Positions 1 through 64,000 of a stretch of 64,000 nt of DNA are shown here, piece by piece (the first letter of the stretch is position 1; each line of letters starts with the position of its first letter). The stretch covers positions 192,001 to 256,000 of the forward strand of contig JAFWDK010000019.1 of the NCBI GenBank assembly GCA_017513085.1. Direction: 5' to 3'. The notes beneath the pieces were generated by a model. The model worked only from the letters and a program-made list of their open reading frames with translations, had not been told where the DNA came from and did not search any database. The DNA is from Clostridiales bacterium. GTDB lineage: Bacteria > Bacillota > Clostridia > Saccharofermentanales > Saccharofermentanaceae. A program made the position numbers and the translations under genes.

Positions 1-345
1 ACCAAGCAGGATGCCACACTTCATGCTGAAATGTCCTGTATCTCCAAGGCCTGTAGAAAACTTGCCGCCTGGCACATTTTCGACTGTGATCTGTATGTCA
101 CGCTTGAGCCCTGCTACATGTGCGCCGGAGCCATTATCCAGTCCCATATACGTCATGTGTATTTCGGCGCCTCTGATCCCAAAGGCGGAGCCGTAATCTC
201 ACAAAACCACCTTTTTGACCTGCCTCACAACCACCATGTGGAGTATACCGGCGGAATCCTGGAAGAAGAATGCAGCAAGCTTCTAAAAGACTTTTTCCGC
301 GAGCTTAGAGCACAAAAGAAATCCCGTCCCGGATCAGCCAGATAA
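1..345 (+). CDS. tadA: tRNA adenosine(34) deaminase TadA (5' end outside the window)
   Basis: Frame is open from base 1: TKQDATLHAEMSCI... It carries the HAE motif, TLEPCYMC (PCxxC) and YFGASDPKGG, all typical of TadA. Confidence 0.9.
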   Translation, partial: TKQDATLHAEMSCISKACRKLAAWHIFDCDLYVTLEPCYMCAGAIIQSHIRHVYFGASDPKGGAVISQNHLFDLPHNHHVEYTGGILEEECSKLLKDFFRELRAQKKSRPGSAR

Positions 346-3300
346 TCTTTTCCTTAACTTGCTTTCCGGTCGCGGAAACGATCGCCTTGGCGTACATATC
401 CAGCTGAAAACCATACCTTTCCTCAAGCACGGCCTGCTTTTCTTCCATCGTTCCCTCGATCCGGTCAGACTTATAGTCGATCAGTACTGCCTGCCCGTCT
501 GTATCAACAAACCAGCAATCGATCATACCTTGTACAAGCGAGAAATCATCCTGACCATTCGGCACCGCCAAAGCAAACGGGATCTCGCGATAAGGACCAT
601 GTTCCGGCTCACCTTCCGCCATCACCATTCTGCGGCAGAGCTCACTTTCAAGGAACTGCTGCATACATCCAGTAAACGGACGAAGATGCCGGATCTGTTC
701 CTCCGTTATCATGTCATGCTCGCAAAGGGTTTTCAAAACCGTCTCCCACTCCACGTTCTGTCCGCTTGAAAGCAGACCGGAAAAATCAATATACTGCCAT
801 GCACTATGGATCAATGTACCCAGCTGCGTCGCGCTATATCCGCCGTCCGTCCATTTCTGTCCGCTCTCATGAAGACGCATATTGATTGCTCTTACCGTAA
901 CATCTTCGTCTTCCTTCAGATCCGGATCCTCCTGGGCCGCCAAAGACCTCTTCATCTCACTGACAGTAGTTTTGGCCGGGACCAGCGTCATCTCTGCCCA
1001 TTCGTGGATATCTCGCGAAAGAAGGCCGACACGCTCTTTCTCCTCTTCAGAAAGGCAATCACCCGTATTCTCTTTTCTGGCTGCTTCATAAGCATCCGAA
1101 GCCGAACTGCTGTTCACTTGCGGATATACGCTCAAATTCTTTCCCTTATCCGAGATCAGCGCCATATCTTCACTTTCCGCACTGCGGACAGGGTCAGAAA
1201 AAGCTACATCCCCGTATACGATCGGTTCGGGAGAAGTTGCGGCTTTACCTATCGGGCAGGAAGAATCACGAACCACGCCTGCCAGAAATTTCTTAAGCGG
1301 CGTATTCAGATTTCTCATGAAATAGGTCGGATATTTCTCCGAAGAAATGCGGCACGCATCTTCTAGCATCTTACTCTCCGAAATACTGCCATCCTTGGTG
1401 CGCTTGGCCGTGACCACAATAAAGAGTTTTTTCTCCGCACGCGTCAAGGCAACATACAAAAGACGTATCTTCTCTGCTTCAAGCTCTCTTCTGTTTTCGT
1501 TCTTCAGAACATAGTAGTCATGCGGCTCATAGACCGAACCCCACTGCGGGCAATACCGCTTGGCCGCCATCGTGCCGTTCTCGTTCAGAATTAAAGCCGT
1601 ACTCTCCTCACGGTTTCCGGATTGGATCCCGCAAAGGAAAACAAAAGGAAACTCCAGGCCCTTACTTTTGTGGATCGTCATACAACGCACCACGTTCTCC
1701 AATGGTTCGGAAAGCTCGATCTCCGTAACGGCATTCTTCTGCGAATCGACCTCTTCAATATACTCGACAAAAGCACGCAGTCCGGGCTTTCTTGTAGTAT
1801 CAAACTGTGAAGCCCATGTCACAAGCGTCATCAGCGCGTAGTAACGTGCACTACCGTTTTTCTCTCTCCTCACCCGTTCAGGATACTCCGTGATCGAGTA
1901 AACATGTTCCATCCATTTTGTAACGTTCATCTGCATCGAAAGCGTCCGAAGGTCATTCACAAATGCGAGAAAATCTCTTACCCGGAAGGCAAGCTTGGAT
2001 TCCCCGTACTTCGCCATATACATCACTTTTTCACAGAAAGGGATCTTCGCTTTTCCAGAAGAAGCGGCAAAGAGATGGATATCCAGAAGCTGCTGATCCG
2101 TAAAGCCCGCCTGTCGGATACCGGACTTCATAACAGATGCAAGCGGAATGTCCTGCAAAGAATTATCCACGATCCGCGCAAGATCCAAGATCACACGAAG
2201 ATCCGGGTGTTGAAGCACATTCCCGAGGAAAGGCCCTTGCGCAGGGATCCCGCAGCGATTCAATGTTTCTGCCACATCCATGGCATTCTGGTTCGAAGTG
2301 GTAAGTACCACACACTGTGAATAAGAGAATCCGGGAAGTTCAGACAATTCACGGATTTTACCCGCCACGACCATAGCCTCGCAGGCGATCTTCTCTTCAT
2401 CAGCACTCTCTTCCTGGTTTCCGGAAGGCTCCTTTCCTTCTTCAGACCCCAAAGCATTCTCTGCTCTGTCATCTTCGGAGATGATCAACGTCACACCCGC
2501 GCCTCCGGTCTGCGCATAGTCCAAAAGCAGCGAACCATCGTCGTTCTTCGGAACATTCAGGCAATGGGAATCATCGTATTCGATATCCGCGTAATCACTG
2601 CTCATAATCGCCCGGAAGATTTGGTTAACGACTGCAAGGATCGACGGCACGCTTCGGAAATTACTGTTCAACTCAAACAACGTGCCCTCTTTCCCGTCTT
2701 TATATCTCGCATAGCGATCCAGAAACATCTGCGGTTTCGCATGACGGAAGCGATAGATACTCTGCTTCACATCACCGACAAAGAAAACATTGTCTCTCGC
2801 AAAGCACTGTACGATAGCATCCTGCACGCCACTGTTATCCTGATATTCGTCAATGTAGATCTCATCAAAAAGATCTCTGTAATAACCGGCCACTGCCTCC
2901 ACATTAAGAAGTTTCAGCGCCATTTGCTCCTGATCCTGAAAATCGAGAGCCGATTCCTGTCTCTTCTTCAAAGCATAGATCAGGTCCGCCTGAAGAACGA
3001 GTTCAAAATAGCGGGCAAAAAGAGGTGCCATATCCACACTCTCTTCATTGAGCTCCTGCTCCGTCTTTCCAAAGAAATACCGGCAGGAACGGATCAATTC
3101 ATCTTCAGCGGAAGCATTCTTGCTCACTCCGCAGATCTGATAAACCAGTTCATAAAAAGACGTCAGGTCTTTCGAAAACTCCTGCACATCTTCGTCATTA
3201 CTCTTACGAAGCGAAGGGAGCTCTTCATCCGGATGATGCTTGCCGAGTTCCACGATCTCATCCCAGGAAAGATTCTCATCAGAAAGGATCTTCTCACCGG

Positions 3301-4222
3301 TCTCGATCACATACAGGAACCATCTGGCAAAACAATCTTTCTTTTCCTGATTTTTCTTCTTATCTTTCAAAAATACAAGATCTTCGGCCCGCACGGAAAG
3401 TTCCCGGATCTGATCCAGTCTCTCCCTGATATTCAAGTAAAGAGATTCCCTTGCCTGCGCACAGATCTTTCCCTCCGAAAAATGGCCGGCTTCCTTCTGC
3501 TTATTGAGCACCTGTTTCTCGATCCAGGCTCTGTAGTCCGGAAGGCTTCGCAGATAAGAAAGCTTATTCTCCATATCTTCTTTCAGCATGGTATCATCCC
3601 GGCCACTGCCAAACGCCTCGACCATAGAAAGGAACGAATCACACCATTTCTCTGCCGTCACCGGATCAGAACCTATCGCAGCCGGCCATTCTCCCGAATC
3701 CACTCCCTGCATAACTTCCGAAGGATCGATTCTTCCCTCATTCACATCCATGCAAAAAACATATGCCTGCGAAAACGCGTCATTGAAGGCATCACGAAGC
3801 AGCTTCTTCGCATGCGTCTCGTCCAGGATCGAGCTTCCCGGTTCCAGCAAAGGTTCACCGTCCTCTCCTGCACCTTGTGCGGAAAAACTTGAGATCACCC
3901 GGTTGCAGAAAGCATTGATCGTAGAAATATACGCCATCGGCAATTTCGTGATCTGCTCGCTTATATTCTTTCTCTTAAGCGCATCCTTTTCCAAAGCCAA
4001 ACGTTCCCGGAGCTTTTTCTCAAGTTTTGCACTCATATTTGCCGCCGCAGCATTGGTAAACGTCATGACCAGCACGCGGTCAACCGACAGTTCCCCATCC
4101 AGGATACGGGTCACGATACGTTCTGTCATAACACTGGTTTTACCAGAACCGGCCGCCGCGCTGACCAGTATATTTCCGGAAGGAGCGAGTACTATCTTTT
4201 CCTGTTCTTTAGTAAGTCTCAT
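305..4222 (-). CDS. addA: ATP-dependent helicase/nuclease subunit A (AddA)
   Basis: Walker A SAAAGSGKT, TFTNAAA, IDEYQD, VGDVKQSIYRFR, MTIHKSKGLEF and LLYVALTRA, plus a C-terminal RecB-type nuclease (QGMID...IDYKSD). Overlaps addB by 4 nt. Confidence 0.95.
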   Translation of the reverse strand: MRLTKEQEKIVLAPSGNILVSAAAGSGKTSVMTERIVTRILDGELSVDRVLVMTFTNAAAANMSAKLEKKLRERLALEKDALKRKNISEQITKLPMAYISTINAFCNRVISSFSAQGAGEDGEPLLEPGSSILDETHAKKLLRDAFNDAFSQAYVFCMDVNEGRIDPSEVMQGVDSGEWPAAIGSDPVTAEKWCDSFLSMVEAFGSGRDDTMLKEDMENKLSYLRSLPDYRAWIEKQVLNKQKEAGHFSEGKICAQARESLYLNIRERLDQIRELSVRAEDLVFLKDKKKNQEKKDCFARWFLYVIETGEKILSDENLSWDEIVELGKHHPDEELPSLRKSNDEDVQEFSKDLTSFYELVYQICGVSKNASAEDELIRSCRYFFGKTEQELNEESVDMAPLFARYFELVLQADLIYALKKRQESALDFQDQEQMALKLLNVEAVAGYYRDLFDEIYIDEYQDNSGVQDAIVQCFARDNVFFVGDVKQSIYRFRHAKPQMFLDRYARYKDGKEGTLFELNSNFRSVPSILAVVNQIFRAIMSSDYADIEYDDSHCLNVPKNDDGSLLLDYAQTGGAGVTLIISEDDRAENALGSEEGKEPSGNQEESADEEKIACEAMVVAGKIRELSELPGFSYSQCVVLTTSNQNAMDVAETLNRCGIPAQGPFLGNVLQHPDLRVILDLARIVDNSLQDIPLASVMKSGIRQAGFTDQQLLDIHLFAASSGKAKIPFCEKVMYMAKYGESKLAFRVRDFLAFVNDLRTLSMQMNVTKWMEHVYSITEYPERVRREKNGSARYYALMTLVTWASQFDTTRKPGLRAFVEYIEEVDSQKNAVTEIELSEPLENVVRCMTIHKSKGLEFPFVFLCGIQSGNREESTALILNENGTMAAKRYCPQWGSVYEPHDYYVLKNENRRELEAEKIRLLYVALTRAEKKLFIVVTAKRTKDGSISESKMLEDACRISSEKYPTYFMRNLNTPLKKFLAGVVRDSSCPIGKAATSPEPIVYGDVAFSDPVRSAESEDMALISDKGKNLSVYPQVNSSSASDAYEAARKENTGDCLSEEEKERVGLLSRDIHEWAEMTLVPAKTTVSEMKRSLAAQEDPDLKEDEDVTVRAINMRLHESGQKWTDGGYSATQLGTLIHSAWQYIDFSGLLSSGQNVEWETVLKTLCEHDMITEEQIRHLRPFTGCMQQFLESELCRRMVMAEGEPEHGPYREIPFALAVPNGQDDFSLVQGMIDCWFVDTDGQAVLIDYKSDRIEGTMEEKQAVLEERYGFQLDMYAKAIVSATGKQVKEKIIWLIRDGISFVL

Positions 4223-7200
4223 TCTTTTCCCTCCTTTTTCAGTGCCGCAAAGAACGCGCCTTTCTTATTCTTTATGTTCTCATCCTGCGGCTTGGGGATC
4301 GGCGGGAAGAAGCGGTACTTCGGGTTCTCCATATCACCATTGCAGACAAAAGCGAACTTGCACTTCTTGCAGTCTAATTCCGATTTTTTGTTGATCCTCG
4401 ACGGCATAGCCGGAAACTCTCCATGTAAGATCTTCTCGCAATTGTTTTTAATCGTAGAGATCGCGAACTCACCGGCAAGCGCCATCTCCTCCGGCTCAGC
4501 ATGCAAGGAGTAAGATTCTTTAGCAAAAGAACTCTTTATCGCATTGCTCTTAGCAATCTGAACCGCACTTTCACTCGTAGTTTTAGCAAGGATATCCGCT
4601 CTCTCCTTCGGAGCCTGTACACGAATGTATCCGGCGCCTGTAGGCAGCAGTTCAGGATGCAGCTTAAGGAAAACATGAAGATACGCCGGAAGCTGTACAC
4701 TCTCTCCTGCATAAAGGGCATCATAGTTCACTTCCTTGACACCTGTCTTGTAATCAAGGATCTGGAATTCACGTGTCTCCGCGTTAACATCCACACGGTC
4801 GATCACGCCGATAAAGTGGACTTTTCTTCCGTCTTCCAAAACTATGTCCCAAGGTTCTACACCGTCTCTTCCGAACTTCCACTCAAAGTATTCCGGCAAA
4901 TACGAGGTTGGATCCATGGTCTCAAACAAGTAATTCATGGTAGCCGTCGTCGCTGAGATCAGCTTATTGTCCGCTTCCATCTTCAACGCCGGATCATCGC
5001 AATAGGCATAATGCTCGACTGACTGTGCCTGCGGCAGTAACTCCCGCACCCACTCTTCTTTATCACGATGCAAATAGCGGGCAAAGACTTCGGCACGCTT
5101 AGTCTCATCGTCCGATGCCAGATACTCATCCCGAAACTGTTTCAGAGCGACTTCGAAAATACTATGGGCGATCGATCCCATGTGAGTAGGTAAAACCTTC
5201 ATCACATCTCTCTCGGAAAGACGAAGGATCGAATTGCAGAAATAATTGTACGGGCACTTCACATAGGATTCTGTCGAAGAGACACTCATCCACATATCCG
5301 AAGGGAAAAGCTGATCCATACGCTCTTTCGAAATCGTAAGCGAAAGCGGCAGCTCCTCTTCGCAAGAAAGATCCACTCCGTCAAAACATGTTTTCCAGAT
5401 ATAAAGAACTTTCTGTCTCTCTTCCTCGGAAACATCGATCCGCCCGGTCAGCACATCCTGAAGATAGCTGCGCATCTTGTCTCTTGCCAGCGTACGCGGA
5501 TCCGACAAGGACATTACATCTGTTTCGAAGAACTTCACCTGTGGATACGTCTCTTTCATGAAAAGCACGACAGAAGAGGGTTCTTCCGAATTCTGCATGG
5601 TAAAAACGATATTTTCTTTCGGGCAATCCAGCAAAGCATATGCAATAAAAAAGTCTGAATACGTCTGATCCTTGGCGTGATTCGGGAAATCCATAGAAAG
5701 CTTGTCTGCAAGCATCTCACGTTCCCGGTTTTTCAGATAGCCCTCCGACGGAGCAGTGAAAGGAAAATTTTTCCGGTTCGGTCCCACCACGAACATAGTC
5801 CGGCAAGTTCTCCGGTATGCATTCTTCGGCTCCGTGATCGTCACCTGGTCCACAAAAGACGGAATCTTGGACAAACTCTTCGACGAGATCGCCGTAGTTA
5901 CGGCACTGCAGAAATTAGAAAGCGAAATAGGGAAATCTCCGATTTCCTCGGACAAAGCCCGAAGCACGTCATCCGCGGCGTTATAAGAAGCCGCCAGTGC
6001 CAGTGCCGACTCCTGATTCCCGGCACGTGTCCACTCATCCACATAGTACTCCACCATCTTCTGCGATCCCGATGTCATGTCATGAAGCGCTACCGCGCGC
6101 TCCGCGCACGTCTTTGCCTTAAGAAGCGGTTTCATCTCCTCCTCGGCCTTCTGAAGAACAGGCAGCACCTTCTCCACCATCGACTTCTCGGTGTCCGAGT
6201 CGGCAAAATCAGCACAAGAAAGAATACGCTTCTTGTTCTTCAAACCATGTGCCAGACAGAAATTCTCAAATCTCTGGACCAATACCGGATCAAGGGAAAC
6301 AAATCCGGACTTCAGGAAAGCCATCACCGACTGCAACTCCCAGTTATAACAGCCCATCTCCATGATGGCCTGCATATACTGCATCCAGATGGTCCCGATC
6401 AACGGATTCTTCGAATCCAGGAACACATCCAGCCCATACTTGGCAAAAGCCGCATGCAGCCCCGCCCGATACTCGTTCTGATCACAAAGCACCACCGTGA
6501 TATCACGGTAACGGTAGCCCTCAAAAGCCACCATCTCCCTGATCCTGGCTGCCACATATTCCAATTCATCATTTATTCTTTGAAAAACGCGGATTTCTCC
6601 CGGCACAGGAAGATCCTTCCTGACCGAACAGGAACGTTCCGCATAATCAAGCGATACTATATCCAGCGCCGCATCACGCACAGACGCCCCCACTTCTGTA
6701 ACCGAATCAAAAGCAAAACGCGACCGGAAAGATTTCACTACCTGGTTTCCGAAGTGGCAGATCTCCTTCGTATCGGCATCTCCCAGTCCGGATTCCGCGA
6801 TGGTGGTAAAAGTAAGCTTAGACACCACCATTTCAAGCAATGTAACAATGTTCAATTCTTCCGGAGTAAGATTTCGGTTCTCTCCAAACCCCATAATCCA
6901 TACTGAAGCATCCTTCAAAAAACGCAATCGGTTCAACGGCCATGTCCGTGTCGTCGGATCGTCCTTGGAAAAGGCTTCCAGGATCCGGACGAGACGCTTC
7001 ATGGAATCTCTTTCCGGAGCAAATCCCATCTGTTCGGAGATGGCGTCCAGCCTGGTCATAAGAAGTCCGAAATCATGGATCTTATTCTTAGTCAGATCAC
7101 TCTGTCCGGACAGATCCAGATCAAGGAGCATCTGCCCACTGATACCGTAACGGTAAAAATCTCCCAGCACCTCTTCCACATCCGCAACAAAACCGACCCG

Positions 7201-7566
7201 CTCTGAAAAACGGGAAAGAATGGAAAAATCATCTTTCTCCTGCTGAAGGATACGATGGATCAGGATCGTCTTCGTAACAGGCATAAGGAGTTTCTTCTGT
7301 CCGCCACCCACTTCACTTAACAGACGATAGGCAAATCGCGAAAAACTGACGATATCGATCATCATGAATGCCGAATCTGACGAAGCCGCGCCCTTCTTCT
7401 CTTTAAGGATCTCAATATAGCGCCGTTCAACTTCCGCCTTCATCGTCTCCGGCACGATAATATAGCCACGCCTCGTCGGCCAAAGCACTGCTTCTTCGCA
7501 GATCTTCTCAAGGCATGTATCGATAAGAGAACCGGGATGCTCTCCGTAAAGCAAATGAAACGCCAT
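4219..7566 (-). CDS. addB: ATP-dependent helicase/nuclease subunit B (AddB)
   Basis: IIVPE and SFSRFAYR N-terminal motifs, Fe-S staple cysteines (KCPYNYF ... CKKCKFAFVC), nuclease GVIDRVD...ILDYKTG; lies directly upstream of addA. Confidence 0.92.
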   Translation of the reverse strand: MAFHLLYGEHPGSLIDTCLEKICEEAVLWPTRRGYIIVPETMKAEVERRYIEILKEKKGAASSDSAFMMIDIVSFSRFAYRLLSEVGGGQKKLLMPVTKTILIHRILQQEKDDFSILSRFSERVGFVADVEEVLGDFYRYGISGQMLLDLDLSGQSDLTKNKIHDFGLLMTRLDAISEQMGFAPERDSMKRLVRILEAFSKDDPTTRTWPLNRLRFLKDASVWIMGFGENRNLTPEELNIVTLLEMVVSKLTFTTIAESGLGDADTKEICHFGNQVVKSFRSRFAFDSVTEVGASVRDAALDIVSLDYAERSCSVRKDLPVPGEIRVFQRINDELEYVAARIREMVAFEGYRYRDITVVLCDQNEYRAGLHAAFAKYGLDVFLDSKNPLIGTIWMQYMQAIMEMGCYNWELQSVMAFLKSGFVSLDPVLVQRFENFCLAHGLKNKKRILSCADFADSDTEKSMVEKVLPVLQKAEEEMKPLLKAKTCAERAVALHDMTSGSQKMVEYYVDEWTRAGNQESALALAASYNAADDVLRALSEEIGDFPISLSNFCSAVTTAISSKSLSKIPSFVDQVTITEPKNAYRRTCRTMFVVGPNRKNFPFTAPSEGYLKNREREMLADKLSMDFPNHAKDQTYSDFFIAYALLDCPKENIVFTMQNSEEPSSVVLFMKETYPQVKFFETDVMSLSDPRTLARDKMRSYLQDVLTGRIDVSEEERQKVLYIWKTCFDGVDLSCEEELPLSLTISKERMDQLFPSDMWMSVSSTESYVKCPYNYFCNSILRLSERDVMKVLPTHMGSIAHSIFEVALKQFRDEYLASDDETKRAEVFARYLHRDKEEWVRELLPQAQSVEHYAYCDDPALKMEADNKLISATTATMNYLFETMDPTSYLPEYFEWKFGRDGVEPWDIVLEDGRKVHFIGVIDRVDVNAETREFQILDYKTGVKEVNYDALYAGESVQLPAYLHVFLKLHPELLPTGAGYIRVQAPKERADILAKTTSESAVQIAKSNAIKSSFAKESYSLHAEPEEMALAGEFAISTIKNNCEKILHGEFPAMPSRINKKSELDCKKCKFAFVCNGDMENPKYRFFPPIPKPQDENIKNKKGAFFAALKKEGKE

Positions 7567-7584
7567 AACTATACCTCCTTAAAC

Positions 7585-9426
7585 TCAGAGGGTATCAAGA
7601 TTCTGTCCGTTCGCCGCCTTCATTGTCGTATTCGCCGCAGTAAGCGAATCTTCAATCGCTTTCTGCTCCATCGGTCGTCTTACCTTCAAGGTCGTAGTCT
7701 TCACCATCTCTGTTTCCGAGAAAACAAAATAGTGGATCGCCTTATAAGACGGCATCTGATGGTTGACTTCTTTCATCTTAGATGACAGATACTCACGCAC
7801 CGCATTATCGCCGGCCGTAGTATCCGGAATCGGAAGATTCTCACCGATCACCTCACGGTCGATCAGTAGTTTGGCGCAGATATCCACTGCACCCTTCTCA
7901 TCCTTAGCACCCCAGACAAAAGCTTCCTTTACGCCGGGGATGTTGTTCAACAGCGACTCCATCTCTTCCGGGAACGCCTTCTTGCCGTTAGTCAAAACGA
8001 TCATCGACTTCACGCGTCCCGTAATATGCAGGCATCCCTTCTTATCGAGATATCCCATATCACCGGTATGGAACCAGCCATTCTCATCAAGCACCTCTGC
8101 CGTGGCTTCCGGATTCTCGTAATACCCTTGCATCACGCAATCACTCTTAGACAATATCTCACCGACTGTCCCGATTTTGGTACTTTCATCGTCGATCATC
8201 ACCTGGACCCCGGTCAAAGGTCTTCCTACACTTCCATAAACGTTATACTTGGACGTAGTAACAGAAATAACCGGCGAGGTCTCCGTCAGGCCATAACCCA
8301 TGAGGAACTCAAAACCCCAGTTATTGAAATCTTCGATATAATTCTTCGCAATGCCCGCTCCGCCGATAACGATAAGACGAAGGTGTCCGCCCAGTTTCTT
8401 AATAATGGAAGAGAAGAACACCCGACGCAGATCGATCTTGAATTTTCTAAGGAAATTCGATACCGGGATCATCACGGAAAGCAAAGACTCTTTACCGGAT
8501 TCCTTGATACCGGCCTTGATCTTGCCATGAATATTTTCAAACAAAAGCGGCACGGAGATACAAGCTTCAACATGCCACTCATTCAGGTTCTTAACAATAT
8601 AACGAAGTCCGTCGGAGAAACAGATGCAGCATCCCCGTACAAGCATGAAATACTCACACGTATTCTCAAAAGTATGATGCAGCGGCAGGATCGAGAAAGT
8701 TCTCTCACCCGGCTCCAGCGTCAGGATCGTGGAGATAGCATACACATTACTCATGATGTTTTTGTTGGAGAGCATGACACCCTTGCTCATCGCCGTCGTA
8801 CCTGAAGTAAAGAGGATGATACGTGTCTGCTCCGGATCGATCACCGCTTCCTTGATCAGACTCGAACCTTTCTCCACCAAAGCTTTTCCTTCAGAAAGCC
8901 ATTCCTTGAAATCCACAAAACGCGCGTCATCTTTCGGCCACTCCAGGTTAGATGGGATATACTCTGTGCACATACAGACAAAGTATTTCACCTTCACGCC
9001 TGTCTCCTCTTGATTCTTCGCAATATCCAGCATCATCTCGTGATGTTTCTGATGATAAAAAAGCACTTCCACCTTGCCACGCAAGAGAAGATTCACCAGT
9101 TCCTGCTCAGGCAAAAGACGGTCCAAAGGAAGACCTACCGATCCACTGGAAAGGATAGCCGTATAAGAGATCATCCACTCATAGGAATTCTCTCCGACCA
9201 CACCCAGATGCTTCCCGTTCACATCGTGAATACGAAGCGCCTCAGCTATATATTCAACATCTGTTCCGAAATCATGATATGTTTTATGAATCTCCGCTTC
9301 CGTAGGTTTTCTTCTGAAAACGAAAGCATCCCGGGAACTGTATTTCTCCCGGACATCTAAAATCAGATCGCGCATCGTGTCATAACGAACGCCCTCATGA
9401 AGTGCTTTTCCGACAATACTCGGCAT
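7585..9426 (-). CDS. Long-chain fatty acyl-CoA/ACP ligase (AMP-binding enzyme)
   Basis: FTSGTTAMSKG, GYGLTET, GWFHTGD and ITGRVKSMI adenylate-forming motifs. Start placed at ATG 9426 after GGAGG. Confidence 0.88.
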   Translation of the reverse strand: MPSIVGKALHEGVRYDTMRDLILDVREKYSSRDAFVFRRKPTEAEIHKTYHDFGTDVEYIAEALRIHDVNGKHLGVVGENSYEWMISYTAILSSGSVGLPLDRLLPEQELVNLLLRGKVEVLFYHQKHHEMMLDIAKNQEETGVKVKYFVCMCTEYIPSNLEWPKDDARFVDFKEWLSEGKALVEKGSSLIKEAVIDPEQTRIILFTSGTTAMSKGVMLSNKNIMSNVYAISTILTLEPGERTFSILPLHHTFENTCEYFMLVRGCCICFSDGLRYIVKNLNEWHVEACISVPLLFENIHGKIKAGIKESGKESLLSVMIPVSNFLRKFKIDLRRVFFSSIIKKLGGHLRLIVIGGAGIAKNYIEDFNNWGFEFLMGYGLTETSPVISVTTSKYNVYGSVGRPLTGVQVMIDDESTKIGTVGEILSKSDCVMQGYYENPEATAEVLDENGWFHTGDMGYLDKKGCLHITGRVKSMIVLTNGKKAFPEEMESLLNNIPGVKEAFVWGAKDEKGAVDICAKLLIDREVIGENLPIPDTTAGDNAVREYLSSKMKEVNHQMPSYKAIHYFVFSETEMVKTTTLKVRRPMEQKAIEDSLTAANTTMKAANGQNLDTL

Positions 9427-9553
9427 ATAACCTCCGTTATGGCAAACCACGTTCTATTCCCATCAAACCTTGCCATACATACTATGAAATGATACCACTT
9501 TCTTTTCGTCGCGTCTATTGTCCGAAGAAAAATAGTTTGAAAATCAAAGAAAA

Positions 9554-9584
9554 TCTGCCGGCAAGCTTTTTTCTTGCCGGCAGA
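9554..9584 (-). terminator. Intrinsic terminator downstream of the surface-protein gene
   Basis: Perfect 12-bp inverted repeat TCTGCCGGCAAG/CTTGCCGGCAGA followed by TTTTCTTTG on the minus strand. Confidence 0.75.
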
Positions 9585-9615
9585 CTGCCGTTTTCTTCGC
9601 TTTATTCCTTACGAT

Positions 9616-12276
9616 TTATGCTACGACCTTGATCAGGCATCTAACCTCGCGCCCATCGCTCGTCCTTGCATAAAGATACGTGTTTGCCACACTTTTACCG
9701 GTTACTGTACCATTTGCATCCACTGTGGCCACGGCTGTGTTGCCCACTCGCCAGGACACTTCCTGTCTCGCTACGTTTTTTGCGGTAAACTGGAAGCTGC
9801 TTCCGACTTTGATCGTCTTCTCGGTATAAGTGATGCTCAGGGCACCGGCAGGAACGATCTTGAGAAGGCATTTGGCCGTACGTCCGTCCTCTGTCCGTAA
9901 ATAAAGATACGTATTTCCTATACTGACTGTTGTTACTGTTCCATTCGCATCAACTTTGGCCACATTCGAATTCCCTACCGACCACATGGCTTTCAGGATA
10001 CCTGTATTCTTGGCCGTAAACGCAAAGCTCTGCCCCATATAGATCGTCTTCTCGGTATAGTTGATACCCAGCGTTCCCGGATCAACGATCTTCAACAAGC
10101 ACTTGGCCACACGACCATCAGCACTCTTGGCATAGAGGTATGTATTGGCTGCGGTCTTTCCGATCACATTACCGTTCTGATCCACAGTTGCCACCGAAGT
10201 ATTTCCTACAGACCAGGTGATCTTCTGACCGGCATCTCCGGTTACCGCAAACCGGAATGCCTGATTAATATGTAATGTTTTCTCGGTATACCTGATCTTG
10301 AGTGCCGGATAAACAACTCTTACCAGACACTTGATCTTTGTGCCATCCGGAAGTCCTACATGCAGGTATGTATTGCCGGCACTTTTTGCGGTAACGAGTC
10401 CGCTTGCATTTACAGTAGCGATAGCCGTATTACCAACAGACCATGTGATACTATTATTGGAAACTCCCTCAACAGAATACTGGAAACTCTTTCCTACCTC
10501 GACTGTTTTTTCAGCCACCGGCGTCGGCGTAGGCGTCGTTTTCGGTTTCACGATCATTTCTTTGCCGTTGAACTTGACCCTTAAATTGTAATCGCAGGCG
10601 AACTTGCAATTCTCCTCACCGTTCCGTCTACCGCTGTAAATCACATAATCGTCCTCATACAGACAATCCTCTTCGAGCGGCAAGTTGATGCATTCGGAAA
10701 GATCCAAGTATTGCAGATCATTGTGGTAGCATAGGAGTTGTCTCAGTTCTTCGCCCTGACAGACTTTTAATGAAGTCATCCCATTATCAGAACACTCTAA
10801 AACTTTAAGCCATATATTCTTACTTACATCCAGTTCTTTTATCTGTGTACGGCTACAGAATAGTTCATCCATTGTTATGAAGTATTCGATACCCTTCAGC
10901 GATGCAGCCGAACTATCACTGACATCAATATAAGAAACCTTAGCCCGTTCGTTCCAGGCAAGTTTTCTATCTCCATTCAAGTCGACACTGTCTAACAAAT
11001 AACTACGGAATACAGCATCCGGGAAATACGTTCCGTTAACAGGGATCACTTGTGCTCCTTCACGATAATAGAACCCTGCATTAGGTACATTGATACTTGC
11101 AATAAAGTCATATGTAAGGCTATTACGGCCATTGTCAAACTCATTGAACTGATGATTCTCCGGATTCCTGTAATCAGAGGTTATAAGCGATACAACATTG
11201 CTATCCGTTGCAAATTTCAGTTCGGCAATGTTATTAAAGTGTGATGTCAAACTCAAAAGATCGTGGCATCCACTCACATCCAGAGAAGTCAGCAAGTTGT
11301 TTTCGCAATATAAATATTTAAGTTTCGGACAATTGCTCAGATTCAGAGATGTGAGTTTATTCTGTGAACACTCTATACTTTCCAACTGTTTATTGTTTCC
11401 CAAAACCAGAGACTTTAAGGAAACAGACGAACATACAAGATTTTTCAATTCAGTATTCTGGCTGACATCTAATTCATTCAGTTCTCCTTTATGTATATTG
11501 AGGATCTGCAAGTTCGGGAAATACTCCACGCCTTTTAACGACTTGACAGTTTTCCGGTCTATTTGTATGCCCGTAACTACTTCCCGTTCATCCAAGGAAA
11601 GAAAGCCATCTTTATCCGTATCGATCGTCGTCCGAATATACTCCACGAATGCCGTATCCGGAAAATTCCCGGAATTAATAGGCATCAGTGTGGGAGACGG
11701 GGATGGTGTCGGATCATCGTTGGGAATGATTGTTACTTGAGCATTCTGAAAAGCATCTGCTTCGTATTGTGTCGTAGAGTATACATAAACATGGAGTCTT
11801 CCGGATGCTGAATAAAAAGCACGAGAACCAACATACTCCAAAGCTTTCGGAAGTCTAACTTCCGTCAAGAATGAATTAGCAAGAAAAGCTTGAGAACCGA
11901 TACGCTTCAATGTTGAAGGAAATGTGATCGAAGTACACTTGGAATTAGCATAGAAAGCCATATTTCCAATTGAAGTCACTCCTTCCGGAATCACAACAGA
12001 ATTAAAGATATTTAAACCTTCGAAAGCGCTATCAGCAATAGATACGACCTGGTGACCACCTAAAGTCTGCGGAATAACAAGATCACGCGGATCAGTACCG
12101 GCAGCTTCACCATTAAAATACATCAGCGTACAAGTACCGTCAGCATTAACCTGATAACTGAATAGTCCATCAAACTCCCATCCAGCTCGTACGATCGGTC
12201 GCACCGCGCTCACAATCAGCAACAGTAGCAAAACAGAGAACACACAACTTAAGCGCTTGCAAAAAGATTTGCTCAT
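9616..12276 (-). CDS. Secreted/cell-surface protein with BspA-type and internalin-like leucine-rich repeats and C-terminal Ig-like (Big_2) repeats
   Basis: Signal peptide; IPEGVTSIGNMAF (BspA LRR); two FPDxxF...DxDxDG..LS modules with LxxLDVSxN repeats; PT-rich linkers; four WSVGNTxVATVDxNG Ig-like repeats. Confidence 0.85.
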   Translation of the reverse strand: MSKSFCKRLSCVFSVLLLLLIVSAVRPIVRAGWEFDGLFSYQVNADGTCTLMYFNGEAAGTDPRDLVIPQTLGGHQVVSIADSAFEGLNIFNSVVIPEGVTSIGNMAFYANSKCTSITFPSTLKRIGSQAFLANSFLTEVRLPKALEYVGSRAFYSASGRLHVYVYSTTQYEADAFQNAQVTIIPNDDPTPSPSPTLMPINSGNFPDTAFVEYIRTTIDTDKDGFLSLDEREVVTGIQIDRKTVKSLKGVEYFPNLQILNIHKGELNELDVSQNTELKNLVCSSVSLKSLVLGNNKQLESIECSQNKLTSLNLSNCPKLKYLYCENNLLTSLDVSGCHDLLSLTSHFNNIAELKFATDSNVVSLITSDYRNPENHQFNEFDNGRNSLTYDFIASINVPNAGFYYREGAQVIPVNGTYFPDAVFRSYLLDSVDLNGDRKLAWNERAKVSYIDVSDSSAASLKGIEYFITMDELFCSRTQIKELDVSKNIWLKVLECSDNGMTSLKVCQGEELRQLLCYHNDLQYLDLSECINLPLEEDCLYEDDYVIYSGRRNGEENCKFACDYNLRVKFNGKEMIVKPKTTPTPTPVAEKTVEVGKSFQYSVEGVSNNSITWSVGNTAIATVNASGLVTAKSAGNTYLHVGLPDGTKIKCLVRVVYPALKIRYTEKTLHINQAFRFAVTGDAGQKITWSVGNTSVATVDQNGNVIGKTAANTYLYAKSADGRVAKCLLKIVDPGTLGINYTEKTIYMGQSFAFTAKNTGILKAMWSVGNSNVAKVDANGTVTTVSIGNTYLYLRTEDGRTAKCLLKIVPAGALSITYTEKTIKVGSSFQFTAKNVARQEVSWRVGNTAVATVDANGTVTGKSVANTYLYARTSDGREVRCLIKVVA

Positions 12277-12411
12277 AAACAGTCACCCCTTGAAAATATT
12301 ATCCATATAAAATTGTACAATACTCAAGCGACAGAATTCACCGTTATTACCAGATATAAATATAAATCTATGTAAATATTTTGTAACTGTTGACCATCAG
12401 GCAAATCTTAT

Positions 12412-12440
12412 TTGACAATACCCAAAATGTGGTCTAGCAT
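12412..12440 (+). promoter_or_regulatory. Putative sigma-A promoter of the acyltransferase gene
   Basis: TTGACA (12412-12417), 17-nt spacer, TAGCAT (12435-12440). Confidence 0.5.
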
Positions 12441-12473
12441 ATCCTCAGTACAGTTAGTAAGTATTAAGGGGAT

Positions 12474-13208
12474 GTGCAAGTGGCTGATAAAGAGAATGTG
12501 TCCAAAGAGCAGAATATTTCTGCTGAGGACCTGAATAAGAAGTATCCGACACCGCGAGGTTTTTCCGGCTGGTTCTGGTATCACTTTTCGATGCGGGCCA
12601 CTAAGATCCTCGTCAAACTCCGCGCCGATGGCAGGGAAAACATTCCAGCTACGAATCCGTATGTTGTTTGTTCCAATCACCAGACCTATGCCGATGGCAT
12701 GTGGATCATGAGTTTTCTTCCGAGAAAACACAGAAAGTATTTCTGTTCTCTCGCCGCCTCAGATCTCGAGACCAACTACGGCGGACTGGGCCGCGCCATG
12801 ATGCATGTAGGCCGCGGCATCGCCGTGGACCGTTTCGGAAACCCGGTACGAGGTCTTATTAAAGCTAAAAAAGAACTGGAGAAGGGCAACCTGATCCTGG
12901 TTCATCCGGAGGGCACCAGAACTCACGATGGCCGTGTTGCCGAGTTTAAGGACGGCGCCGCATACCTTTCCGTCAAAGCGGATGTTCCTCTTCTCCCCAT
13001 CTATATCGAGGGCGGCTATCAGGCCTGGTCCCGCCACATGAAGAGACCTCAGACCTGGGACAAAGTCCATCACAGAAGGAAGCGCATCACGATCCATTTC
13101 GGCAAGCCTTTCATGCCGGACGATTATGACCGCGATGCTCATAAGATGACCGAAGCCATCTACGCATGGATGAAGGAAATGGAAAAGAAAGACGTGAATC
13201 TCCAGTAA
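12474..13208 (+). CDS. plsC: 1-acyl-sn-glycerol-3-phosphate / lysophospholipid acyltransferase
   Basis: NHQTYAD (HxxxxD), AVDR, HPEGTRT and VPLLP acyltransferase blocks. Confidence 0.85.
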   Translation: MQVADKENVSKEQNISAEDLNKKYPTPRGFSGWFWYHFSMRATKILVKLRADGRENIPATNPYVVCSNHQTYADGMWIMSFLPRKHRKYFCSLAASDLETNYGGLGRAMMHVGRGIAVDRFGNPVRGLIKAKKELEKGNLILVHPEGTRTHDGRVAEFKDGAAYLSVKADVPLLPIYIEGGYQAWSRHMKRPQTWDKVHHRRKRITIHFGKPFMPDDYDRDAHKMTEAIYAWMKEMEKKDVNLQ

Positions 13209-13272
13209 TGGAGATTCTTTTTTACACAAAAACAGCCGTGTCACCACGGCCGGAATCATATGGGAAACAGCA

Positions 13273-14238
13273 TCAGAAATTGGCGAAGCGGATCGCTTTC
13301 GGCACGATCTCATAGCGGACCTTATGACCGAAGAAATCCTCACCGTCATAGTTACCCTGAAGCTGGAAATTACTATCCAAAGAGGAAAAGATACCACTGG
13401 TGGAACGATACATGGTAAAACCGGGCTGCCCGACATGATGTCCCTTCTTATACTTCATCAACTGGGAAAAAGCCTTGGTACGGGACATATGGTCGACCAG
13501 GCAAACATCAAGCACGCCATCGTCGATCTCCGCGGACGGAGCCGGGCAAAAACCGCCTCCATAGTATCGTCCGTTGCAGATGCTGACCAGAGAATAACGG
13601 ACATTCTTCTTCTCGATGATATCACCATTATCCAATTCGATGGAATAGTCCATCTTGTAGCGCCAGCCGGTCAGAAGACAAGACACCGCCGCCATGGAAT
13701 ACGCGTGTTTTCTATAGAACATACTCTTCGGATGCTTCGCCACCATAAGTTTCGCTTTGGCCTGTACCAGCGTATCCAGACCCATCGAAGCAATATTAAG
13801 GCAGTAACGGCTCCAGATCGGAAGATGATTGCCCAGTGCGTCATAGCTGTCGATGCGCAAAAGATCGATCGGACGGATATCCGGATTTTCCAAGTGTTTG
13901 AGGATCATCAGAGGCTTCTTGCAAAACTCCGGCGGATACACGGTTCTGGCAAAATCATTACATGTGCCCAACGGAAGCACGCCCATAGGCGAACTACGGA
14001 AAGCAAGCGCATTGGCCACTTCGTGGACCGTGCCGTCTCCGCCGCAGGCAAAAATGATGCATTCCGAGCCGAATTTTTCGGAAAAAGCAACCGCCAGCCG
14101 TTCCGCATGGTTCTCATAGCGTGTATATTTCACGATGATCTTCGAACGGATATCCTTCGGTAAAGCGTAGAGTGCTTTTTCAAAAGACTTCTTCTTCCTC
14201 TTATGTATGTTTGCGTTGACTATAAAAATGTACTGCAA
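13273..14238 (-). CDS. Diacylglycerol/lipid kinase family protein (YegS/DgkB-like)
   Basis: IVN motif, CGGDGTVHEVAN, LPLGTCNDFA, NGRYYGGG, DDGVLD and YDGE. Confidence 0.88.
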   Translation of the reverse strand: MQYIFIVNANIHKRKKKSFEKALYALPKDIRSKIIVKYTRYENHAERLAVAFSEKFGSECIIFACGGDGTVHEVANALAFRSSPMGVLPLGTCNDFARTVYPPEFCKKPLMILKHLENPDIRPIDLLRIDSYDALGNHLPIWSRYCLNIASMGLDTLVQAKAKLMVAKHPKSMFYRKHAYSMAAVSCLLTGWRYKMDYSIELDNGDIIEKKNVRYSLVSICNGRYYGGGFCPAPSAEIDDGVLDVCLVDHMSRTKAFSQLMKYKKGHHVGQPGFTMYRSTSGIFSSLDSNFQLQGNYDGEDFFGHKVRYEIVPKAIRFANF

Positions 14239-14261
14239 AATATTATCCCCGTATAAAATGC

Positions 14262-14576
14262 TTAATTCTTCGAGTTGCTGATCATCTCGACAACATCGCC
14301 GATGGAACGGACCAGTTCAATGGCCTCATCAGAAATATGGATGTCGTAAAGACTCTCAAGATCGACCACCAGTTCATAAAGCTGCAGGGAATCCAAAGGA
14401 AGGTCTTCAAAAAGCATGGTATCCAAAGAAAAATCTGTCTTTGGCATATCCAAAAGCTTGGAAAGCATGTCCGTAATGGTATCGAAAATGGCTTCCTTGC
14501 CGAAATCAGGTTTCTGTCCGGCAGAAGCGGAGATCAGTTCTCTTCCGTTATTCTCTTTTTTCTTCGAAACCGCCAC
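14262..14576 (-). CDS. Acyl carrier protein with a short N-terminal extension
   Basis: EDLPLDSLQLYELVVDLE (DSL phosphopantetheine site) and ISDEAIELVRSIGDVV. GTG start at 14576, just after GGAGGTG and the upstream stop. Confidence 0.8.
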   Translation of the reverse strand: MAVSKKKENNGRELISASAGQKPDFGKEAIFDTITDMLSKLLDMPKTDFSLDTMLFEDLPLDSLQLYELVVDLESLYDIHISDEAIELVRSIGDVVEMISNSKN

Positions 14577-14577
14577 A

Positions 14578-15075
14578 TCACACCTCCGTATCATCACGCA
14601 CGATCTTCTTATAATGCTGACCGTTGCTGTACTTCTTGTACTGCTCTTCCACAAATGCATCGATCTCCGCGACGGTCTTGGTCAGGATCGCCTTCTCCTC
14701 CTCGGAGAGAGGGTCCATGATCCTCTTAACCAGCACGCGGTGAAACTTCGAGTGCATGCGGTAAGCAAGTTTTCCCTGTCTGGTGAGGGAGATACGGACA
14801 ATTCTTCTGTCTTTCGTATCGCGCTGGCGCTCCACATACTCTTTCTTGACCAGGCGGTCGATCGCCACCGTCAAAGTACCCACCGTGATACCAAGAATAT
14901 TGGCTGTCTCAGTCATGGTACGCGCCTCATAAGGACCGATGGCATTCAACGTATGCAGTTCTGCAATCGAAAGATCTGAAAAGTACCCTTTAGAGAGTGC
15001 CATACCCTCTGTCAGAAGCACATTATCGAATATACGGAGTAAGCTCTCCGCAAAATCCTTTTCGTTCGAGTCCAT
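14578..15075 (-). CDS. MarR-family regulator, FabT-like
   Basis: DLSIAELHTLNAIG...TVGTLTVAIDRLVKKEYVER.RDTKDRR resembles FabT; sits directly upstream of the ACP. Confidence 0.8.
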   Translation of the reverse strand: MDSNEKDFAESLLRIFDNVLLTEGMALSKGYFSDLSIAELHTLNAIGPYEARTMTETANILGITVGTLTVAIDRLVKKEYVERQRDTKDRRIVRISLTRQGKLAYRMHSKFHRVLVKRIMDPLSEEEKAILTKTVAEIDAFVEEQYKKYSNGQHYKKIVRDDTEV

Positions 15076-15226
15076 CTTTGTTCCCCTTTCGCCCTCACGC
15101 ATAGCAAAATTCTACACGAATCAGATGTAAAAAACAATAAAATTACCTTGCGAAAAGCCGAAAACAGGTATTCATCCGCACTTTTCGGCAAAAATCACAA
15201 TGTATCGAACCGACGTATGCCGGATA

Positions 15227-15973
15227 CTAGGGATTTCTACACACCACTTCCACCTCATCGATGGGAATAATGCGTGGATACGTCCCGGAGAAAAGCCCTG
15301 TCCGGATCACCCTTGTGTTCTCCGCAACCGGCTTACTCATACCACAGTAGGTCTGAAGTGCAGAAAGGATCAGGTCCGGGCGCACGTTTTTCTCGGAACC
15401 GGCCCCGCAGTAAAAATCCACCGCATCCGGATTTCCGTCTGAAGCCTGGGATAGAGAGATCATGAGCGGACGGATATCCGTCTTCTTCAGTTTGCCTTTC
15501 GCCATCTTCTCGACCTCCAAAGACTCCATGGAAAGTGCCCGTTCCATCGCAGCACGGATCCCCGGTGCTTCAAAACGGTATGACGCCGTCGTCACGATCG
15601 ACATGATACTATCCTTCGGTTCCGGGATCGCCTTAGACCTCGCGATCCGGATCCCTTGCGGAAGGTACGTGTTCATCGCGCGGACAAACTCTTCTTCGTC
15701 AAAAGGTCTGTCGAGGGATACGTCGAGATAATCTTTTCTCGTCTCGATCCCGACACCGAGCGGCAGCGCAAAAACCATCTCCGGTCTCGGGTTATAGCCC
15801 TGTGAATACAGGATCGGTAATCCCGCCCGTCTGGCCGCGCGTTCAAAGCAGGTCATCAGGTCGAGGTGTCCGAGAAAGATCGCCGCCCCGTTTCTTTCGA
15901 AGACGCAGCGCTGAACATATGCAGTCTGGTGATCCTGCATCGTCATTTTCTTCTCCAGTTCACTCTGCCGCAT
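15227..15973 (-). CDS. Radical SAM-linked protein (DUF2344/TIGR03936-like)
   Basis: FLGHLDLM..FERAARRAGLPILYSQGYNPRPEM.FALPL.VG signature; coupled to the upstream radical SAM gene. Confidence 0.85.
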   Translation of the reverse strand: MRQSELEKKMTMQDHQTAYVQRCVFERNGAAIFLGHLDLMTCFERAARRAGLPILYSQGYNPRPEMVFALPLGVGIETRKDYLDVSLDRPFDEEEFVRAMNTYLPQGIRIARSKAIPEPKDSIMSIVTTASYRFEAPGIRAAMERALSMESLEVEKMAKGKLKKTDIRPLMISLSQASDGNPDAVDFYCGAGSEKNVRPDLILSALQTYCGMSKPVAENTRVIRTGLFSGTYPRIIPIDEVEVVCRNP

Positions 15974-17888
15974 AGCTCACGCCTCCCTTCACTTTTTCCT
16001 TGAAGCACTCGCCAACACCGAAACAAGTCACCCCGCAGCCGGAACACTTCTCCCGGCAGGATGGCGTGGTGGTTTCCGCATAGGCCTTATGCCGTTCGGA
16101 AAGCAGGAACTTTTTGGTCACTCCCACGTTGATATGCTCCCAGGGCAAGGTCTCTTCTTCATGATGTTCTCTTGAAAAATCTTCCACGGACAGGCCATGT
16201 CTTTCCAGGATCTCCAGCCATCTCGAAAACTTAAACTGGTCATCCCAGGCATCAAAGATCAGTCCGCTCTTATATCCCTCCAGAAGAACCGGTGCCAGAC
16301 GTCGGTCACCTCTTGCCAGCACGACTTCCCAGACCGAGGAATCAAAGTCATGCCATGCATAGTGGATATTTCGGCTCCGGATATTCTCCTTCAGAAGTTT
16401 CTGTTTACGTATCAATTCTTCTTTCGTATCCTGCTTCTCCCACTGGAAAGGCGTGAACGGTTTCGGAATAAAAAGCGACGTGGAGACCGTGATCTCCAAT
16501 TTTCTCATTCTCTGTCCGGTCCTTCTTCCCACATCGTAATAGAGCTGTTCGATCCGCCGTGCCAGATCCGCAATACCAAGCACATCTTCGTCCGTCTCCG
16601 TCGGAAGTCCCAGCATAAAGTAAAGTTTCACCGTACTCCAGCCTCCTTCAAAAGCCAGTTCCAGCGCCGAGAAGATATTCTCCTCCCGGATATTCTTATT
16701 AATGACATCACGAAGCCGCTGCGTGCCCGCCTCCGGAGCAAACGTCAGGCCGCTTTTTCTCGTGCTCTGCACCTTCTCCATAAGATCCAGAGAGAAAGAA
16801 TCCAGACGCAAAGAAGGAAGCGAAAGACTGGTGTGATGTCCCTCAAATGTCTCCAGGAGATCTGTCGCCAGTTTCGGGAATTCCGTGTAGTCGCTGGTAG
16901 AAAGCGACAACAGCCCCATCTCATCGTAGCCCGTATTTTTCTCCAGCTCCATTCCCTGCCGGCAAAGCACTTCTTCGGATTTTTCTCTTACCGGTCGGTA
17001 AATGAATCCGGCCTGGCAGAAACGGCATCCTCGGATACATCCGCGGAAAACCTCCAGGTACGAGCGGTCATGAACGACACGCATATTCGACACCACAGGA
17101 CTCGTCGGATAAGAAACCGTATCGAGATCTTTTATGATCCGCTTGGTGACCGTTTCCGGGATCCCCTCGCGGTTCGGAGTAACACTCGCGCCATGTTCGC
17201 GCGAATAGGAAACATCGTAAAAACAAGGAACGTAGATGCCTTCGATCTGCGCGCACTGATACAGGAGTTCCTCTTTCGAGATCGGATGGTCTGTTTCTTT
17301 GGAAAGTTTATATTCCCGGATCTTTTCGGAAAGCTCCAGGATCATCTCCTCGCCTTCGCCCATCAGGGCGATATCGAAAAAGTCCGCCATCGGTTCGATG
17401 TTATACGCACACGGACCGCCGCAGCAGATGATCGGATCATCCTCCCCGCGGTCTTTGGCCAGAAGCGGGATCCTGCCAAGATCAAGCATCTGCAGAACAT
17501 TGGTGTAACACATCTCATAGCCGAGCGTAAAACCGAGAATATCGAAGTCGCAAAGCGGCGTCTTCGTCTCCTGCGAGTAAAGCGGAATATTCTTCTCCCT
17601 CAGGATCTTATCCATATCCAGCCACGGGGAAAAAGCGCGCTCGCACGCGACAAAATCACTTTCGTTCAGCACGTGATACAGAATCTGAAGTGCAAGATTA
17701 CTCATGCCTATCTCATAAATATCGGGAAAACAGAACGCGAAGCGGACATAGGAGGTCTTCCCCGTCCTCTCAAGTTCTTCCATCATATCTTCTTTAATGA
17801 CTGCGTTAAATTCACCACCCACATATCTGGCCGGGCTCTCGACCGACATCAGATCTGATTTAGAAAGTGGTACAGGATAATTCTTCAT
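15960..17888 (-). CDS. B12-binding-like radical SAM protein (TIGR03960-like)
   Basis: PARYVGGE, FPDIYEIGMS, CIRGCRFC (CxxxCxxC), GLTFAPEAG and KLYFMLGLP. Start is uncertain (17888 or 17924). Confidence 0.88.
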   Translation of the reverse strand: MKNYPVPLSKSDLMSVESPARYVGGEFNAVIKEDMMEELERTGKTSYVRFAFCFPDIYEIGMSNLALQILYHVLNESDFVACERAFSPWLDMDKILREKNIPLYSQETKTPLCDFDILGFTLGYEMCYTNVLQMLDLGRIPLLAKDRGEDDPIICCGGPCAYNIEPMADFFDIALMGEGEEMILELSEKIREYKLSKETDHPISKEELLYQCAQIEGIYVPCFYDVSYSREHGASVTPNREGIPETVTKRIIKDLDTVSYPTSPVVSNMRVVHDRSYLEVFRGCIRGCRFCQAGFIYRPVREKSEEVLCRQGMELEKNTGYDEMGLLSLSTSDYTEFPKLATDLLETFEGHHTSLSLPSLRLDSFSLDLMEKVQSTRKSGLTFAPEAGTQRLRDVINKNIREENIFSALELAFEGGWSTVKLYFMLGLPTETDEDVLGIADLARRIEQLYYDVGRRTGQRMRKLEITVSTSLFIPKPFTPFQWEKQDTKEELIRKQKLLKENIRSRNIHYAWHDFDSSVWEVVLARGDRRLAPVLLEGYKSGLIFDAWDDQFKFSRWLEILERHGLSVEDFSREHHEEETLPWEHINVGVTKKFLLSERHKAYAETTTPSCREKCSGCGVTCFGVGECFKEKVKGGVSYAAE

Positions 17889-18002
17889 GTCGGATCTATA
17901 TCTCTCCTTGAAGCGGTTTTCCATTATTTTACAGCAAAAATGGCATCTTGTCCTTACGTCTCCCGCCTGACTTGCCAAGAGCTACCGGGCAAAAATGAAA
18001 AA

Positions 18003-18036
18003 GGAAGCCGCCTCTTTGTTGTCGAGGCAGCTTCCT
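18003..18036 (-). terminator. Intrinsic terminator after pgi
   Basis: GGAAGCTGCCTC...GAGGCGGCTTCC stem followed by TTTTTCATTTTT on the minus strand. Confidence 0.7.
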
Positions 18037-18086
18037 TCTCACTCACATCATTTTATTCAGTTTAAAGGAAAGGCGGAAAAGCCGAA

Positions 18087-19433
18087 TCACTTATTCTTCA
18101 GTCTCTTCTCCAAAGCTTTCTTCTCCGCTTCATAACCCGGCTTGCCGAGAAGAGCGAACATGTTCTTCTTGTAAGCTTCTACGCCAGGCTGGTTGAACGG
18201 ATTAACAGCATTCAGATATCCGGAAATGCCGCATGCCTTCTCGAAGAAGTAGATCAGCTGACCGAGCCAGTATTCGTTGAGCTCCGGTACATGGATGATC
18301 ATGTTTGGAACTTTACCGTCAACATGAGCAAGAACCGTACCCTGCATAGCCTTCAGGTTAACATCGTTCATGTCCATGCCTGCCAGGAAGTTCAAGCCAT
18401 CGAGGTTCTCTTTGTCGCTCGGGATAATGAAAGAACGGCGTGCCTTATCGATCTGTACGACAGTCTCGAAAAGCATTCTCTTACCATCCTGGATGTACTG
18501 ACCCATGGAGTGCAGGTCGGTCGTGTTATCTACGCCTGCCGGGAAGATGCCCTTGCCGTCCTTACCTTCGGACTCACCATAGAGCTGCTTCCACCATTCA
18601 GTCATGTAATGGAAAGAAGGCTCGTAGTTTACCATTACTTCTGTGTTGTAACCACGACGAAGCAGGCAGTTTCTGGCGATAGCGTACTTGTAGCACTCAT
18701 TCTCCATGCCGACCTTCTTATAGTCACGGCTTGCATCTCTTGCACCGGTCATGATTTGACGGATGTCGATGCCGGCAACCGCGATCGGGAGAAGACCAAC
18801 AGCTGTCAGTACAGAGAAACGTCCTCCGACGTCATCCGGAACTACGAATGTCTCATAGCCTTCATTCTTAGCAAGAGTCTTCAGGGCTCCGCGCTCCTTA
18901 TCCGTTGTCGCATAGATACGGGCTCTGGCTTCCTCTTTACCGTACTTCTCTTCCATATACGCACGGATGATACGGAAAGCGATCGCCGGCTCAGTAGTCG
19001 TACCGGACTTAGAGATCACGTTTACAGATACTCTCTTGCCCTCAAGAAGATCCATCAAGTCAGCAAGATATGTTGCGCTGATGGAGTTTCCGCAGAAGAT
19101 GATCTGCGGAGCTTTTCTGACTTTCTTATTTGCCATATTTGCAAAAGAATGGGAAAGAAGCTCGATTGCAGCTCTTGCGCCAAGGTAGGATCCGCCGATA
19201 CCGATCACCAGAAGTACATCGGAATCCTTACGGATACGTGTCGCAGCCTGACGGATACGGATGAATTCGTTCTTGTCATACTTGCTCGGCAGTTCCAGCC
19301 AGCCAAGGAAATCACTTCCCGGGCCGTTCTTCTTGTGAAGCATGTTGTGGGCCAACTCCACCTGCGGCAGCATCTTCTCCATCTCATTTTCGTTAATGAA
19401 AGACATCAGATTGGATGTATCAACACTAATCAT
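18087..19433 (-). CDS. pgi: Glucose-6-phosphate isomerase
   Basis: [41 protein letters not shown] and [11 protein letters not shown]. Start at 19433 after GGAG. Confidence 0.97.
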
Positions 19434-19673
19434 AAAAAATCTCCTCAATCTGTTTATGAATATTTGGCACGTTAAGCACCGCAATTAGTATACCACGAAT
19501 AATTAAAAAACAATGGATAAGTTCGAATAAAATCCATCAGAATTCATTAAGGATATCATGCACGCAACGTTTTTTGCGACTTTGTCAAAAAAATTGAACG
19601 TTTGAGCCGGTCTTCGAAACCGATGTCGATTCACGTATTTCAGCCTCGGACGCAAAAGCACAGAAAATTTACA

Positions 19674-20225
19674 TTATTTCTCTTCTGAAATCAGTCGGAT
19701 GATCTCCAGATACATTTCGGCCGGCTCACTCTTCCATCTCTTGCACGTGCGTTCTGCCGCCGCTTCTGACGGCGCATTCCAGTGAAGGGAGAATGTTGTT
19801 GCGTCATTTTCCACAAGACGAAGATCCACATCCCATGTTCCTTCCCCGTTCGGCGCATATTCGGCCTGGACACTTTTCTCTTCGGAAGCCTCATGACGCC
19901 AGGACTTGGAGGCCGAACTCAGATAGGCACGGATGCCTGTCGGAACCGATGGAAGCAATCGATTGAGGATCGCTTTGCCCTCCGGCGTAATATCGCAGGA
20001 CAGGATCGGTCTTCCGGACGCATCTTTTCGGGATTCATTCTTTCTCACCGACTCCGTCATGAGACGGGCATCCAGCAGTTCTTTTTTCGCCTGGGAAAAG
20101 AGAAAATAATCTACATAGAGCGACTCCAGCGCACAGTCGGTCAGCTTGGCTGACGGGATACTGTCGACCTTGGAAAGAATAAAAAGAATAATGATCTTCG
20201 CATTTGGCAGATCCGTATTGGCCAT
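19674..20225 (-). CDS. DUF4364-family protein
   Basis: KIIILFIL...YVDYFLFSQ...ITPEG winged-helix-like N-terminus and C-terminal LxLVEN...W..P..MY pattern. Confidence 0.65.
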   Translation of the reverse strand: MANTDLPNAKIIILFILSKVDSIPSAKLTDCALESLYVDYFLFSQAKKELLDARLMTESVRKNESRKDASGRPILSCDITPEGKAILNRLLPSVPTGIRAYLSSASKSWRHEASEEKSVQAEYAPNGEGTWDVDLRLVENDATTFSLHWNAPSEAAAERTCKRWKSEPAEMYLEIIRLISEEK

Positions 20226-20327
20226 GTGATCGCTCCTTCAAACGTAGTACGGTCTATTATACGACAAGCCGATGCATCTTGAAAGACGCGGTGGACTTAA
20301 GAAAAACGATCCACGCTAACTGTTGCT

Positions 20328-20942
20328 TCATACGATCAACCATCCTTTTTCCACTGCTCGGTCGAGGTTCTTCTCGATCCACGCGTACACTTCCGGCATA
20401 AATTCCTTAATGATATGCGCGCGCTCCTCCACCTGCGATCTGACCGCGCCACCGTCACGCCATGTGTGGCCTTCCGTCAACGTGTTATGCAGAAGCGGCT
20501 GGCATCGGTCCAGGCAAGCTGCATATTTGGAATCGGTCGTTTCCATCGCATCGAATTCTTCCCACAACGCCCGAAGTTCCGCGCCCTGTTCCGGCGGAAG
20601 CTGTGCATAAAGCTTGTCGGCCGCGGCCGCTTCACGAGCTGCTTTACTGGCATTGCCTTCCACATCGTAAGCAAAAGTATCGCCGGCATAGATCTCGATG
20701 AGATCATGTACCACCAGCATCTTGATCGCACGTTCCACATTCGGTTCCTCGACGCAATACTCTTTAAAAAGCAACGCCATGACGGCGATGTGCCAGGAGT
20801 GTTCCGCGTCATTTTCGTGCCGCACGCCGGAGATCAGCATCGTCCTACGGTATATCTCCGTCATCTTATCGATCTCGGCCGTAAACTTCAACTGCTGATC
20901 CAGTCTCTTATTTCCCGAACTCAAAAAATCTTCAATGCCCAT
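20328..20942 (-). CDS. HD-domain hydrolase (HD_3/YfbR-like)
   Basis: ENDAEHSWH, VHDLIEIYAGD and LWEEFD...AACLDR. Confidence 0.85.
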   Translation of the reverse strand: MGIEDFLSSGNKRLDQQLKFTAEIDKMTEIYRRTMLISGVRHENDAEHSWHIAVMALLFKEYCVEEPNVERAIKMLVVHDLIEIYAGDTFAYDVEGNASKAAREAAAADKLYAQLPPEQGAELRALWEEFDAMETTDSKYAACLDRCQPLLHNTLTEGHTWRDGGAVRSQVEERAHIIKEFMPEVYAWIEKNLDRAVEKGWLIV

Positions 20943-20951
20943 CTTTCCACC

Positions 20952-22193
20952 TCACACTTTCTTCACCACGATCTCGACCACGAAGCCGCCGCCTTCCCGG
21001 TTTCTCGCTTCGAGTCCGCCGCCCATACGATCCATAAAAAGCGACGCAAGATACAGACCCAGTCCGCTTCCGTCTTTTCCTGCCGCAAGACTTCCCCGAT
21101 AGAACTTCGAAGTCAGAAGGGGGATCTCATCCTCCGGCACGCCCGGCCCTCTGTCCATAAAGAGAACATGGACCTCATCGTCCTTTTCGGAGAACTCGAT
21201 CTCCAGCGGCGTGCCCGCATACTTAAACGAGTTGCCCGCGATGTTATCGACCACCTGTTCCAGACGTAGTTTGTCCACCAGGATCAGGCACTCCGGCACT
21301 TCATTCTTCTGCTCGACCGCACCGTAAAAACGAAGCTCCGACACAAAATCGGAAAGGATCTTCGAACTCTCCTCCGTTGGCTCGACCTTCAATTCTTCGA
21401 GCTCATCGAGTGTTGCCTTAAACATGTTATCGATCAGATGCTCGACCGACGTTGCTTTTGCCTTTATGACCGAGACCTTCTCGAGGATATCCGGATCCTT
21501 ATACTTGACCTCCATGACCTCGCACGTTGCCTTGATCGTCGACACCGGCGTTTTAATATCATGTGAAAGCTCCGCGACCAGTTCTTTTTTACTACGGCTC
21601 GCCTCGATCTCACGTTCTGAAGCGCGCTTGAGTTCCTCACGCATTCTGTCGAACGACTCGGTAAAAGCGCCGAAGTAATTGTGTTTCCGCATCTTAAGCG
21701 GCAGATCCAGGTTACCTTTGGAGACGTGCTCGGCAAACATTTTCAGATCGGAAAACGGACGCACAAACAGATACCACACAACAAAAAGCACGCCGAGCCC
21801 GAGTACCATCGCAATCGCTAATACCGCAAGTATCGTGCTCTTCTCTTCGCTCTCGCGTGTCCGGTATTCTTCCGTCCGTGCCGCAAAAGCGATCTTGCCC
21901 GCGATCTTCCCGTCTTTCACGTAGTCGAATACGGAATAGCCCTCGCGGATATAGTAACTGTTTTCAGATTCATACGTCTCATCGGAAAGGAGCGCGATCG
22001 AACACTTGTAGTTCTTCTCTAGTTCCTCCGGATCATTCCCGTCCCGAAGCCTCTGCGAGATCTCGTTGCTCATCGTGTTCAGCGTCAGCATATCGATCTC
22101 GTACACCTCGCGCACCTTGATGCGCTGGTTAAGATAGAAGCCGGCCAGCAGCAACACCAGTATGTAAATGATCGCGATATAGCGTACCTTCAT
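20952..22193 (-). CDS. Sensor histidine kinase (2 TM, HAMP, HisKA, HATPase)
   Basis: LSHDIKTPV H-box, NIAGNSFKY N-box, DRGPG and GSGLGL. Confidence 0.93.
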   Translation of the reverse strand: MKVRYIAIIYILVLLLAGFYLNQRIKVREVYEIDMLTLNTMSNEISQRLRDGNDPEELEKNYKCSIALLSDETYESENSYYIREGYSVFDYVKDGKIAGKIAFAARTEEYRTRESEEKSTILAVLAIAMVLGLGVLFVVWYLFVRPFSDLKMFAEHVSKGNLDLPLKMRKHNYFGAFTESFDRMREELKRASEREIEASRSKKELVAELSHDIKTPVSTIKATCEVMEVKYKDPDILEKVSVIKAKATSVEHLIDNMFKATLDELEELKVEPTEESSKILSDFVSELRFYGAVEQKNEVPECLILVDKLRLEQVVDNIAGNSFKYAGTPLEIEFSEKDDEVHVLFMDRGPGVPEDEIPLLTSKFYRGSLAAGKDGSGLGLYLASLFMDRMGGGLEARNREGGGFVVEIVVKKV

Positions 22194-22930
22194 GAAGGGA
22201 TCTCCAGCATATAGCCCGTGCCCCAGATCGTCTTGATGAACTTCGGCGAATTCGGATCCGCCTCGATCTTCTCACGAAGTCTCCGCACGTGCACATTCAG
22301 CGTACCGTCCGTATAGAACGAATCGCCCCAGACCTCCGAGAACAACTTCTCCTTGGTCACGATCGTATTTTTATTTTCATATAAACAAGAAAGCAGCTGA
22401 AATTCTTTTGCCTTGAGCGGGATGCTCTTTCCTTCCACGACCGCACTCATGGTCGCTTCGTCGATGGCAAAAGCAACGGCGCCTTTCGTCCCTGCGCCAT
22501 CCGCTCCTGCTGCACCCATGGCGCCCGATGCTTCCGCACCCGCATCGGCCATTCTTGCCTTCATGGTTTCCAGACGTTTGAGCTGCACTTTCACTTTGGC
22601 AAGAAGCACACTCAGCGTATATGGTTTTTTAATATAATCGTCCCCGCCGATGTTAAGCGCCACCAGCACGTCGTCATCACTCTGGCGCGCGCTGATAAAC
22701 AGGATCGGCGTATCGTATGTTTCCCGTAGCGTCTTGCAAAGCGCAAACCCGCTTTCATTTCCGAGATTAATATCCAGCAGGAAAACATCTGCCGTGTTCT
22801 CTTTCAGGAACGCCATGCACGACTCTGAATCCGCGACACTCTCACAAGTCACGCCGAACAGTTCAAAGTACTCTTTCGTCATCTTCGTCAGCTCGACTTC
22901 ATCATCGATCAGTAAACAGTTAACGTGCAT
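22190..22930 (-). CDS. OmpR-family response regulator
   Basis: LLIDDE, LLDINL, DDYIKKP and C-terminal TLNVHVRRLREKIE...TIWGTGY; Ala/Gly-rich linker. Confidence 0.93.
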   Translation of the reverse strand: MHVNCLLIDDEVELTKMTKEYFELFGVTCESVADSESCMAFLKENTADVFLLDINLGNESGFALCKTLRETYDTPILFISARQSDDDVLVALNIGGDDYIKKPYTLSVLLAKVKVQLKRLETMKARMADAGAEASGAMGAAGADGAGTKGAVAFAIDEATMSAVVEGKSIPLKAKEFQLLSCLYENKNTIVTKEKLFSEVWGDSFYTDGTLNVHVRRLREKIEADPNSPKFIKTIWGTGYMLEIPS

Positions 22931-22991
22931 TCTTGAACACTCCTTCACCCGGTCTTTCTAAAGTATAGCACAAGTGCCCGTGAGACGGCGC

Positions 22992-23013
22992 AAGTAAGAA
23001 TTAAGTAAGAATT
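22992..23013 (+). promoter_or_regulatory. Tandem direct repeat, putative OmpR-family binding site for the ABC exporter promoter
   Basis: Perfect AAGTAAGAATT x2 (11-bp period) between the divergent response regulator and ABC genes. Confidence 0.6.
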
Positions 23014-23159
23014 GCACAAGATTCATGTAAAGCATTCTTTTCCCGGGAGTCGTAAACTGGCATTGTAAGAAACGAGGGAGCCGAGGCGGACGCGCCGGAA
23101 AGCCCACCCCAAGGAAACACAAAACCAAATCAGAAAACCGAAGAAGGAGAACATACAAT

Positions 23160-23987
23160 ATGCCAACGCAAGTCAACACAAAAGACACTACCTCCTCGAT
23201 GCAGAGAAAGGACGTACAGAACATGAACACAAAAGAATCCATTCTCCGTGCCAGAGATCTTTGCAAGACCTTCTCAAACGAAAGCATCCAGCAGCACGTA
23301 CTGAAGAACCTGAATCTGGAAATCAGAAAAGGCGACTTCACGGTCATCATGGGTGACTCCGGCGCAGGTAAATCCACACTGCTTTACGCCCTGTCCGGTA
23401 TGGACCGTCCGAGCCTCGGTTCCGTCGCTTACGGCACCGAAGAGATCTCCAAATACAGCAACGACAAGCTGGCTCTCTTTCGAAGAAAGCACTGCGGCTT
23501 CGTTTTCCAGCAGAACTATCTGAACAACACCATGAGCGTGCTTGACAACATCATCGTCTGCGGACTTCTGAAGAGTAAAAACAGAAAGCAGATCGCAGAG
23601 AAAGCGAAAAGACTTCTCTCGCAGGTCGGTCTTTCCGAAAACAGCTACAACAAGTTCCCGAACCAGCTTTCCGGCGGTGAACAGCAGCGTGTCGCACTGG
23701 TACGCTCCGTCATCAACGAACCGGAGATCCTTTTCGCCGACGAGCCGACAGGCGCACTCAACTCCCAGAACACCAACGCCGTTCTCGACGTTCTCTCCGA
23801 ATTGAACGAGCGCGGTCAGAGCATCGTCATGGTCACCCACACCATCGCTGCTGCCGAACGAGGCAACCGCATCCTGTATCTCCGTGACGGTGTGATCTGC
23901 GATGAGATCGAACTTTCCCGCTACGAAGGCAAAGATCAGGAACGTCACCGCGCACTCCGCGCATTTCTGCAGAACATGGGGTGGTAA
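23160..23987 (+). CDS. ABC exporter ATP-binding subunit (LolD/MacB-like)
   Basis: [25 protein letters not shown] and VTH. Alternative in-frame start at 23223. Confidence 0.93.
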
Positions 23988-23990
23988 GAT

Positions 23991-26330
23991 ATGTATTCAC
24001 TTTTTTTCATTGCAAGAAATAATATCAAGAAACACAAGGGCGAGGTCGCGATCCTTTTTATCCTGATCTTCCTGGCTGCATTCCTTCTCTTTACGAGTCT
24101 CTCCCTGATGCTCTCCGGCCAGAGCACCATCGATACATGCACTGAGAAGTATCACACATCCGACATTGTCATCTTCCAGCCTACGGGACTTACTGCGGAA
24201 GAAACCTGCGACATCGTCAAATCGATCCCGGGCTCCGATCTTGTCGAATCCGCTCCGGTCATCAACTGGAATGCAAACTATTACTACGGAAACAAAAGCG
24301 CCGACGAATCGACGGCCTACATGTTTTTCCTGACCGATGCATCCAGGCCGACGTATCTTAATTCGCTTCCCGAGATCTGCAACGATCTGAAAGATGACGA
24401 GATCGTGATCCCCTACAATCAGATCGCCTCTGTAGGGATCGGTGACAAGATGCACATCATCGGAAACGGCATGGATCTTGAATTTACGGTCAAAGGCTAT
24501 CTGGAAAATATGTACTTTGCCACGTCCATGAATATCTCCGGTTTCTTCTGTGCCGTCAGCCACAACACGTACGAAAAGATCTCCGACAATCTGCACCCCT
24601 CCTACACAGGAAGCTTCGTATACAGCCGCCTGAAAGACGGTGTAGACGAAGATGCATACGACAAAGCCGTAACAGGTGCTTTTGACGTAGCACACAAGCC
24701 AAACACCGTAGTAAGATCTGTCGTCCTCGCGGGCACAAGCATGCTCTCGAACATTGCTTCCTCGATCGTTCTGACATTCACTGTCATACTTGTCGGCCTT
24801 GCATTGATCATCATGCACTTCTCCATCAAGAACTTCATCGAGATGAACATTCAAAACATCGGGCTCCTTCAGGCCAGCGGATACAGCAGCCGTGCTCTCC
24901 GTTTCGCCTGCGTGCTCGAAGAAATGATCATCTGCGTGCTGGCCACCGTGGCCGCCGTCGGTGTCGGTCTTTTGATCACCTCCCCGCTCAACTCCCTGCA
25001 GGGCATCCTGAAGGGTCTGTCCGGCTTCAAAGGCATCTGCATCCCGGCACTTTTCGTCACCTTGATCTTTGTCCCGGTCGCCGTTTTCCTGGGCACACTT
25101 CTCGCGTCAAGAAGCTACAAGAAACTCACCGTTCTGGAGTCTCTCCGAAGCGGCATCTCCAGCCACAACTTCAAGAAGAATTACTGCCCGCTCGAAAAGA
25201 GCAAGCTCCCGTTGAACCTGGCTCTTTCTTTCAAGCAGATCCTCGGCAGCAAGAAAAAGAACTTGTTCATCGCCTTGATCATGGCATGCCTGACTGTATC
25301 CACCTGCCTCGGCTTCTCACTCTACGAGAATTTCGGTCTGGATCAGAAGCCTCTTCTGGAGCTGGTCGGCTTTGAGACCGGTGACCTCCAGACAGTGATC
25401 ACAGACGATCCGACGGTCATGGATACTCTTCGTGCCGATGACCGTGTCGATCACCTTCTCAAAAACGGTTCACTCGCGAGCATCGATGTCATGCTCATGG
25501 ACAACTTCACCACTCTGACCGTCGATACCTACGACGATCTGTCCAAGCTGGAATACGAATCCATTCTGGAAGGTCATACTCCGGGCAAAGCGGACGAGAT
25601 CATCCTGACTTGTGTCGAGGCTGACAAGCTCCACGCGAAGATCGGCGATATCGTGAATGTCAAAGGTCAGACCGGCGATTCCATCCCGTTCACGGTCTGC
25701 GGCATCGACCAGAAGATCAACAACCTCGGAAATAAAGCCATGGTAACGGAAGCAGGCGCTATGCGCATCAACCCTGAATTCGAGATGACGAATGTCATCA
25801 TTTACCTCAAAGACGGTATTTCCCCAAGAGACTTCAGTAAAGAGCTTACTATGAAGCACCCCAAGAGCACCACGCTTCTGGTACAGGATCTCATCGGCAA
25901 CACCATCGACTCTCTTTGTGGTGCCATGAATACCATCTGCGTGATCTTCGTCATCATGACCTGCTTCGTCGTCATCCTGACCGAGATCCTCCTTACAAGA
26001 TCCCAGATCATCCGTGAAAGATCCGAACTGGGCGTCAGCAAAGCGATCGGTTACACCTCCGGCGAACTCGTCCGACGCACGATCCTCAGCACCCTGCCGA
26101 CTGTCATCTTCGGTATTTGCCTCGGCTACCTCCTGCACATCACGATCGCAAACAAGGTGATGTACATCGGTCTGGCTTCCTTCGGAATCAAGCAGCCGAA
26201 CCTGACCTCCAACCCGATCTGGTTCCTGGTCACCATGGTCATCATCGTCAGCTGCGCCGTACTCACGAGCTACCTCAACAGCAGAAGCATCAGCAAGCTC
26301 GAGCCGGTACGCATCCTGAAGGAAGACTGA
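23991..26330 (+). CDS. ABC exporter permease with two FtsX-like domains
   Basis: Multi-TM protein with two IG.L.A.G[YF]-type motifs (IGLLQASGY, LGVSKAIGY); follows the ATPase. Confidence 0.88.
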   Translation: MYSLFFIARNNIKKHKGEVAILFILIFLAAFLLFTSLSLMLSGQSTIDTCTEKYHTSDIVIFQPTGLTAEETCDIVKSIPGSDLVESAPVINWNANYYYGNKSADESTAYMFFLTDASRPTYLNSLPEICNDLKDDEIVIPYNQIASVGIGDKMHIIGNGMDLEFTVKGYLENMYFATSMNISGFFCAVSHNTYEKISDNLHPSYTGSFVYSRLKDGVDEDAYDKAVTGAFDVAHKPNTVVRSVVLAGTSMLSNIASSIVLTFTVILVGLALIIMHFSIKNFIEMNIQNIGLLQASGYSSRALRFACVLEEMIICVLATVAAVGVGLLITSPLNSLQGILKGLSGFKGICIPALFVTLIFVPVAVFLGTLLASRSYKKLTVLESLRSGISSHNFKKNYCPLEKSKLPLNLALSFKQILGSKKKNLFIALIMACLTVSTCLGFSLYENFGLDQKPLLELVGFETGDLQTVITDDPTVMDTLRADDRVDHLLKNGSLASIDVMLMDNFTTLTVDTYDDLSKLEYESILEGHTPGKADEIILTCVEADKLHAKIGDIVNVKGQTGDSIPFTVCGIDQKINNLGNKAMVTEAGAMRINPEFEMTNVIIYLKDGISPRDFSKELTMKHPKSTTLLVQDLIGNTIDSLCGAMNTICVIFVIMTCFVVILTEILLTRSQIIRERSELGVSKAIGYTSGELVRRTILSTLPTVIFGICLGYLLHITIANKVMYIGLASFGIKQPNLTSNPIWFLVTMVIIVSCAVLTSYLNSRSISKLEPVRILKED

Positions 26331-26380
26331 TCCTGATCCGCCGATCCTTCAGCAAAAGCACTGAGGCACAAAAACAACAG

Positions 26381-26440
26381 AAAAGCCGCTGTTCCTTTCG
26401 CCCGGGTTTCCCCGAAGCGAGAAGAGCAGCGGCTCTTTTC
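26381..26440. terminator. Likely bidirectional terminator between convergent genes
   Basis: AAAAGCCGCTGTTC...GAGCAGCGGCTCTTTT inverted repeat with an A-run on one side and a T-run on the other. Confidence 0.6.
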
Positions 26441-26475
26441 ACTGATGCTATATTTTCTCCGTTCCTATCTCACGC

Positions 26476-28146
26476 TTATTTGGAAACCACTCTGAAGAGT
26501 TGCAGTCCTTCGATCGTATCTACCACTTCACTCTTCACATCCCCATAGTGTTCTTTAAGATAGGTCACGATCCGGGCACGATACGCCGAATTGGCAAGAA
26601 CATACACCTTTGGATTATCCACCATATCCCGGAACGGATTGGAGATACCATACTTTTTAAGACTCATATTAGAGATCGGCGAACGAGTCATCCATCCTCC
26701 CAAAAGGTAAGTATTTTCGTAAAATCCCATCGGGTACTCATCCGTAAAATGGTAGATCGAAACAGTCATATCTCCGTATGTCTGCGACAGATACAGATGA
26801 TCCTGATCCGCAAAGAACCGCTCATACATGGCAAGGTAGTTTTTTCTCTCCGGCGTCATATCACGTGCCGTGCTTGTGACATTCTGCGCCATGGTTCCGA
26901 TATTCAGCGCCAATGCTCCCAACGCCAGATATACGAAAAACGATTTCTTGATCGTTGCTTTTTCTTCCTTTTTCGGGAAGATAAACAGACTCAACATCAC
27001 AAAAACCGATACGGCTACGACCAGATCCACCCGTCTCATCAGAAATCGCTGGACGATCGCGAAATACAGATTAAAGAATCCCACCACAACGCCAGCCGGA
27101 ATAAGCGCCAGCAAGGCTTTCTTTTCCCAGTACCCGACAAGTACCGCAAGCACCAGCACAGCAATACTGAACCGGTATTGAAGGAATCCCGGCACGATCT
27201 GCTTGCAAAAAGAAGACAAAACGGTCTTCGCATCCGCGTTTTTCTTGATGGAATTCACTTCTTTCATAAGCTCTGTCGTCACAAACTCCGGATCATCGAA
27301 AGTCCAGTGTGAAAACAGGTAGTAGTCATTTGCCGAAATACCTAGAGAATGATAAAACTCTTCATTCTGATCGTAATCCGCCCAAGGCCTATCCGTAAAT
27401 ACTCCGCGCACTTCGTTATACTCCCGGAACGCATTCCATTCCGGATCGTTTTTGTAAGCGGCCGCGTCGTAAAGCCGGGCAGCATACCCGATGCCCAGGA
27501 CAGCCAGCACGACCGAACCGATCACGGCGATACGCTTCAGGCCCGGCTTGGTCAGCAGGATATACAGCAAGAAGAAAACGCCAGCAGCAAACAACGCAAT
27601 CAGAAAAGAATAGAAACGGATCATGGAACCGGTAAAAGCAAGTAAACCTCCCAGCACGATCTGAAACCAGGACAGTTTCCTGGCGGAAGTATTCAGAAGG
27701 ATGACCGCAAGTCCACAGATCGAAGCAAAACCTGCCGTTTTTGTGAATGTGACATTCACATAGCACTCATAAAGCAGGAAAACATAAAAAAGCGCCACAC
27801 ATACATATGCACGCTTGTCACCTCGCTTCTTGTCCAGCAGGGTATATGAAAATGCCATGGAAGAAACAAACAAAGTGGACATATGGAAGATCACGTACCA
27901 GTTCACACTATGACACGCTGTATAAAGCAGAACCAGCACCCGACCGATCAGAATATTCGAATACACCATATGCGGATCACACTTGCCGTAAAGGCCGGAG
28001 ACGATCCCCATCATGGCAAAATCATCGTTGATCTCATAATGCGTATGGCAAAAAAGCAGACAGAAAGCCATAAAAGCTCCGTTGACCGCAAGCAGAACAA
28101 GCAAGCGGATGATTCTTGACTTGTCCGGTTTCCATTTTCTTTCCAT
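26476..28146 (-). CDS. Polytopic membrane protein, possible GT-C-fold glycosyltransferase
   Basis: About 10 hydrophobic segments; acidic pair in the first external loop (YEINDDFAM); soluble C-terminal domain. The GT-C call is inference. Confidence 0.6.
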   Translation of the reverse strand: MERKWKPDKSRIIRLLVLLAVNGAFMAFCLLFCHTHYEINDDFAMMGIVSGLYGKCDPHMVYSNILIGRVLVLLYTACHSVNWYVIFHMSTLFVSSMAFSYTLLDKKRGDKRAYVCVALFYVFLLYECYVNVTFTKTAGFASICGLAVILLNTSARKLSWFQIVLGGLLAFTGSMIRFYSFLIALFAAGVFFLLYILLTKPGLKRIAVIGSVVLAVLGIGYAARLYDAAAYKNDPEWNAFREYNEVRGVFTDRPWADYDQNEEFYHSLGISANDYYLFSHWTFDDPEFVTTELMKEVNSIKKNADAKTVLSSFCKQIVPGFLQYRFSIAVLVLAVLVGYWEKKALLALIPAGVVVGFFNLYFAIVQRFLMRRVDLVVAVSVFVMLSLFIFPKKEEKATIKKSFFVYLALGALALNIGTMAQNVTSTARDMTPERKNYLAMYERFFADQDHLYLSQTYGDMTVSIYHFTDEYPMGFYENTYLLGGWMTRSPISNMSLKKYGISNPFRDMVDNPKVYVLANSAYRARIVTYLKEHYGDVKSEVVDTIEGLQLFRVVSK

Positions 28147-28189
28147 CGGCTTTTCCCCCTATCACAAAAAAGATTCGGCAACCACGTTC

Positions 28190-29374
28190 TTACTTCTTCA
28201 CCACAACATCCATGATCTTATTTCCACAATACTTGCAGACATAGTTCTCGTCCACCGCGCCATTGATCGGCGAAGCACAACTCGGACAGTGATCTTTGAC
28301 GATTTTCTTAGCAAGCGCGATCTTCAGGACCGAATCGTGCACCTCAAGCGTACAATGATTCAGATAACCTTGACGGATGGATCCACGCACTTTGCTGATC
28401 TTTCCGGACTTTGACGAATCCATGCTCTGAAGCTCCTCAGCCTTAATGAAAGGCTTATCAAACTTAGCAAAAAATGCCGCAAAAGCACCGGACGATCTTA
28501 TGCAGCGGGCGCTTTTGACACGGCGGATGAACAGGATGACCATGATCACTGTGAAGAACACGCCGAACAATGCCGTCGACAGCAGATCCGCTTTGATCGC
28601 CGAGAACGAACGCACCTTCGTTTCCGGAGCAAGGATCGCCTTTCGCAGATAATCCTGGTCGTTATACTTGCCAAGCATATCGAAAGACATAATCGTCAGG
28701 ATCGTCGCTGCAGCAATCGAGATAATGATCAGAATGATGGAAGCCGCATACTTCGACGCAAGTCCCCGTCCTTCATAATAGGAAGGGCGGTTGACACCCT
28801 GCTTGATCTCATTGGAAATACTGTAGAAACGATCGCCGGAAAGTACTTTGGCAAAGATATCCGGGCTACCGCAGTATGGGCATTGTCCGGTAAAGTACAG
28901 TTTCTTCTCGATGCCCGCGCCGCAATTCTTGCACTCGCAGAGGATCTTTTTGCTGAAGAGCTCTACCTGCTCAACACCGTCAATCGTCTTGATGCTGAAT
29001 TTCTTCATGTAAAGAATGCGGAAAAGACGAAGCTCAAGTCTCACCCGAAGTTGGGAATGACCGGTCACTTCAGCAAGCGCGCTGATCGGGATCGTGCCGG
29101 AAAGATCTCCTTCAAAATAACTGGAGTAGAATCTGGCATCGCCGATCAGCTTGCGTGAAATACACACGATCAGAAGCACGATCGCGCCAACAATGATGCC
29201 ACGGATACTTCCCGGCATAGACTTTGCATTCAGAGCTGTGTCAATGTCGTCCCGATAGTAGATCAAAAGATCAACTGCAAGATAAGCGAGAACGGCAATT
29301 TGAAACACGCTTAGTATGAACAGAATAATGTTTTTGATCTTGAAAGCAACTAGTGCCTTATTCTTCAGATACAT
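28190..29374 (-). CDS. Membrane protein with a duplicated [2TM - winged-helix-like - Zn ribbon] module
   Basis: CKNCG...CPYCG in the middle and CPSCA...CKYCG at the C-terminus, each preceded by two TM helices. Start 29374 after AAAGGAG. Confidence 0.75.
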   Translation of the reverse strand: MYLKNKALVAFKIKNIILFILSVFQIAVLAYLAVDLLIYYRDDIDTALNAKSMPGSIRGIIVGAIVLLIVCISRKLIGDARFYSSYFEGDLSGTIPISALAEVTGHSQLRVRLELRLFRILYMKKFSIKTIDGVEQVELFSKKILCECKNCGAGIEKKLYFTGQCPYCGSPDIFAKVLSGDRFYSISNEIKQGVNRPSYYEGRGLASKYAASIILIIISIAAATILTIMSFDMLGKYNDQDYLRKAILAPETKVRSFSAIKADLLSTALFGVFFTVIMVILFIRRVKSARCIRSSGAFAAFFAKFDKPFIKAEELQSMDSSKSGKISKVRGSIRQGYLNHCTLEVHDSVLKIALAKKIVKDHCPSCASPINGAVDENYVCKYCGNKIMDVVVKK

Positions 29375-29401
29375 TCCGGAGTCTCCTTTTCTCTGGCTCA
29401 A

Positions 29402-31171
29402 TCATCCGATTTGATCCGGTAACATGTCCTTGCTAAAGAACAGTTCGATTACTTTATTTAATTCTTCGTTATCTTCTCCGGCCAGTTCATACACTACAGA
29501 GAAGAAATCCACCTGATCCGCGTTTTGGAAAGCATATCGCTGGATGTACTCACGAAGGATGCCGTAGAAGTCCTCTTCGCCTATAGCTTCGCCCATCCAG
29601 ATGAGCGCCTGTTTTCCATAGTTGTAAGCAGCCAAAATATACTGGATCTCTTGATCGAACTCGAAATAGGAGCGGTTGATCGGGCTGATACCATTCTGTT
29701 GTAATACCTGTTTCGACTGGTCCCAGGCACTTGCAGTCTTCGGGATAGACTGACTGTCATTATAGACACCGTAAAGTGTTTTGCCATAAATATATTCCGT
29801 ATAAGAAGTGATCGACTCATCGAGCCATGGCTGTGTGCCGGAATTACTGCCCACGATACCCATGAACCACTGGTGACCGATCTCATGAGAAACAACCGTG
29901 TCAGCGGTAGTCTTAATAATTTCCTTCACAAAATCCGAATTGGCGCCCATGCTTGAAGGGATATCATCTTTTGTGATGATGATCAGGTTCGGATACTCCA
30001 TTCCACCTGCATCGATCGGAGCAAGAATCACTTCCAGATCTTTGTACGGGTATTTACCCAGTTTTTCACCGAAAATACGGAGCGAGTCGATCGATGCACG
30101 CAAGCTCTCGTCAGCAAGCAGCTTATCGACATCCTGGTTTTCCTCAACATAAGCTACACGGATGTGCACATCCTCAAAATCGCCTTCGACAAGTTGGAAG
30201 TCTTTGCTTGTGCTGAAAACAAAATCTCTTACACAGTCCGCATGGAAACTCTGTGTCTTCTTGTCGCCGTCAGTAGTATCCCCGTTTTCAAGACCCGTCG
30301 TAAGAAGGATCATATCCTTCGGAAGAGTGATATTGACGTCGTAATCAGAAATCTCGGAGTAGAAGCACTCACCGCAGTTGTAGAATTTTTCGTGTGACCA
30401 TCCGTCCTTGGTGTATTCGGCAAGGATCGGGTAGAAATTAGTAACATTATACACGCCATCCTGTACGCCGTAGCGGTCCGCCACAGTCGGGATCTTCGCT
30501 TCAAAATCATACGACAGTGTCATTTTCTCGCCCGGAGCCAGCTCCGACTCAAGCGGGAGCCATACAACGGAAACATCATCGTCACGCTGCATCTTGATTT
30601 TCTTATTGTTTCTTCCATCTGTAATGTTTTCAATTTTGGTGGTGTCACCATGCGTCTCGATCGCACCATCGTAGCCGGCAGTCTTCGCATCAATAAAAAG
30701 ACTGGAGTAATCACGCAGACAAAGCTTGTCCCAATCCTCTTCGCTGTCGTTAAAGAACACAAACTCGACATGTCCGCCGATCGTGTTGTTCTCCGGATCC
30801 AATGTCAGATCCATCGTGTAGTGGTAGCGGTCCTCCTGCTTCTTAAGATCGATCTCGCAGTTTTTCTCCGGAACACTTCCCTTAAGCTTACTCTCCGTCT
30901 CTTGCGAACTCTCTTCCGACTCGGTTGTTTCGGACGTTTCCTCTGTCGTTTCCTCTGTCGTTTCTTCTGTCTCCTCAGTCGTCTCTTTAGTCGGCTTTTC
31001 GGTAGTCTCTTCCGGTTCGGAGTCATTCTCTTCCGTCGTAGATTCCTCCTCGGCCTCAGTCGTTTGCTTCTCTTTCTTCGAGGTTTCTCTTGCCAGCATT
31101 CTGCAAGCTGCAGCCGGCAAAACCATGGAAGCTGTCAGAAACAGCGCGATCAATTTCACTGATTTTTTCAT
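29402..31171 (-). CDS. M1-family metallo-aminopeptidase lipoprotein
   Basis: Lipobox AAAC, E/T-rich linker, GGMEYP (GAMEN-like) and HEIGHQW...WLDES (HEXXH-18-E). Confidence 0.9.
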   Translation of the reverse strand: MKKSVKLIALFLTASMVLPAAACRMLARETSKKEKQTTEAEEESTTEENDSEPEETTEKPTKETTEETEETTEETTEETSETTESEESSQETESKLKGSVPEKNCEIDLKKQEDRYHYTMDLTLDPENNTIGGHVEFVFFNDSEEDWDKLCLRDYSSLFIDAKTAGYDGAIETHGDTTKIENITDGRNNKKIKMQRDDDVSVVWLPLESELAPGEKMTLSYDFEAKIPTVADRYGVQDGVYNVTNFYPILAEYTKDGWSHEKFYNCGECFYSEISDYDVNITLPKDMILLTTGLENGDTTDGDKKTQSFHADCVRDFVFSTSKDFQLVEGDFEDVHIRVAYVEENQDVDKLLADESLRASIDSLRIFGEKLGKYPYKDLEVILAPIDAGGMEYPNLIIITKDDIPSSMGANSDFVKEIIKTTADTVVSHEIGHQWFMGIVGSNSGTQPWLDESITSYTEYIYGKTLYGVYNDSQSIPKTASAWDQSKQVLQQNGISPINRSYFEFDQEIQYILAAYNYGKQALIWMGEAIGEEDFYGILREYIQRYAFQNADQVDFFSVVYELAGEDNEELNKVIELFFSKDMLPDQIG

Positions 31172-31297
31172 TTTTCCTATTCTCCTTTTTCCGATGATAC
31201 ACATCGATAGTAGTATACAACATTCTAAATACTTTATTATGGCTTTTTCGCAAATTTAGATCCGATCAGGCTAAGTCACACTTTTTCTGACCGGCAA

Positions 31298-31313
31298 GTG
31301 ACAGAATACTCAC
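31298..31313 (+). promoter_or_regulatory. GTGA-N8-TCAC operator-like site upstream of the candidate sRNA
   Basis: GTGACAGAATACTCAC, 14/16 identical to the copy at 31595-31610; -10-like TAAGAT at 31338. Confidence 0.45.
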
Positions 31314-31348
31314 CTTAACGTCATTTCACAGTCATCGTAAGATGCGAC

Positions 31349-31572
31349 AATAAACTTGTCAGAGGGCGATGGCACAGCCGAACACCAAGTAACCCAATTT
31401 CCCGAACCCTCTGGCAGGGGCTTCCCCCTCCATAATATCTTCTATTTTATTTCATATCGTGGAGGCGGATCGGAAAGATCCGCTTCCACCCCCCTCCTTA
31501 CAATTACCCCTCCATGCTAACCATAGTTCGTAGGAAAAAGCACTTTTCAGTACTTTTTCCTACGATTTTTTC
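31349..31572 (+). ncRNA. Candidate small regulatory RNA with three C-rich anti-Shine-Dalgarno motifs
   Basis: Intergenic, with no convincing ORF. Stems CAGAGGG/CCCTCTG and GTGGAGGCGGATC/GATCCGCTTCCAC; CCCCTCC at ~31425, ~31491 and 31507; terminator at 31528-31571. The 5' end is estimated from the -10 position. Confidence 0.55.
31528..31571 (+). terminator. Intrinsic terminator closing the candidate sRNA
   Basis: TCGTAGGAAAAAG / CTTTTTCCTACGA 13-bp stem followed by TTTTTT. Confidence 0.75.
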
Positions 31573-31594
31573 TTCAAGAGCTCTGCAAAATACG

Positions 31595-31637
31595 GTGACA
31601 AAACACTCACTCAATTTTTTTATACAAAAGCTACAAT
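31595..31637 (+). promoter_or_regulatory. Second GTGA-N8-TCAC site plus -10 of the lipoprotein gene
   Basis: GTGACAAAACACTCAC (31595-31610) and TACAAT (31632-31637). Confidence 0.45.
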
Positions 31638-31683
31638 AGGGGCAAAACCAACCAAAAACAGAATTGACAATAGGAGGTCGACA

Positions 31684-34173
31684 ATGAAGAAAGTGATAAA
31701 GAGTTTACTGGCTGCGGCTGTTGTGACAGGAATGGTCATTCCGTTTACGGCTTGCAGTTCCAAAGAAAAGGGAAGCAACGCCGGTTCTTCCGGAAGCAAT
31801 AGCGGAAATACGAACACAAGCATCGCAGGCGCAATCAAACCGAAGGCCGGAAAGGCCCGCATTGTCAGTGATACCGACCCGTACTTCAACGTAACCGAAG
31901 CGGAACTGAAAGTTAAGGTGCCGGAAGGCAAAGAGATCCTCTACACAGAATTCACCAATACCTACGCTGTCGGAGACAGGATCCTGGCCAATGTACACAT
32001 GCGTTTAAAAATGCCGGCCGAAGTCGAAAAAGAAATGAACAGTCTGAATCTGGATCTTGAGAAAGACGCGGAGAAATACCAACAGATCTTCGATGAATAC
32101 AATCGCAACAGTTTTCAGTTATTCGATCTGGACGGAAATAATATCAGCGCGATCGAAACAGAAACCGGAGCAGAGTTTACAGGAGCTTTTGCACTCGAAA
32201 ACGGAGAGATCCTTGTTGTAACAAGCAAAACGAACTTTCAGACTTGTGCATCGGAACCGAAACTTTTCGTTATTTCCGCAACCGGTGAAAAAAAACGGGA
32301 CATTCCTCTTTCTGTCAATGAGCCTCTGACTGATACCCATGTATACTTGACCGGCAACGGAAATCTTCTTCTTGCCAGCTCCAGAAAGTACTATCTTCTG
32401 GATTCCCAGGGAAAAGTTCTTAAGATGGTGGAGGACCCGAGACTGAGCGGACAGATGCTTTGTTCAGATGGAAAATGGTATGCGTGCATGCCTGATTATA
32501 ATATGGGTGATAGTAATATGTCCTTACAGGAAGTGGATACGAATGAAGGCAGTCTGATCGGCAAGCCGATTTCCATCGATATGTTAATGAGTTATAGCCT
32601 GACACAAGGAAAGAAAAATTGTTTTCTCATCAATAATAACGGTGTAGAAAAATATGATCTTCTGGACGGCTCCCGGACCGCTGCTTTTACCTGGAAAGAT
32701 ACGGATGTCAATTTCACCTCTCTGGATTTCTCCGGTGCCAGCATCGAGTCGGAAGACAAGATGATCTTCTTCAAGAAGGTTACCAACGCCGAGGCGGCAC
32801 GAACAGATATGGATCAAAAAGCCGGTGTGGGAAACCGAGCATATGTGGTCACGCTCACCCGTGCCGACAAGAATCCTCACGCAGGAAAAGAGATCATCAA
32901 ACTTGGCGTGAATGGAATTAAAGATGAAGCTTTTCTCAATCAGATCATCACATTCAATACCGACCCGAACCAGAAGGCTCGTATCGAAATCTGCGACTAT
33001 GCCACCGATTCCGACTTCGTCTTCGATGAGCAGAGCAGTCTGGAGAAACTGCAGGAAAACGCCGACAAATTAACCATGGATATGTTAAGCGGCGAGGGAC
33101 CGGATATTCTCGTTGGCTATTCCGGACTTTCTCAATTCAACACCGAAAATACCCTTCTGGATCTGAAACAGTATCTGGACAACGACAGCAACTTATACAA
33201 AGAAGACTACTACGCAAACATCTTCAGTGCTTTTGAAACGGACGGAAAACTCTTCTCCATTCCGATCACATTCAGTTTGGAAGGAATCCTGATCGACAGC
33301 AAGATCCAGGGCGCCAAAGATAAGCTTTCTTTCGCGGATCTCGACACCATGGCGTCTTCCCTCTCCGCTGATAAGCAGATGTTTTCAGGCCAAGACTGGA
33401 AATCCCTCCTGAGCAAATGGATCAAAGGCATGGGATCTACACTCATTGACAATACGAACCAAAAAGTCAATTTCGATTCCGATGAGTTCCGAGCGCTTCT
33501 TCAGGCGATCAAGAAACACGGTGTCTCCTCTTCCTCTTCTGCAAACTCCTCCACGTCCGGACCAGCATTGGCAGAAGGACACATGAACGATGATCTTCAG
33601 TTCTTTATGGGAATGATCGCGGCATGCAACAGCCAACTCAGCGGGTTAGACGACTTCTCCATGTTTGGTTCTTTTGGCGCCGACTTAAATAACGGAGACA
33701 TCTTATTCTCCGGATATCCGACGGCGAACGGAACAGGTATGCTTGCAAACGGAGAGATCACCATGTCTATCACGTCATCTGCCGCCAACCCCGACCTGGC
33801 CTGGGATTTCATCCGGTCTTTCCTAAGCGAGGATTCACAGTACGATCTTAGTTTCAGCACAAACAAGATCCCGGTCAACAAAAAAGCTTTCAACAAGAAG
33901 TGTAATCTTGAAATCAAATTGAACAACGATTATGTGGACAACATGAAAAAGTCGTCTCCGGATACTGATTACATCCCGTACAGATACTCCCAAAAAGATG
34001 TCGATACTTTCGAGTCCATAATCGCATCGGTACAATTCACCAGTCAGATGGATAGCGCCGTATTAAACATCGTGATGGAAGAAGCAGCCGGTTTCTTCGA
34101 AGGCAACCGTTCCATCGACGAAGTATGCAAAAACATTCAGAACCGAGCATCCCTGATCGTACAAGAAAGATAA
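31684..34173 (+). CDS. Large extracellular solute-binding lipoprotein (beta-rich N-terminal region plus family-1 SBP domain)
   Basis: Lipobox FTAC; GPDIL, LLDLKQYL, DGKLFSIP, AWDFIRSFLSE and EEAAGFFEG...IQNRASL.VQE, typical of clostridial SBP-like lipoproteins. GGAGG RBS. Confidence 0.82.
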   Translation: MKKVIKSLLAAAVVTGMVIPFTACSSKEKGSNAGSSGSNSGNTNTSIAGAIKPKAGKARIVSDTDPYFNVTEAELKVKVPEGKEILYTEFTNTYAVGDRILANVHMRLKMPAEVEKEMNSLNLDLEKDAEKYQQIFDEYNRNSFQLFDLDGNNISAIETETGAEFTGAFALENGEILVVTSKTNFQTCASEPKLFVISATGEKKRDIPLSVNEPLTDTHVYLTGNGNLLLASSRKYYLLDSQGKVLKMVEDPRLSGQMLCSDGKWYACMPDYNMGDSNMSLQEVDTNEGSLIGKPISIDMLMSYSLTQGKKNCFLINNNGVEKYDLLDGSRTAAFTWKDTDVNFTSLDFSGASIESEDKMIFFKKVTNAEAARTDMDQKAGVGNRAYVVTLTRADKNPHAGKEIIKLGVNGIKDEAFLNQIITFNTDPNQKARIEICDYATDSDFVFDEQSSLEKLQENADKLTMDMLSGEGPDILVGYSGLSQFNTENTLLDLKQYLDNDSNLYKEDYYANIFSAFETDGKLFSIPITFSLEGILIDSKIQGAKDKLSFADLDTMASSLSADKQMFSGQDWKSLLSKWIKGMGSTLIDNTNQKVNFDSDEFRALLQAIKKHGVSSSSSANSSTSGPALAEGHMNDDLQFFMGMIAACNSQLSGLDDFSMFGSFGADLNNGDILFSGYPTANGTGMLANGEITMSITSSAANPDLAWDFIRSFLSEDSQYDLSFSTNKIPVNKKAFNKKCNLEIKLNNDYVDNMKKSSPDTDYIPYRYSQKDVDTFESIIASVQFTSQMDSAVLNIVMEEAAGFFEGNRSIDEVCKNIQNRASLIVQER

Positions 34174-34261
34174 GGCCGTGCTACACTCACGACGCTTGTA
34201 CAAGGAGCACCCCGCCGAAAGGAAGTACCCGGCTGAAGCCAAAGCCCCATCTTCTTTGGAC

Positions 34262-34294
34262 AGCACACCCCACCACCGGTGGGGTGCTTTTTTA
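34262..34294 (+). terminator. Intrinsic terminator after the lipoprotein gene
   Basis: CACCCCACC-acc-GGTGGGGTG stem followed by CTTTTTT. Confidence 0.7.
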
Positions 34295-34394
34295 TGCGAC
34301 GGGGTCGGGGCCTCAGCCCGGGGACTGCGATTTATCAAGAGATTTTATCAGCTTTTCTTAAGCCGGTATATCAGAATGAAGTCTGTATTTTCAA

Positions 34395-34868
34395 TCAGCG
34401 GATGATCTCCACAACTTCGCCGATGTACATATCATGTGGCGCATCCGCCGAATAAAACTGTGCCGCGATTTCCGGTTTCATGTTCTTCGGATCCAGCGTC
34501 TGCATGAAAAGTTTTCTGCAAACCAGTGTCACCTCGGCCTCCCGGAAACTTACGGAATCACCGGCCTCAACCGGCGTCAATCCTTCCACATGCATCTTAT
34601 CGATGTCCCGGCCGGATTTCGAACCGAGGATACCAAGTGTTTTCTTCCATTCTTCCGGATAGAAGCTTACCGTGAAATATTCGTTATCGTCCATAAACTC
34701 ATGCGTATAACGCGACGTGCGCACATAGACCGTCGCGACCGGTTTTCCCCAGATCGTACCCATTCCGCCCCAGGAAATCGTCATCGTGTTGAATTTATCT
34801 TTTGTACCCGCAGTCACAAGCGCCCACTTCTTATCGAAGATCTCGAAAATGTCTGTTTCAAAGTTCAT
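34395..34868 (-). CDS. Flavin reductase-like FMN-binding protein
   Basis: WALVTAG...FNTMTISWGG.G.IW...SRYT...GSKSGRD.DK...HDMYIGEV. Confidence 0.85.
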   Translation of the reverse strand: MNFETDIFEIFDKKWALVTAGTKDKFNTMTISWGGMGTIWGKPVATVYVRTSRYTHEFMDDNEYFTVSFYPEEWKKTLGILGSKSGRDIDKMHVEGLTPVEAGDSVSFREAEVTLVCRKLFMQTLDPKNMKPEIAAQFYSADAPHDMYIGEVVEIIR

Positions 34869-34959
34869 GTCAGCACCTCGCTTGAAAAAAAGTATTGCAT
34901 ACATTATATCCTAGTTTTCAGATTCCGCGACGTATCTTCACACCAAAGATCCGTCAGAA

Positions 34960-36333
34960 TCAGTTCGCGCTCCGCAGGAAGATCATGAGCATCACGACCG
35001 CAAATCCGAAAACAAAAGCCAGAGCGCCTTTGTCATTATCTTTCTTCACCGCGATCTGCGGGATCTCTTCGATCGTCGTGTAGATCAGGGCGCCGCCTGC
35101 TGTGGCCATGATATAAGGCAGGATCCGCGGAAACAAAACGACCAGAACGACCGTGATCACACCGAGAAGCGGGATCGGCGTGCCGGAAACGACACCCATA
35201 AAAAATGCTTTTCCCGTCTTTGTTCCCGCATCACGGATCGGAAGCGCGACGCAGAGCGCCTCGGGAATATTTTGCAGCGCGATCGCTATGGCCAGAACGA
35301 TCGCGACCGAAGAAGATATCCATTCCGTCTTCATGAAATGCGCTGCATAGATCGCGCCGAGAGCGATCCCCTCCGGCGTATGGTGAATGATCTCCTTGAG
35401 CAGCACTTTGGTCTGCGAGTCCAGGTTGCTTTTGGGTCCTTCCGTAATATCTGAAAACGCATGTTTATGCGGCACGACGACATCCAGGAAGATCTGGAAC
35501 AGCACACCGACGCAGAAGCAGACCGTGACCGGGATGATGCCATTTCTATTCTCCAGACTCAAACCTCCGATTGAAGGTTCGATCATGCCCCAGACGGCAA
35601 TCGAAAACATAATACCGGAACTGCATCCGACCAGCATAGCGCGCAGCGTATCCGACAGTTTATTCTTGGCATAGATCACCGCGGAACCGAGAAGCGTTCC
35701 GATCAGCGGGATCAGCATACCGAACAGCGTATCGGCATCCGATAATGTATGCGAACTGTCCAGGTACGTGATCAGTGTGCGGAATCCGATGAACAGCAGG
35801 ATCGTTCCACCCATGATCTCCGAACCGGCGCGATACCGGCTGCCGAAAATATTACCGATCTTCACTCCGATCGTCGAAATGATGAACGTCACAATACCGA
35901 TCACACCGACCGCAAACAGCACATTGACAAACCGACCGGCAGATAAAACTTCAACAGGGACCGCAACAAAAGTGATGCCGACAGCCAGCGCGTCGATACT
36001 GGTCGCGATGGCCATCATGAACATCGTCTTTACATCAAAACCCGGCTTGGCATCTTCATCCGGAGCAAGCGCCTCCTTGATCATGTTCCCACCGATCAGT
36101 GAAAGTAGCCCGAAAGCTACCCACGGCGCTACCATAGTGATGAAACGTTCAAAAGCAGATCCGACGAGATAGCCGATCAACGGCATTATGGCCTGGAAAA
36201 ATCCGAACCATATTCCACAAAGAAAAAACTCTTTCTTCGAGATCTTCTTCGACGCCAGTCCTTTGCATATCGATACGGCAAAAGCATCCATCGCAAGACC
36301 AACAGATAGAAGCAGCAGTTCAAATAATCCCAT
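34960..36333 (-). CDS. Fusion of a manganese efflux pump MntP domain (N-terminal) and a ZIP-family metal transporter (C-terminal)
   Basis: MntP motifs LAMDAFAVS and ATSIDALAVG; ZIP motifs VPHKH, HHTPEGIALG, LQNIPEA and AGGALIY; one continuous 457-aa ORF. Confidence 0.85.
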   Translation of the reverse strand: MGLFELLLLSVGLAMDAFAVSICKGLASKKISKKEFFLCGIWFGFFQAIMPLIGYLVGSAFERFITMVAPWVAFGLLSLIGGNMIKEALAPDEDAKPGFDVKTMFMMAIATSIDALAVGITFVAVPVEVLSAGRFVNVLFAVGVIGIVTFIISTIGVKIGNIFGSRYRAGSEIMGGTILLFIGFRTLITYLDSSHTLSDADTLFGMLIPLIGTLLGSAVIYAKNKLSDTLRAMLVGCSSGIMFSIAVWGMIEPSIGGLSLENRNGIIPVTVCFCVGVLFQIFLDVVVPHKHAFSDITEGPKSNLDSQTKVLLKEIIHHTPEGIALGAIYAAHFMKTEWISSSVAIVLAIAIALQNIPEALCVALPIRDAGTKTGKAFFMGVVSGTPIPLLGVITVVLVVLFPRILPYIMATAGGALIYTTIEEIPQIAVKKDNDKGALAFVFGFAVVMLMIFLRSAN

Positions 36334-36370
36334 AGTATTTTGTTAACTCCCTCAACCAAATTTCCTTATG

Positions 36371-37198
36371 TCAAAGTTGTTTTTCTTTACTGTCCAAAGT
36401 CTCATTCATACTGCCGGTCCGATAGCCCTGAAGATCCATCGTAACATAAGCAAAACCAAGTTCATGCAGCGTGGAACAGACCTTGTCGCGCACGCCCTCT
36501 TCAACCAGTCTGGGGAATTCTTGCGGCAACACTTCGATCCGGGCGATATTCCCGTGGATGCGGACGCGGAACTGCTTGAAACCAAGGTCCAGGAGAAGTT
36601 GCTCGGCCTGATCGACCATTCTGAGTTTCTCTTCACTGATCGTCTCGCCGTAAACAAAACGCGACGACAGGCAGGCGAACGACGGCTTATCCCAAGTCGG
36701 AAGATCCAGTTCTTTTGAAAGCTGACGGATATCCTCCTTCGTCAGACCGGCTTGCCGAAGCGGGCTTTTGACACCAAGTTCCGCCACCGCGATCAGCCCC
36801 GGCCGGTAATCGCCGTTATCGTCAAGATTGGATCCCTCCGCAACATACTCAATTCCATTCGCCGCGGCCACGTCCAGGATCTTCGTAAAAAGCTCTTTCT
36901 TACAGATATAGCAGCGGTTCTTGGGGTTCTGGCGGAACCCGTCGATCGCTAGTTCCTCAGATTCGATCACGACCTGCCTGATGCCTTCCTTTTCGCAGAA
37001 TGCAGTTGCCTCTTGTAATTCTCGTTTGGGAAAAGAACAGGATTTAGCCGTAACGGCGATCACCTTATCCTTTAAGACATCTTTGGCGACCTTCAAAAGA
37101 AATGTGGAATCGACGCCGGAAGAGAATGCAACGGCTACACTTCCAAGCTCCTGAAGATACTGTTCCAGTTTCTGTTTTTTCTCATGTAATGCGTCCAT
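36371..37198 (-). CDS. larE: ATP-dependent sulfur transferase LarE (PP-loop family)
   Basis: AFSSGVDS PP-loop, NRCYICK, DYRPG, FACLSSRF and GYRTGSMN. Confidence 0.88.
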   Translation of the reverse strand: MDALHEKKQKLEQYLQELGSVAVAFSSGVDSTFLLKVAKDVLKDKVIAVTAKSCSFPKRELQEATAFCEKEGIRQVVIESEELAIDGFRQNPKNRCYICKKELFTKILDVAAANGIEYVAEGSNLDDNGDYRPGLIAVAELGVKSPLRQAGLTKEDIRQLSKELDLPTWDKPSFACLSSRFVYGETISEEKLRMVDQAEQLLLDLGFKQFRVRIHGNIARIEVLPQEFPRLVEEGVRDKVCSTLHELGFAYVTMDLQGYRTGSMNETLDSKEKQL

Positions 37199-37311
37199 AT
37201 GTACCTCTGTCTGTATTCCGATAGAGCGGAAAGAATCTTTTTCTTGATTGTACTATAGTACTCGATAACTTTCCTCGCTTCAATATCAACAGACATACAG
37301 ACGTACCCGGA

Positions 37312-37824
37312 TCAGGCGATATATTTCACACCCAAAGAACGAAGTTCCTGACGCATCTTCTGTACCTTTTCTGCCGGAAATCTCCGTCCGATACTCTCCT
37401 CGAGCATAACGACGGACGCCCCCGTCTTCGCCGCGCCTTTTGCTGTGGCGCCGACACATCCGCACTCATCGATCCCGCAGATCGCCACTTCTTTATAGTT
37501 CTGTGCTTTCATGTACTCGCGGAAAGCCTTGGCCGTATAGGCGTCAGAACGACTCTTCTCAAAGCACAGATCCGACACAACATCCAGTTTGCTGTAGAGC
37601 TCTGCCCCTTCTGTTCCCCGGATCGAGAATCCGACTCCCCACATCAGTTTGGACAATACATGCTTAATGTATATGATGTCGTAGCCCTTCTCTTTATAAT
37701 CGGCAATCGTCCGATTGATATGCCCGACCAGCGCATCACTGTCATAAGTAAACATCGCCTTTCTTTTTTCCCAGAAATAGTCATTCTGTATATCGATTAC
37801 CAGAAGTGCTCTCTTCTCTTGCAT
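37312..37824 (-). CDS. Isochorismatase-family cysteine hydrolase
   Basis: LLVIDIQNDY (Asp), FEK (Lys) and GIDECGCVGATA (Cys). Confidence 0.85.
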   Translation of the reverse strand: MQEKRALLVIDIQNDYFWEKRKAMFTYDSDALVGHINRTIADYKEKGYDIIYIKHVLSKLMWGVGFSIRGTEGAELYSKLDVVSDLCFEKSRSDAYTAKAFREYMKAQNYKEVAICGIDECGCVGATAKGAAKTGASVVMLEESIGRRFPAEKVQKMRQELRSLGVKYIA

Positions 37825-37957
37825 ATATTTCTCTCCTTCTCCAATCACTATGTTTCTCACCATTATTGAACGCGTTCAATTTATGATAACGCAGATTCTT
37901 CTTCTTTTCAATCAGAAAAAGAAATCCTGACAAAAAAATGCCGATATCATCAAAAAA

Positions 37958-38002
37958 GTTCCATATAGAACATTGACACCAATTAGTTCTATATGGTACC
38001 AT
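37958..38002 (+). promoter_or_regulatory. Sigma-A promoter with two near-palindromic MarR operators
   Basis: GTTCCATATAGAAC (37958-37971) and GTTCTATATGGTAC (37986-37999) flank TTGACA (37973) and overlap the extended -10 TGgTACCAT. Confidence 0.65.
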
Positions 38003-38071
38003 CTTCCTGTAAAACGTTTTATGATTTGCGGCGGAAGGATCTGTCCCCGCCTCAACAAAAAGGAGAGCACC

Positions 38072-38515
38072 ATGGATACCCGGACGGGTTTTCTCATATC
38101 TCAGATCAAGCAGGTGCAGGCCCGCGTGTTTCAGAAGCTCCTGGTGGAAAGCGGAGTGGAAGAATTCAATGGTCCGCAGGGACATATCCTGTATGTTCTC
38201 TGGCAGGCAGACGGAGTTCCGATCGTAGAGCTTTCGAAGAAGACCGGGCTTGCGAAGAACACCCTGACTGCGATGCTTGGCCGTCTTGAAGACTCCGGTC
38301 TGATCACCAGAGAAGCCCATGCTACAGACAAGCGCCAGTCCTTGATCGTGCTTACGAAGAAAGCACGTTCCTTGAAAGGCAAATACGATGAGGTATCCGA
38401 ACGCATGAATGAGATCTTCTACCAGGGATTTACCGAGAAAGAAGCGCTCCGCATGGACAGTTATCTTGACCGGATCCTGGAGAATCTCGAGAAGTCCGAA
38501 CAACAGAAGAAATGA
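38072..38515 (+). CDS. MarR-family transcriptional regulator
   Basis: QGHILYVLW...LAKNTLTAMLGRLEDSGLI.R...DKR. Start 38072 after AAGGAG. Confidence 0.88.
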   Translation: MDTRTGFLISQIKQVQARVFQKLLVESGVEEFNGPQGHILYVLWQADGVPIVELSKKTGLAKNTLTAMLGRLEDSGLITREAHATDKRQSLIVLTKKARSLKGKYDEVSERMNEIFYQGFTEKEALRMDSYLDRILENLEKSEQQKK

Positions 38516-38532
38516 TCGAAGGAGAATTTAAA

Positions 38533-39135
38533 ATGTCTAAAAAACTTGCCGAAAACGGAAATGATTTTTGCCCGCAATCACTGTTCCTTTACGGAACGAA
38601 AAACGAAGACGGAACGCCGCATTTCGGACTGTTCTGCTGGTTCAGTTATATCAGCACCCTGACGGAAAACGGTGAGGGTCTGGGCGTGATGGCCTGCATC
38701 GGCGAAGAAAAACTCACGAAAGATCTGATCCGCAAAAACGGCGTATTCTCTGCCAACCTGGTTACAGAAGAACTGCTTCCGCTCGCCGACTATTACGGCA
38801 ACATCAGTGGTCGTGAAAACCCGGACAAGATGCGTCATATGCCTACAGTTGAGCAAGGTCTGAAACTGGATGTTCCGACGATTGCCGAGAGTCCGATCAG
38901 CATGGAACTGCGTGTCCAGAAAGAGATCCACTTGACCGAGGGCAGCGATGTATTCCTTTGCGAGATCGTAGCCGTTTCCATGAAGGAGGAACTCATGAAT
39001 AAGCAGATCCCCTTCATCGACAGATATCTGTCGGTCATGCCGGTCCTCGCCGGCGGCGAACTACGCTATGTCACCGCAGACGGGAGAGACATGGGCCATT
39101 GGGGCGAACCCATGCAGGAACTCGCAGAAAAGTAA
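38533..39135 (+). CDS. Flavin reductase family protein
   Basis: TKDLIRKNGVFSANL...ADYYGNISGR...PTIAESPISMELRV split-barrel pattern; cotranscribed with the MarR gene. Confidence 0.75.
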   Translation: MSKKLAENGNDFCPQSLFLYGTKNEDGTPHFGLFCWFSYISTLTENGEGLGVMACIGEEKLTKDLIRKNGVFSANLVTEELLPLADYYGNISGRENPDKMRHMPTVEQGLKLDVPTIAESPISMELRVQKEIHLTEGSDVFLCEIVAVSMKEELMNKQIPFIDRYLSVMPVLAGGELRYVTADGRDMGHWGEPMQELAEK

Positions 39136-39180
39136 ATCAGGAAGTGCTTGGTGGAGAAGCTCGGCATGTTGAGGTTTCTT

Positions 39181-39687
39181 CTATTTTTTCGTTTGCTCAT
39201 TCTTCTTCCGGATTTTCTTAGTATAAGATCTGGCGTTGATAGTCAGCAATATTGAAAACACGATCGAGATCCATGCCGGGATCACGCAGTATCCGGGGCT
39301 GATCTGTCCGTCACTTTTCAGCACCAGGATCGCGGATCCGATCGTCACGCCGCAACAAACCATTTCTAATCCGAAAAATATAAGTGCCCGTATGATCGCC
39401 TGCTTCTTCGTTTTGTCTGTATAGTCCGCAATTAACAATAATGATTCTTTTGTCTCTTTGTCCATTTTCTCACTTTTCCTTTCGCCATCGATAAGTTCGC
39501 GGATATCCACATCGTAATAATCCGCCAGTTCAACAAGGATGCTCAGATCCGGAAGTGTATTTCCGTTTTCCCAACGTGAAACACTTCGGGACGATACTCC
39601 GAACAGATCAGCAATCTCTTCTTGCGTCTTATCTTTCTCTTTTCTCAGACGCTTAAGAAACTCACCGATCTTTTTCTGGTCTATCAT
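39181..39687 (-). CDS. XRE-family HTH regulator with two C-terminal TM helices
   Basis: LRKEKDKTQEEIADLFGVSSRSVSRWENGNTLPD; hydrophobic C-terminus. Confidence 0.88.
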   Translation of the reverse strand: MIDQKKIGEFLKRLRKEKDKTQEEIADLFGVSSRSVSRWENGNTLPDLSILVELADYYDVDIRELIDGERKSEKMDKETKESLLLIADYTDKTKKQAIIRALIFFGLEMVCCGVTIGSAILVLKSDGQISPGYCVIPAWISIVFSILLTINARSYTKKIRKKNEQTKK

Positions 39688-40043
39688 GCAGAAATCCTCC
39701 TTTCGGTTCTGATTATCGATCGACTGCCCTAAGAAAACCACGTCACAAAGTGAGAAATGACGTTTTTCCTACCGGACAGATTTGTCTGGTCGCCTGTTTT
39801 CAGGCATTTCCGAGATATCCATCCCGGAACCGATTTTATGTCATTTTACAATAAGCCGCAAGCGGAAACAATTCCTTCCGACTCACGAAAAGAACTTTCC
39901 AAGATGAGGTCGCTTCCTCGTTCATCTCCCCGTTCAATCTGAATCTAAGGAAACCACAGCAGGCGCTCTCTTCTATTCTTTCGGGTTCGATGATGGTATA
40001 ATAGTCAAAACAGTTCACCTTCAAGTTTAGGAGGATTACGAGA

Positions 40044-40394
40044 ATGGAAAATTTAAACTACCAGCCACCGGTAACAGTCAATGACCGGGCTGGCGAAAAG
40101 GTAATCGAAGCGAACTTCCGAATCGATGATATAAAAGCTCAGATCGCAGAACTAGAGATCAAGATTTCTGCTCTATACAATGTGATCGTCGAGCAAGGTA
40201 TCGATCCTAAGCTTATCGAAAGGAAAGTTGAAGAACTGGTAACAAACCGTCCTGAACGACCGCTCGTATCTGTCTTAACAAGATCGCAGATTTGTCCGGA
40301 ATGCGGGAAGAAGGTCAAACCATCCTCCGTTGATCCATTGATGGGAACCTGCCTGTTCTGTGGGACCAAAGTGCCTTTTTACCCTACATTCTGA
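40044..40394 (+). CDS. Hypothetical protein: coiled coil plus C-terminal Zn ribbon
   Basis: GGAGG RBS, CPECG...CLFCG, and a terminator downstream. Confidence 0.75.
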   Translation: MENLNYQPPVTVNDRAGEKVIEANFRIDDIKAQIAELEIKISALYNVIVEQGIDPKLIERKVEELVTNRPERPLVSVLTRSQICPECGKKVKPSSVDPLMGTCLFCGTKVPFYPTF

Positions 40395-40425
40395 ACAGAC
40401 GGCAAGCACAATAAACCAAGATCAC

Positions 40426-40451
40426 GAACGGCTTACATGCCGTTCTTTTTA
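40426..40451 (+). terminator. Intrinsic terminator
   Basis: GAACGGC-ttacat-GCCGTTC followed by TTTTT. Confidence 0.7.
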
Positions 40452-40562
40452 TTTATCCGCTCAGTATAACTATCTCATTTTTTCACTATTCTGCCTTATA
40501 ATGGAGCCAAAAGAACCAAGTCGGCGGGGAGATCCTGCATTCCCGCAGTTTTCGGCATCAAC

Positions 40563-41240
40563 TCACAGAAATATCCCCATCAGAACGAAAAGCGCAATAA
40601 TGATCGCAAGATATACCAGCGCGAGTATTCGCTTGATGGTTTCTTTCTTCCTGTCTTTCCTCTGCCGGACCGGCGGAAGCGAGAAGATCCTCTTCCATTT
40701 CTCCCTTTTCGGATGCTCGACGGTATTGTCGATATAGGAACGGAAATCGAAATTCGATCTGACCTCACTATCCGGGTACAAGTGTTTCTCCGCTGTACGG
40801 GAAAACCGGTCCTCCTGCGTCAGCTGTCTTAGATTCCGTGCAATATCGCATCGGTCGGCAGACATACTCACAAGTGATTCCTGGACCCCAAAGTACTCCG
40901 CGATGTCCTCTGTGCCGCAGGACTTCTTCTCCGCGATGCAGACGATAAACCAGATCTCCGGCAACTTATCCCCGACGAAAGGCGGTTTTTGCATATATTC
41001 CTCGATATATTCGTCCCTCGAGGAATATTTCTCCATTTCGGGAAAACCATCCGCCCAGCTATACATCAGGCCATATCTTCGCGCCCGCAGGTCGCTTTCC
41101 GTATAGAACTCTTTGTCATGCTTGATATAAGCCCATTTTGCGATCCGAGGATGGTCGAGTGCAGCACGGATAAAGGCTTCCGTATCCTCGCCCTTATCGC
41201 CTTCTTTTATCGTGATATAATAACCGTGCTCTTTACTCAT
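40563..41240 (-). CDS. Degenerate rolling-circle Rep (HUH/Rep_2-like) domain with a C-terminal transmembrane anchor
   Basis: KWAYIKHDKEFYTESD, IAEYFGVQE and KHLYPDSEVRSNFDF match clostridial RCR Rep scaffold motifs. HUH position reads IWF and YLTH position reads QLTQ. C-terminal basic stretch plus ~21-aa hydrophobic helix. Confidence 0.65.
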   Translation of the reverse strand: MSKEHGYYITIKEGDKGEDTEAFIRAALDHPRIAKWAYIKHDKEFYTESDLRARRYGLMYSWADGFPEMEKYSSRDEYIEEYMQKPPFVGDKLPEIWFIVCIAEKKSCGTEDIAEYFGVQESLVSMSADRCDIARNLRQLTQEDRFSRTAEKHLYPDSEVRSNFDFRSYIDNTVEHPKREKWKRIFSLPPVRQRKDRKKETIKRILALVYLAIIIALFVLMGIFL

Positions 41241-41275
41241 ATTTCTCTTTTCCCCAAATCACGCTCAAGCGCGCG

Positions 41276-42160
41276 TCAAGGCTCGAACTTCGTTCCGCAC
41301 TCGGTGCAGAATTTTGCTGTCTTCGAGGTTCGCAGCGCTCCGCAGGACAGACAGTATGAACGGTCTTCCGGCCTGACCGTCTGACCGGACTTCGCGGCGA
41401 TTTCTTTGAGAAGGGCGAGCGTCCGCTCCGGATCGGTGAAGATCCGCTCATGTTCCTGGTCGAACCGGATGAATCCTTCCCACTCACCCACTTCTACATA
41501 TGCTTCTTTAGGATCTTTGCAAAGCTCTCTCACTTGTTCCTTGATCCAAGGAAGAATATCCGATGGTACGCTATAGCTGTTCTCACTATCCCCTTCACGG
41601 ATCACCACACATGCGTTTTGGTTTGAAAAGTAGAAGGCACTCAACATGACATCCGGACGGATCGTCCCAAAGGCCGGATCCGGAACAGGAGCCGGTCCGG
41701 GATAAACCTGATGGTGGATCGAACTCAGTTCAAAATCTTCCGGCAATTCCGGATTCGGGTAACAATAATTGATGCGATCTCTCTGGTTAAGCGGCTCCCC
41801 ACATACGGCGCGGAGTTCTTCCAGCATCTGGTACAGGACTTCTTCGTCCATATCGTGATAATAGGTATCGACCTGCCCGTCTTCTCTTGTCTCGACGACC
41901 GCAGCCATCTCCTTTCCATTCAACGAAGGCTCGAGAGGAAAGAATCCCCGATGCTTCTCCCCGCACTTACTGAGCACCTCTTCGACGAACTTTTCCGCCG
42001 CCTCCCGTGGCACAGCATAATCCGAAGCCTCATGCGTCAGGAGGTAGTTTCCGTCTTTTAAGCTGGTCACCCTGTAATCTGTATTTACAGGCGGTCCCCC
42101 GCAGATCGTTTGCTCCATAAAGTATTTCTGGAGATTTCTGTATGCGATATAAATATACAC
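41276..42160 (-). CDS. Hypothetical protein with a C-terminal double-CxxC zinc ribbon
   Basis: CLSCG...KFCTECGTKF at the C-terminus. Start is uncertain and may lie further downstream (~42117). Confidence 0.7.
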   Translation of the reverse strand: MYIYIAYRNLQKYFMEQTICGGPPVNTDYRVTSLKDGNYLLTHEASDYAVPREAAEKFVEEVLSKCGEKHRGFFPLEPSLNGKEMAAVVETREDGQVDTYYHDMDEEVLYQMLEELRAVCGEPLNQRDRINYCYPNPELPEDFELSSIHHQVYPGPAPVPDPAFGTIRPDVMLSAFYFSNQNACVVIREGDSENSYSVPSDILPWIKEQVRELCKDPKEAYVEVGEWEGFIRFDQEHERIFTDPERTLALLKEIAAKSGQTVRPEDRSYCLSCGALRTSKTAKFCTECGTKFEP

Positions 42161-42265
42161 CCGAATGACCTATCCTTCTTCCCAATCTAAAACTAGATAT
42201 ATCACAGGATGGTCCGCAAATCAAATCCGCAGCCTGCGTAAGTGTTTTTGCTGAAGGCGGAGTGT

Positions 42266-43174
42266 TCACTCCTTTATGCCACGGATCTTAACTGCAGTAA
42301 GAAAATGCTTCTGTAAGAACGGATAGAGAATGATCATGGGAAGTATGGCCAGGATCATGACAGCCGACGCGACTCCGGCACGGCTGGGCGCAGCGGCCAC
42401 AGTCGAATCTACATAACCGTTACTTGCGTTAACTGCCGAGGTCTCCACTTTAAACAATTCAAACTGAATGGTTGAAAGCTCTTGGTTCATCCGATTGAAA
42501 AGCAACGTGTCAAACCAGGAACCCCAATGATTTGCGGCAGTAAAGAGTGCAACAACGGCATAGATCGCTCTGCACTGAGGACAGACAATACTCCAGAAGA
42601 TCCGCAAATACCCCGCGCCATCAAGTTGTGCAGATTCCTCCAGGGAATCCGGTATCGTCTCCATATATGACCGCATGAGCAATACGTGAAGCACACATAC
42701 CATTCCCGGGATAATATATACCCAGAAGCTCTGTATCAGATCGAGCTTTCTATATAGGACCAAAGTGGGGACCATTCCGGCTGATATGAACATCGTAAAA
42801 ACCCAAAACCGGGAAAGCATTGTCCGAAACACAAACTTTTTCCGGCTGAGGATAAAGGCAAGGACCGCGCAGGCGAGCACGGAAGTCAGCGTACCGAGAA
42901 CCGTTCTCTCGACACTAACGAGGAATGCCTTCCGGTAGTTAGTATTCTTAAAAAGCACCAGTTCCCAGTTTTTAAGAGTAGGAGAACGCGGAAATAATCT
43001 CAGCGCAAAGCTTTTATCTGCTACATCATAAACGCTGCTAAAGGACAACGGAATGAGGCGAAGTATCGGGTACAGGGCAACGATTGAAGAAACAATAAAG
43101 ACCGTCCATGTAAATATTCTAAAACACCGCTCGGAAGCGGGCACCGGTTTCTTGTATAAATCTCTTTCTTCCAT
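42266..43174 (-). CDS. Carbohydrate ABC transporter permease (MalG-like)
   Basis: IPDSLEESAQLDGAG EAA motif, HWGSWFD and LPMIILYPFLQKHF. Confidence 0.88.
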   Translation of the reverse strand: MEERDLYKKPVPASERCFRIFTWTVFIVSSIVALYPILRLIPLSFSSVYDVADKSFALRLFPRSPTLKNWELVLFKNTNYRKAFLVSVERTVLGTLTSVLACAVLAFILSRKKFVFRTMLSRFWVFTMFISAGMVPTLVLYRKLDLIQSFWVYIIPGMVCVLHVLLMRSYMETIPDSLEESAQLDGAGYLRIFWSIVCPQCRAIYAVVALFTAANHWGSWFDTLLFNRMNQELSTIQFELFKVETSAVNASNGYVDSTVAAAPSRAGVASAVMILAILPMIILYPFLQKHFLTAVKIRGIKE

Positions 43175-43265
43175 GATTTCTTCCCCCTAGAAGTACCCAT
43201 TCTGAATACTAGACACTTATCCAAGAGTTTTGTTACACACAGATTCAAAACAAAAGGATATGTGA

Positions 43266-43631
43266 TCAGCGTATCACATATCCTTCTTTGGCTAACACTT
43301 CTAAAGCCCGTCCAAAGTTTTCTTCTTTCACAAGAATATAATCCGTATTGTACGTCGATACAGCGAATATCCCTATCTTGTTTTCAGCAAGGATTCCGGA
43401 AATCTTCGAGAGTATACCGATCAACGAAAAATCCAGCACTCCCTGGATCCGAAAACCTCGCCAACCGTCATCTCTCTCAATAGTGTTTTCCGGAGCCTCT
43501 TCCGTTTTACATACTAAAGATAACTCCTCATCTGTTTTACCGATAAAATAAAACTCTGAAGACAGGTCCACAGCAGACACATCTTCAACTTTACATACAG
43601 TCAGATTATGTTCTAGTTTTTTTAGCTCCAT
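43266..43631 (-). CDS. ACT-domain protein (ACT_7/CASTOR-like)
   Basis: TDEELSLVC...GWRGFRIQGVLDFSLIGIL...IFAVSTYNTDYILV. Start 43631 after AAAGGAG. Confidence 0.88.
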   Translation of the reverse strand: MELKKLEHNLTVCKVEDVSAVDLSSEFYFIGKTDEELSLVCKTEEAPENTIERDDGWRGFRIQGVLDFSLIGILSKISGILAENKIGIFAVSTYNTDYILVKEENFGRALEVLAKEGYVIR

Positions 43632-43790
43632 GGTTAACTCCTTTGGAAGACCGGCTAAGATGCCGATCTGTCTTTTTCCTTGTTTCATTATATTCCAATT
43701 TGAACAAAGATATTCAACGCATCGGAGTAACGGTTGCATTAATGTGCTGAATAACCACTCTAAGTGAGACGATGACTGCGATCAAATATG

Positions 43791-44000
43791 TCATTTCTTC
43801 AGTGCATTTTTCTTTTCGAAAGAGAGCATCATCCGGTGCATGCCGATCAGGACGACTGCCAGAATAATGGTTGCAACAAAAAAGATAAGAGACAGTTTTA
43901 GCATTTCAAGATTGAAGGCTATGGCGGCGACTGCCAAGCAAACAGCAAAAACTCCGAATATGATCCTAAGTAAAACTTCTCCTGTTGAATTTTCCATCAT
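43791..44000 (-). CDS. Small two-TM membrane protein
   Basis: GGAGG RBS; 69 aa with two hydrophobic helices and a basic tail. Confidence 0.6.
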   Translation of the reverse strand: MMENSTGEVLLRIIFGVFAVCLAVAAIAFNLEMLKLSLIFFVATIILAVVLIGMHRMMLSFEKKNALKK

Positions 44001-44131
44001 CTTTCCTCCGGTTCGATCATCATTTTATGATTCTATCTTATCCTTGATGCATTAAGTCATCGTCAATCAAACATAAAGAAAGCGTTAAGATTGAAAACTG
44101 TTCGCCGAACGTCAAAGGTCGCTCGAGCGGC

Positions 44132-44887
44132 TCAAAGACCGGCCAGATCGTTGATGACTTCGCCGGCGATGATCAGGCCGACTACGGATGGAACAAACGC
44201 GGTGGAGCCGGGAATAGCTCTTCGATCTGTACATTTTCTCTCCGCGCCCGGTGGGCAGATACAATGCTGTCTGCAGCTGATGGACATATCCTCCAACGGT
44301 CGGACCGGTGCTTCCTTGGAATACACGACTTTCAGGGAGTCGATGCCTCTTTTTTTGCACTCACGCCGCATGACTTTGGCCAGCGGGCATATAGATGTCT
44401 CGTAAATATCCGCCACCTCAAAAAGCGCGGCATGAAGTTTGTTTCCTGCGCCCATGGAGGAGATGACCGGGACGCCGGCTTCCTTTGCTTTTTCAATAAT
44501 GGCCAGTTTTCCGGTTACGGTGTCGATCGCATCGACTACATAATCGTACTCTCTGAAATCGAACTGATCCTGAGTCTCCGGCAGAAAGAATGTGCGAAAT
44601 GCTCTGACGTTGCATTCCGGGTTGATATCGTGCACCCGTTCTTCAGCCACGTCAACTTTATATTTCCCGACGGTCTTCCTCGTGGCAATGATCTGGCGGT
44701 TGATATTGGTCAGGCAGACCTTGTCATCGTCGATAAGGTCCAGGGCGCCGATCCCGCTTCGGGCCAGCGCCTCCACGACATAGCCGCCCACGCCCCCGAT
44801 TCCGAAAACGGCAACACGGGAAGACGCGAACTTTTCCATCGCTTCCGGTCCATATAACAGTTGTGTTCTGGAAAACTGATTCAGCAT
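44132..44887 (-). CDS. tcdA: tRNA threonylcarbamoyladenosine dehydratase (ThiF family)
   Basis: GIGGVG, TNINRQ, YVVDAID, SSMGAGNK, CPLAK and VVYSKE. Confidence 0.88.
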   Translation of the reverse strand: MLNQFSRTQLLYGPEAMEKFASSRVAVFGIGGVGGYVVEALARSGIGALDLIDDDKVCLTNINRQIIATRKTVGKYKVDVAEERVHDINPECNVRAFRTFFLPETQDQFDFREYDYVVDAIDTVTGKLAIIEKAKEAGVPVISSMGAGNKLHAALFEVADIYETSICPLAKVMRRECKKRGIDSLKVVYSKEAPVRPLEDMSISCRQHCICPPGAERKCTDRRAIPGSTAFVPSVVGLIIAGEVINDLAGL

Positions 44888-44913
44888 TCTAAAGACTCCA
44901 ATGTTTTTAAACC

Positions 44914-44946
44914 ATTCTAATATAAATGCCTACTAAGTCAATAGGC
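44914..44946 (-). promoter_or_regulatory. tcdA promoter overlapped by a palindromic operator
   Basis: Minus strand TTGACT-16-TAGAAT; the -35 lies within GCCTA-N9-TAGGC (44928-44946). Confidence 0.55.
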
Positions 44947-44997
44947 TTTTAAAAATGCTGAAATACTATCTCCTGATATTTCGCGGTTACTTCACAC

Positions 44998-45336
44998 TCA
45001 GAGCATGCGCACCAGCTCATCCCGCATCTCCGTGATCTCGCGAAGCAAAGGTGCATAGTCCATGTCGGCTTTCGCCCGCAGGAACTCCGTGATGTTACAA
45101 ACAGGTTGAAAGATCGGAGTAAGCGCCAGATTTCCGAGGACGCCTTTTAACGAGTGAGCCGCGTCAAAAGCACTGTCCAGATCTTGTCTTGCGATCGATT
45201 CAGCGAGCACTTCGAAATTCTTGTCTTCGAGTACTCTCCCCACCAGTTTCAGATAGAAACCTTCGTTGCCCATGCAACGATTCAGACCATCTTCCGTATC
45301 CGCTCCAAATGCCCGTAAAGCTTCCACAGTCAGCAT
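44998..45336 (-). CDS. Hpt (histidine phosphotransfer) domain protein
   Basis: AHSLKGVLGNL Hpt motif; GLNRCMGNEGFY N-terminal motif. Confidence 0.88.
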   Translation of the reverse strand: MLTVEALRAFGADTEDGLNRCMGNEGFYLKLVGRVLEDKNFEVLAESIARQDLDSAFDAAHSLKGVLGNLALTPIFQPVCNITEFLRAKADMDYAPLLREITEMRDELVRML

Positions 45337-45354
45337 ATCCCGATCCTCCTCTCC

Positions 45355-47049
45355 TTACATTTTCGATGCCTGTTTTTCAAGAAGGAACTTCTCGAAATCT
45401 TCAGCCGGCACCGGTTTGGAGAAATAGTATCCCTGGATGATCGAGCACCCGAGTTTCTTCAGTTCAAGATACTGCTCTTCTGTCTCCACACCTTCGGCAA
45501 TCGCCGGTACACCGAGATAATCAGCGATATCGATCACGATGCTGATCATCCGGGTATCGTTCTGCTTATCGAACGCGGTCCGGATAAACTTCATGTCCAG
45601 TTTCAAAGCATCCAACGGGAGTTCCGTGATCATATTCAGTGAAGAATAGCCGGAACCGAAATCATCCATCTCAACAAAGAAGCCATGCTCCCTCAGTTCT
45701 TTTACCTGATTGACGATCTGATTGGAATCACTGACATATGCGGACTCCGTGATCTCAAGATACATATCTTCCGTGCCGAGACCGTTCTCGTCCACGATCC
45801 TCTTCATCGCATTCACGAGGTTCGGGTCATAAAGATCGGCGCGCGACAGGTTCACGGATACCGGCACAGAAACGCCGAGACGCGATTTCCAATCCGCGAC
45901 CTGCTTGGCCGCTTCCCTCCAGACATATTCATCAAGCGTGGCGATCAGGCCGTCTTCTTCAAAGAGAGGTATAAAAGCACCTGGCGAGATCATGCCGAGG
46001 GTCGGATGGAACCAGCGCACAAGCGCTTCCGCACTCGCCAGGGCGGGCTTGTCTCCGCGGATATCGAACTTAGGCTGGAAGAAAACTTTGAAGTGCTTCT
46101 CCGCAAGTGCTTTTGGAAATTCATCCACCAGCTGGCCGGAGAATAATTCCGCGTCGATCAGTGCTTCATCAAATTCATTGACAAAGACCGTGTAGTTGTT
46201 GCGGATCTTGTCGGAAGCGATCTTTGCCCGGTCAAAGCGTCGGTGCAGATCCAGTTTCTTATCGCAGTTGGAGTACACGCCGACGCGGATCTTGATGACT
46301 GTCTGAAGTTCATCCCCTACGCTGGAGATCATCTCGGCCGTCTTCGTATAGTCGTCCTGATGCAGGCAATATACAAGGAATGTATCCGCGGCTTTGCGGC
46401 AAATGAAGCTTGCCTGGTCCGCAAAAACCGCTTCCAGACGTTCTGCGATTTTTTTCAGGATCTCATCGCCTTTTTCTATACCGAAGCGCTCGTTTAAAAC
46501 ATGGAAATGGTTGACATCCAGGCAAAGCGCGTCCATCTCGGTATCCGGATAGAATCTGTCAAACTGATTGCAGTAGCGGTAAAAATACTCGATGTTATAA
46601 AGGCCCGTGAGCTCATCTCTTTCCGTTGCGCTGATGATCTGGCGGTTTTCGGCAAGCTCGATGGAACGGGATATTCTTGCTTTAATGACATCCGGCTGCG
46701 GGTAAGGCTTCGGAATAAAATCGTAAGCGCCTCTCTTGAGACTGGCCACTTCCGAATCCTGATCAGATGTAAGAACGATCACCGGGATCCCTTTAAGATA
46801 CGGATCCTCATTCATCTGTGCCAGAATATCGAGCCCTCTCATCCGAGGCATATTCAAATCGAGAAGGATCAAAGAGAGCGTCTTTCTGTTCTGCTTGATC
46901 ATCTCATAAGCCATCTCACCGTCTTCTGCTTTAAGAACATCGTATTCATCAGAAAGGATGTTCTCCAGAAGCTCCCGATTGATATATTCATCATCAGCAA
47001 TAAGGATCTGTCTCTTGCTGCCTGCAATAAAATCCGGAAAAATCTTCAT
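45355..47049 (-). CDS. REC - degenerate GGDEF - EAL protein (probable c-di-GMP phosphodiesterase)
   Basis: REC (ADDE, LLDLNMP, IPKP); GGDEF position reads AADTF; EAL domain intact (EALVRW, EITES, DDFGSGYSSL, AEGVE, QGYYF). Confidence 0.92.
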   Translation of the reverse strand: MKIFPDFIAGSKRQILIADDEYINRELLENILSDEYDVLKAEDGEMAYEMIKQNRKTLSLILLDLNMPRMRGLDILAQMNEDPYLKGIPVIVLTSDQDSEVASLKRGAYDFIPKPYPQPDVIKARISRSIELAENRQIISATERDELTGLYNIEYFYRYCNQFDRFYPDTEMDALCLDVNHFHVLNERFGIEKGDEILKKIAERLEAVFADQASFICRKAADTFLVYCLHQDDYTKTAEMISSVGDELQTVIKIRVGVYSNCDKKLDLHRRFDRAKIASDKIRNNYTVFVNEFDEALIDAELFSGQLVDEFPKALAEKHFKVFFQPKFDIRGDKPALASAEALVRWFHPTLGMISPGAFIPLFEEDGLIATLDEYVWREAAKQVADWKSRLGVSVPVSVNLSRADLYDPNLVNAMKRIVDENGLGTEDMYLEITESAYVSDSNQIVNQVKELREHGFFVEMDDFGSGYSSLNMITELPLDALKLDMKFIRTAFDKQNDTRMISIVIDIADYLGVPAIAEGVETEEQYLELKKLGCSIIQGYYFSKPVPAEDFEKFLLEKQASKM

Positions 47050-47190
47050 TTCTCGGTCCCACCTTGATGCCTAGTCTTGCTATTTACTCTAACCCAACCT
47101 CTGAAGATATATCAGAATAATTTAATTATACCACACCGCATGGTCTCTCTCGCTTACATAACTAAATGTTCACGCATTATTCACATAGGA

Positions 47191-47877
47191 TCAGAATCGG
47201 ATTTTGTTTTCTTCTTTTTTCTTTTGGGCATTTTTGCAGATCACTGCAACTTGTGTTCCGATAAACGCCCAGAACAGAAGCATCAGGATGTTCTCCAGGA
47301 AAACCTGTGCGCCGGCTTTTTCATAATCCAGGAACGCAAAAGGAACTTTGAAGAATAAGTAGTCCGTCGTCTTGCTATTTAAGAACAGAAGCAATCCGAC
47401 GCCTGCCAGGCTGAAAGAAACGACCGATACCGCGATCTTCAGTTTATTCGGCATTTTAAATTTCGCAAAGATGACCGGGATATGCATGCCCAGATGCAGA
47501 CCCATAAGCACAAATGCCCAATACGACATGGAAAGATGCATTCTTCTGGCAAAAGACACTTTTGTCATTCCATAGAGGAACGGTACAGCATGTCCGCTCA
47601 TGGACATGCCGCAGAAAGCGGTGAGTCCAAATGCGGCAATAAGCGCGATGTTGATCACCAATGAGAGTATCCGGTATGCGTTATATTTTCCTTTGAAGGT
47701 AGCTTTATACCACTTTATGTTAAGGATCTGATGGAAGATGACAAGCAAAGTCATTCCCACACCGATCCACTCGTGCAATACTTCGCCGGTTACCTGATAC
47801 GCCATCAGGCATAGCAGAAGGACAGTCATACACAGATCCACTGCTCTTTTTATCACGTTCTTCGTATTTCCCTGCAT
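47191..47877 (-). CDS. DUF4405-type polytopic membrane protein (His-rich, cytochrome b-like)
   Basis: HEWIG, FHQILN, MHLSMSYW and LHLGMH histidines in TM helices. Confidence 0.75.
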   Translation of the reverse strand: MQGNTKNVIKRAVDLCMTVLLLCLMAYQVTGEVLHEWIGVGMTLLVIFHQILNIKWYKATFKGKYNAYRILSLVINIALIAAFGLTAFCGMSMSGHAVPFLYGMTKVSFARRMHLSMSYWAFVLMGLHLGMHIPVIFAKFKMPNKLKIAVSVVSFSLAGVGLLLFLNSKTTDYLFFKVPFAFLDYEKAGAQVFLENILMLLFWAFIGTQVAVICKNAQKKKEENKIRF

Positions 47878-47901
47878 ATGACTATCCTCCTCTTCTTCTG
47901 A

Positions 47902-48624
47902 TTATTTTAATCCTTCTATCCAGGAACGGACCGTATCTTCCGAAGGACCCGCGCCGAAGCGCTTCCCGTCGAGCCATGTTCCGCTTCCCGCGTGCTTTTC
48001 AAGATTCTTGTCGCTTCTGCCGACTCCGCTGCTGGCAGATGTGCAGAACGGGATCATGGTCATTCCGTCAAAATTGTAGGACTCTACGAATGTATCCAGG
48101 ATACGAGGTTCTTCTCCCCACCAGATCGGATAACCGACATAGACTTTCGTGTACCCTTCCAGCGAGATCACATCACTACCGATCTTCGGTCTTGCGGAAG
48201 AATCATTCTGCTCCTTGGTGGAACGGCTCTCCGAATCGTTCCAGTTAAGATCGTCGTCCGAATACGGCTCTGCCGGAACGATCTCATATAGATCCGCATC
48301 CTCGATCGCAGCGATCTTTTCCGCAACGTCCTTGGTGGTTCCCGTAGCAGAAAAATACACTACGAGAACTTCTTTATGCGGTACGGCAGTCGTCGTTCCT
48401 TCCGAAGTGGTATTCTCCGTTGTTTCTTCGGAAGCTTTCGCCTCAGATCCGGCATTTTCTGTAGTCGCCTCCGAACTCTTCTCTGTCTCGGCCTCGGTCG
48501 CCTTCGTGGTCGCAGTTGTAGCAGCCTGAGAAGTCGCCTTGGTATCACTATTATCTGATTTTCCACATGCTGCCAGACCAAGCGCCAAAATACCCGCAGT
48601 CAGCATAGCTAAAGTTCTTTTCAT
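47902..48624 (-). CDS. Flavodoxin-like lipoprotein
   Basis: Lipobox LAAC, T/A/E linker, VVYFSATGTT, GYPIWWG and PFCTSASSG. Confidence 0.85.
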   Translation of the reverse strand: MKRTLAMLTAGILALGLAACGKSDNSDTKATSQAATTATTKATEAETEKSSEATTENAGSEAKASEETTENTTSEGTTTAVPHKEVLVVYFSATGTTKDVAEKIAAIEDADLYEIVPAEPYSDDDLNWNDSESRSTKEQNDSSARPKIGSDVISLEGYTKVYVGYPIWWGEEPRILDTFVESYNFDGMTMIPFCTSASSGVGRSDKNLEKHAGSGTWLDGKRFGAGPSEDTVRSWIEGLK

Positions 48625-48693
48625 ATCGAAACCTCTTTCTTTTCTAAATCCGGTGCACGCTTTCCCGCACCTATTCGCCCTCATGATCCTATC

Positions 48694-49020
48694 TTAATCG
48701 TTCCAAACCTCTTTCGCCTGGCGGAACACTGCCCAGCCTTTCGGCCAGCCCACATACATGGTCGCATGTGTAATGATCGCGGCAATTTCTTCCTTCGTCA
48801 CGCCATGCGCCTTGGCGTTTTGCAGATGATAGATTAAAGAAGAATCCGTAATACCGGACGCCATAAGCGAAACCACGGTAATGATGCATTTTGTCTTCAC
48901 ATCGATTGCTTCCTCATTCCACACTTCTCCAAAAAGCACATCGTCGTTAAGGTGTGCAAACATCGGAGCAAATTCTCCAAGCTGGTCTCTTCCTGCTGTC
49001 TGTACGATTTTCTCTGCCAT
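48694..49020 (-). CDS. Carboxymuconolactone decarboxylase family protein
   Basis: HLNDDVLFGEVW...HLQNAKAHGVT.EEI...YVGWPK. Confidence 0.88.
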   Translation of the reverse strand: MAEKIVQTAGRDQLGEFAPMFAHLNDDVLFGEVWNEEAIDVKTKCIITVVSLMASGITDSSLIYHLQNAKAHGVTKEEIAAIITHATMYVGWPKGWAVFRQAKEVWND

Positions 49021-49021
49021 A

Positions 49022-50077
49022 TTATTTCTCTCCTTCCAAGATCTTCTGTGAACCTGTTGTCCACACATGTTTCTTCTCTGCGTCACTTCTCTTGTTCTGC
49101 GCCATCACGCCTGCCAGCGGATGTGGCACATAAAGCTCTTCAAGATATTTCACTTCGTCATCTGCGAGTTCCAGATCCACGGCTTTCGCCGCGCCTTCGA
49201 TGTGATGAAGCTTCGTCGCGCCAACGACCGGCGACGTCACTTTGGTAAGAAGCCAAGCCAGAGACACTTCCGTCATGGTCACATCATGCTTCTGCGCAAG
49301 TTCCGCAACCCGCTCTATGATCACGGCATCCTGCTCCTCCGTCGACGCATATTTGAATTTCGCATATGCATCCTCCACCGCACGCTTGGTCTCTCCCTCA
49401 CCCGGCTTTCTGGATTGTCTTCCGCTGGCCAAAGCACTATACGGTGTCAGTGCGATGTTTTCTTCTTCGCAATATGGCACCATCTCGCGTTCTTCTTCTC
49501 TGAAGATCAGGTTGTAATGCCCTTGAATCGATACGAATTTCGCAAAGCCTTCTTTCTCTGCCAATGCATTCGCCTTGGCGATCTGCCAGGCAAAGCAGTT
49601 GGAGATGCCGATATATCTCGCCTTACCTGCTTTCACGATGCGGTTCAGTCCATCCATAATGTCATAGATATCCGTTTTCCAGTCCCACATGTGATAGATA
49701 TAAAGGTCCACATAATCCATGCCAAGATTTGTCAGGCTGGTGTTGATCATGTTTTCAATATGCTGCTGGCCGGAAATTCCTTGATCAATCTCTTCCTGCG
49801 TCCTGGGAAGAAACTTCGTGGCAACTACCACATCTTCCCGCTTCGCAAGATCCCGGAGCGCCCGTCCCACATACTGTTCGCTGGTTCCGCTCTGATATGC
49901 AATAGCCGTATCGTAAAAATTCACACCCAGGTCGAGGCCTCTCTTAATGATCTCCTTCGAATGCTCTTCATCGAGCGTCCAGCTATGCTGACCTTTCGCT
50001 GCATCGCCGAATCCCATACAGCCCATGCAGATACGGGAAACATTCAAATCCGAATTACCAAGTTTTGTGTATTTCAT
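49022..50077 (-). CDS. Aldo/keto reductase
   Basis: GCMGFG, FYDTA..Y, VATKF, DLYIYHMWD catalytic tetrad and GKARYIG.SN. Confidence 0.93.
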   Translation of the reverse strand: MKYTKLGNSDLNVSRICMGCMGFGDAAKGQHSWTLDEEHSKEIIKRGLDLGVNFYDTAIAYQSGTSEQYVGRALRDLAKREDVVVATKFLPRTQEEIDQGISGQQHIENMINTSLTNLGMDYVDLYIYHMWDWKTDIYDIMDGLNRIVKAGKARYIGISNCFAWQIAKANALAEKEGFAKFVSIQGHYNLIFREEEREMVPYCEEENIALTPYSALASGRQSRKPGEGETKRAVEDAYAKFKYASTEEQDAVIIERVAELAQKHDVTMTEVSLAWLLTKVTSPVVGATKLHHIEGAAKAVDLELADDEVKYLEELYVPHPLAGVMAQNKRSDAEKKHVWTTGSQKILEGEK

Positions 50078-50118
50078 CGTAGCATTCCTCCTTGTTTTTT
50101 CCGTCCTCTGACACTTTC

Positions 50119-50736
50119 TTACAGAAGTTTCAGCAAACAGTTATTCGTGATTTCAAAAATCGTCTGATACACAAAGTCCACACCCGCCTCTTGCATCGCT
50201 TCCTTCTGCTTCTCCGTCACCGACGTGTAAGGATAGATACCGAACATGAACGGGAAAAACACATATACGATATTTCTGATCTCCTCGGTGGATTTCTTCG
50301 GACAGAACTTCGTCAAAATATCGGTAACATTCTTCAAAGACTCGCCATACGCCACCTTAAATGACGTCAGAAGTTCCGGCCGGCTGTTCTCTTCCATGTC
50401 ATAGTTGTTCATGGCCAGAAGCTTCAGAAGCTGCTGCCTCCTGGCAATCGAAGAAGCAAGTTTCTCCGCGACCAGTGCTTTTGAAAGAGACTTATTCTCC
50501 TGAAGGATCGTCTTCAGATCTTCATTCCAGCGGACATACTCTCGTTCAAAAAGCGCTAGGAAAATTTCTTCTTTGGTCTGGTAGTAGTTGTAGATCGTCG
50601 GTCTGGAGAAAGACGTCTCGTTACCGATTTCTTTAAGTGTTATATCCTTAAAGTTCATGGTCTGATACAGTTTTTCACAGGCATTTATGATCTCTTCTTT
50701 CCTCGAAGCAGTTCTCTCCGGTGATCCCTTAGGCAT
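50119..50736 (-). CDS. TetR-family transcriptional regulator
   Basis: ITLKEIGNETSFSRPTIYNYYQTKEEIF HTH. Start 50736 after GGAGG. Confidence 0.9.
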   Translation of the reverse strand: MPKGSPERTASRKEEIINACEKLYQTMNFKDITLKEIGNETSFSRPTIYNYYQTKEEIFLALFEREYVRWNEDLKTILQENKSLSKALVAEKLASSIARRQQLLKLLAMNNYDMEENSRPELLTSFKVAYGESLKNVTDILTKFCPKKSTEEIRNIVYVFFPFMFGIYPYTSVTEKQKEAMQEAGVDFVYQTIFEITNNCLLKLL

Positions 50737-50763
50737 ATCGAACCTCCATGCAACAATGTATTC

Positions 50764-50811
50764 TGACATCGTGTCAATATGAATTGTACACCCATTCTGA
50801 CACCGTGTCAA
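50764..50811 (-). promoter_or_regulatory. TetR promoter with two TGACA-N3-TGTCA operators
   Basis: Minus strand TTGACA-17-TACAAT (50811 to 50783); palindromes TGACATCGTGTCA (50764-50776) and TGACACCGTGTCA (50798-50810). Confidence 0.75.
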
Positions 50812-50879
50812 CATTGCTGATCTATGAGGTAGGATTGCTTTACAGGGAAATCCGACGGTTAGCTGTGCCTAACCACGAC

Positions 50880-51300
50880 GATTACGGGTGAAAATGAAAA
50901 AATGCCGAATTCACCCGTAATCCGTTTCCGTGATGCCGGGTAGATTACGGGTGAAAATGAAAAAATGCCGGATTCACCCGTAATCTGTTTCCGTGATGCC
51001 GGGTCGATTACGGGTGAAAATGAAAAAATGCCGAATTCACCCGTAATCCGTTTCCGTGACGCCGGGTCGATTACGGGTGAAAATGAAAAAATGCCGGATT
51101 CACCCGTAATCCGTTTCCGTGGAGCCGGGTCGATTACGGGTGAAAATGAAAAAATGCCGAATTCACCCGTAATCTGTTTCCGTGAAGCCGGGTCGATTAC
51201 GGGTGAAAATGAAGAAATGCTGAATTCACCCGTAATCCGTTTCCGTTATGCGGGGGCGATTACGGGTGAAAATGAAAAAATGCCGAATTCACCCGTAATC
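50880..51300. repeat. Tandem array of seven 43-bp palindromic units with 20-bp linkers (63-bp period), REP/BIME-like
   Basis: Units start at 50880, 50943, 51006, 51069, 51132, 51195 and 51258; each is GATTACGGGTGAA-17nt-TTCACCCGTAATC. Confidence 0.95.
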
Positions 51301-51399
51301 CTCTGGCTAACCACATCTAACAGGCGCATTCAAGCACAAGCAGACAACCTCCTTACGACAGAAACGATAGGAAAGCAGGTTTTCACCTGCTCAAGCCAC

Positions 51400-52698
51400 T
51401 CACGAAGTGAAACTGCCGTAGTTTTCGATTGCTTCGTCTATAGTCATCTCGCCGGTTGCGACAAGATAACCCGCCATTCTCAACTGGATCACCGCATCAT
51501 CCGTCAATCCGATCACTTCCGGCGACAGGATCCGGGATTCCGGAACGGCTCCGAATTCCGCATACATATTATTGAAAGACAGATCTTTCGTCGGAGACAT
51601 GAGTCCTTTGTTCTGCGCCATCTCATTCAGCTCCGGCGTCGTGATCAGGAAACGCATAAATTCGTTTGCCATCGCCAGATTTGCACTGTCTTTATTGACG
51701 GAAAACTGCAGGTTCGGCATATCCAGGAAATACGAACCCTCATCCGTCACCGGGATCGGAGCAAAAGCATATGCAAAAGGCTTCGCGATAAAAGCTTCCG
51801 AGCGGCTTTCCCGCTTTTTGGTGCCGGAGACGGTATCTCCGGAGCAAGCCATCATGGGGACATCGCCCTCGAAGAAACGAAGGATCACGGCATCGTAATT
51901 ATTCTCGATTGCTTTACAAGCCTCCAGATCCACGCAATCATCGTTAACAAACTGCACGAGTTTCTCAAGCGTAGGCCGCATATACTCGCCGGCCGAAGCG
52001 TCCAACGAATTAAGCTTCTTTACCGCCTCGGCGTCATTCGCCACACTTCCGCAGAAGTACGGATAGTTGACCAACGAGAAAATCGAGGTCGTCTCTTTCT
52101 GCACGAAACCCATCATCGGGTTTTTATATCCTTTGGCTCGAAAAGCACTGCACACTTCGACCAGTTCTTTGTACGTCGTGGGGATGTTCAGACCTTCTTT
52201 TTCAAAAAGGTCCTTATTCACCAGCATGCCGTACGTGTTCGAGAAGACCGGCACCATCGGCAGTGTACCGTTTTCTGTGTTGAGAATAATGTTTTTGCGG
52301 ATGCAGCCCAAGTCCAGTCCCAGTGCAGGATCTGCCAGGTTTTCCGCATGATCGATCGATGCTTTATATTGCTCACGGCCATACATCCAGGAATAATTGA
52401 CGTAGATGTCAGGGGCATCGTTTCCGTTCAACACCGTGCCGATCATGTTGTTATAGTCATCCACTTTGGTATAGACCAGTTCCACATTCGGATAATACTT
52501 GTTGAAACGGTCGATCTCGGTCTCCAGCGCTTCGAAATTGTCGTACCCGCCGGCAATTCGGATATGACATTTGACAGAAGTATCCAACGCCGGCTGGAAT
52601 CCTTCCTCCACCTTCGCTTTCTTCTTGCCCGAGCTGCACGAAGCCGAACCCAGCACCATCAAAGCCGTCAAAAACATACATATTGTCTTTCTCATCAT
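51400..52698 (-). CDS. Extracellular solute-binding lipoprotein (family 1)
   Basis: Lipobox SASC; [22 protein letters not shown] and ANEFMRFL; start overlaps the kinase stop. Confidence 0.85.
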
Positions 52699-55250
52699 AG
52701 TCCTCTCCCCCTCTTGGCCCTACGGATCTCCTTGATAACCAGTTTGACATCGACCGGCTTCGCTATATGCCCGTTCATCCCTGCATTCAGGCATTCCGTA
52801 ATATTCTCGGAAAAAGCATCCGCGGTCATCGCCACGATCGGGATCGCCGCCGCCCTGGGTCTGTCCAGTTTCCGGATTTCCCGTGTCGCGTCGAGGCCGT
52901 TCATCTCAGGCATCTGTACATCCATAAAGATCAGTTCATAACTGCCTTCTTCTGCTGTGCGCATCTTATCCACACAGATCCGCCCGTTTTCTGCCCGCTC
53001 GGTCGTGATTCCGAACATGGAAAGCATGGCGGAAATGATTTCCCAGTTAATATCATTATCTTCGGCCACAAGGATGTTCAATCCCTTAAGATCGGAATAA
53101 TCATCCTCCGGCTCGATCGATCCGGATTCTTTTCCCATGAGGTCGTTGATCTTATCGTAAAGCGTCGAACGGAAAAGCGGCTTACTGACAAATCCGCTTG
53201 CGCCGGCTTCTCTTGCTTCATCCTCGATTTCCGACCAGTCATAAGCAGAGATCAGCAAAACCGGAACATTCGCATCGATCTCCGACCGGATTCGTCTGAT
53301 CGTTTCCAATCCGTCCATATCAGGCATTTTCCAGTCAACGATAATAACATCGTAATCTCTCCCGGAAAGATGTCTGTGCTCGATCATACCGAGCGCTTCC
53401 AAACCCGTACCCGCCTGTTCCACGGATGCCCCAAGTGAAGCCAGGGTATCCGAGGCCGTCTGAAGCAATGTTTCATCGTCATCCACGATCAGGACATCGA
53501 TCGGTTCCAGCCGCATCTCTTCGCGCTGTCTGTCAGCTACCGGGATATCCAGGACCACCGTGAAAGTAGTTCCCTTTCCTTGCTCACTCTGACAATCGAT
53601 CGTTCCACCGAGCAGTTCAACCATCTGCTTGGTGATGGCCAGACCAAGACCGGTTCCCTGAATGCTGTTCACACGGCTGTCAACCTGACGTGAAAACGGC
53701 GTATACATGTTCTCCATGTATTCCGGACTCATTCCGATACCTGTATCGGCGACAATATACGTCAGCCGCACGCAACCCGGCTTCTCACTCTTCTCCTCGC
53801 GCAGATCCACACAGACACTTCCACTCGGCTCCGTGTATTTGATTGCATTTGAAAGAATATTGATATAGATCTGATTCAGACGGAGCTGGTCTGTATACAG
53901 GTATTCTTTTTCCATCTGATTAATGTGGAAACTGAATTCGATATTCTTCTCCTTGATCATAGGCTGAGAGATATTTACCAGGTTTTCGACAGTCTCCACG
54001 ATAGAAAATGTCAGCGGACTCAAGGAGAGTTTTCCGCTCTCCACCTTCGATATATCCAGGATGTCGTTGATCAGCGTCAGCAAGTGATTCCCGGCAAGAC
54101 TGATCTTCCGCAGGATCTCCTTCGTCGATTGCTCATCCCCCGGATTCTTCTCGGCAATAGCCGTAAGACCGATGATTGCATTCATAGGCGTACGGATATC
54201 GTGAGACATGGTCGAAAGGAAATCCGTCTTCGCCTTATTGGCCGACTCCGCTTTTCGAGCCGCGATCTGAAGACGCTTATTCAAATACAGCATATGGAAC
54301 AGGTCACAAACAAAAAGGATCAGAAGCCCTACAGAAACCACACCGAAAAGCACCCAGTTACTGTTTCTCACGCGAAGGTCTTTGGACGGAACAAGTCCCA
54401 GGAGCGTCCAGCCTGACGCAGCCGATACAGGGGTATAAGCAAGAATGCACTCCTCACCGTGAGAGTTGTTCATGGAAAGAGAACCTGTCGTGGAAGTGAT
54501 TCTGGCGAACAATTCTCTCGACGATTCGGGATCCGACGGATTATACGATTTATAAAACTCGAAAAAATCGGAATTCTTAAAGCTGTATCCTTTGAGGATA
54601 TAATCACCATCGCTGTCGATCAGAGACAGCTCCGCATTCATAAGTTCAGTATGGAGGAAGAACCATTTCTCTTCCAGTTCCGAGATCGGTATCACACGCA
54701 AAAGCACTGCTTCCTTGGCTTTTCCGCTCTCCGTATCGTACAGTGTAACTTTGTTACAAAAGGCCAAAGACTGCTCTCCGTTCATCGGATTCGTGAATGC
54801 ACGGGTGATGTTGATCGACTTTCCGAGATCATCGATCCAGTTCACATCGTCCAGCAGTCCCAGCCGCTGATAGGATACCACATAGTCATCGGTCGTGCCC
54901 AGTTTCGGCCGTGTAGAAAGACCATTCAGCGTGTCGAGCGAGATCAGATGCGCCGAGGCGGTCTCCAGCACATGAGAAGAACGGATATACGCAGCCGCCT
55001 CTTCTATGGGCATGTCTTTGCTGTTGATATAGCGCGCCCATACATCACAGATCCTCTGCTCACCTTCCAGATAATTCTCCGTCACATGTTCCATGGTGAC
55101 CGTTGTACTCTCGAAGTTTTCGATCTGTCTTTGGTAAGAACCAACGTTTTCATATCTGGAATAGAGGACAACAAAAACAAGTATTGCAGCCATGATGATC
55201 ACATTGACCACAATAATATAGAATTTCCTCATGTTCTGTGATGATTGCAT
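52695..55250 (-). CDS. Hybrid sensor histidine kinase (Cache-like sensor, HisKA, HATPase, two REC domains)
   Basis: [33 protein letters not shown]; REC motifs VDWKMP and FMDVQMP. Confidence 0.93.
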
Positions 55251-55429
55251 TCCCGTCTTCCTTCAAGCCCCGTCGAATTGATTCGAAATCTCCTGACTAA
55301 GCCACTGCCTAACCAAGTTTATTATACCATCGGGCACAGAAAGAAAATTTAACATTTCGGTAAACAAACTCTTGCCGAACCGTATATTTTCGGGGCTCAA
55401 AGCCGAACAAGACGCGGATCCGCCGCACT

Positions 55430-57172
55430 TTACTCCGTCAGCATCTCGTAGGTAACGCCGTATTTCTCGGCGATATCCTTGGCAAAACTCATACCCTCCG
55501 GCGGCGCGACCTCGACTTTGAAGGAACGCTTCGCGCCTTCGTTCTTCACGATGAGCGAAGAAGCTTTCACCTTCGCGTCGCCCTCATTGAGTGCATCGAC
55601 ATCGTAGGCAAGCTTATGCATGTGCGTGTTGTAGATCGTGCGGATCCCCTTCTTCAGGATCGCACGCACGGAGTCCCTGGCGATGTAATATCCCTCTTCA
55701 AAAGAAGTCGTCGAGAATGTCTCGTTCAGGAGCATCAGGCTATCTTCCGTAGCCTCTGTGTAAAGCTCTTTGAAACGGACACACTCCTCGCCGAGTCTTC
55801 CGAGATCCATGGTCTTGTCTTCGTCGGCCGGGAAATGCGTCAGGATATTGTCGACCGGCTTATATTCGAAACTGCTGGCCGGGACATAAATGCCGCTCTG
55901 CGCAAGGACGAAAAGAAGGCCGACTGCCTGCGTGATCGTGGTCTTACCACCACGGTTCGCACCGGTCAGGATATAGACGGTGTGGTCAGAATCGAAGTCC
56001 AGATCGTTATAGACGATCTCCTCACTATGGTTCGAAGAGATCGCAAGCTTCAGGTTATAAAGACCACGCGCCTTCATGGTGAAACCATCGGCCAGTTCTT
56101 TTTCACTAAGAATAGACGCCTCACAGAATGGCATGCCTTTCTTCAGGTTGCCTTCGATAAACTCGGCGAAGCGGATATAGAACACGAACTCGGGAATGAG
56201 CTTGGAGATGTTTACGACAGCGACGTTCACGTATTTGCCGAGCGTGTCGCGAAGCTTCTTTACGAGCGTGTCGAGGAGTTTCGTGACGATCTTGCCAAGG
56301 TAGAATGTCGTGCTCTCGACGCCATCCCCCTTCGGGACCGCAGCCGTTGTGGCATGCGCATTGACCACGTTTTTCATGATGATGCCGCCTGTGGTGGCCT
56401 TGGAGTACATATCGGACAAGCGGTCCACAATGCCTTCGCCCTCCTCCGCTTCCGCAGGAGTGTAGTGCATGTCGCCGTCCCAATCGGTGCCCTCATGGAG
56501 TTTGTTCCGGGACTTCAGGGCATCGGCAAAATTACTGACGATATTGGACTTCTTAAAAGGCGTGTCGTTGATGGAGATCAGGCCGAGGGAACTGGCCTCA
56601 AAGCGCTCGTTGACGTTGATGCCGACTGTCACGCTCTTCACGCTGGTGGCTTCCGCCTTGACCTTCTCGATGTCCGCTTTCATCTCGGCAAAGAAAGAAT
56701 CCGTGTAAACGGCGTTGATGTATTCTCGCAGATCCAGAAGGCCCTGGGATTTCAGGTCGGCATTGCCGAGGCAATCCTGCATGGCCTCGACACACTTAAT
56801 GTAGTCGGAGATCTCATCGAGCTTATGGAGCAGATCCCAAAGGCCTATTCTCTCCGAGGAACCACGCTTCATGGTCTTAAAGTCCTTGATGTAGGAGATC
56901 TTATCGAGAAGTTCCATCATCTTCTTGCGAAGATCCGGTAGATTCAAAATGTCGACGAAGACCTTCTGACGGTACTCAGCGACACGCCGGTCCGTCGTAA
57001 GTTTCGAAAGGATGCCCATGATCAGGACGTCCTCCTTCGGTCCCTGGGCAAGGGTAGTACAAAGCGTATCCAGCGCCAGGTCGTGGCAAGCCAGATTACT
57101 GAGCTGCGTATATTCCGCTTCTTCGCTATATGGAAATAAAATACTGATAGGTTTATTGATGTCTACTGCCAT
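55430..57172 (-). CDS. MutS-related ATPase (domain V; no mismatch-binding domain)
   Basis: LTGANRGGKT, THFP, GRLGEE, LLNETFSTTS, NTHMH and SFAKDIA.KYG. Confidence 0.82.
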   Translation of the reverse strand: MAVDINKPISILFPYSEEAEYTQLSNLACHDLALDTLCTTLAQGPKEDVLIMGILSKLTTDRRVAEYRQKVFVDILNLPDLRKKMMELLDKISYIKDFKTMKRGSSERIGLWDLLHKLDEISDYIKCVEAMQDCLGNADLKSQGLLDLREYINAVYTDSFFAEMKADIEKVKAEATSVKSVTVGINVNERFEASSLGLISINDTPFKKSNIVSNFADALKSRNKLHEGTDWDGDMHYTPAEAEEGEGIVDRLSDMYSKATTGGIIMKNVVNAHATTAAVPKGDGVESTTFYLGKIVTKLLDTLVKKLRDTLGKYVNVAVVNISKLIPEFVFYIRFAEFIEGNLKKGMPFCEASILSEKELADGFTMKARGLYNLKLAISSNHSEEIVYNDLDFDSDHTVYILTGANRGGKTTITQAVGLLFVLAQSGIYVPASSFEYKPVDNILTHFPADEDKTMDLGRLGEECVRFKELYTEATEDSLMLLNETFSTTSFEEGYYIARDSVRAILKKGIRTIYNTHMHKLAYDVDALNEGDAKVKASSLIVKNEGAKRSFKVEVAPPEGMSFAKDIAEKYGVTYEMLTE

Positions 57173-57265
57173 GTCAGGCCTCCGGTGTCAAGAATTCTCA
57201 TTTGACTCTATTATACCGCCAAATTCTGTTTCTTACCCGCCCGTATCGACAATACTGAGCAAAAA

Positions 57266-58108
57266 TCACTCCTCGACTTCTTTAAACCACACCAGAAAAC
57301 TGTCGCACAATAAAATGAATTCCGCGCTGCAATCTGCGCCATACTCCTCTTCGCCGTTAATGAGCACATCGTCATCTTCCAGCATTTTATCGTAAGCGTC
57401 CGGATCGGCAGAGCGGGCGATAATGTGTACGATCTCGAGTTTACGGAGTTCGTCGTCTTCGTGGTAATATGCATACGCCGTATCTCCGGCAGCATTATCG
57501 TCTTTCTTCAGGAAGTAATCGATCTGGCAATCTTCCCCTTCGTCATAGGAAGACTTATCCCAGCAGTCTTCCAGATATTCCCGGCAAACATTTCCGTTTA
57601 TCAGAACATCCATGATGTCATACTTCGGTTCCGGATCTGGTTCCAGAGCCGCCTCATTTCTTTTCTTTAACGCCTTTTTCTCATCAAAGTCAGAAGAAAT
57701 ATGGTTATAGTACTTCTGGAGAAGTGCGACGACGGTTTCTTTCTCCGAATCATCCATATTCTCAAATTCGACGATCAGCATCCAGCCCATATATCCGTTA
57801 TACAGCCTCAGCACCTTCTCACCGCCGGGTGCTTCCCGATCGGCAAAGCGGCCCGTGACAAAGTTGTTTTCTTCCCAGTTTGCTTCGATCTCCCATGTGG
57901 AAAAAGCACTTACCAGTTCGTCATTGAGCGCTCTGACATCGACCTTGTCATACTTTGCGGCTTTATCCAAATAGTTCTCATAGATGCAGAGCCAGAAAAA
58001 AGCGATAGTCTCCTGATCACTTTCAAAAGCCTCATCGATCTTCCAGCAATAGATCTCATTTGCTATTTTTTGCGCCGCATTATCCGGATTCATTTTCTTC
58101 TTTGCCAT
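57266..58108 (-). CDS. Hypothetical acidic protein
   Basis: Long ORF with GGAGG RBS before ATG 58108; D/E-rich; no recognisable motif. Confidence 0.65.
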   Translation of the reverse strand: MAKKKMNPDNAAQKIANEIYCWKIDEAFESDQETIAFFWLCIYENYLDKAAKYDKVDVRALNDELVSAFSTWEIEANWEENNFVTGRFADREAPGGEKVLRLYNGYMGWMLIVEFENMDDSEKETVVALLQKYYNHISSDFDEKKALKKRNEAALEPDPEPKYDIMDVLINGNVCREYLEDCWDKSSYDEGEDCQIDYFLKKDDNAAGDTAYAYYHEDDELRKLEIVHIIARSADPDAYDKMLEDDDVLINGEEEYGADCSAEFILLCDSFLVWFKEVEE

Positions 58109-58197
58109 ACCCGAACCTCCCAAGTAAATCCAGTCGATTGTAGCAAAAAGAAGCCCTTCGTTTTTACTCAAATCCTACATTTTTCACACATAATTCA

Positions 58198-58977
58198 CTA
58201 AAAACCTGCTCCAAATCCCAGCCATTTCAGGACATGCTGAATGTACTCATCCCAGAAGTCCCAGTCGTGGCGGCCTTCACCTTCTTCATAGGTGACATCC
58301 GCGCCTGCCTCTTTCAGTGCTCGGGCAATAGAACGGTTTGCCTCCAGAAGCTCATCTTGAAGTCCGCATGCCACATAAAAAGGAGGGAAACTCTTAGCCG
58401 GATCGTTCTTGATCTGTTCCATCAGGAAGCGCGGATTTCTGTCTGAATTTCTGGTCTTTTTCAGATCCCCGAAGTTCTTCACCTCGCCAACGGTATTTCC
58501 CTTCGTATTCACCCACTCTTCCGGATATTCATAGAAATGCAGTGCGCCCGACAAAATGGCGGCTTTCCCGAAAGTCTCACTATACTTCAGTGCATTTCGG
58601 CACGTGCCAAAGCCACCCATCGAGAGGCCGGCAAGGAATGTATCTTCCCTCTTATTGGAAAGCGGAAACATCTTCCGTGTCACTTCGACCAGTTCCCGTC
58701 CGATGTATTCGCCAAAATCCCCCAGGCAGCCGTCTTTCACGAGGATGTCCATATAAAACGAATTCTCTCCGGATGGCATGACTACCGCAAGGCCGCTCTC
58801 TTCCGCCCATTTACGGATCCGGGTATAACTGAGCCAGCCGTTACAGTTATCTGTCAACCCGTGAAGAAGATAGAGAGTCGGATATGGACCGTCACATGTC
58901 TCTATTGGAAGAATGACATTTGCCTGCACGCTTCTTTTTAACGTTTCCGATCTAAAATCAATACTAATCAGAGCCAT
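58198..58977 (-). CDS. Alpha/beta-hydrolase esterase (tributyrin/acetyl esterase-like)
   Basis: YLLHGL, GLSMGG nucleophile elbow, CGLQD and GRHDWDFW. Confidence 0.9.
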   Translation of the reverse strand: MALISIDFRSETLKRSVQANVILPIETCDGPYPTLYLLHGLTDNCNGWLSYTRIRKWAEESGLAVVMPSGENSFYMDILVKDGCLGDFGEYIGRELVEVTRKMFPLSNKREDTFLAGLSMGGFGTCRNALKYSETFGKAAILSGALHFYEYPEEWVNTKGNTVGEVKNFGDLKKTRNSDRNPRFLMEQIKNDPAKSFPPFYVACGLQDELLEANRSIARALKEAGADVTYEEGEGRHDWDFWDEYIQHVLKWLGFGAGF

Positions 58978-58986
58978 ATATACCTC

Positions 58987-59631
58987 CTAAAAATTGTGCC
59001 AGTCCGTAATACTCAGTTCCTCATCGATCACCGCATATGCGCCGCACAAAATGGCGCGGTCAAATTCATCCGAACACTGGAAGGATATCTCTCCATCGGC
59101 CAATCCGATGGTTTCAGGCGTGATATTTCCTAAGAAACAGTCGAAGTTAAACATTGGATAGAAGGATCGAAGCAAGCTCTCCAGATGCCCCTTAGGAATG
59201 CTTCCGTCATTCGGCGTTTCAAGATAAGGCGCCAGACTGTTCAACCCTTCTCTTACCGGATTATAGATCTCTGCGATATCCTCTTCATTTCCGTACCGGA
59301 GATTCTCTTCAATAAACAGATCGTCGATCATCATAAAATCCGACTCGCAGCTGTCCATATCCGTAAAGACATAAAGAAGGAATGTCCCGTTAATGTTATC
59401 GATATTCTTCGAGATCTTCTCGGCAAAATCATTAAAATACTTATTCAGAAAATCGATCATTTCCTCGTCTGTACAATCCGGATCCAGGTTTTCCTCCACA
59501 ATATCCCATTCCCTGATCTCTTCCGGAGAATCCAGGATCTCGATCTCCGAATCCCGAAATACACCGATATATCCAAGATCGATGCTTCCCGATACTTTTA
59601 ACTCGTCATCTTCCAAATAGATTTTGATCAT
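58987..59631 (-). CDS. Hypothetical highly acidic protein
   Basis: 214-aa ORF overlapping the upstream stop by 4 nt; D/E-rich; no recognisable motif. Confidence 0.65.
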   Translation of the reverse strand: MIKIYLEDDELKVSGSIDLGYIGVFRDSEIEILDSPEEIREWDIVEENLDPDCTDEEMIDFLNKYFNDFAEKISKNIDNINGTFLLYVFTDMDSCESDFMMIDDLFIEENLRYGNEEDIAEIYNPVREGLNSLAPYLETPNDGSIPKGHLESLLRSFYPMFNFDCFLGNITPETIGLADGEISFQCSDEFDRAILCGAYAVIDEELSITDWHNF

Positions 59632-60053
59632 AACTGCTCCCTATGCTCGTCCTGGATTTCTTTTATCATTCTATCCTGTTTCTTCGCTTCAGCATATAGG
59701 CTGTAGTAATAGATCCCCGCAATGACGATATACGGGATCGTAAAAGACCTGAAATACTCAAGCCACCCTTTCGGACTGATCGGATCGAACAAGCTCATTA
59801 TTGCAAGGAATCCCGCGCACAAAGCAACTACGATCGCGTATTCCAAAAGGATCATCACCAGCGGACTGAACTCAACAAAAAGCTTATGCAGGGACAGTAC
59901 AAAAGAGGCGATCAGACAGAGCCCGAACATAATAAGTGTGTTCGAATTACTTGTCTTCGTTCCGGTGACCAGATTGACGACCGCGCCCGACACGGAAACC
60001 ATCGTATAGGATATGCAAATGTATAAAAGCAGTGTTTTCAAATAGTTTCTCAT
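59628..60053 (-). CDS. Four-TM membrane protein, cognate partner of the LytTR regulator (DUF3021-like)
   Basis: Four TM helices with a charged C-terminal tail; 4-nt overlap with the LytTR gene. Confidence 0.7.
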   Translation of the reverse strand: MRNYLKTLLLYICISYTMVSVSGAVVNLVTGTKTSNSNTLIMFGLCLIASFVLSLHKLFVEFSPLVMILLEYAIVVALCAGFLAIMSLFDPISPKGWLEYFRSFTIPYIVIAGIYYYSLYAEAKKQDRMIKEIQDEHREQL

Positions 60054-60523
60054 CCGATTTTCCTCTTCATAGTCTGCAAGTATTCATTGAAGGCTTTCTT
60101 ATACGCGCGGTTGATGCAGATCCTTTCCCCGTTATCAAAACTGACGTACACCTTCATGTTCAGATCTGGCTTCAGCTGCTTGATCTTATAGATGTTGATC
60201 AGGTTGGATTTCGAAACTCTCACAAAGCCATAATTCCAAAGCATCTCCTCGCAAGAGGCAAGTGTATTCATAAGCCGGAATACACCGGTTTTTGTATAGG
60301 CAAATAGCTTTCGGTCAACGAAATCAAAGTAGTAGATGTCATCCGGATCCAGAATAGTCTCCTGCCAATCATCCAGATCCTCATCCGCCGGTCTGCCCGA
60401 AAAGGACGGTCTTTCCGAATTCACGGAATCGATGATCTGCCGAACGACCGGACGCATATTGGTAAAATACACATCCACGTGTTCTTCTTTACAGTTCTTA
60501 TCTTCAAAAAGATTCAGCTTCAT
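60050..60523 (-). CDS. Stand-alone LytTR-family transcriptional regulator (no receiver domain)
   Basis: DIYYFDFVDRKLFAY...FVRVSKSNLIN...NGERI.INRAY. Confidence 0.88.
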   Translation of the reverse strand: MKLNLFEDKNCKEEHVDVYFTNMRPVVRQIIDSVNSERPSFSGRPADEDLDDWQETILDPDDIYYFDFVDRKLFAYTKTGVFRLMNTLASCEEMLWNYGFVRVSKSNLINIYKIKQLKPDLNMKVYVSFDNGERICINRAYKKAFNEYLQTMKRKIG

Positions 60524-60531
60524 ATTCAAAT

Positions 60532-61239
60532 TCAGATTGCATTCCAGATAAATAGGAAGGCAAAAACGCACCCCCATGAGTTCTTCGTGTTTTTCCGCAC
60601 CATCAGCATACCATATAACGCAATGAATGTAGTAACCAGATCCAGTATTCCCAATGCATCAAAGTGGATGGGGTGAAACAGTATTCCCACAATGGCCGCA
60701 ACGAGAGCCCCTATGTCGAAGATCTTGCTCTCTCTCGGGTATCTTTGAGAAACATACTCCGCGATCACTGCATAATTGAAACCTTCGAAAAATCCCCATA
60801 CAATAGCCACAACCAGTGTTCCGACGATCGTCGCCGGAATACCGGCCTTATGCAGGTCCGGTGTCACCATGATGCTGAGTGGTGCATATCCTGTAAACTG
60901 GCCAGACAAAACAACAAACGCGATATGCGGCACGAAACACAGGACAGCTCCCGCTACAGCTTTCAAGGCATTCTTCTTTTTCAGTCCGAAACTGAGAAAT
61001 GAAGTTTTGCGGAAAATGCAGACAACCGTGACGCCCAATCCCGCGATCCCGAATTCCATCGCGCTAGCTGCGAGCAGCCTTGGCCACACAGAGATGCTAC
61101 TGTCTTTACAAAAAGCATTCAGCTGCTTGCCGATCACTCCATAGATGCAAAACACCGCCATAGAGATCAGTGCAATGATCCACAGATTCACTTCCAGTTT
61201 CTTTTGCTGAGGTGTCAATTCTTTCTTGTTCGTTTTCAT
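60532..61239 (-). CDS. Polytopic membrane protein, possibly CPBP/Abi-like
   Basis: About 7 TM helices with WGFFEGFNY, LFHP and NSWGC...WN, reminiscent of CPBP motifs. Confidence 0.6.
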   Translation of the reverse strand: MKTNKKELTPQQKKLEVNLWIIALISMAVFCIYGVIGKQLNAFCKDSSISVWPRLLAASAMEFGIAGLGVTVVCIFRKTSFLSFGLKKKNALKAVAGAVLCFVPHIAFVVLSGQFTGYAPLSIMVTPDLHKAGIPATIVGTLVVAIVWGFFEGFNYAVIAEYVSQRYPRESKIFDIGALVAAIVGILFHPIHFDALGILDLVTTFIALYGMLMVRKNTKNSWGCVFAFLFIWNAI

Positions 61240-61313
61240 GTTGGTAATACTTCCTTCGTTCTTGATAGTATTACCATAGCAACATTCAGAAGCCCACATA
61301 TGAAAATCCGCAC

Positions 61314-61343
61314 AAGTTACACTCTCAGATGTCTATGTTGCAC
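61314..61343 (-). promoter_or_regulatory. LytTR-type direct repeat (9-12-9)
   Basis: Minus strand GTGCAACAT-12nt-GTGTAACTT, upstream of the extended -10 TGcTATGGT (61281 to 61273). Confidence 0.6.
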
Positions 61344-61361
61344 TTTCGAACAGAAAGCAAA

Positions 61362-62186
61362 TCAATCCTGGTACTGTCTTTTGAACTCTTCACTGAGCTC
61401 GCTATGCAGCATGGTGAAGAGATCTGAGTACCGCAGCGTGGTTCCGCCTTCGTAGCGGACCGCCTTGACATACAAGGTCAGCGGGATCTCGTTTTCCTCC
61501 CACGAGATGCATTCATCGTTATGGCCGAGGATCTCTTCGCAGAGTTTCTTCGCATACGCCTCATCGGATGAGTCTGTAAGGATCACGAACTCATCGCCGC
61601 CGATCCGGAAAACGATATCCTCCGGTCCTGCCGCCTGCTCCATGCGTTTCATCGCGGTAATGATCGCCAGGTCCCCGGCTTTACGGGAAATCTCATTGAT
61701 CGGGATCAGTCTCTTGATGTCTCCGAGAATCAGGAAACATCCTTTTCTTTCCTTAATACAATCATAAAGCTCGCTAATATCTACCTTTTTTCTGTCTGTC
61801 ATACTTTCATCCTCCAATAGTTCCCGTTCGATACGATAGCCGGGAAACAGTTCAAATTCGGAGGGATTTTTTCGAAATTCCGAAGGCGATACTTGCCAGA
61901 CGCTCTGAAAAGCTCTGGTAAAAGCTTCGTTGCTGCCATATCCGTATTCTATGCCGATGTCCAGCAAAGATCGATCCGGATCCCTGGCAATCTCTTCGGA
62001 CGCCTTGCTCATACGCCTGCGGATGATATAATCCCTGATACTGATGTTGTTCACGTACTTGAAAAGCTTTTCTATAGTGGACTTTGAGCAGTGCAGATGT
62101 TCAGCGATAGACTCTGTCCTGATCGGTGACGCAAGATGATTCTCGATATATTCCAACGCCTCGATCAGAAGCCCGATATTCTCCAT
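61362..62186 (-). CDS. AraC-type HTH regulator fused to a GGDEF domain
   Basis: N-terminal ALEYIENHL...YIIRRRM...YGYGSNEAFTRAF...SPSEFR; C-terminal VFRIGGDEFVIL. Confidence 0.85.
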   Translation of the reverse strand: MENIGLLIEALEYIENHLASPIRTESIAEHLHCSKSTIEKLFKYVNNISIRDYIIRRRMSKASEEIARDPDRSLLDIGIEYGYGSNEAFTRAFQSVWQVSPSEFRKNPSEFELFPGYRIERELLEDESMTDRKKVDISELYDCIKERKGCFLILGDIKRLIPINEISRKAGDLAIITAMKRMEQAAGPEDIVFRIGGDEFVILTDSSDEAYAKKLCEEILGHNDECISWEENEIPLTLYVKAVRYEGGTTLRYSDLFTMLHSELSEEFKRQYQD

Positions 62187-62298
62187 GCCCATCATCCTTT
62201 CTATAACGATATCGTACTTTAATTATATAGAGGCATCAGAGATCGTTCTTGATAAAATGAGTAAAGATCCGTGCAAACTTACAATATGTGGCAGTCCT

Positions 62299-62955
62299 TC
62301 AGATCAGCTGCTGCTCATTGATGATCAATTTGAACTGAAGTCCCAGCGTCTCCGCTGCTTTACGGCACAGCACCATTCGCTGCAAAAAGATCTCGAAATA
62401 GTCCATTACGGAGCTATAGTGTGTATCGACCGCGAGTTTCAGCTTGATGATCGTATGCGCCTCGTTGATCTTCAGTTCGGACTTGGTGACCGAATAGTTG
62501 ACGCGGTCATGAATATCGAAGGAGGTCTTGTCCTCATTACGGACACGGTTGCGCCGCACATCGCTCTTATCCGCGAGGATCAGAGCTGCGGCAAGAGAGC
62601 TTACGGGAACGCCCGTTCCTTCATCGTGATTTCCGATCGCCGTGACGATCATGCCGATCTCCTCCGGCGGAAATCCCATCTCGTTCAAGAGCCGAAAAGC
62701 AATCAGCGCGCCCGACTGACTGTGATCCACCCGGTTCACCAGATTACCGATGTCATGGAGATACCCTGCAATTTTGACCAGCTCCACGGTTCTCTTAGGA
62801 TATCCCAACGTCTCCAGAATATAGCCGGCCGTCTCCGCCACGAGCGTAACGTGTGCAAACCCATGCTCGGTATAACCGAGCGCATCCAGTGACTCATTGG
62901 CTTGCTTGATATATATTTTGATCACTTCGTTATTCTTAATCTCTTCGTAAGTCAT
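62299..62955 (-). CDS. HD-domain phosphohydrolase
   Basis: TEHGFAH, LHDIGN, HSQSGA, NHDE and LADKSD. Confidence 0.88.
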   Translation of the reverse strand: MTYEEIKNNEVIKIYIKQANESLDALGYTEHGFAHVTLVAETAGYILETLGYPKRTVELVKIAGYLHDIGNLVNRVDHSQSGALIAFRLLNEMGFPPEEIGMIVTAIGNHDEGTGVPVSSLAAALILADKSDVRRNRVRNEDKTSFDIHDRVNYSVTKSELKINEAHTIIKLKLAVDTHYSSVMDYFEIFLQRMVLCRKAAETLGLQFKLIINEQQLI

Positions 62956-63131
62956 ATTATTGTCCTATGTATTGAAATTCTCTTTCTCATCTTCTAAACA
63001 TGCATCCATTATAACATGCCGAAAAAAGCTCGCCGCAAAGCACTGAAATTTCGGCACTCTACCAACAGTCGGTTGCTGATTCAAGCCAAATCTGATAGGT
63101 TTAGACTAGAAAAATATCAGGGAGGCACCTT

Positions 63132-64000
63132 ATGGGTTACCGGAAGTTCTTAAGTTTTTTGATCTCGATCGTAATGACTGTTTCTATCTTCTTTTCTGCA
63201 TCTTTGGCGGCTGCCGATGAGAACGGAAAAACCTATTCCCTTCCCGAGGGACTTACGATCACTCTTCCTAAAGAATTCGAAGACGTGGTCTGGGTCGGCA
63301 TGGATGAGACCGATCCCTATGCAGATTATATCAAGGAATTCTATGAGTCCGAAGGAATGACACTGTCGGGCTACGCCGATTCGGTAGGCAAGGACGATGG
63401 GCAGCTTTTCCAAGTTAAGACTCATGTGAAAGAGGCACCTTCCGACGTCAGCGAAGCCACTTTTCTCGATAATGTTGCCGTAAACGAAGCGGATAAAGAA
63501 TATCTGGAAAGTGTTCAGATCCTCGAAAAAGGTTTTGTCCGATTCGGTGACATCGAGTTTTACAAGACTTATAGTGAGATCGCAACCAACTTTGAATTCG
63601 AAAACCATCACAGCAGATACACGATAAGATCATACAAGAATTCGTTTGTTACCGAATCAGGAAAGCTTCACGAAATCGAAATATCCATCTTAAGTGATCC
63701 GGAGAAGCTTGATGACGCAATTCCGTTTACTGATGAAGATCTTAAACATCTGGATGAACTTGAAGCCGACATCATCGGTTCCCTTAAGTATGACGGAAAG
63801 ACCGTGAATATCAGTGGCGCTTCGTCAGATACAGACACTATATCCAGAGAAGATGGCAAAACCTATGACCTTCCTGAAGGTCTTACGCTCACCCTGCCGA
63901 AAGAATTCGAAGAAGTTCTCTGGGTCGGCATGCAGGATGAAGATACGGAATTAACCCGGCAAGTCGGCGCAGATAAGATTATCCAGCAGCTTGAAGAATT
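63132..64000 (+). CDS. Secreted/membrane hypothetical protein with an internal domain repeat (3' end outside the window)
   Basis: GGAGG RBS and ATG 63132; MGYRKFLSFLISIVMTVSIFFSASLAAA signal peptide; frame open to the window end; absent from the ORF track because it has no stop. Confidence 0.75.
   Translation, partial: MGYRKFLSFLISIVMTVSIFFSASLAAADENGKTYSLPEGLTITLPKEFEDVVWVGMDETDPYADYIKEFYESEGMTLSGYADSVGKDDGQLFQVKTHVKEAPSDVSEATFLDNVAVNEADKEYLESVQILEKGFVRFGDIEFYKTYSEIATNFEFENHHSRYTIRSYKNSFVTESGKLHEIEISILSDPEKLDDAIPFTDEDLKHLDELEADIIGSLKYDGKTVNISGASSDTDTISREDGKTYDLPEGLTLTLPKEFEEVLWVGMQDEDTELTRQVGADKIIQQLEE

Follow-up and report, generated by a model that had tools for sequence, protein, structure and literature searches.

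The window, that is the whole 64-kb stretch of DNA analysed here, contains at 40563..41240 on the minus strand (where all features given below also lie) an open reading frame that starts with ATG and runs uninterrupted through 225 residues to a stop codon, and homologs of the encoded protein begin at the same methionine. An RBS-like purine run, GGGGAAAAGAG, is found at 41245..41255, 4-14 nt ahead of the ATG and within the 35-nt gap left by a co-directional upstream gene of 294 residues (41276..42160), of which a weak C-terminal zinc-ribbon match is the sole recognisable feature. A first-pass annotation, made from the letters of the sequence, had described the gene as intact and equipped with an RBS, and had taken its product for a rolling-circle Rep (HUH) domain with a degenerate active site, tethered to the membrane. 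The frame and the purine-rich run agree with that description, and the motifs on which it was built are correctly placed in the 225-residue protein, namely W36-AYIKHDKEFYTE, G90-DKLPE, I96-W97-F98, I113-AEYFGV, Q139-L-T-Q142 and K152-HLYPDSEVRSNFDF.

Residues 1-175 (40716..41240) are predicted to form a Rep_OBD-like, HUH-fold domain, as judged from phmmer, an AlphaFold (AF2) model, Foldseek and VIA-align. Searched with phmmer against 1.84 billion representatives, the protein had 85 matches at E<=1e-3, 18 of them at E<=1e-10, and when 34 matches were scanned with Pfam, Rep_OBD (PF01719) was found in 22, above the curated cut-off in 18 and in most of the 22 accompanied by an SF3 helicase (PF00910). 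Three matches above the PF01719 cut-off, P0016, P0018 and P0024, were reached by the target at E values of 8.3e-16, 5.8e-13 and 1.6e-10, respectively, and a mixed profile furthermore matched pMV158 RepB (3DKX) at E 1.1e-4. Single-sequence searches of the target in Pfam, PHROGs, PDB, NCBIfam and PADLOC returned nothing meaningful, the PF01719 model does not match it even at E<=1, and none of seven short relatives is matched by that model at E<=1e-3; a precomputed PF01719 label is present on one member with four transmembrane (TM) segments (P0090). The link between the target and Rep_OBD is hence a transitive one, profile-based and structural, with no direct Pfam match. Modelling from 65 sequences gave a pLDDT of 93.5 and superseded an earlier model from five sequences (pLDDT 76.9), with which Foldseek had found no match at E<=1e-3 and RepB at rank 12. 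With the 65-sequence model the top ten Foldseek matches in the PDB are all pMV158 RepB (probability 1.00, E 7e-5 to 4e-3), and VIA-align superposes model residues 2-170 on RepB 4-132 with a Z of 11.0-12.3 and an rmsd of 2.9-3.5 A over 108-120 aligned residues, whereas circovirus Rep reaches a Z of 8.1 and unrelated folds one of about 5. The structural neighbours in the ESM Atlas are likewise Rep_OBD clusters. Judged by sequence relatives and predicted structure together, the target is a true Rep_2/Rep_OBD homolog, and the likeness that the first-pass annotation had seen in the motifs is borne out by phmmer, by AF2 and Foldseek with RepB on top, and by VIA-align.

The origin-binding and nuclease domain of pMV158 RepB (PF01719, formerly Rep_2; 3DKX, 8AMT, 8AMU) has the same fold and motif order as the target, and the two have in common the H-D-K-(D/E) strand, the aromatic residue in the centre of the HUH strand, the L-T-x-E helix and the K-H-x-Y...N-F-D motif. 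By alignment, however, the target has I, F, Q and Q where RepB has H55, H57, Y99 and H102, and the RepB recognition-helix residues R72, K73, K74 and K76 (PMC9943647) align with A, E, Y and G. Furthermore, a helical insertion of ~35-40 residues has been added, the RepB hexamerisation domain has given way to a basic linker and a TM helix, and the target gene is chromosomal whereas that of RepB resides on a plasmid.

The loss of the active site is confirmed by the active relatives, in which the two His columns of the HUH motif are occupied in 71/71 and 70/71 sequences, as opposed to I96 and F98 in the target (residues 96-98, I-W-F; 40947..40955), and in which the YLTH columns hold Tyr in 70/71 and His in 71/71, as opposed to Q139 and Q142 (residues 139-142, Q-L-T-Q; 40815..40826). 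The degenerate motifs noted in the first-pass annotation are thus real. Among the short relatives a complete HxH is missing from all 28 alignment rows and likewise from all 14 additional short forms of metagenome origin, and the catalytic Tyr is kept in only three of these 42 (L016, L017 and L046), all of which lack the full HxH. The third metal-ligand strand, H-D-K-D, is represented in the target by H41, D42 and E44, and its His column reads H in 14, Q in four and R in two of 20 dead rows, but this ligand is insufficient without the HUH His pair. There is in addition no PF00910 helicase in the target, and the protein stops 50 residues past the domain with the basic linker and the TM helix. 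The domain is therefore predicted from its sequence to be unable to coordinate the catalytic metal or to form a Tyr-DNA bond.

The helical insertion comprises residues 48-88 (40977..41099), which follow the HDK strand and precede the former HUH strand, and is seen both in the alignment and in the model, where it contributes helices 48-64 and 75-83. Its columns are gaps in 44-68 of the 71 active relatives and reach at least 70% identity in the 20 dead rows, the strongly conserved residues of the dead clade being R54, L58, W62, A63, G65, F66, G68, E70, K71, Y72, S74, E77, Y78, M83, P86 and P87. Mean pairwise identity in the dead clade is 0.55 in the insertion and 0.63 in the C-terminal motif, H-x-Y-x-D-x-E-V-x-x-N-F-D-F-R, and the former HUH strand together with the recognition helix is the least conserved region at 0.33. 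The basic residue at the equivalent of the RepB dsDNA-recognition helix is K or R in 55/71 active relatives and is lost in the dead clade, where E, G and S are commonest; by alignment the dead clade has also lost an N-terminal Arg as well as the K-G...F-x-D-C residues around the Tyr helix. The core is moreover more acidic, with a mean net charge of -9.1 in the dead clade (-10 in the target) against -4.4 in active relatives. The suggestion in the first-pass annotation that the protein acts as a nucleic-acid binder is not supported, and these losses and this charge speak somewhat against it.

Behind the domain the tail carries a net charge of +9 over the 45 residues following the NFDF motif. It consists of a basic linker (residues 176-204, KREKWKRIFSLPPVRQRKDRKKETIKR; 40629..40715), in which a hydrophobic-x-P-x-P motif is followed by a Lys/Arg run, a feature that is family-wide, and of a predicted C-terminal transmembrane tail anchor (residues 205-225; 40566..40628), identified by hydropathy (19-residue Kyte-Doolittle mean of 3.07 over residues 205-223) and by a model helix spanning 195-224. 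The target is accordingly a predicted tail-anchored protein, for the bulk of which the positive-inside rule predicts a cytoplasmic position, and the helicase or oligomerisation tail has been replaced by a Lys/Arg-rich stretch and one hydrophobic helix, as had been read from the letters. Of the combination that the first-pass annotation proposed to trace among homologs, the dead site is conserved throughout a monophyletic family and the TM helix is not. A single TM is present only in the subclade of the target (the window protein, P0001-P0003, L004 and L005), most dead-Rep members (177-211 residues) have a basic tail without TM, and a sister lineage carries a different, 4-TM tail module on the dead domain. 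All eight matches to this module are dead-Rep fusions, and Pfam gives no significant match to it, holin and toxin families appearing only at E>0.5. Since most members have no TM, membrane location is not essential to the core function of the family. An amphipathic membrane-targeting helix was considered for the TM-less members and rejected, the best hydrophobic moment (mean 0.62) being not above that of tail shuffles (fraction reaching the observed value 0.04-0.99).

The dead-Rep proteins constitute a small, conserved and unnamed monophyletic family of rumen and gut Clostridia, which occupies one side of a tree branch of length 1.23 with an SH-aLRT of 100 and whose most distant members, at about 31-37% identity with the target, still share the insertion and the tail motif. 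No full-length member has a disrupted reading frame. Sixteen pairs were tried for dN/dS and all 13 computable ones gave values of 0.07-0.24, including two unsaturated pairs (L007-L008, dS 0.42, w 0.15; L007-L009, dS 0.16, w 0.09), and in an analysis by region, on tiny samples, all six regions had w<1 in every computable pair. The gene is therefore neither a singleton nor neutrally decaying, either of which the first-pass annotation had held to speak against its reading, and the exaptation it had proposed, with the fold kept and the catalytic residues lost, gains support from a conserved clade under purifying selection.

The closest relatives of the family are Rep+SF3-helicase initiators of integrative mobilizable elements (IMEs), to which the target is related at E 8e-16 to 1e-8 and 26-32% identity. 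Initiators of this architecture from integrated plasmids and IMEs of Firmicutes are placed in the 'YLxH supergroup', pCRESS4-8, by Kazlauskas et al. 2019 (PMC6668415). PMC5704250 reports PF01719-helicase proteins in streptococcal IMEs and treats PF01719, with or without helicase, as a common IME initiator or putative relaxase. The active relatives come from the same phylum and habitat as the target, and some of them carry an insertion at the very place of that in the target. The active relatives keep HxH, YLTH and the helicase and adjoin genes for a Mob_Pre relaxase or an integrase, whereas the dead family is without all of these and sits on its separate long branch; in the three active loci examined (L022-L024) the neighbour is in each case a Mob_Pre relaxase and/or a tyrosine integrase/Xis.

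In contrast to such loci, a Pfam scan of the entire 64-kb window found no integrase, transposase, relaxase, excisionase, structural or plasmid gene, in agreement with the first-pass annotation, and neither a tRNA near the target nor a compositional step was found. A scan of 19 further dead-Rep loci found no mobile-element genes either. Collections of cultured phages and plasmids gave no phage match and one weak plasmid Rep match, and IMG/VR contained no dead member, its single match being an active 462-residue Rep. The dead-Rep gene is thus kept as a single, self-contained chromosomal accessory gene under purifying selection, with one copy per genome, and it occurs in 2/23 congeners, at a different locus in the two. 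All-against-all BLAST revealed no neighbour cluster shared across 19 loci, nor was a conserved neighbour seen in about 20 examined loci, and the genes preceding the dead-Rep gene in the window, in L005 and in L006 bear no similarity to one another. The dead-Rep gene usually lies at most 40 bp behind a co-directional gene. No terminator-like site is found between the target and the upstream 294-residue gene; the two are probably co-transcribed, but that gene is not a conserved partner. A membrane-tethered HTH regulator gene lies 0.8 kb from the target. Elsewhere the neighbourhoods are variable, sometimes with TA modules (ParE, AbiEii), SUKH, or Schlafen-like helicase, MazG and Fic genes, and an FtsK_SpoIIIE gene stands directly upstream in L018, with HerA/TrwB-like ATPases within 4 kb in L005 and L017. 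At E<=0.01 neither the target nor either of the genes flanking it matched a PADLOC-DB v2 family, the only match being to the generic HTH of the gene at 39181-39741. Repeats in 39700-42400 are limited to two-copy repeats of 12-20 nt at chance level, none of them palindromic or iteron-like above chance.

On balance we consider it fairly probable that the target is a functional, non-catalytic, exapted Rep domain that acts by binding. Accessory and conflict-like behaviour, as suggested by the presence in few congeners, the variable loci, the TA and defence-type neighbours and the two recruited anchors, is counted in favour of exaptation. As to mechanism, interference with incoming Rep-type elements is the leading candidate, albeit one that we put forward tentatively. 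The inhibitor or sensor of rolling-circle plasmids and phages that the first-pass annotation had given as an example is likewise a hypothesis. By interference we mean that the dead domain would attach, without any processing, to part of the machinery by which the incoming element replicates or transfers itself, and would thereby block establishment. What is bound may be origin or oriT DNA, or else a protein that docks on the conserved helical insertion and on the C-terminal motif that is shared. In the lineage of the target, the tail anchor would bring this activity to the membrane, the place of entry of such DNA. In its full form, which we regard as possible yet doubtful, the proposal is one of single-gene immunity against mobile DNA by a 'pseudo-Rep' exclusion factor, that is a nuclease-dead Rep/relaxase domain captured from integrative mobilizable elements, which would recognise the origin or oriT or the replication-transfer machinery and block incoming Rep_OBD-type plasmids and IMEs without DNA cutting, in some lineages at the membrane by way of a tail anchor or a 4-TM module. 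Several facts are however in poor agreement with interference, namely that neither a PADLOC match nor a conserved partner or effector gene is found, that residues expected to serve in DNA handling are lost, that the core is acidic, that the former HUH strand and recognition helix are the least conserved region, and that most members are TM-less. Active Rep+helicase relatives are furthermore rare in the lineage (at most two weak partial matches in 59 relatives), and the presumed target of interference is therefore not evidently common. No co-resident active Rep was found in the host genome or in the seven dead-Rep genomes checked, but with so low a base rate co-occurrence or anticorrelation is uninformative.

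The conservation pattern may alternatively indicate that the protein is an adaptor or decoy that binds protein rather than DNA, with the insertion and the C-terminal motif as its interaction surface, a host protein of replication or repair, or else a conjugative coupling ATPase, as partner, and the basic tail or TM to localise the complex. We hold this to be unlikely, though it accounts for the insertion and the C-terminal motif being among the most conserved parts and the former DNA-handling region the least, for the loss of the recognition-helix K/R and the active-site surround, and for the acidic core. The ATPase genes near the target homologs fit a coupling partner, and Rep_OBD proteins of IMEs frequently come together with FtsK-like TcpA coupling proteins (PMC5704250), but the ATPase genes neighbour the dead-Rep gene in three loci only, which may reflect shared synteny, and over about 20 loci no partner gene is conserved. 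Were the protein instead a host-domesticated, sequence-specific dsDNA-binding regulator of host or neighbouring genes, similar to the E1 or RepB OBD and membrane-tethered in some lineages, one might point to the closely spaced co-directional upstream genes, to the nearby membrane-tethered HTH regulator gene, to the basic C-terminal tail (+4 to +10), which could add DNA affinity, and to the binding of iterons by the RepB OBD independently of nicking (PMC9943647). Such a role is nonetheless quite improbable, since no conserved neighbour or regulon is discernible, repeats around the gene, whether iteron-like or palindromic, do not exceed chance, the recognition helix has lost its basic residue and the core is acidic, and the patchy distribution is unlike that of a core regulator.

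Fusion of two unrelated membrane modules to the same dead domain, the restriction of the 4-TM module to such fusions and the location of some loci amid TA and defence-type genes might also be taken to suggest a single-protein abortive-infection system, in which foreign Rep-type elements would be sensed by the dead Rep and membranes would be damaged by its hydrophobic tail of one or four TM, acting as effector. However, this is very unlikely, as most members have no TM at all, PADLOC gives no matches, the 4-TM module resembles holins and toxins only insignificantly and a lone tail anchor makes a poor candidate for an effector. Finally, the notion that a rep gene left by an integrated plasmid or IME is decaying here without function, which would agree with the missing helicase part, the vanished catalytic residues, a host genome without an active partner and the long relative P0071, which illustrates that such genes do decay, is largely refuted and highly improbable in view of the intact frames, the low dN/dS, the deep monophyletic clade with its shared insertion and tail motif, and the lack of flanking element remnants in the window and 19 further loci.

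A literature search turned up no free-standing chromosomal family of dead Rep_OBD proteins in bacteria with purifying selection and recruited anchors, and the family is unnamed in Pfam, NCBIfam, PHROGs and PADLOC. The OBDs of papillomavirus E1 and polyomavirus large T antigen are naturally inactivated derivatives of the HUH fold. They constitute a precedent for a Rep nuclease fold serving as a non-catalytic binding domain (VIA Z of about 6 for the E1 OBD), but they stay fused to an SF3 helicase and bind the viral origin within an active initiator, whereas the target has lost the helicase, is cellular and chromosomal and has gained a membrane anchor. Conceptual precedents for a disabled mobile-element nuclease as inhibitor or regulator are furthermore provided by engineered, truncated or mutated geminivirus Rep, reported as a trans-dominant inhibitor (e.g. 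PMC4148390), and by TldR, reported as nuclease-dead repressors derived from TnpB (PMC10705468). The former are artificial and eukaryotic-viral, the latter are of a different fold and RNA-guided, and neither is membrane-anchored. If interference with Rep-type plasmids and IMEs is correct, the family would parallel, in nature, the engineered dominant-negative Rep and would count as a new nuclease-dead exaptation, and if a host or conjugation protein is bound instead, a DNA-processing fold would have been turned into an adaptor; either way the family is defined, small and testable, its proteins of about 200 residues offering clear sites for mutation in the insertion, in the tail and in the former recognition helix.

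At the locus itself, strain variants in the target frame comprise three synonymous changes together with V174I and E13D. Of four sequencing runs compared as contigs, the sole recorded metatranscriptome covers only 41654-41795, in the upstream gene and not in the target, and two runs of uncertain kind yielded low-depth contigs over the target.

Scanned as a single sequence, the 225-residue protein encoded at 40563..41240 (minus strand, ATG start) found nothing in Pfam, PHROGs or the PDB. An exhaustive phmmer search against 1.84 billion representatives, however, gave 85 matches at E<=1e-3, the close ones being short (137-304 aa) and without a Pfam family and those from E 8e-16 downward being proteins of 450-650 aa. 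Rep_OBD (PF01719) is present in 22 of the 34 matches scanned with Pfam, above its cut-off in 18, and is usually followed C-terminally by an SF3 helicase (PF00910). The sole PDB match of a profile built from the protein and four close homologs was pMV158 RepB (E 0.13), the alignment pairing RepB H55-Y-H57 with I96-W-F98 and Y99-L-T-H102 with Q139-L-T-Q142, and with a 65-sequence profile this match improved to E 1.1e-4. Furthermore, the AlphaFold model from the 65-sequence alignment is confident (pLDDT 93.5, pTM 0.80); its top ten Foldseek matches in the PDB are RepB throughout (probability 1.00), VIA-align places its residues 2-170 on RepB 4-132 (Z 11.0-12.3, rmsd 2.9-3.5 Å, 108-120 residues) ahead of circovirus Rep (Z 8.1) and the papillomavirus E1 OBD (Z ~6), and its structural neighbours in the ESM Atlas are Rep_OBD clusters. 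The Rep_2/HUH resemblance proposed in the first-pass annotation is therefore correct, and the protein is a Rep_OBD homolog. Despite this homology it is not to be classed as a Rep initiator, because the defining catalytic features fail and a match to the PF01719 model is absent.

The catalytic site was surveyed in 100 aligned domain sequences, and groups were compared on non-redundant rows, 20 of them dead (short, without a complete HxH) and 71 active (retaining HxH and YLTH, mostly with an SF3 helicase). Bearing in mind that the groups are defined by the same trait that was counted, the active rows have His at the two HUH positions in 71/71 and 70/71 and the Tyr and His of YLTH in 70/71 and 71/71, whereas in the short rows the first HUH His occurs in 0/28, the second in 5/28, the Tyr in 2/28 (loci L016 and L017) and the last His in 3/28. 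A full HxH is likewise found in none of 14 further short forms from metagenomes, and no short member in either set has a complete catalytic site, so that the dead site claimed earlier, I96/F98 and Q139/Q142, holds for the protein and its short relatives alike. The substituting residues vary widely, as is expected where catalysis is dispensable. The protein is a folded, catalytically disabled Rep domain, and would act by binding and not by cutting. One sub-branch of the dead clade (L016, L017, L046) retains the Tyr as YLTH or YLTR, and the metagenomic form L046, reading H-W-R with YLTH, retains even the first HUH His; this may reflect either slower decay of the site or residual activity. The full-length Rep-helicase P0071 (601 aa), nested among the active relatives, has Y-W-H and E-L-T-Y in place of the usual catalytic motifs, together with an altered Walker A (G-H-S-V-V-G-K-N); this gene either was inactivated independently or is decaying. 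Conceptually, the closest parallel lies in E1 and large T antigen, whose OBDs are inactivated HUH folds. Those OBDs remain fused to a helicase, while the dead Rep_OBD family is free-standing; a search of the full-text literature found no description of such a free-standing bacterial family.

On re-reading, the ORF, residue numbers and motif strings of the first-pass annotation all proved exact, as did its RBS, a purine-rich run (GGGGAAAAGAG) 4-14 nt before the ATG on the minus strand. The run lies in a 35-nt gap, with no terminator-like site, behind a co-directional 294-aa gene (41276-42160, minus) that has practically no DNA match among 23 congeners. The sole recognisable features of this gene and of the 116-aa gene on the other side (40044-40394, plus) are weak C-terminal zinc-ribbon-like matches below Pfam cut-offs. 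A gene 0.8 kb from the dead Rep (39181-39741, minus) encodes a 186-aa protein whose N-terminus carries an XRE-type HTH (PF01381, E 4.5e-16) and whose C-terminal half is hydrophobic. This protein resembles a transcription regulator tethered to the membrane, and its PADLOC matches are weak and through the HTH alone. The solitary ABC-type permease-like gene at 42266-43174 (minus; BPD_transp_1 E 4e-5, below cut-off) has neither an ATPase nor a binding-protein gene adjacent and may be a transporter-operon remnant.

The window is otherwise ordinary chromosome (AddAB, PGI, two-component systems, MarR, flavin reductases, ThiF), and no integrase, transposase, relaxase, tRNA or compositional step was found in it, in agreement with the mobile-gene-free surroundings noted earlier. 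The LarE-like (36371-37198) and ThiF-family (44132-44887) genes, which adjoin each other in at least 13 of 23 congeners, are here 6.9 kb apart in the opposite relative order. The stretch 39.1-42.2 kb between them has hardly any match elsewhere in the genus, so this segment is species-specific and either rearranged or variable. The gene is accessory: it occurs in 2/23 congeners, where it lies on a different contig from the adjacent LarE-ThiF pair, and a search of 36 more distant relatives did not find it. In the host assembly, which is 99.4% complete, the dead Rep is present once, and active Rep_OBD or helicase relatives are absent. The gene is also self-contained, and no conserved neighbour was found across 20 dead-Rep loci (the window and 19 others) from rumen and gut Clostridia MAGs and metagenomes. 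Some of these contain ParE or AbiEii toxin-antitoxin modules, SUKH, or a Schlafen-like helicase/MazG/Fic cluster, and at two loci HerA/TrwB-like ATPases lie within 4 kb of the dead Rep. At L018 (1-20519) an FtsK_SpoIIIE ATPase gene is directly upstream and no integrase lies within 10 kb; this locus also encodes a Schlafen-like helicase, a MazG-like protein, an ADP-ribosylglycohydrolase and a Fic protein, and so resembles a defence or variable island. Active relatives, in contrast, adjoin a Mob_Pre relaxase and/or tyrosine integrase/Xis in 3/3 examined, which fits the use of PF01719, with or without helicase, as a marker of Firmicutes integrated plasmids and IMEs in PMC6668415 and PMC5704250. 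Our leading, if tentative, reading is that the protein would interfere with incoming Rep-type plasmids or IMEs.

The domain also differs from active Reps outside the catalytic residues. Lost in the dead clade are an N-terminal Arg (R in 54/71 active rows), the stretch K-G...A-F-x-D-C-V ahead of the Tyr, Q148 and G151, whereas the W-A-Y-I-x-H-D-K strand and the C-terminal Y-x-D-x-E-V-x-x-N-F-D-F-R motif are retained in both groups. The dead clade has a highly conserved helical insertion (residues 48-88), the conserved positions of which are gapped in 44-68 of 71 active rows. Pairwise identity within the dead clade is highest in the C-motif (0.63), insertion (0.55) and N-terminal part (0.54), and lowest in the former HUH strand and recognition helix (0.33). 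A protein-binding adaptor or decoy acting through the insertion and C-motif ranks second, and is rather unlikely. According to PMC9943647, RepB recognises iterons, separably from nicking, through helix alpha-2 (D69, R72, K73, K74, K76), the N-terminal tail and strand beta-4. These helix residues align to E111, A114, E115, Y116 and G118 (five-sequence profile), and the K/R of the corresponding helix, basic in 55/71 active rows, is lost in the dead clade, mostly to E, G or S, so that DNA binding by the dead domain may be possible though unsupported by residue conservation. The dead core is also more acidic (mean net charge -9.1 against -4.4, sd 4.4, in active relatives). A domesticated DNA-binding regulator, ranked third, seems somewhat less likely still.

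The protein bears a C-terminal hydrophobic tail anchor, predicted to insert into the membrane: its final 21 residues are strongly hydrophobic (hydropathy mean 3.07, 19-residue window, residues 205-223), and the 45 residues between the NFDF motif and this segment carry a net charge of +9, which bears out the Lys/Arg-rich stretch and TM helix proposed before. A single TM helix is limited to its subclade (the window, P0001-P0003, L004, L005). A sister lineage (P0008, P0011/L020, P0013, P0021/L021, P0023, P0090-P0095) has a conserved 4-TM module (SGIPFIGGIHLLIAGL-x-SPCKWLA) without a Pfam family, detected solely as a fusion to dead Rep domains; locus L056 belongs to this subfamily as well. Most members (177-211 aa) have a basic tail with a common hydrophobic-x-P-x-P motif and then Lys/Arg, and the signal for an amphipathic membrane-targeting helix in the tails was not above shuffled controls. 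Membrane anchors have thus been added repeatedly and do not define the family, and the earlier idea of dead site plus TM as a conserved form stands for the site, which is family-wide, but not for the single helix. An abortive-infection protein joining sensor and membrane effector ranks fourth and is improbable. The remaining probability falls to functions beyond the five readings considered.

The fifth, a dead remnant, is highly improbable, as the gene is selectively maintained. A single branch (SH-aLRT 100, length 1.23) separates the short forms from all remaining sequences in a quick IQ-TREE search, which used the 92 rows left after removal of eight near-duplicates or fragments and retained the catalytic columns; the dead site is kept across this clade. 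Of 16 sequence pairs, 13 were computable by NG86 and have dN/dS of 0.07-0.24, the other three being saturated. Values are below 1 in all six regions of every computable pair, and variants of the ORF in other gut metagenomes comprise three synonymous changes, V174I and E13D. The neutrally evolving singleton that would have refuted the first-pass reading is therefore not what is seen. The relatives are all drawn from metagenome-derived assemblies, whose annotations call them 'hypothetical protein' at most.
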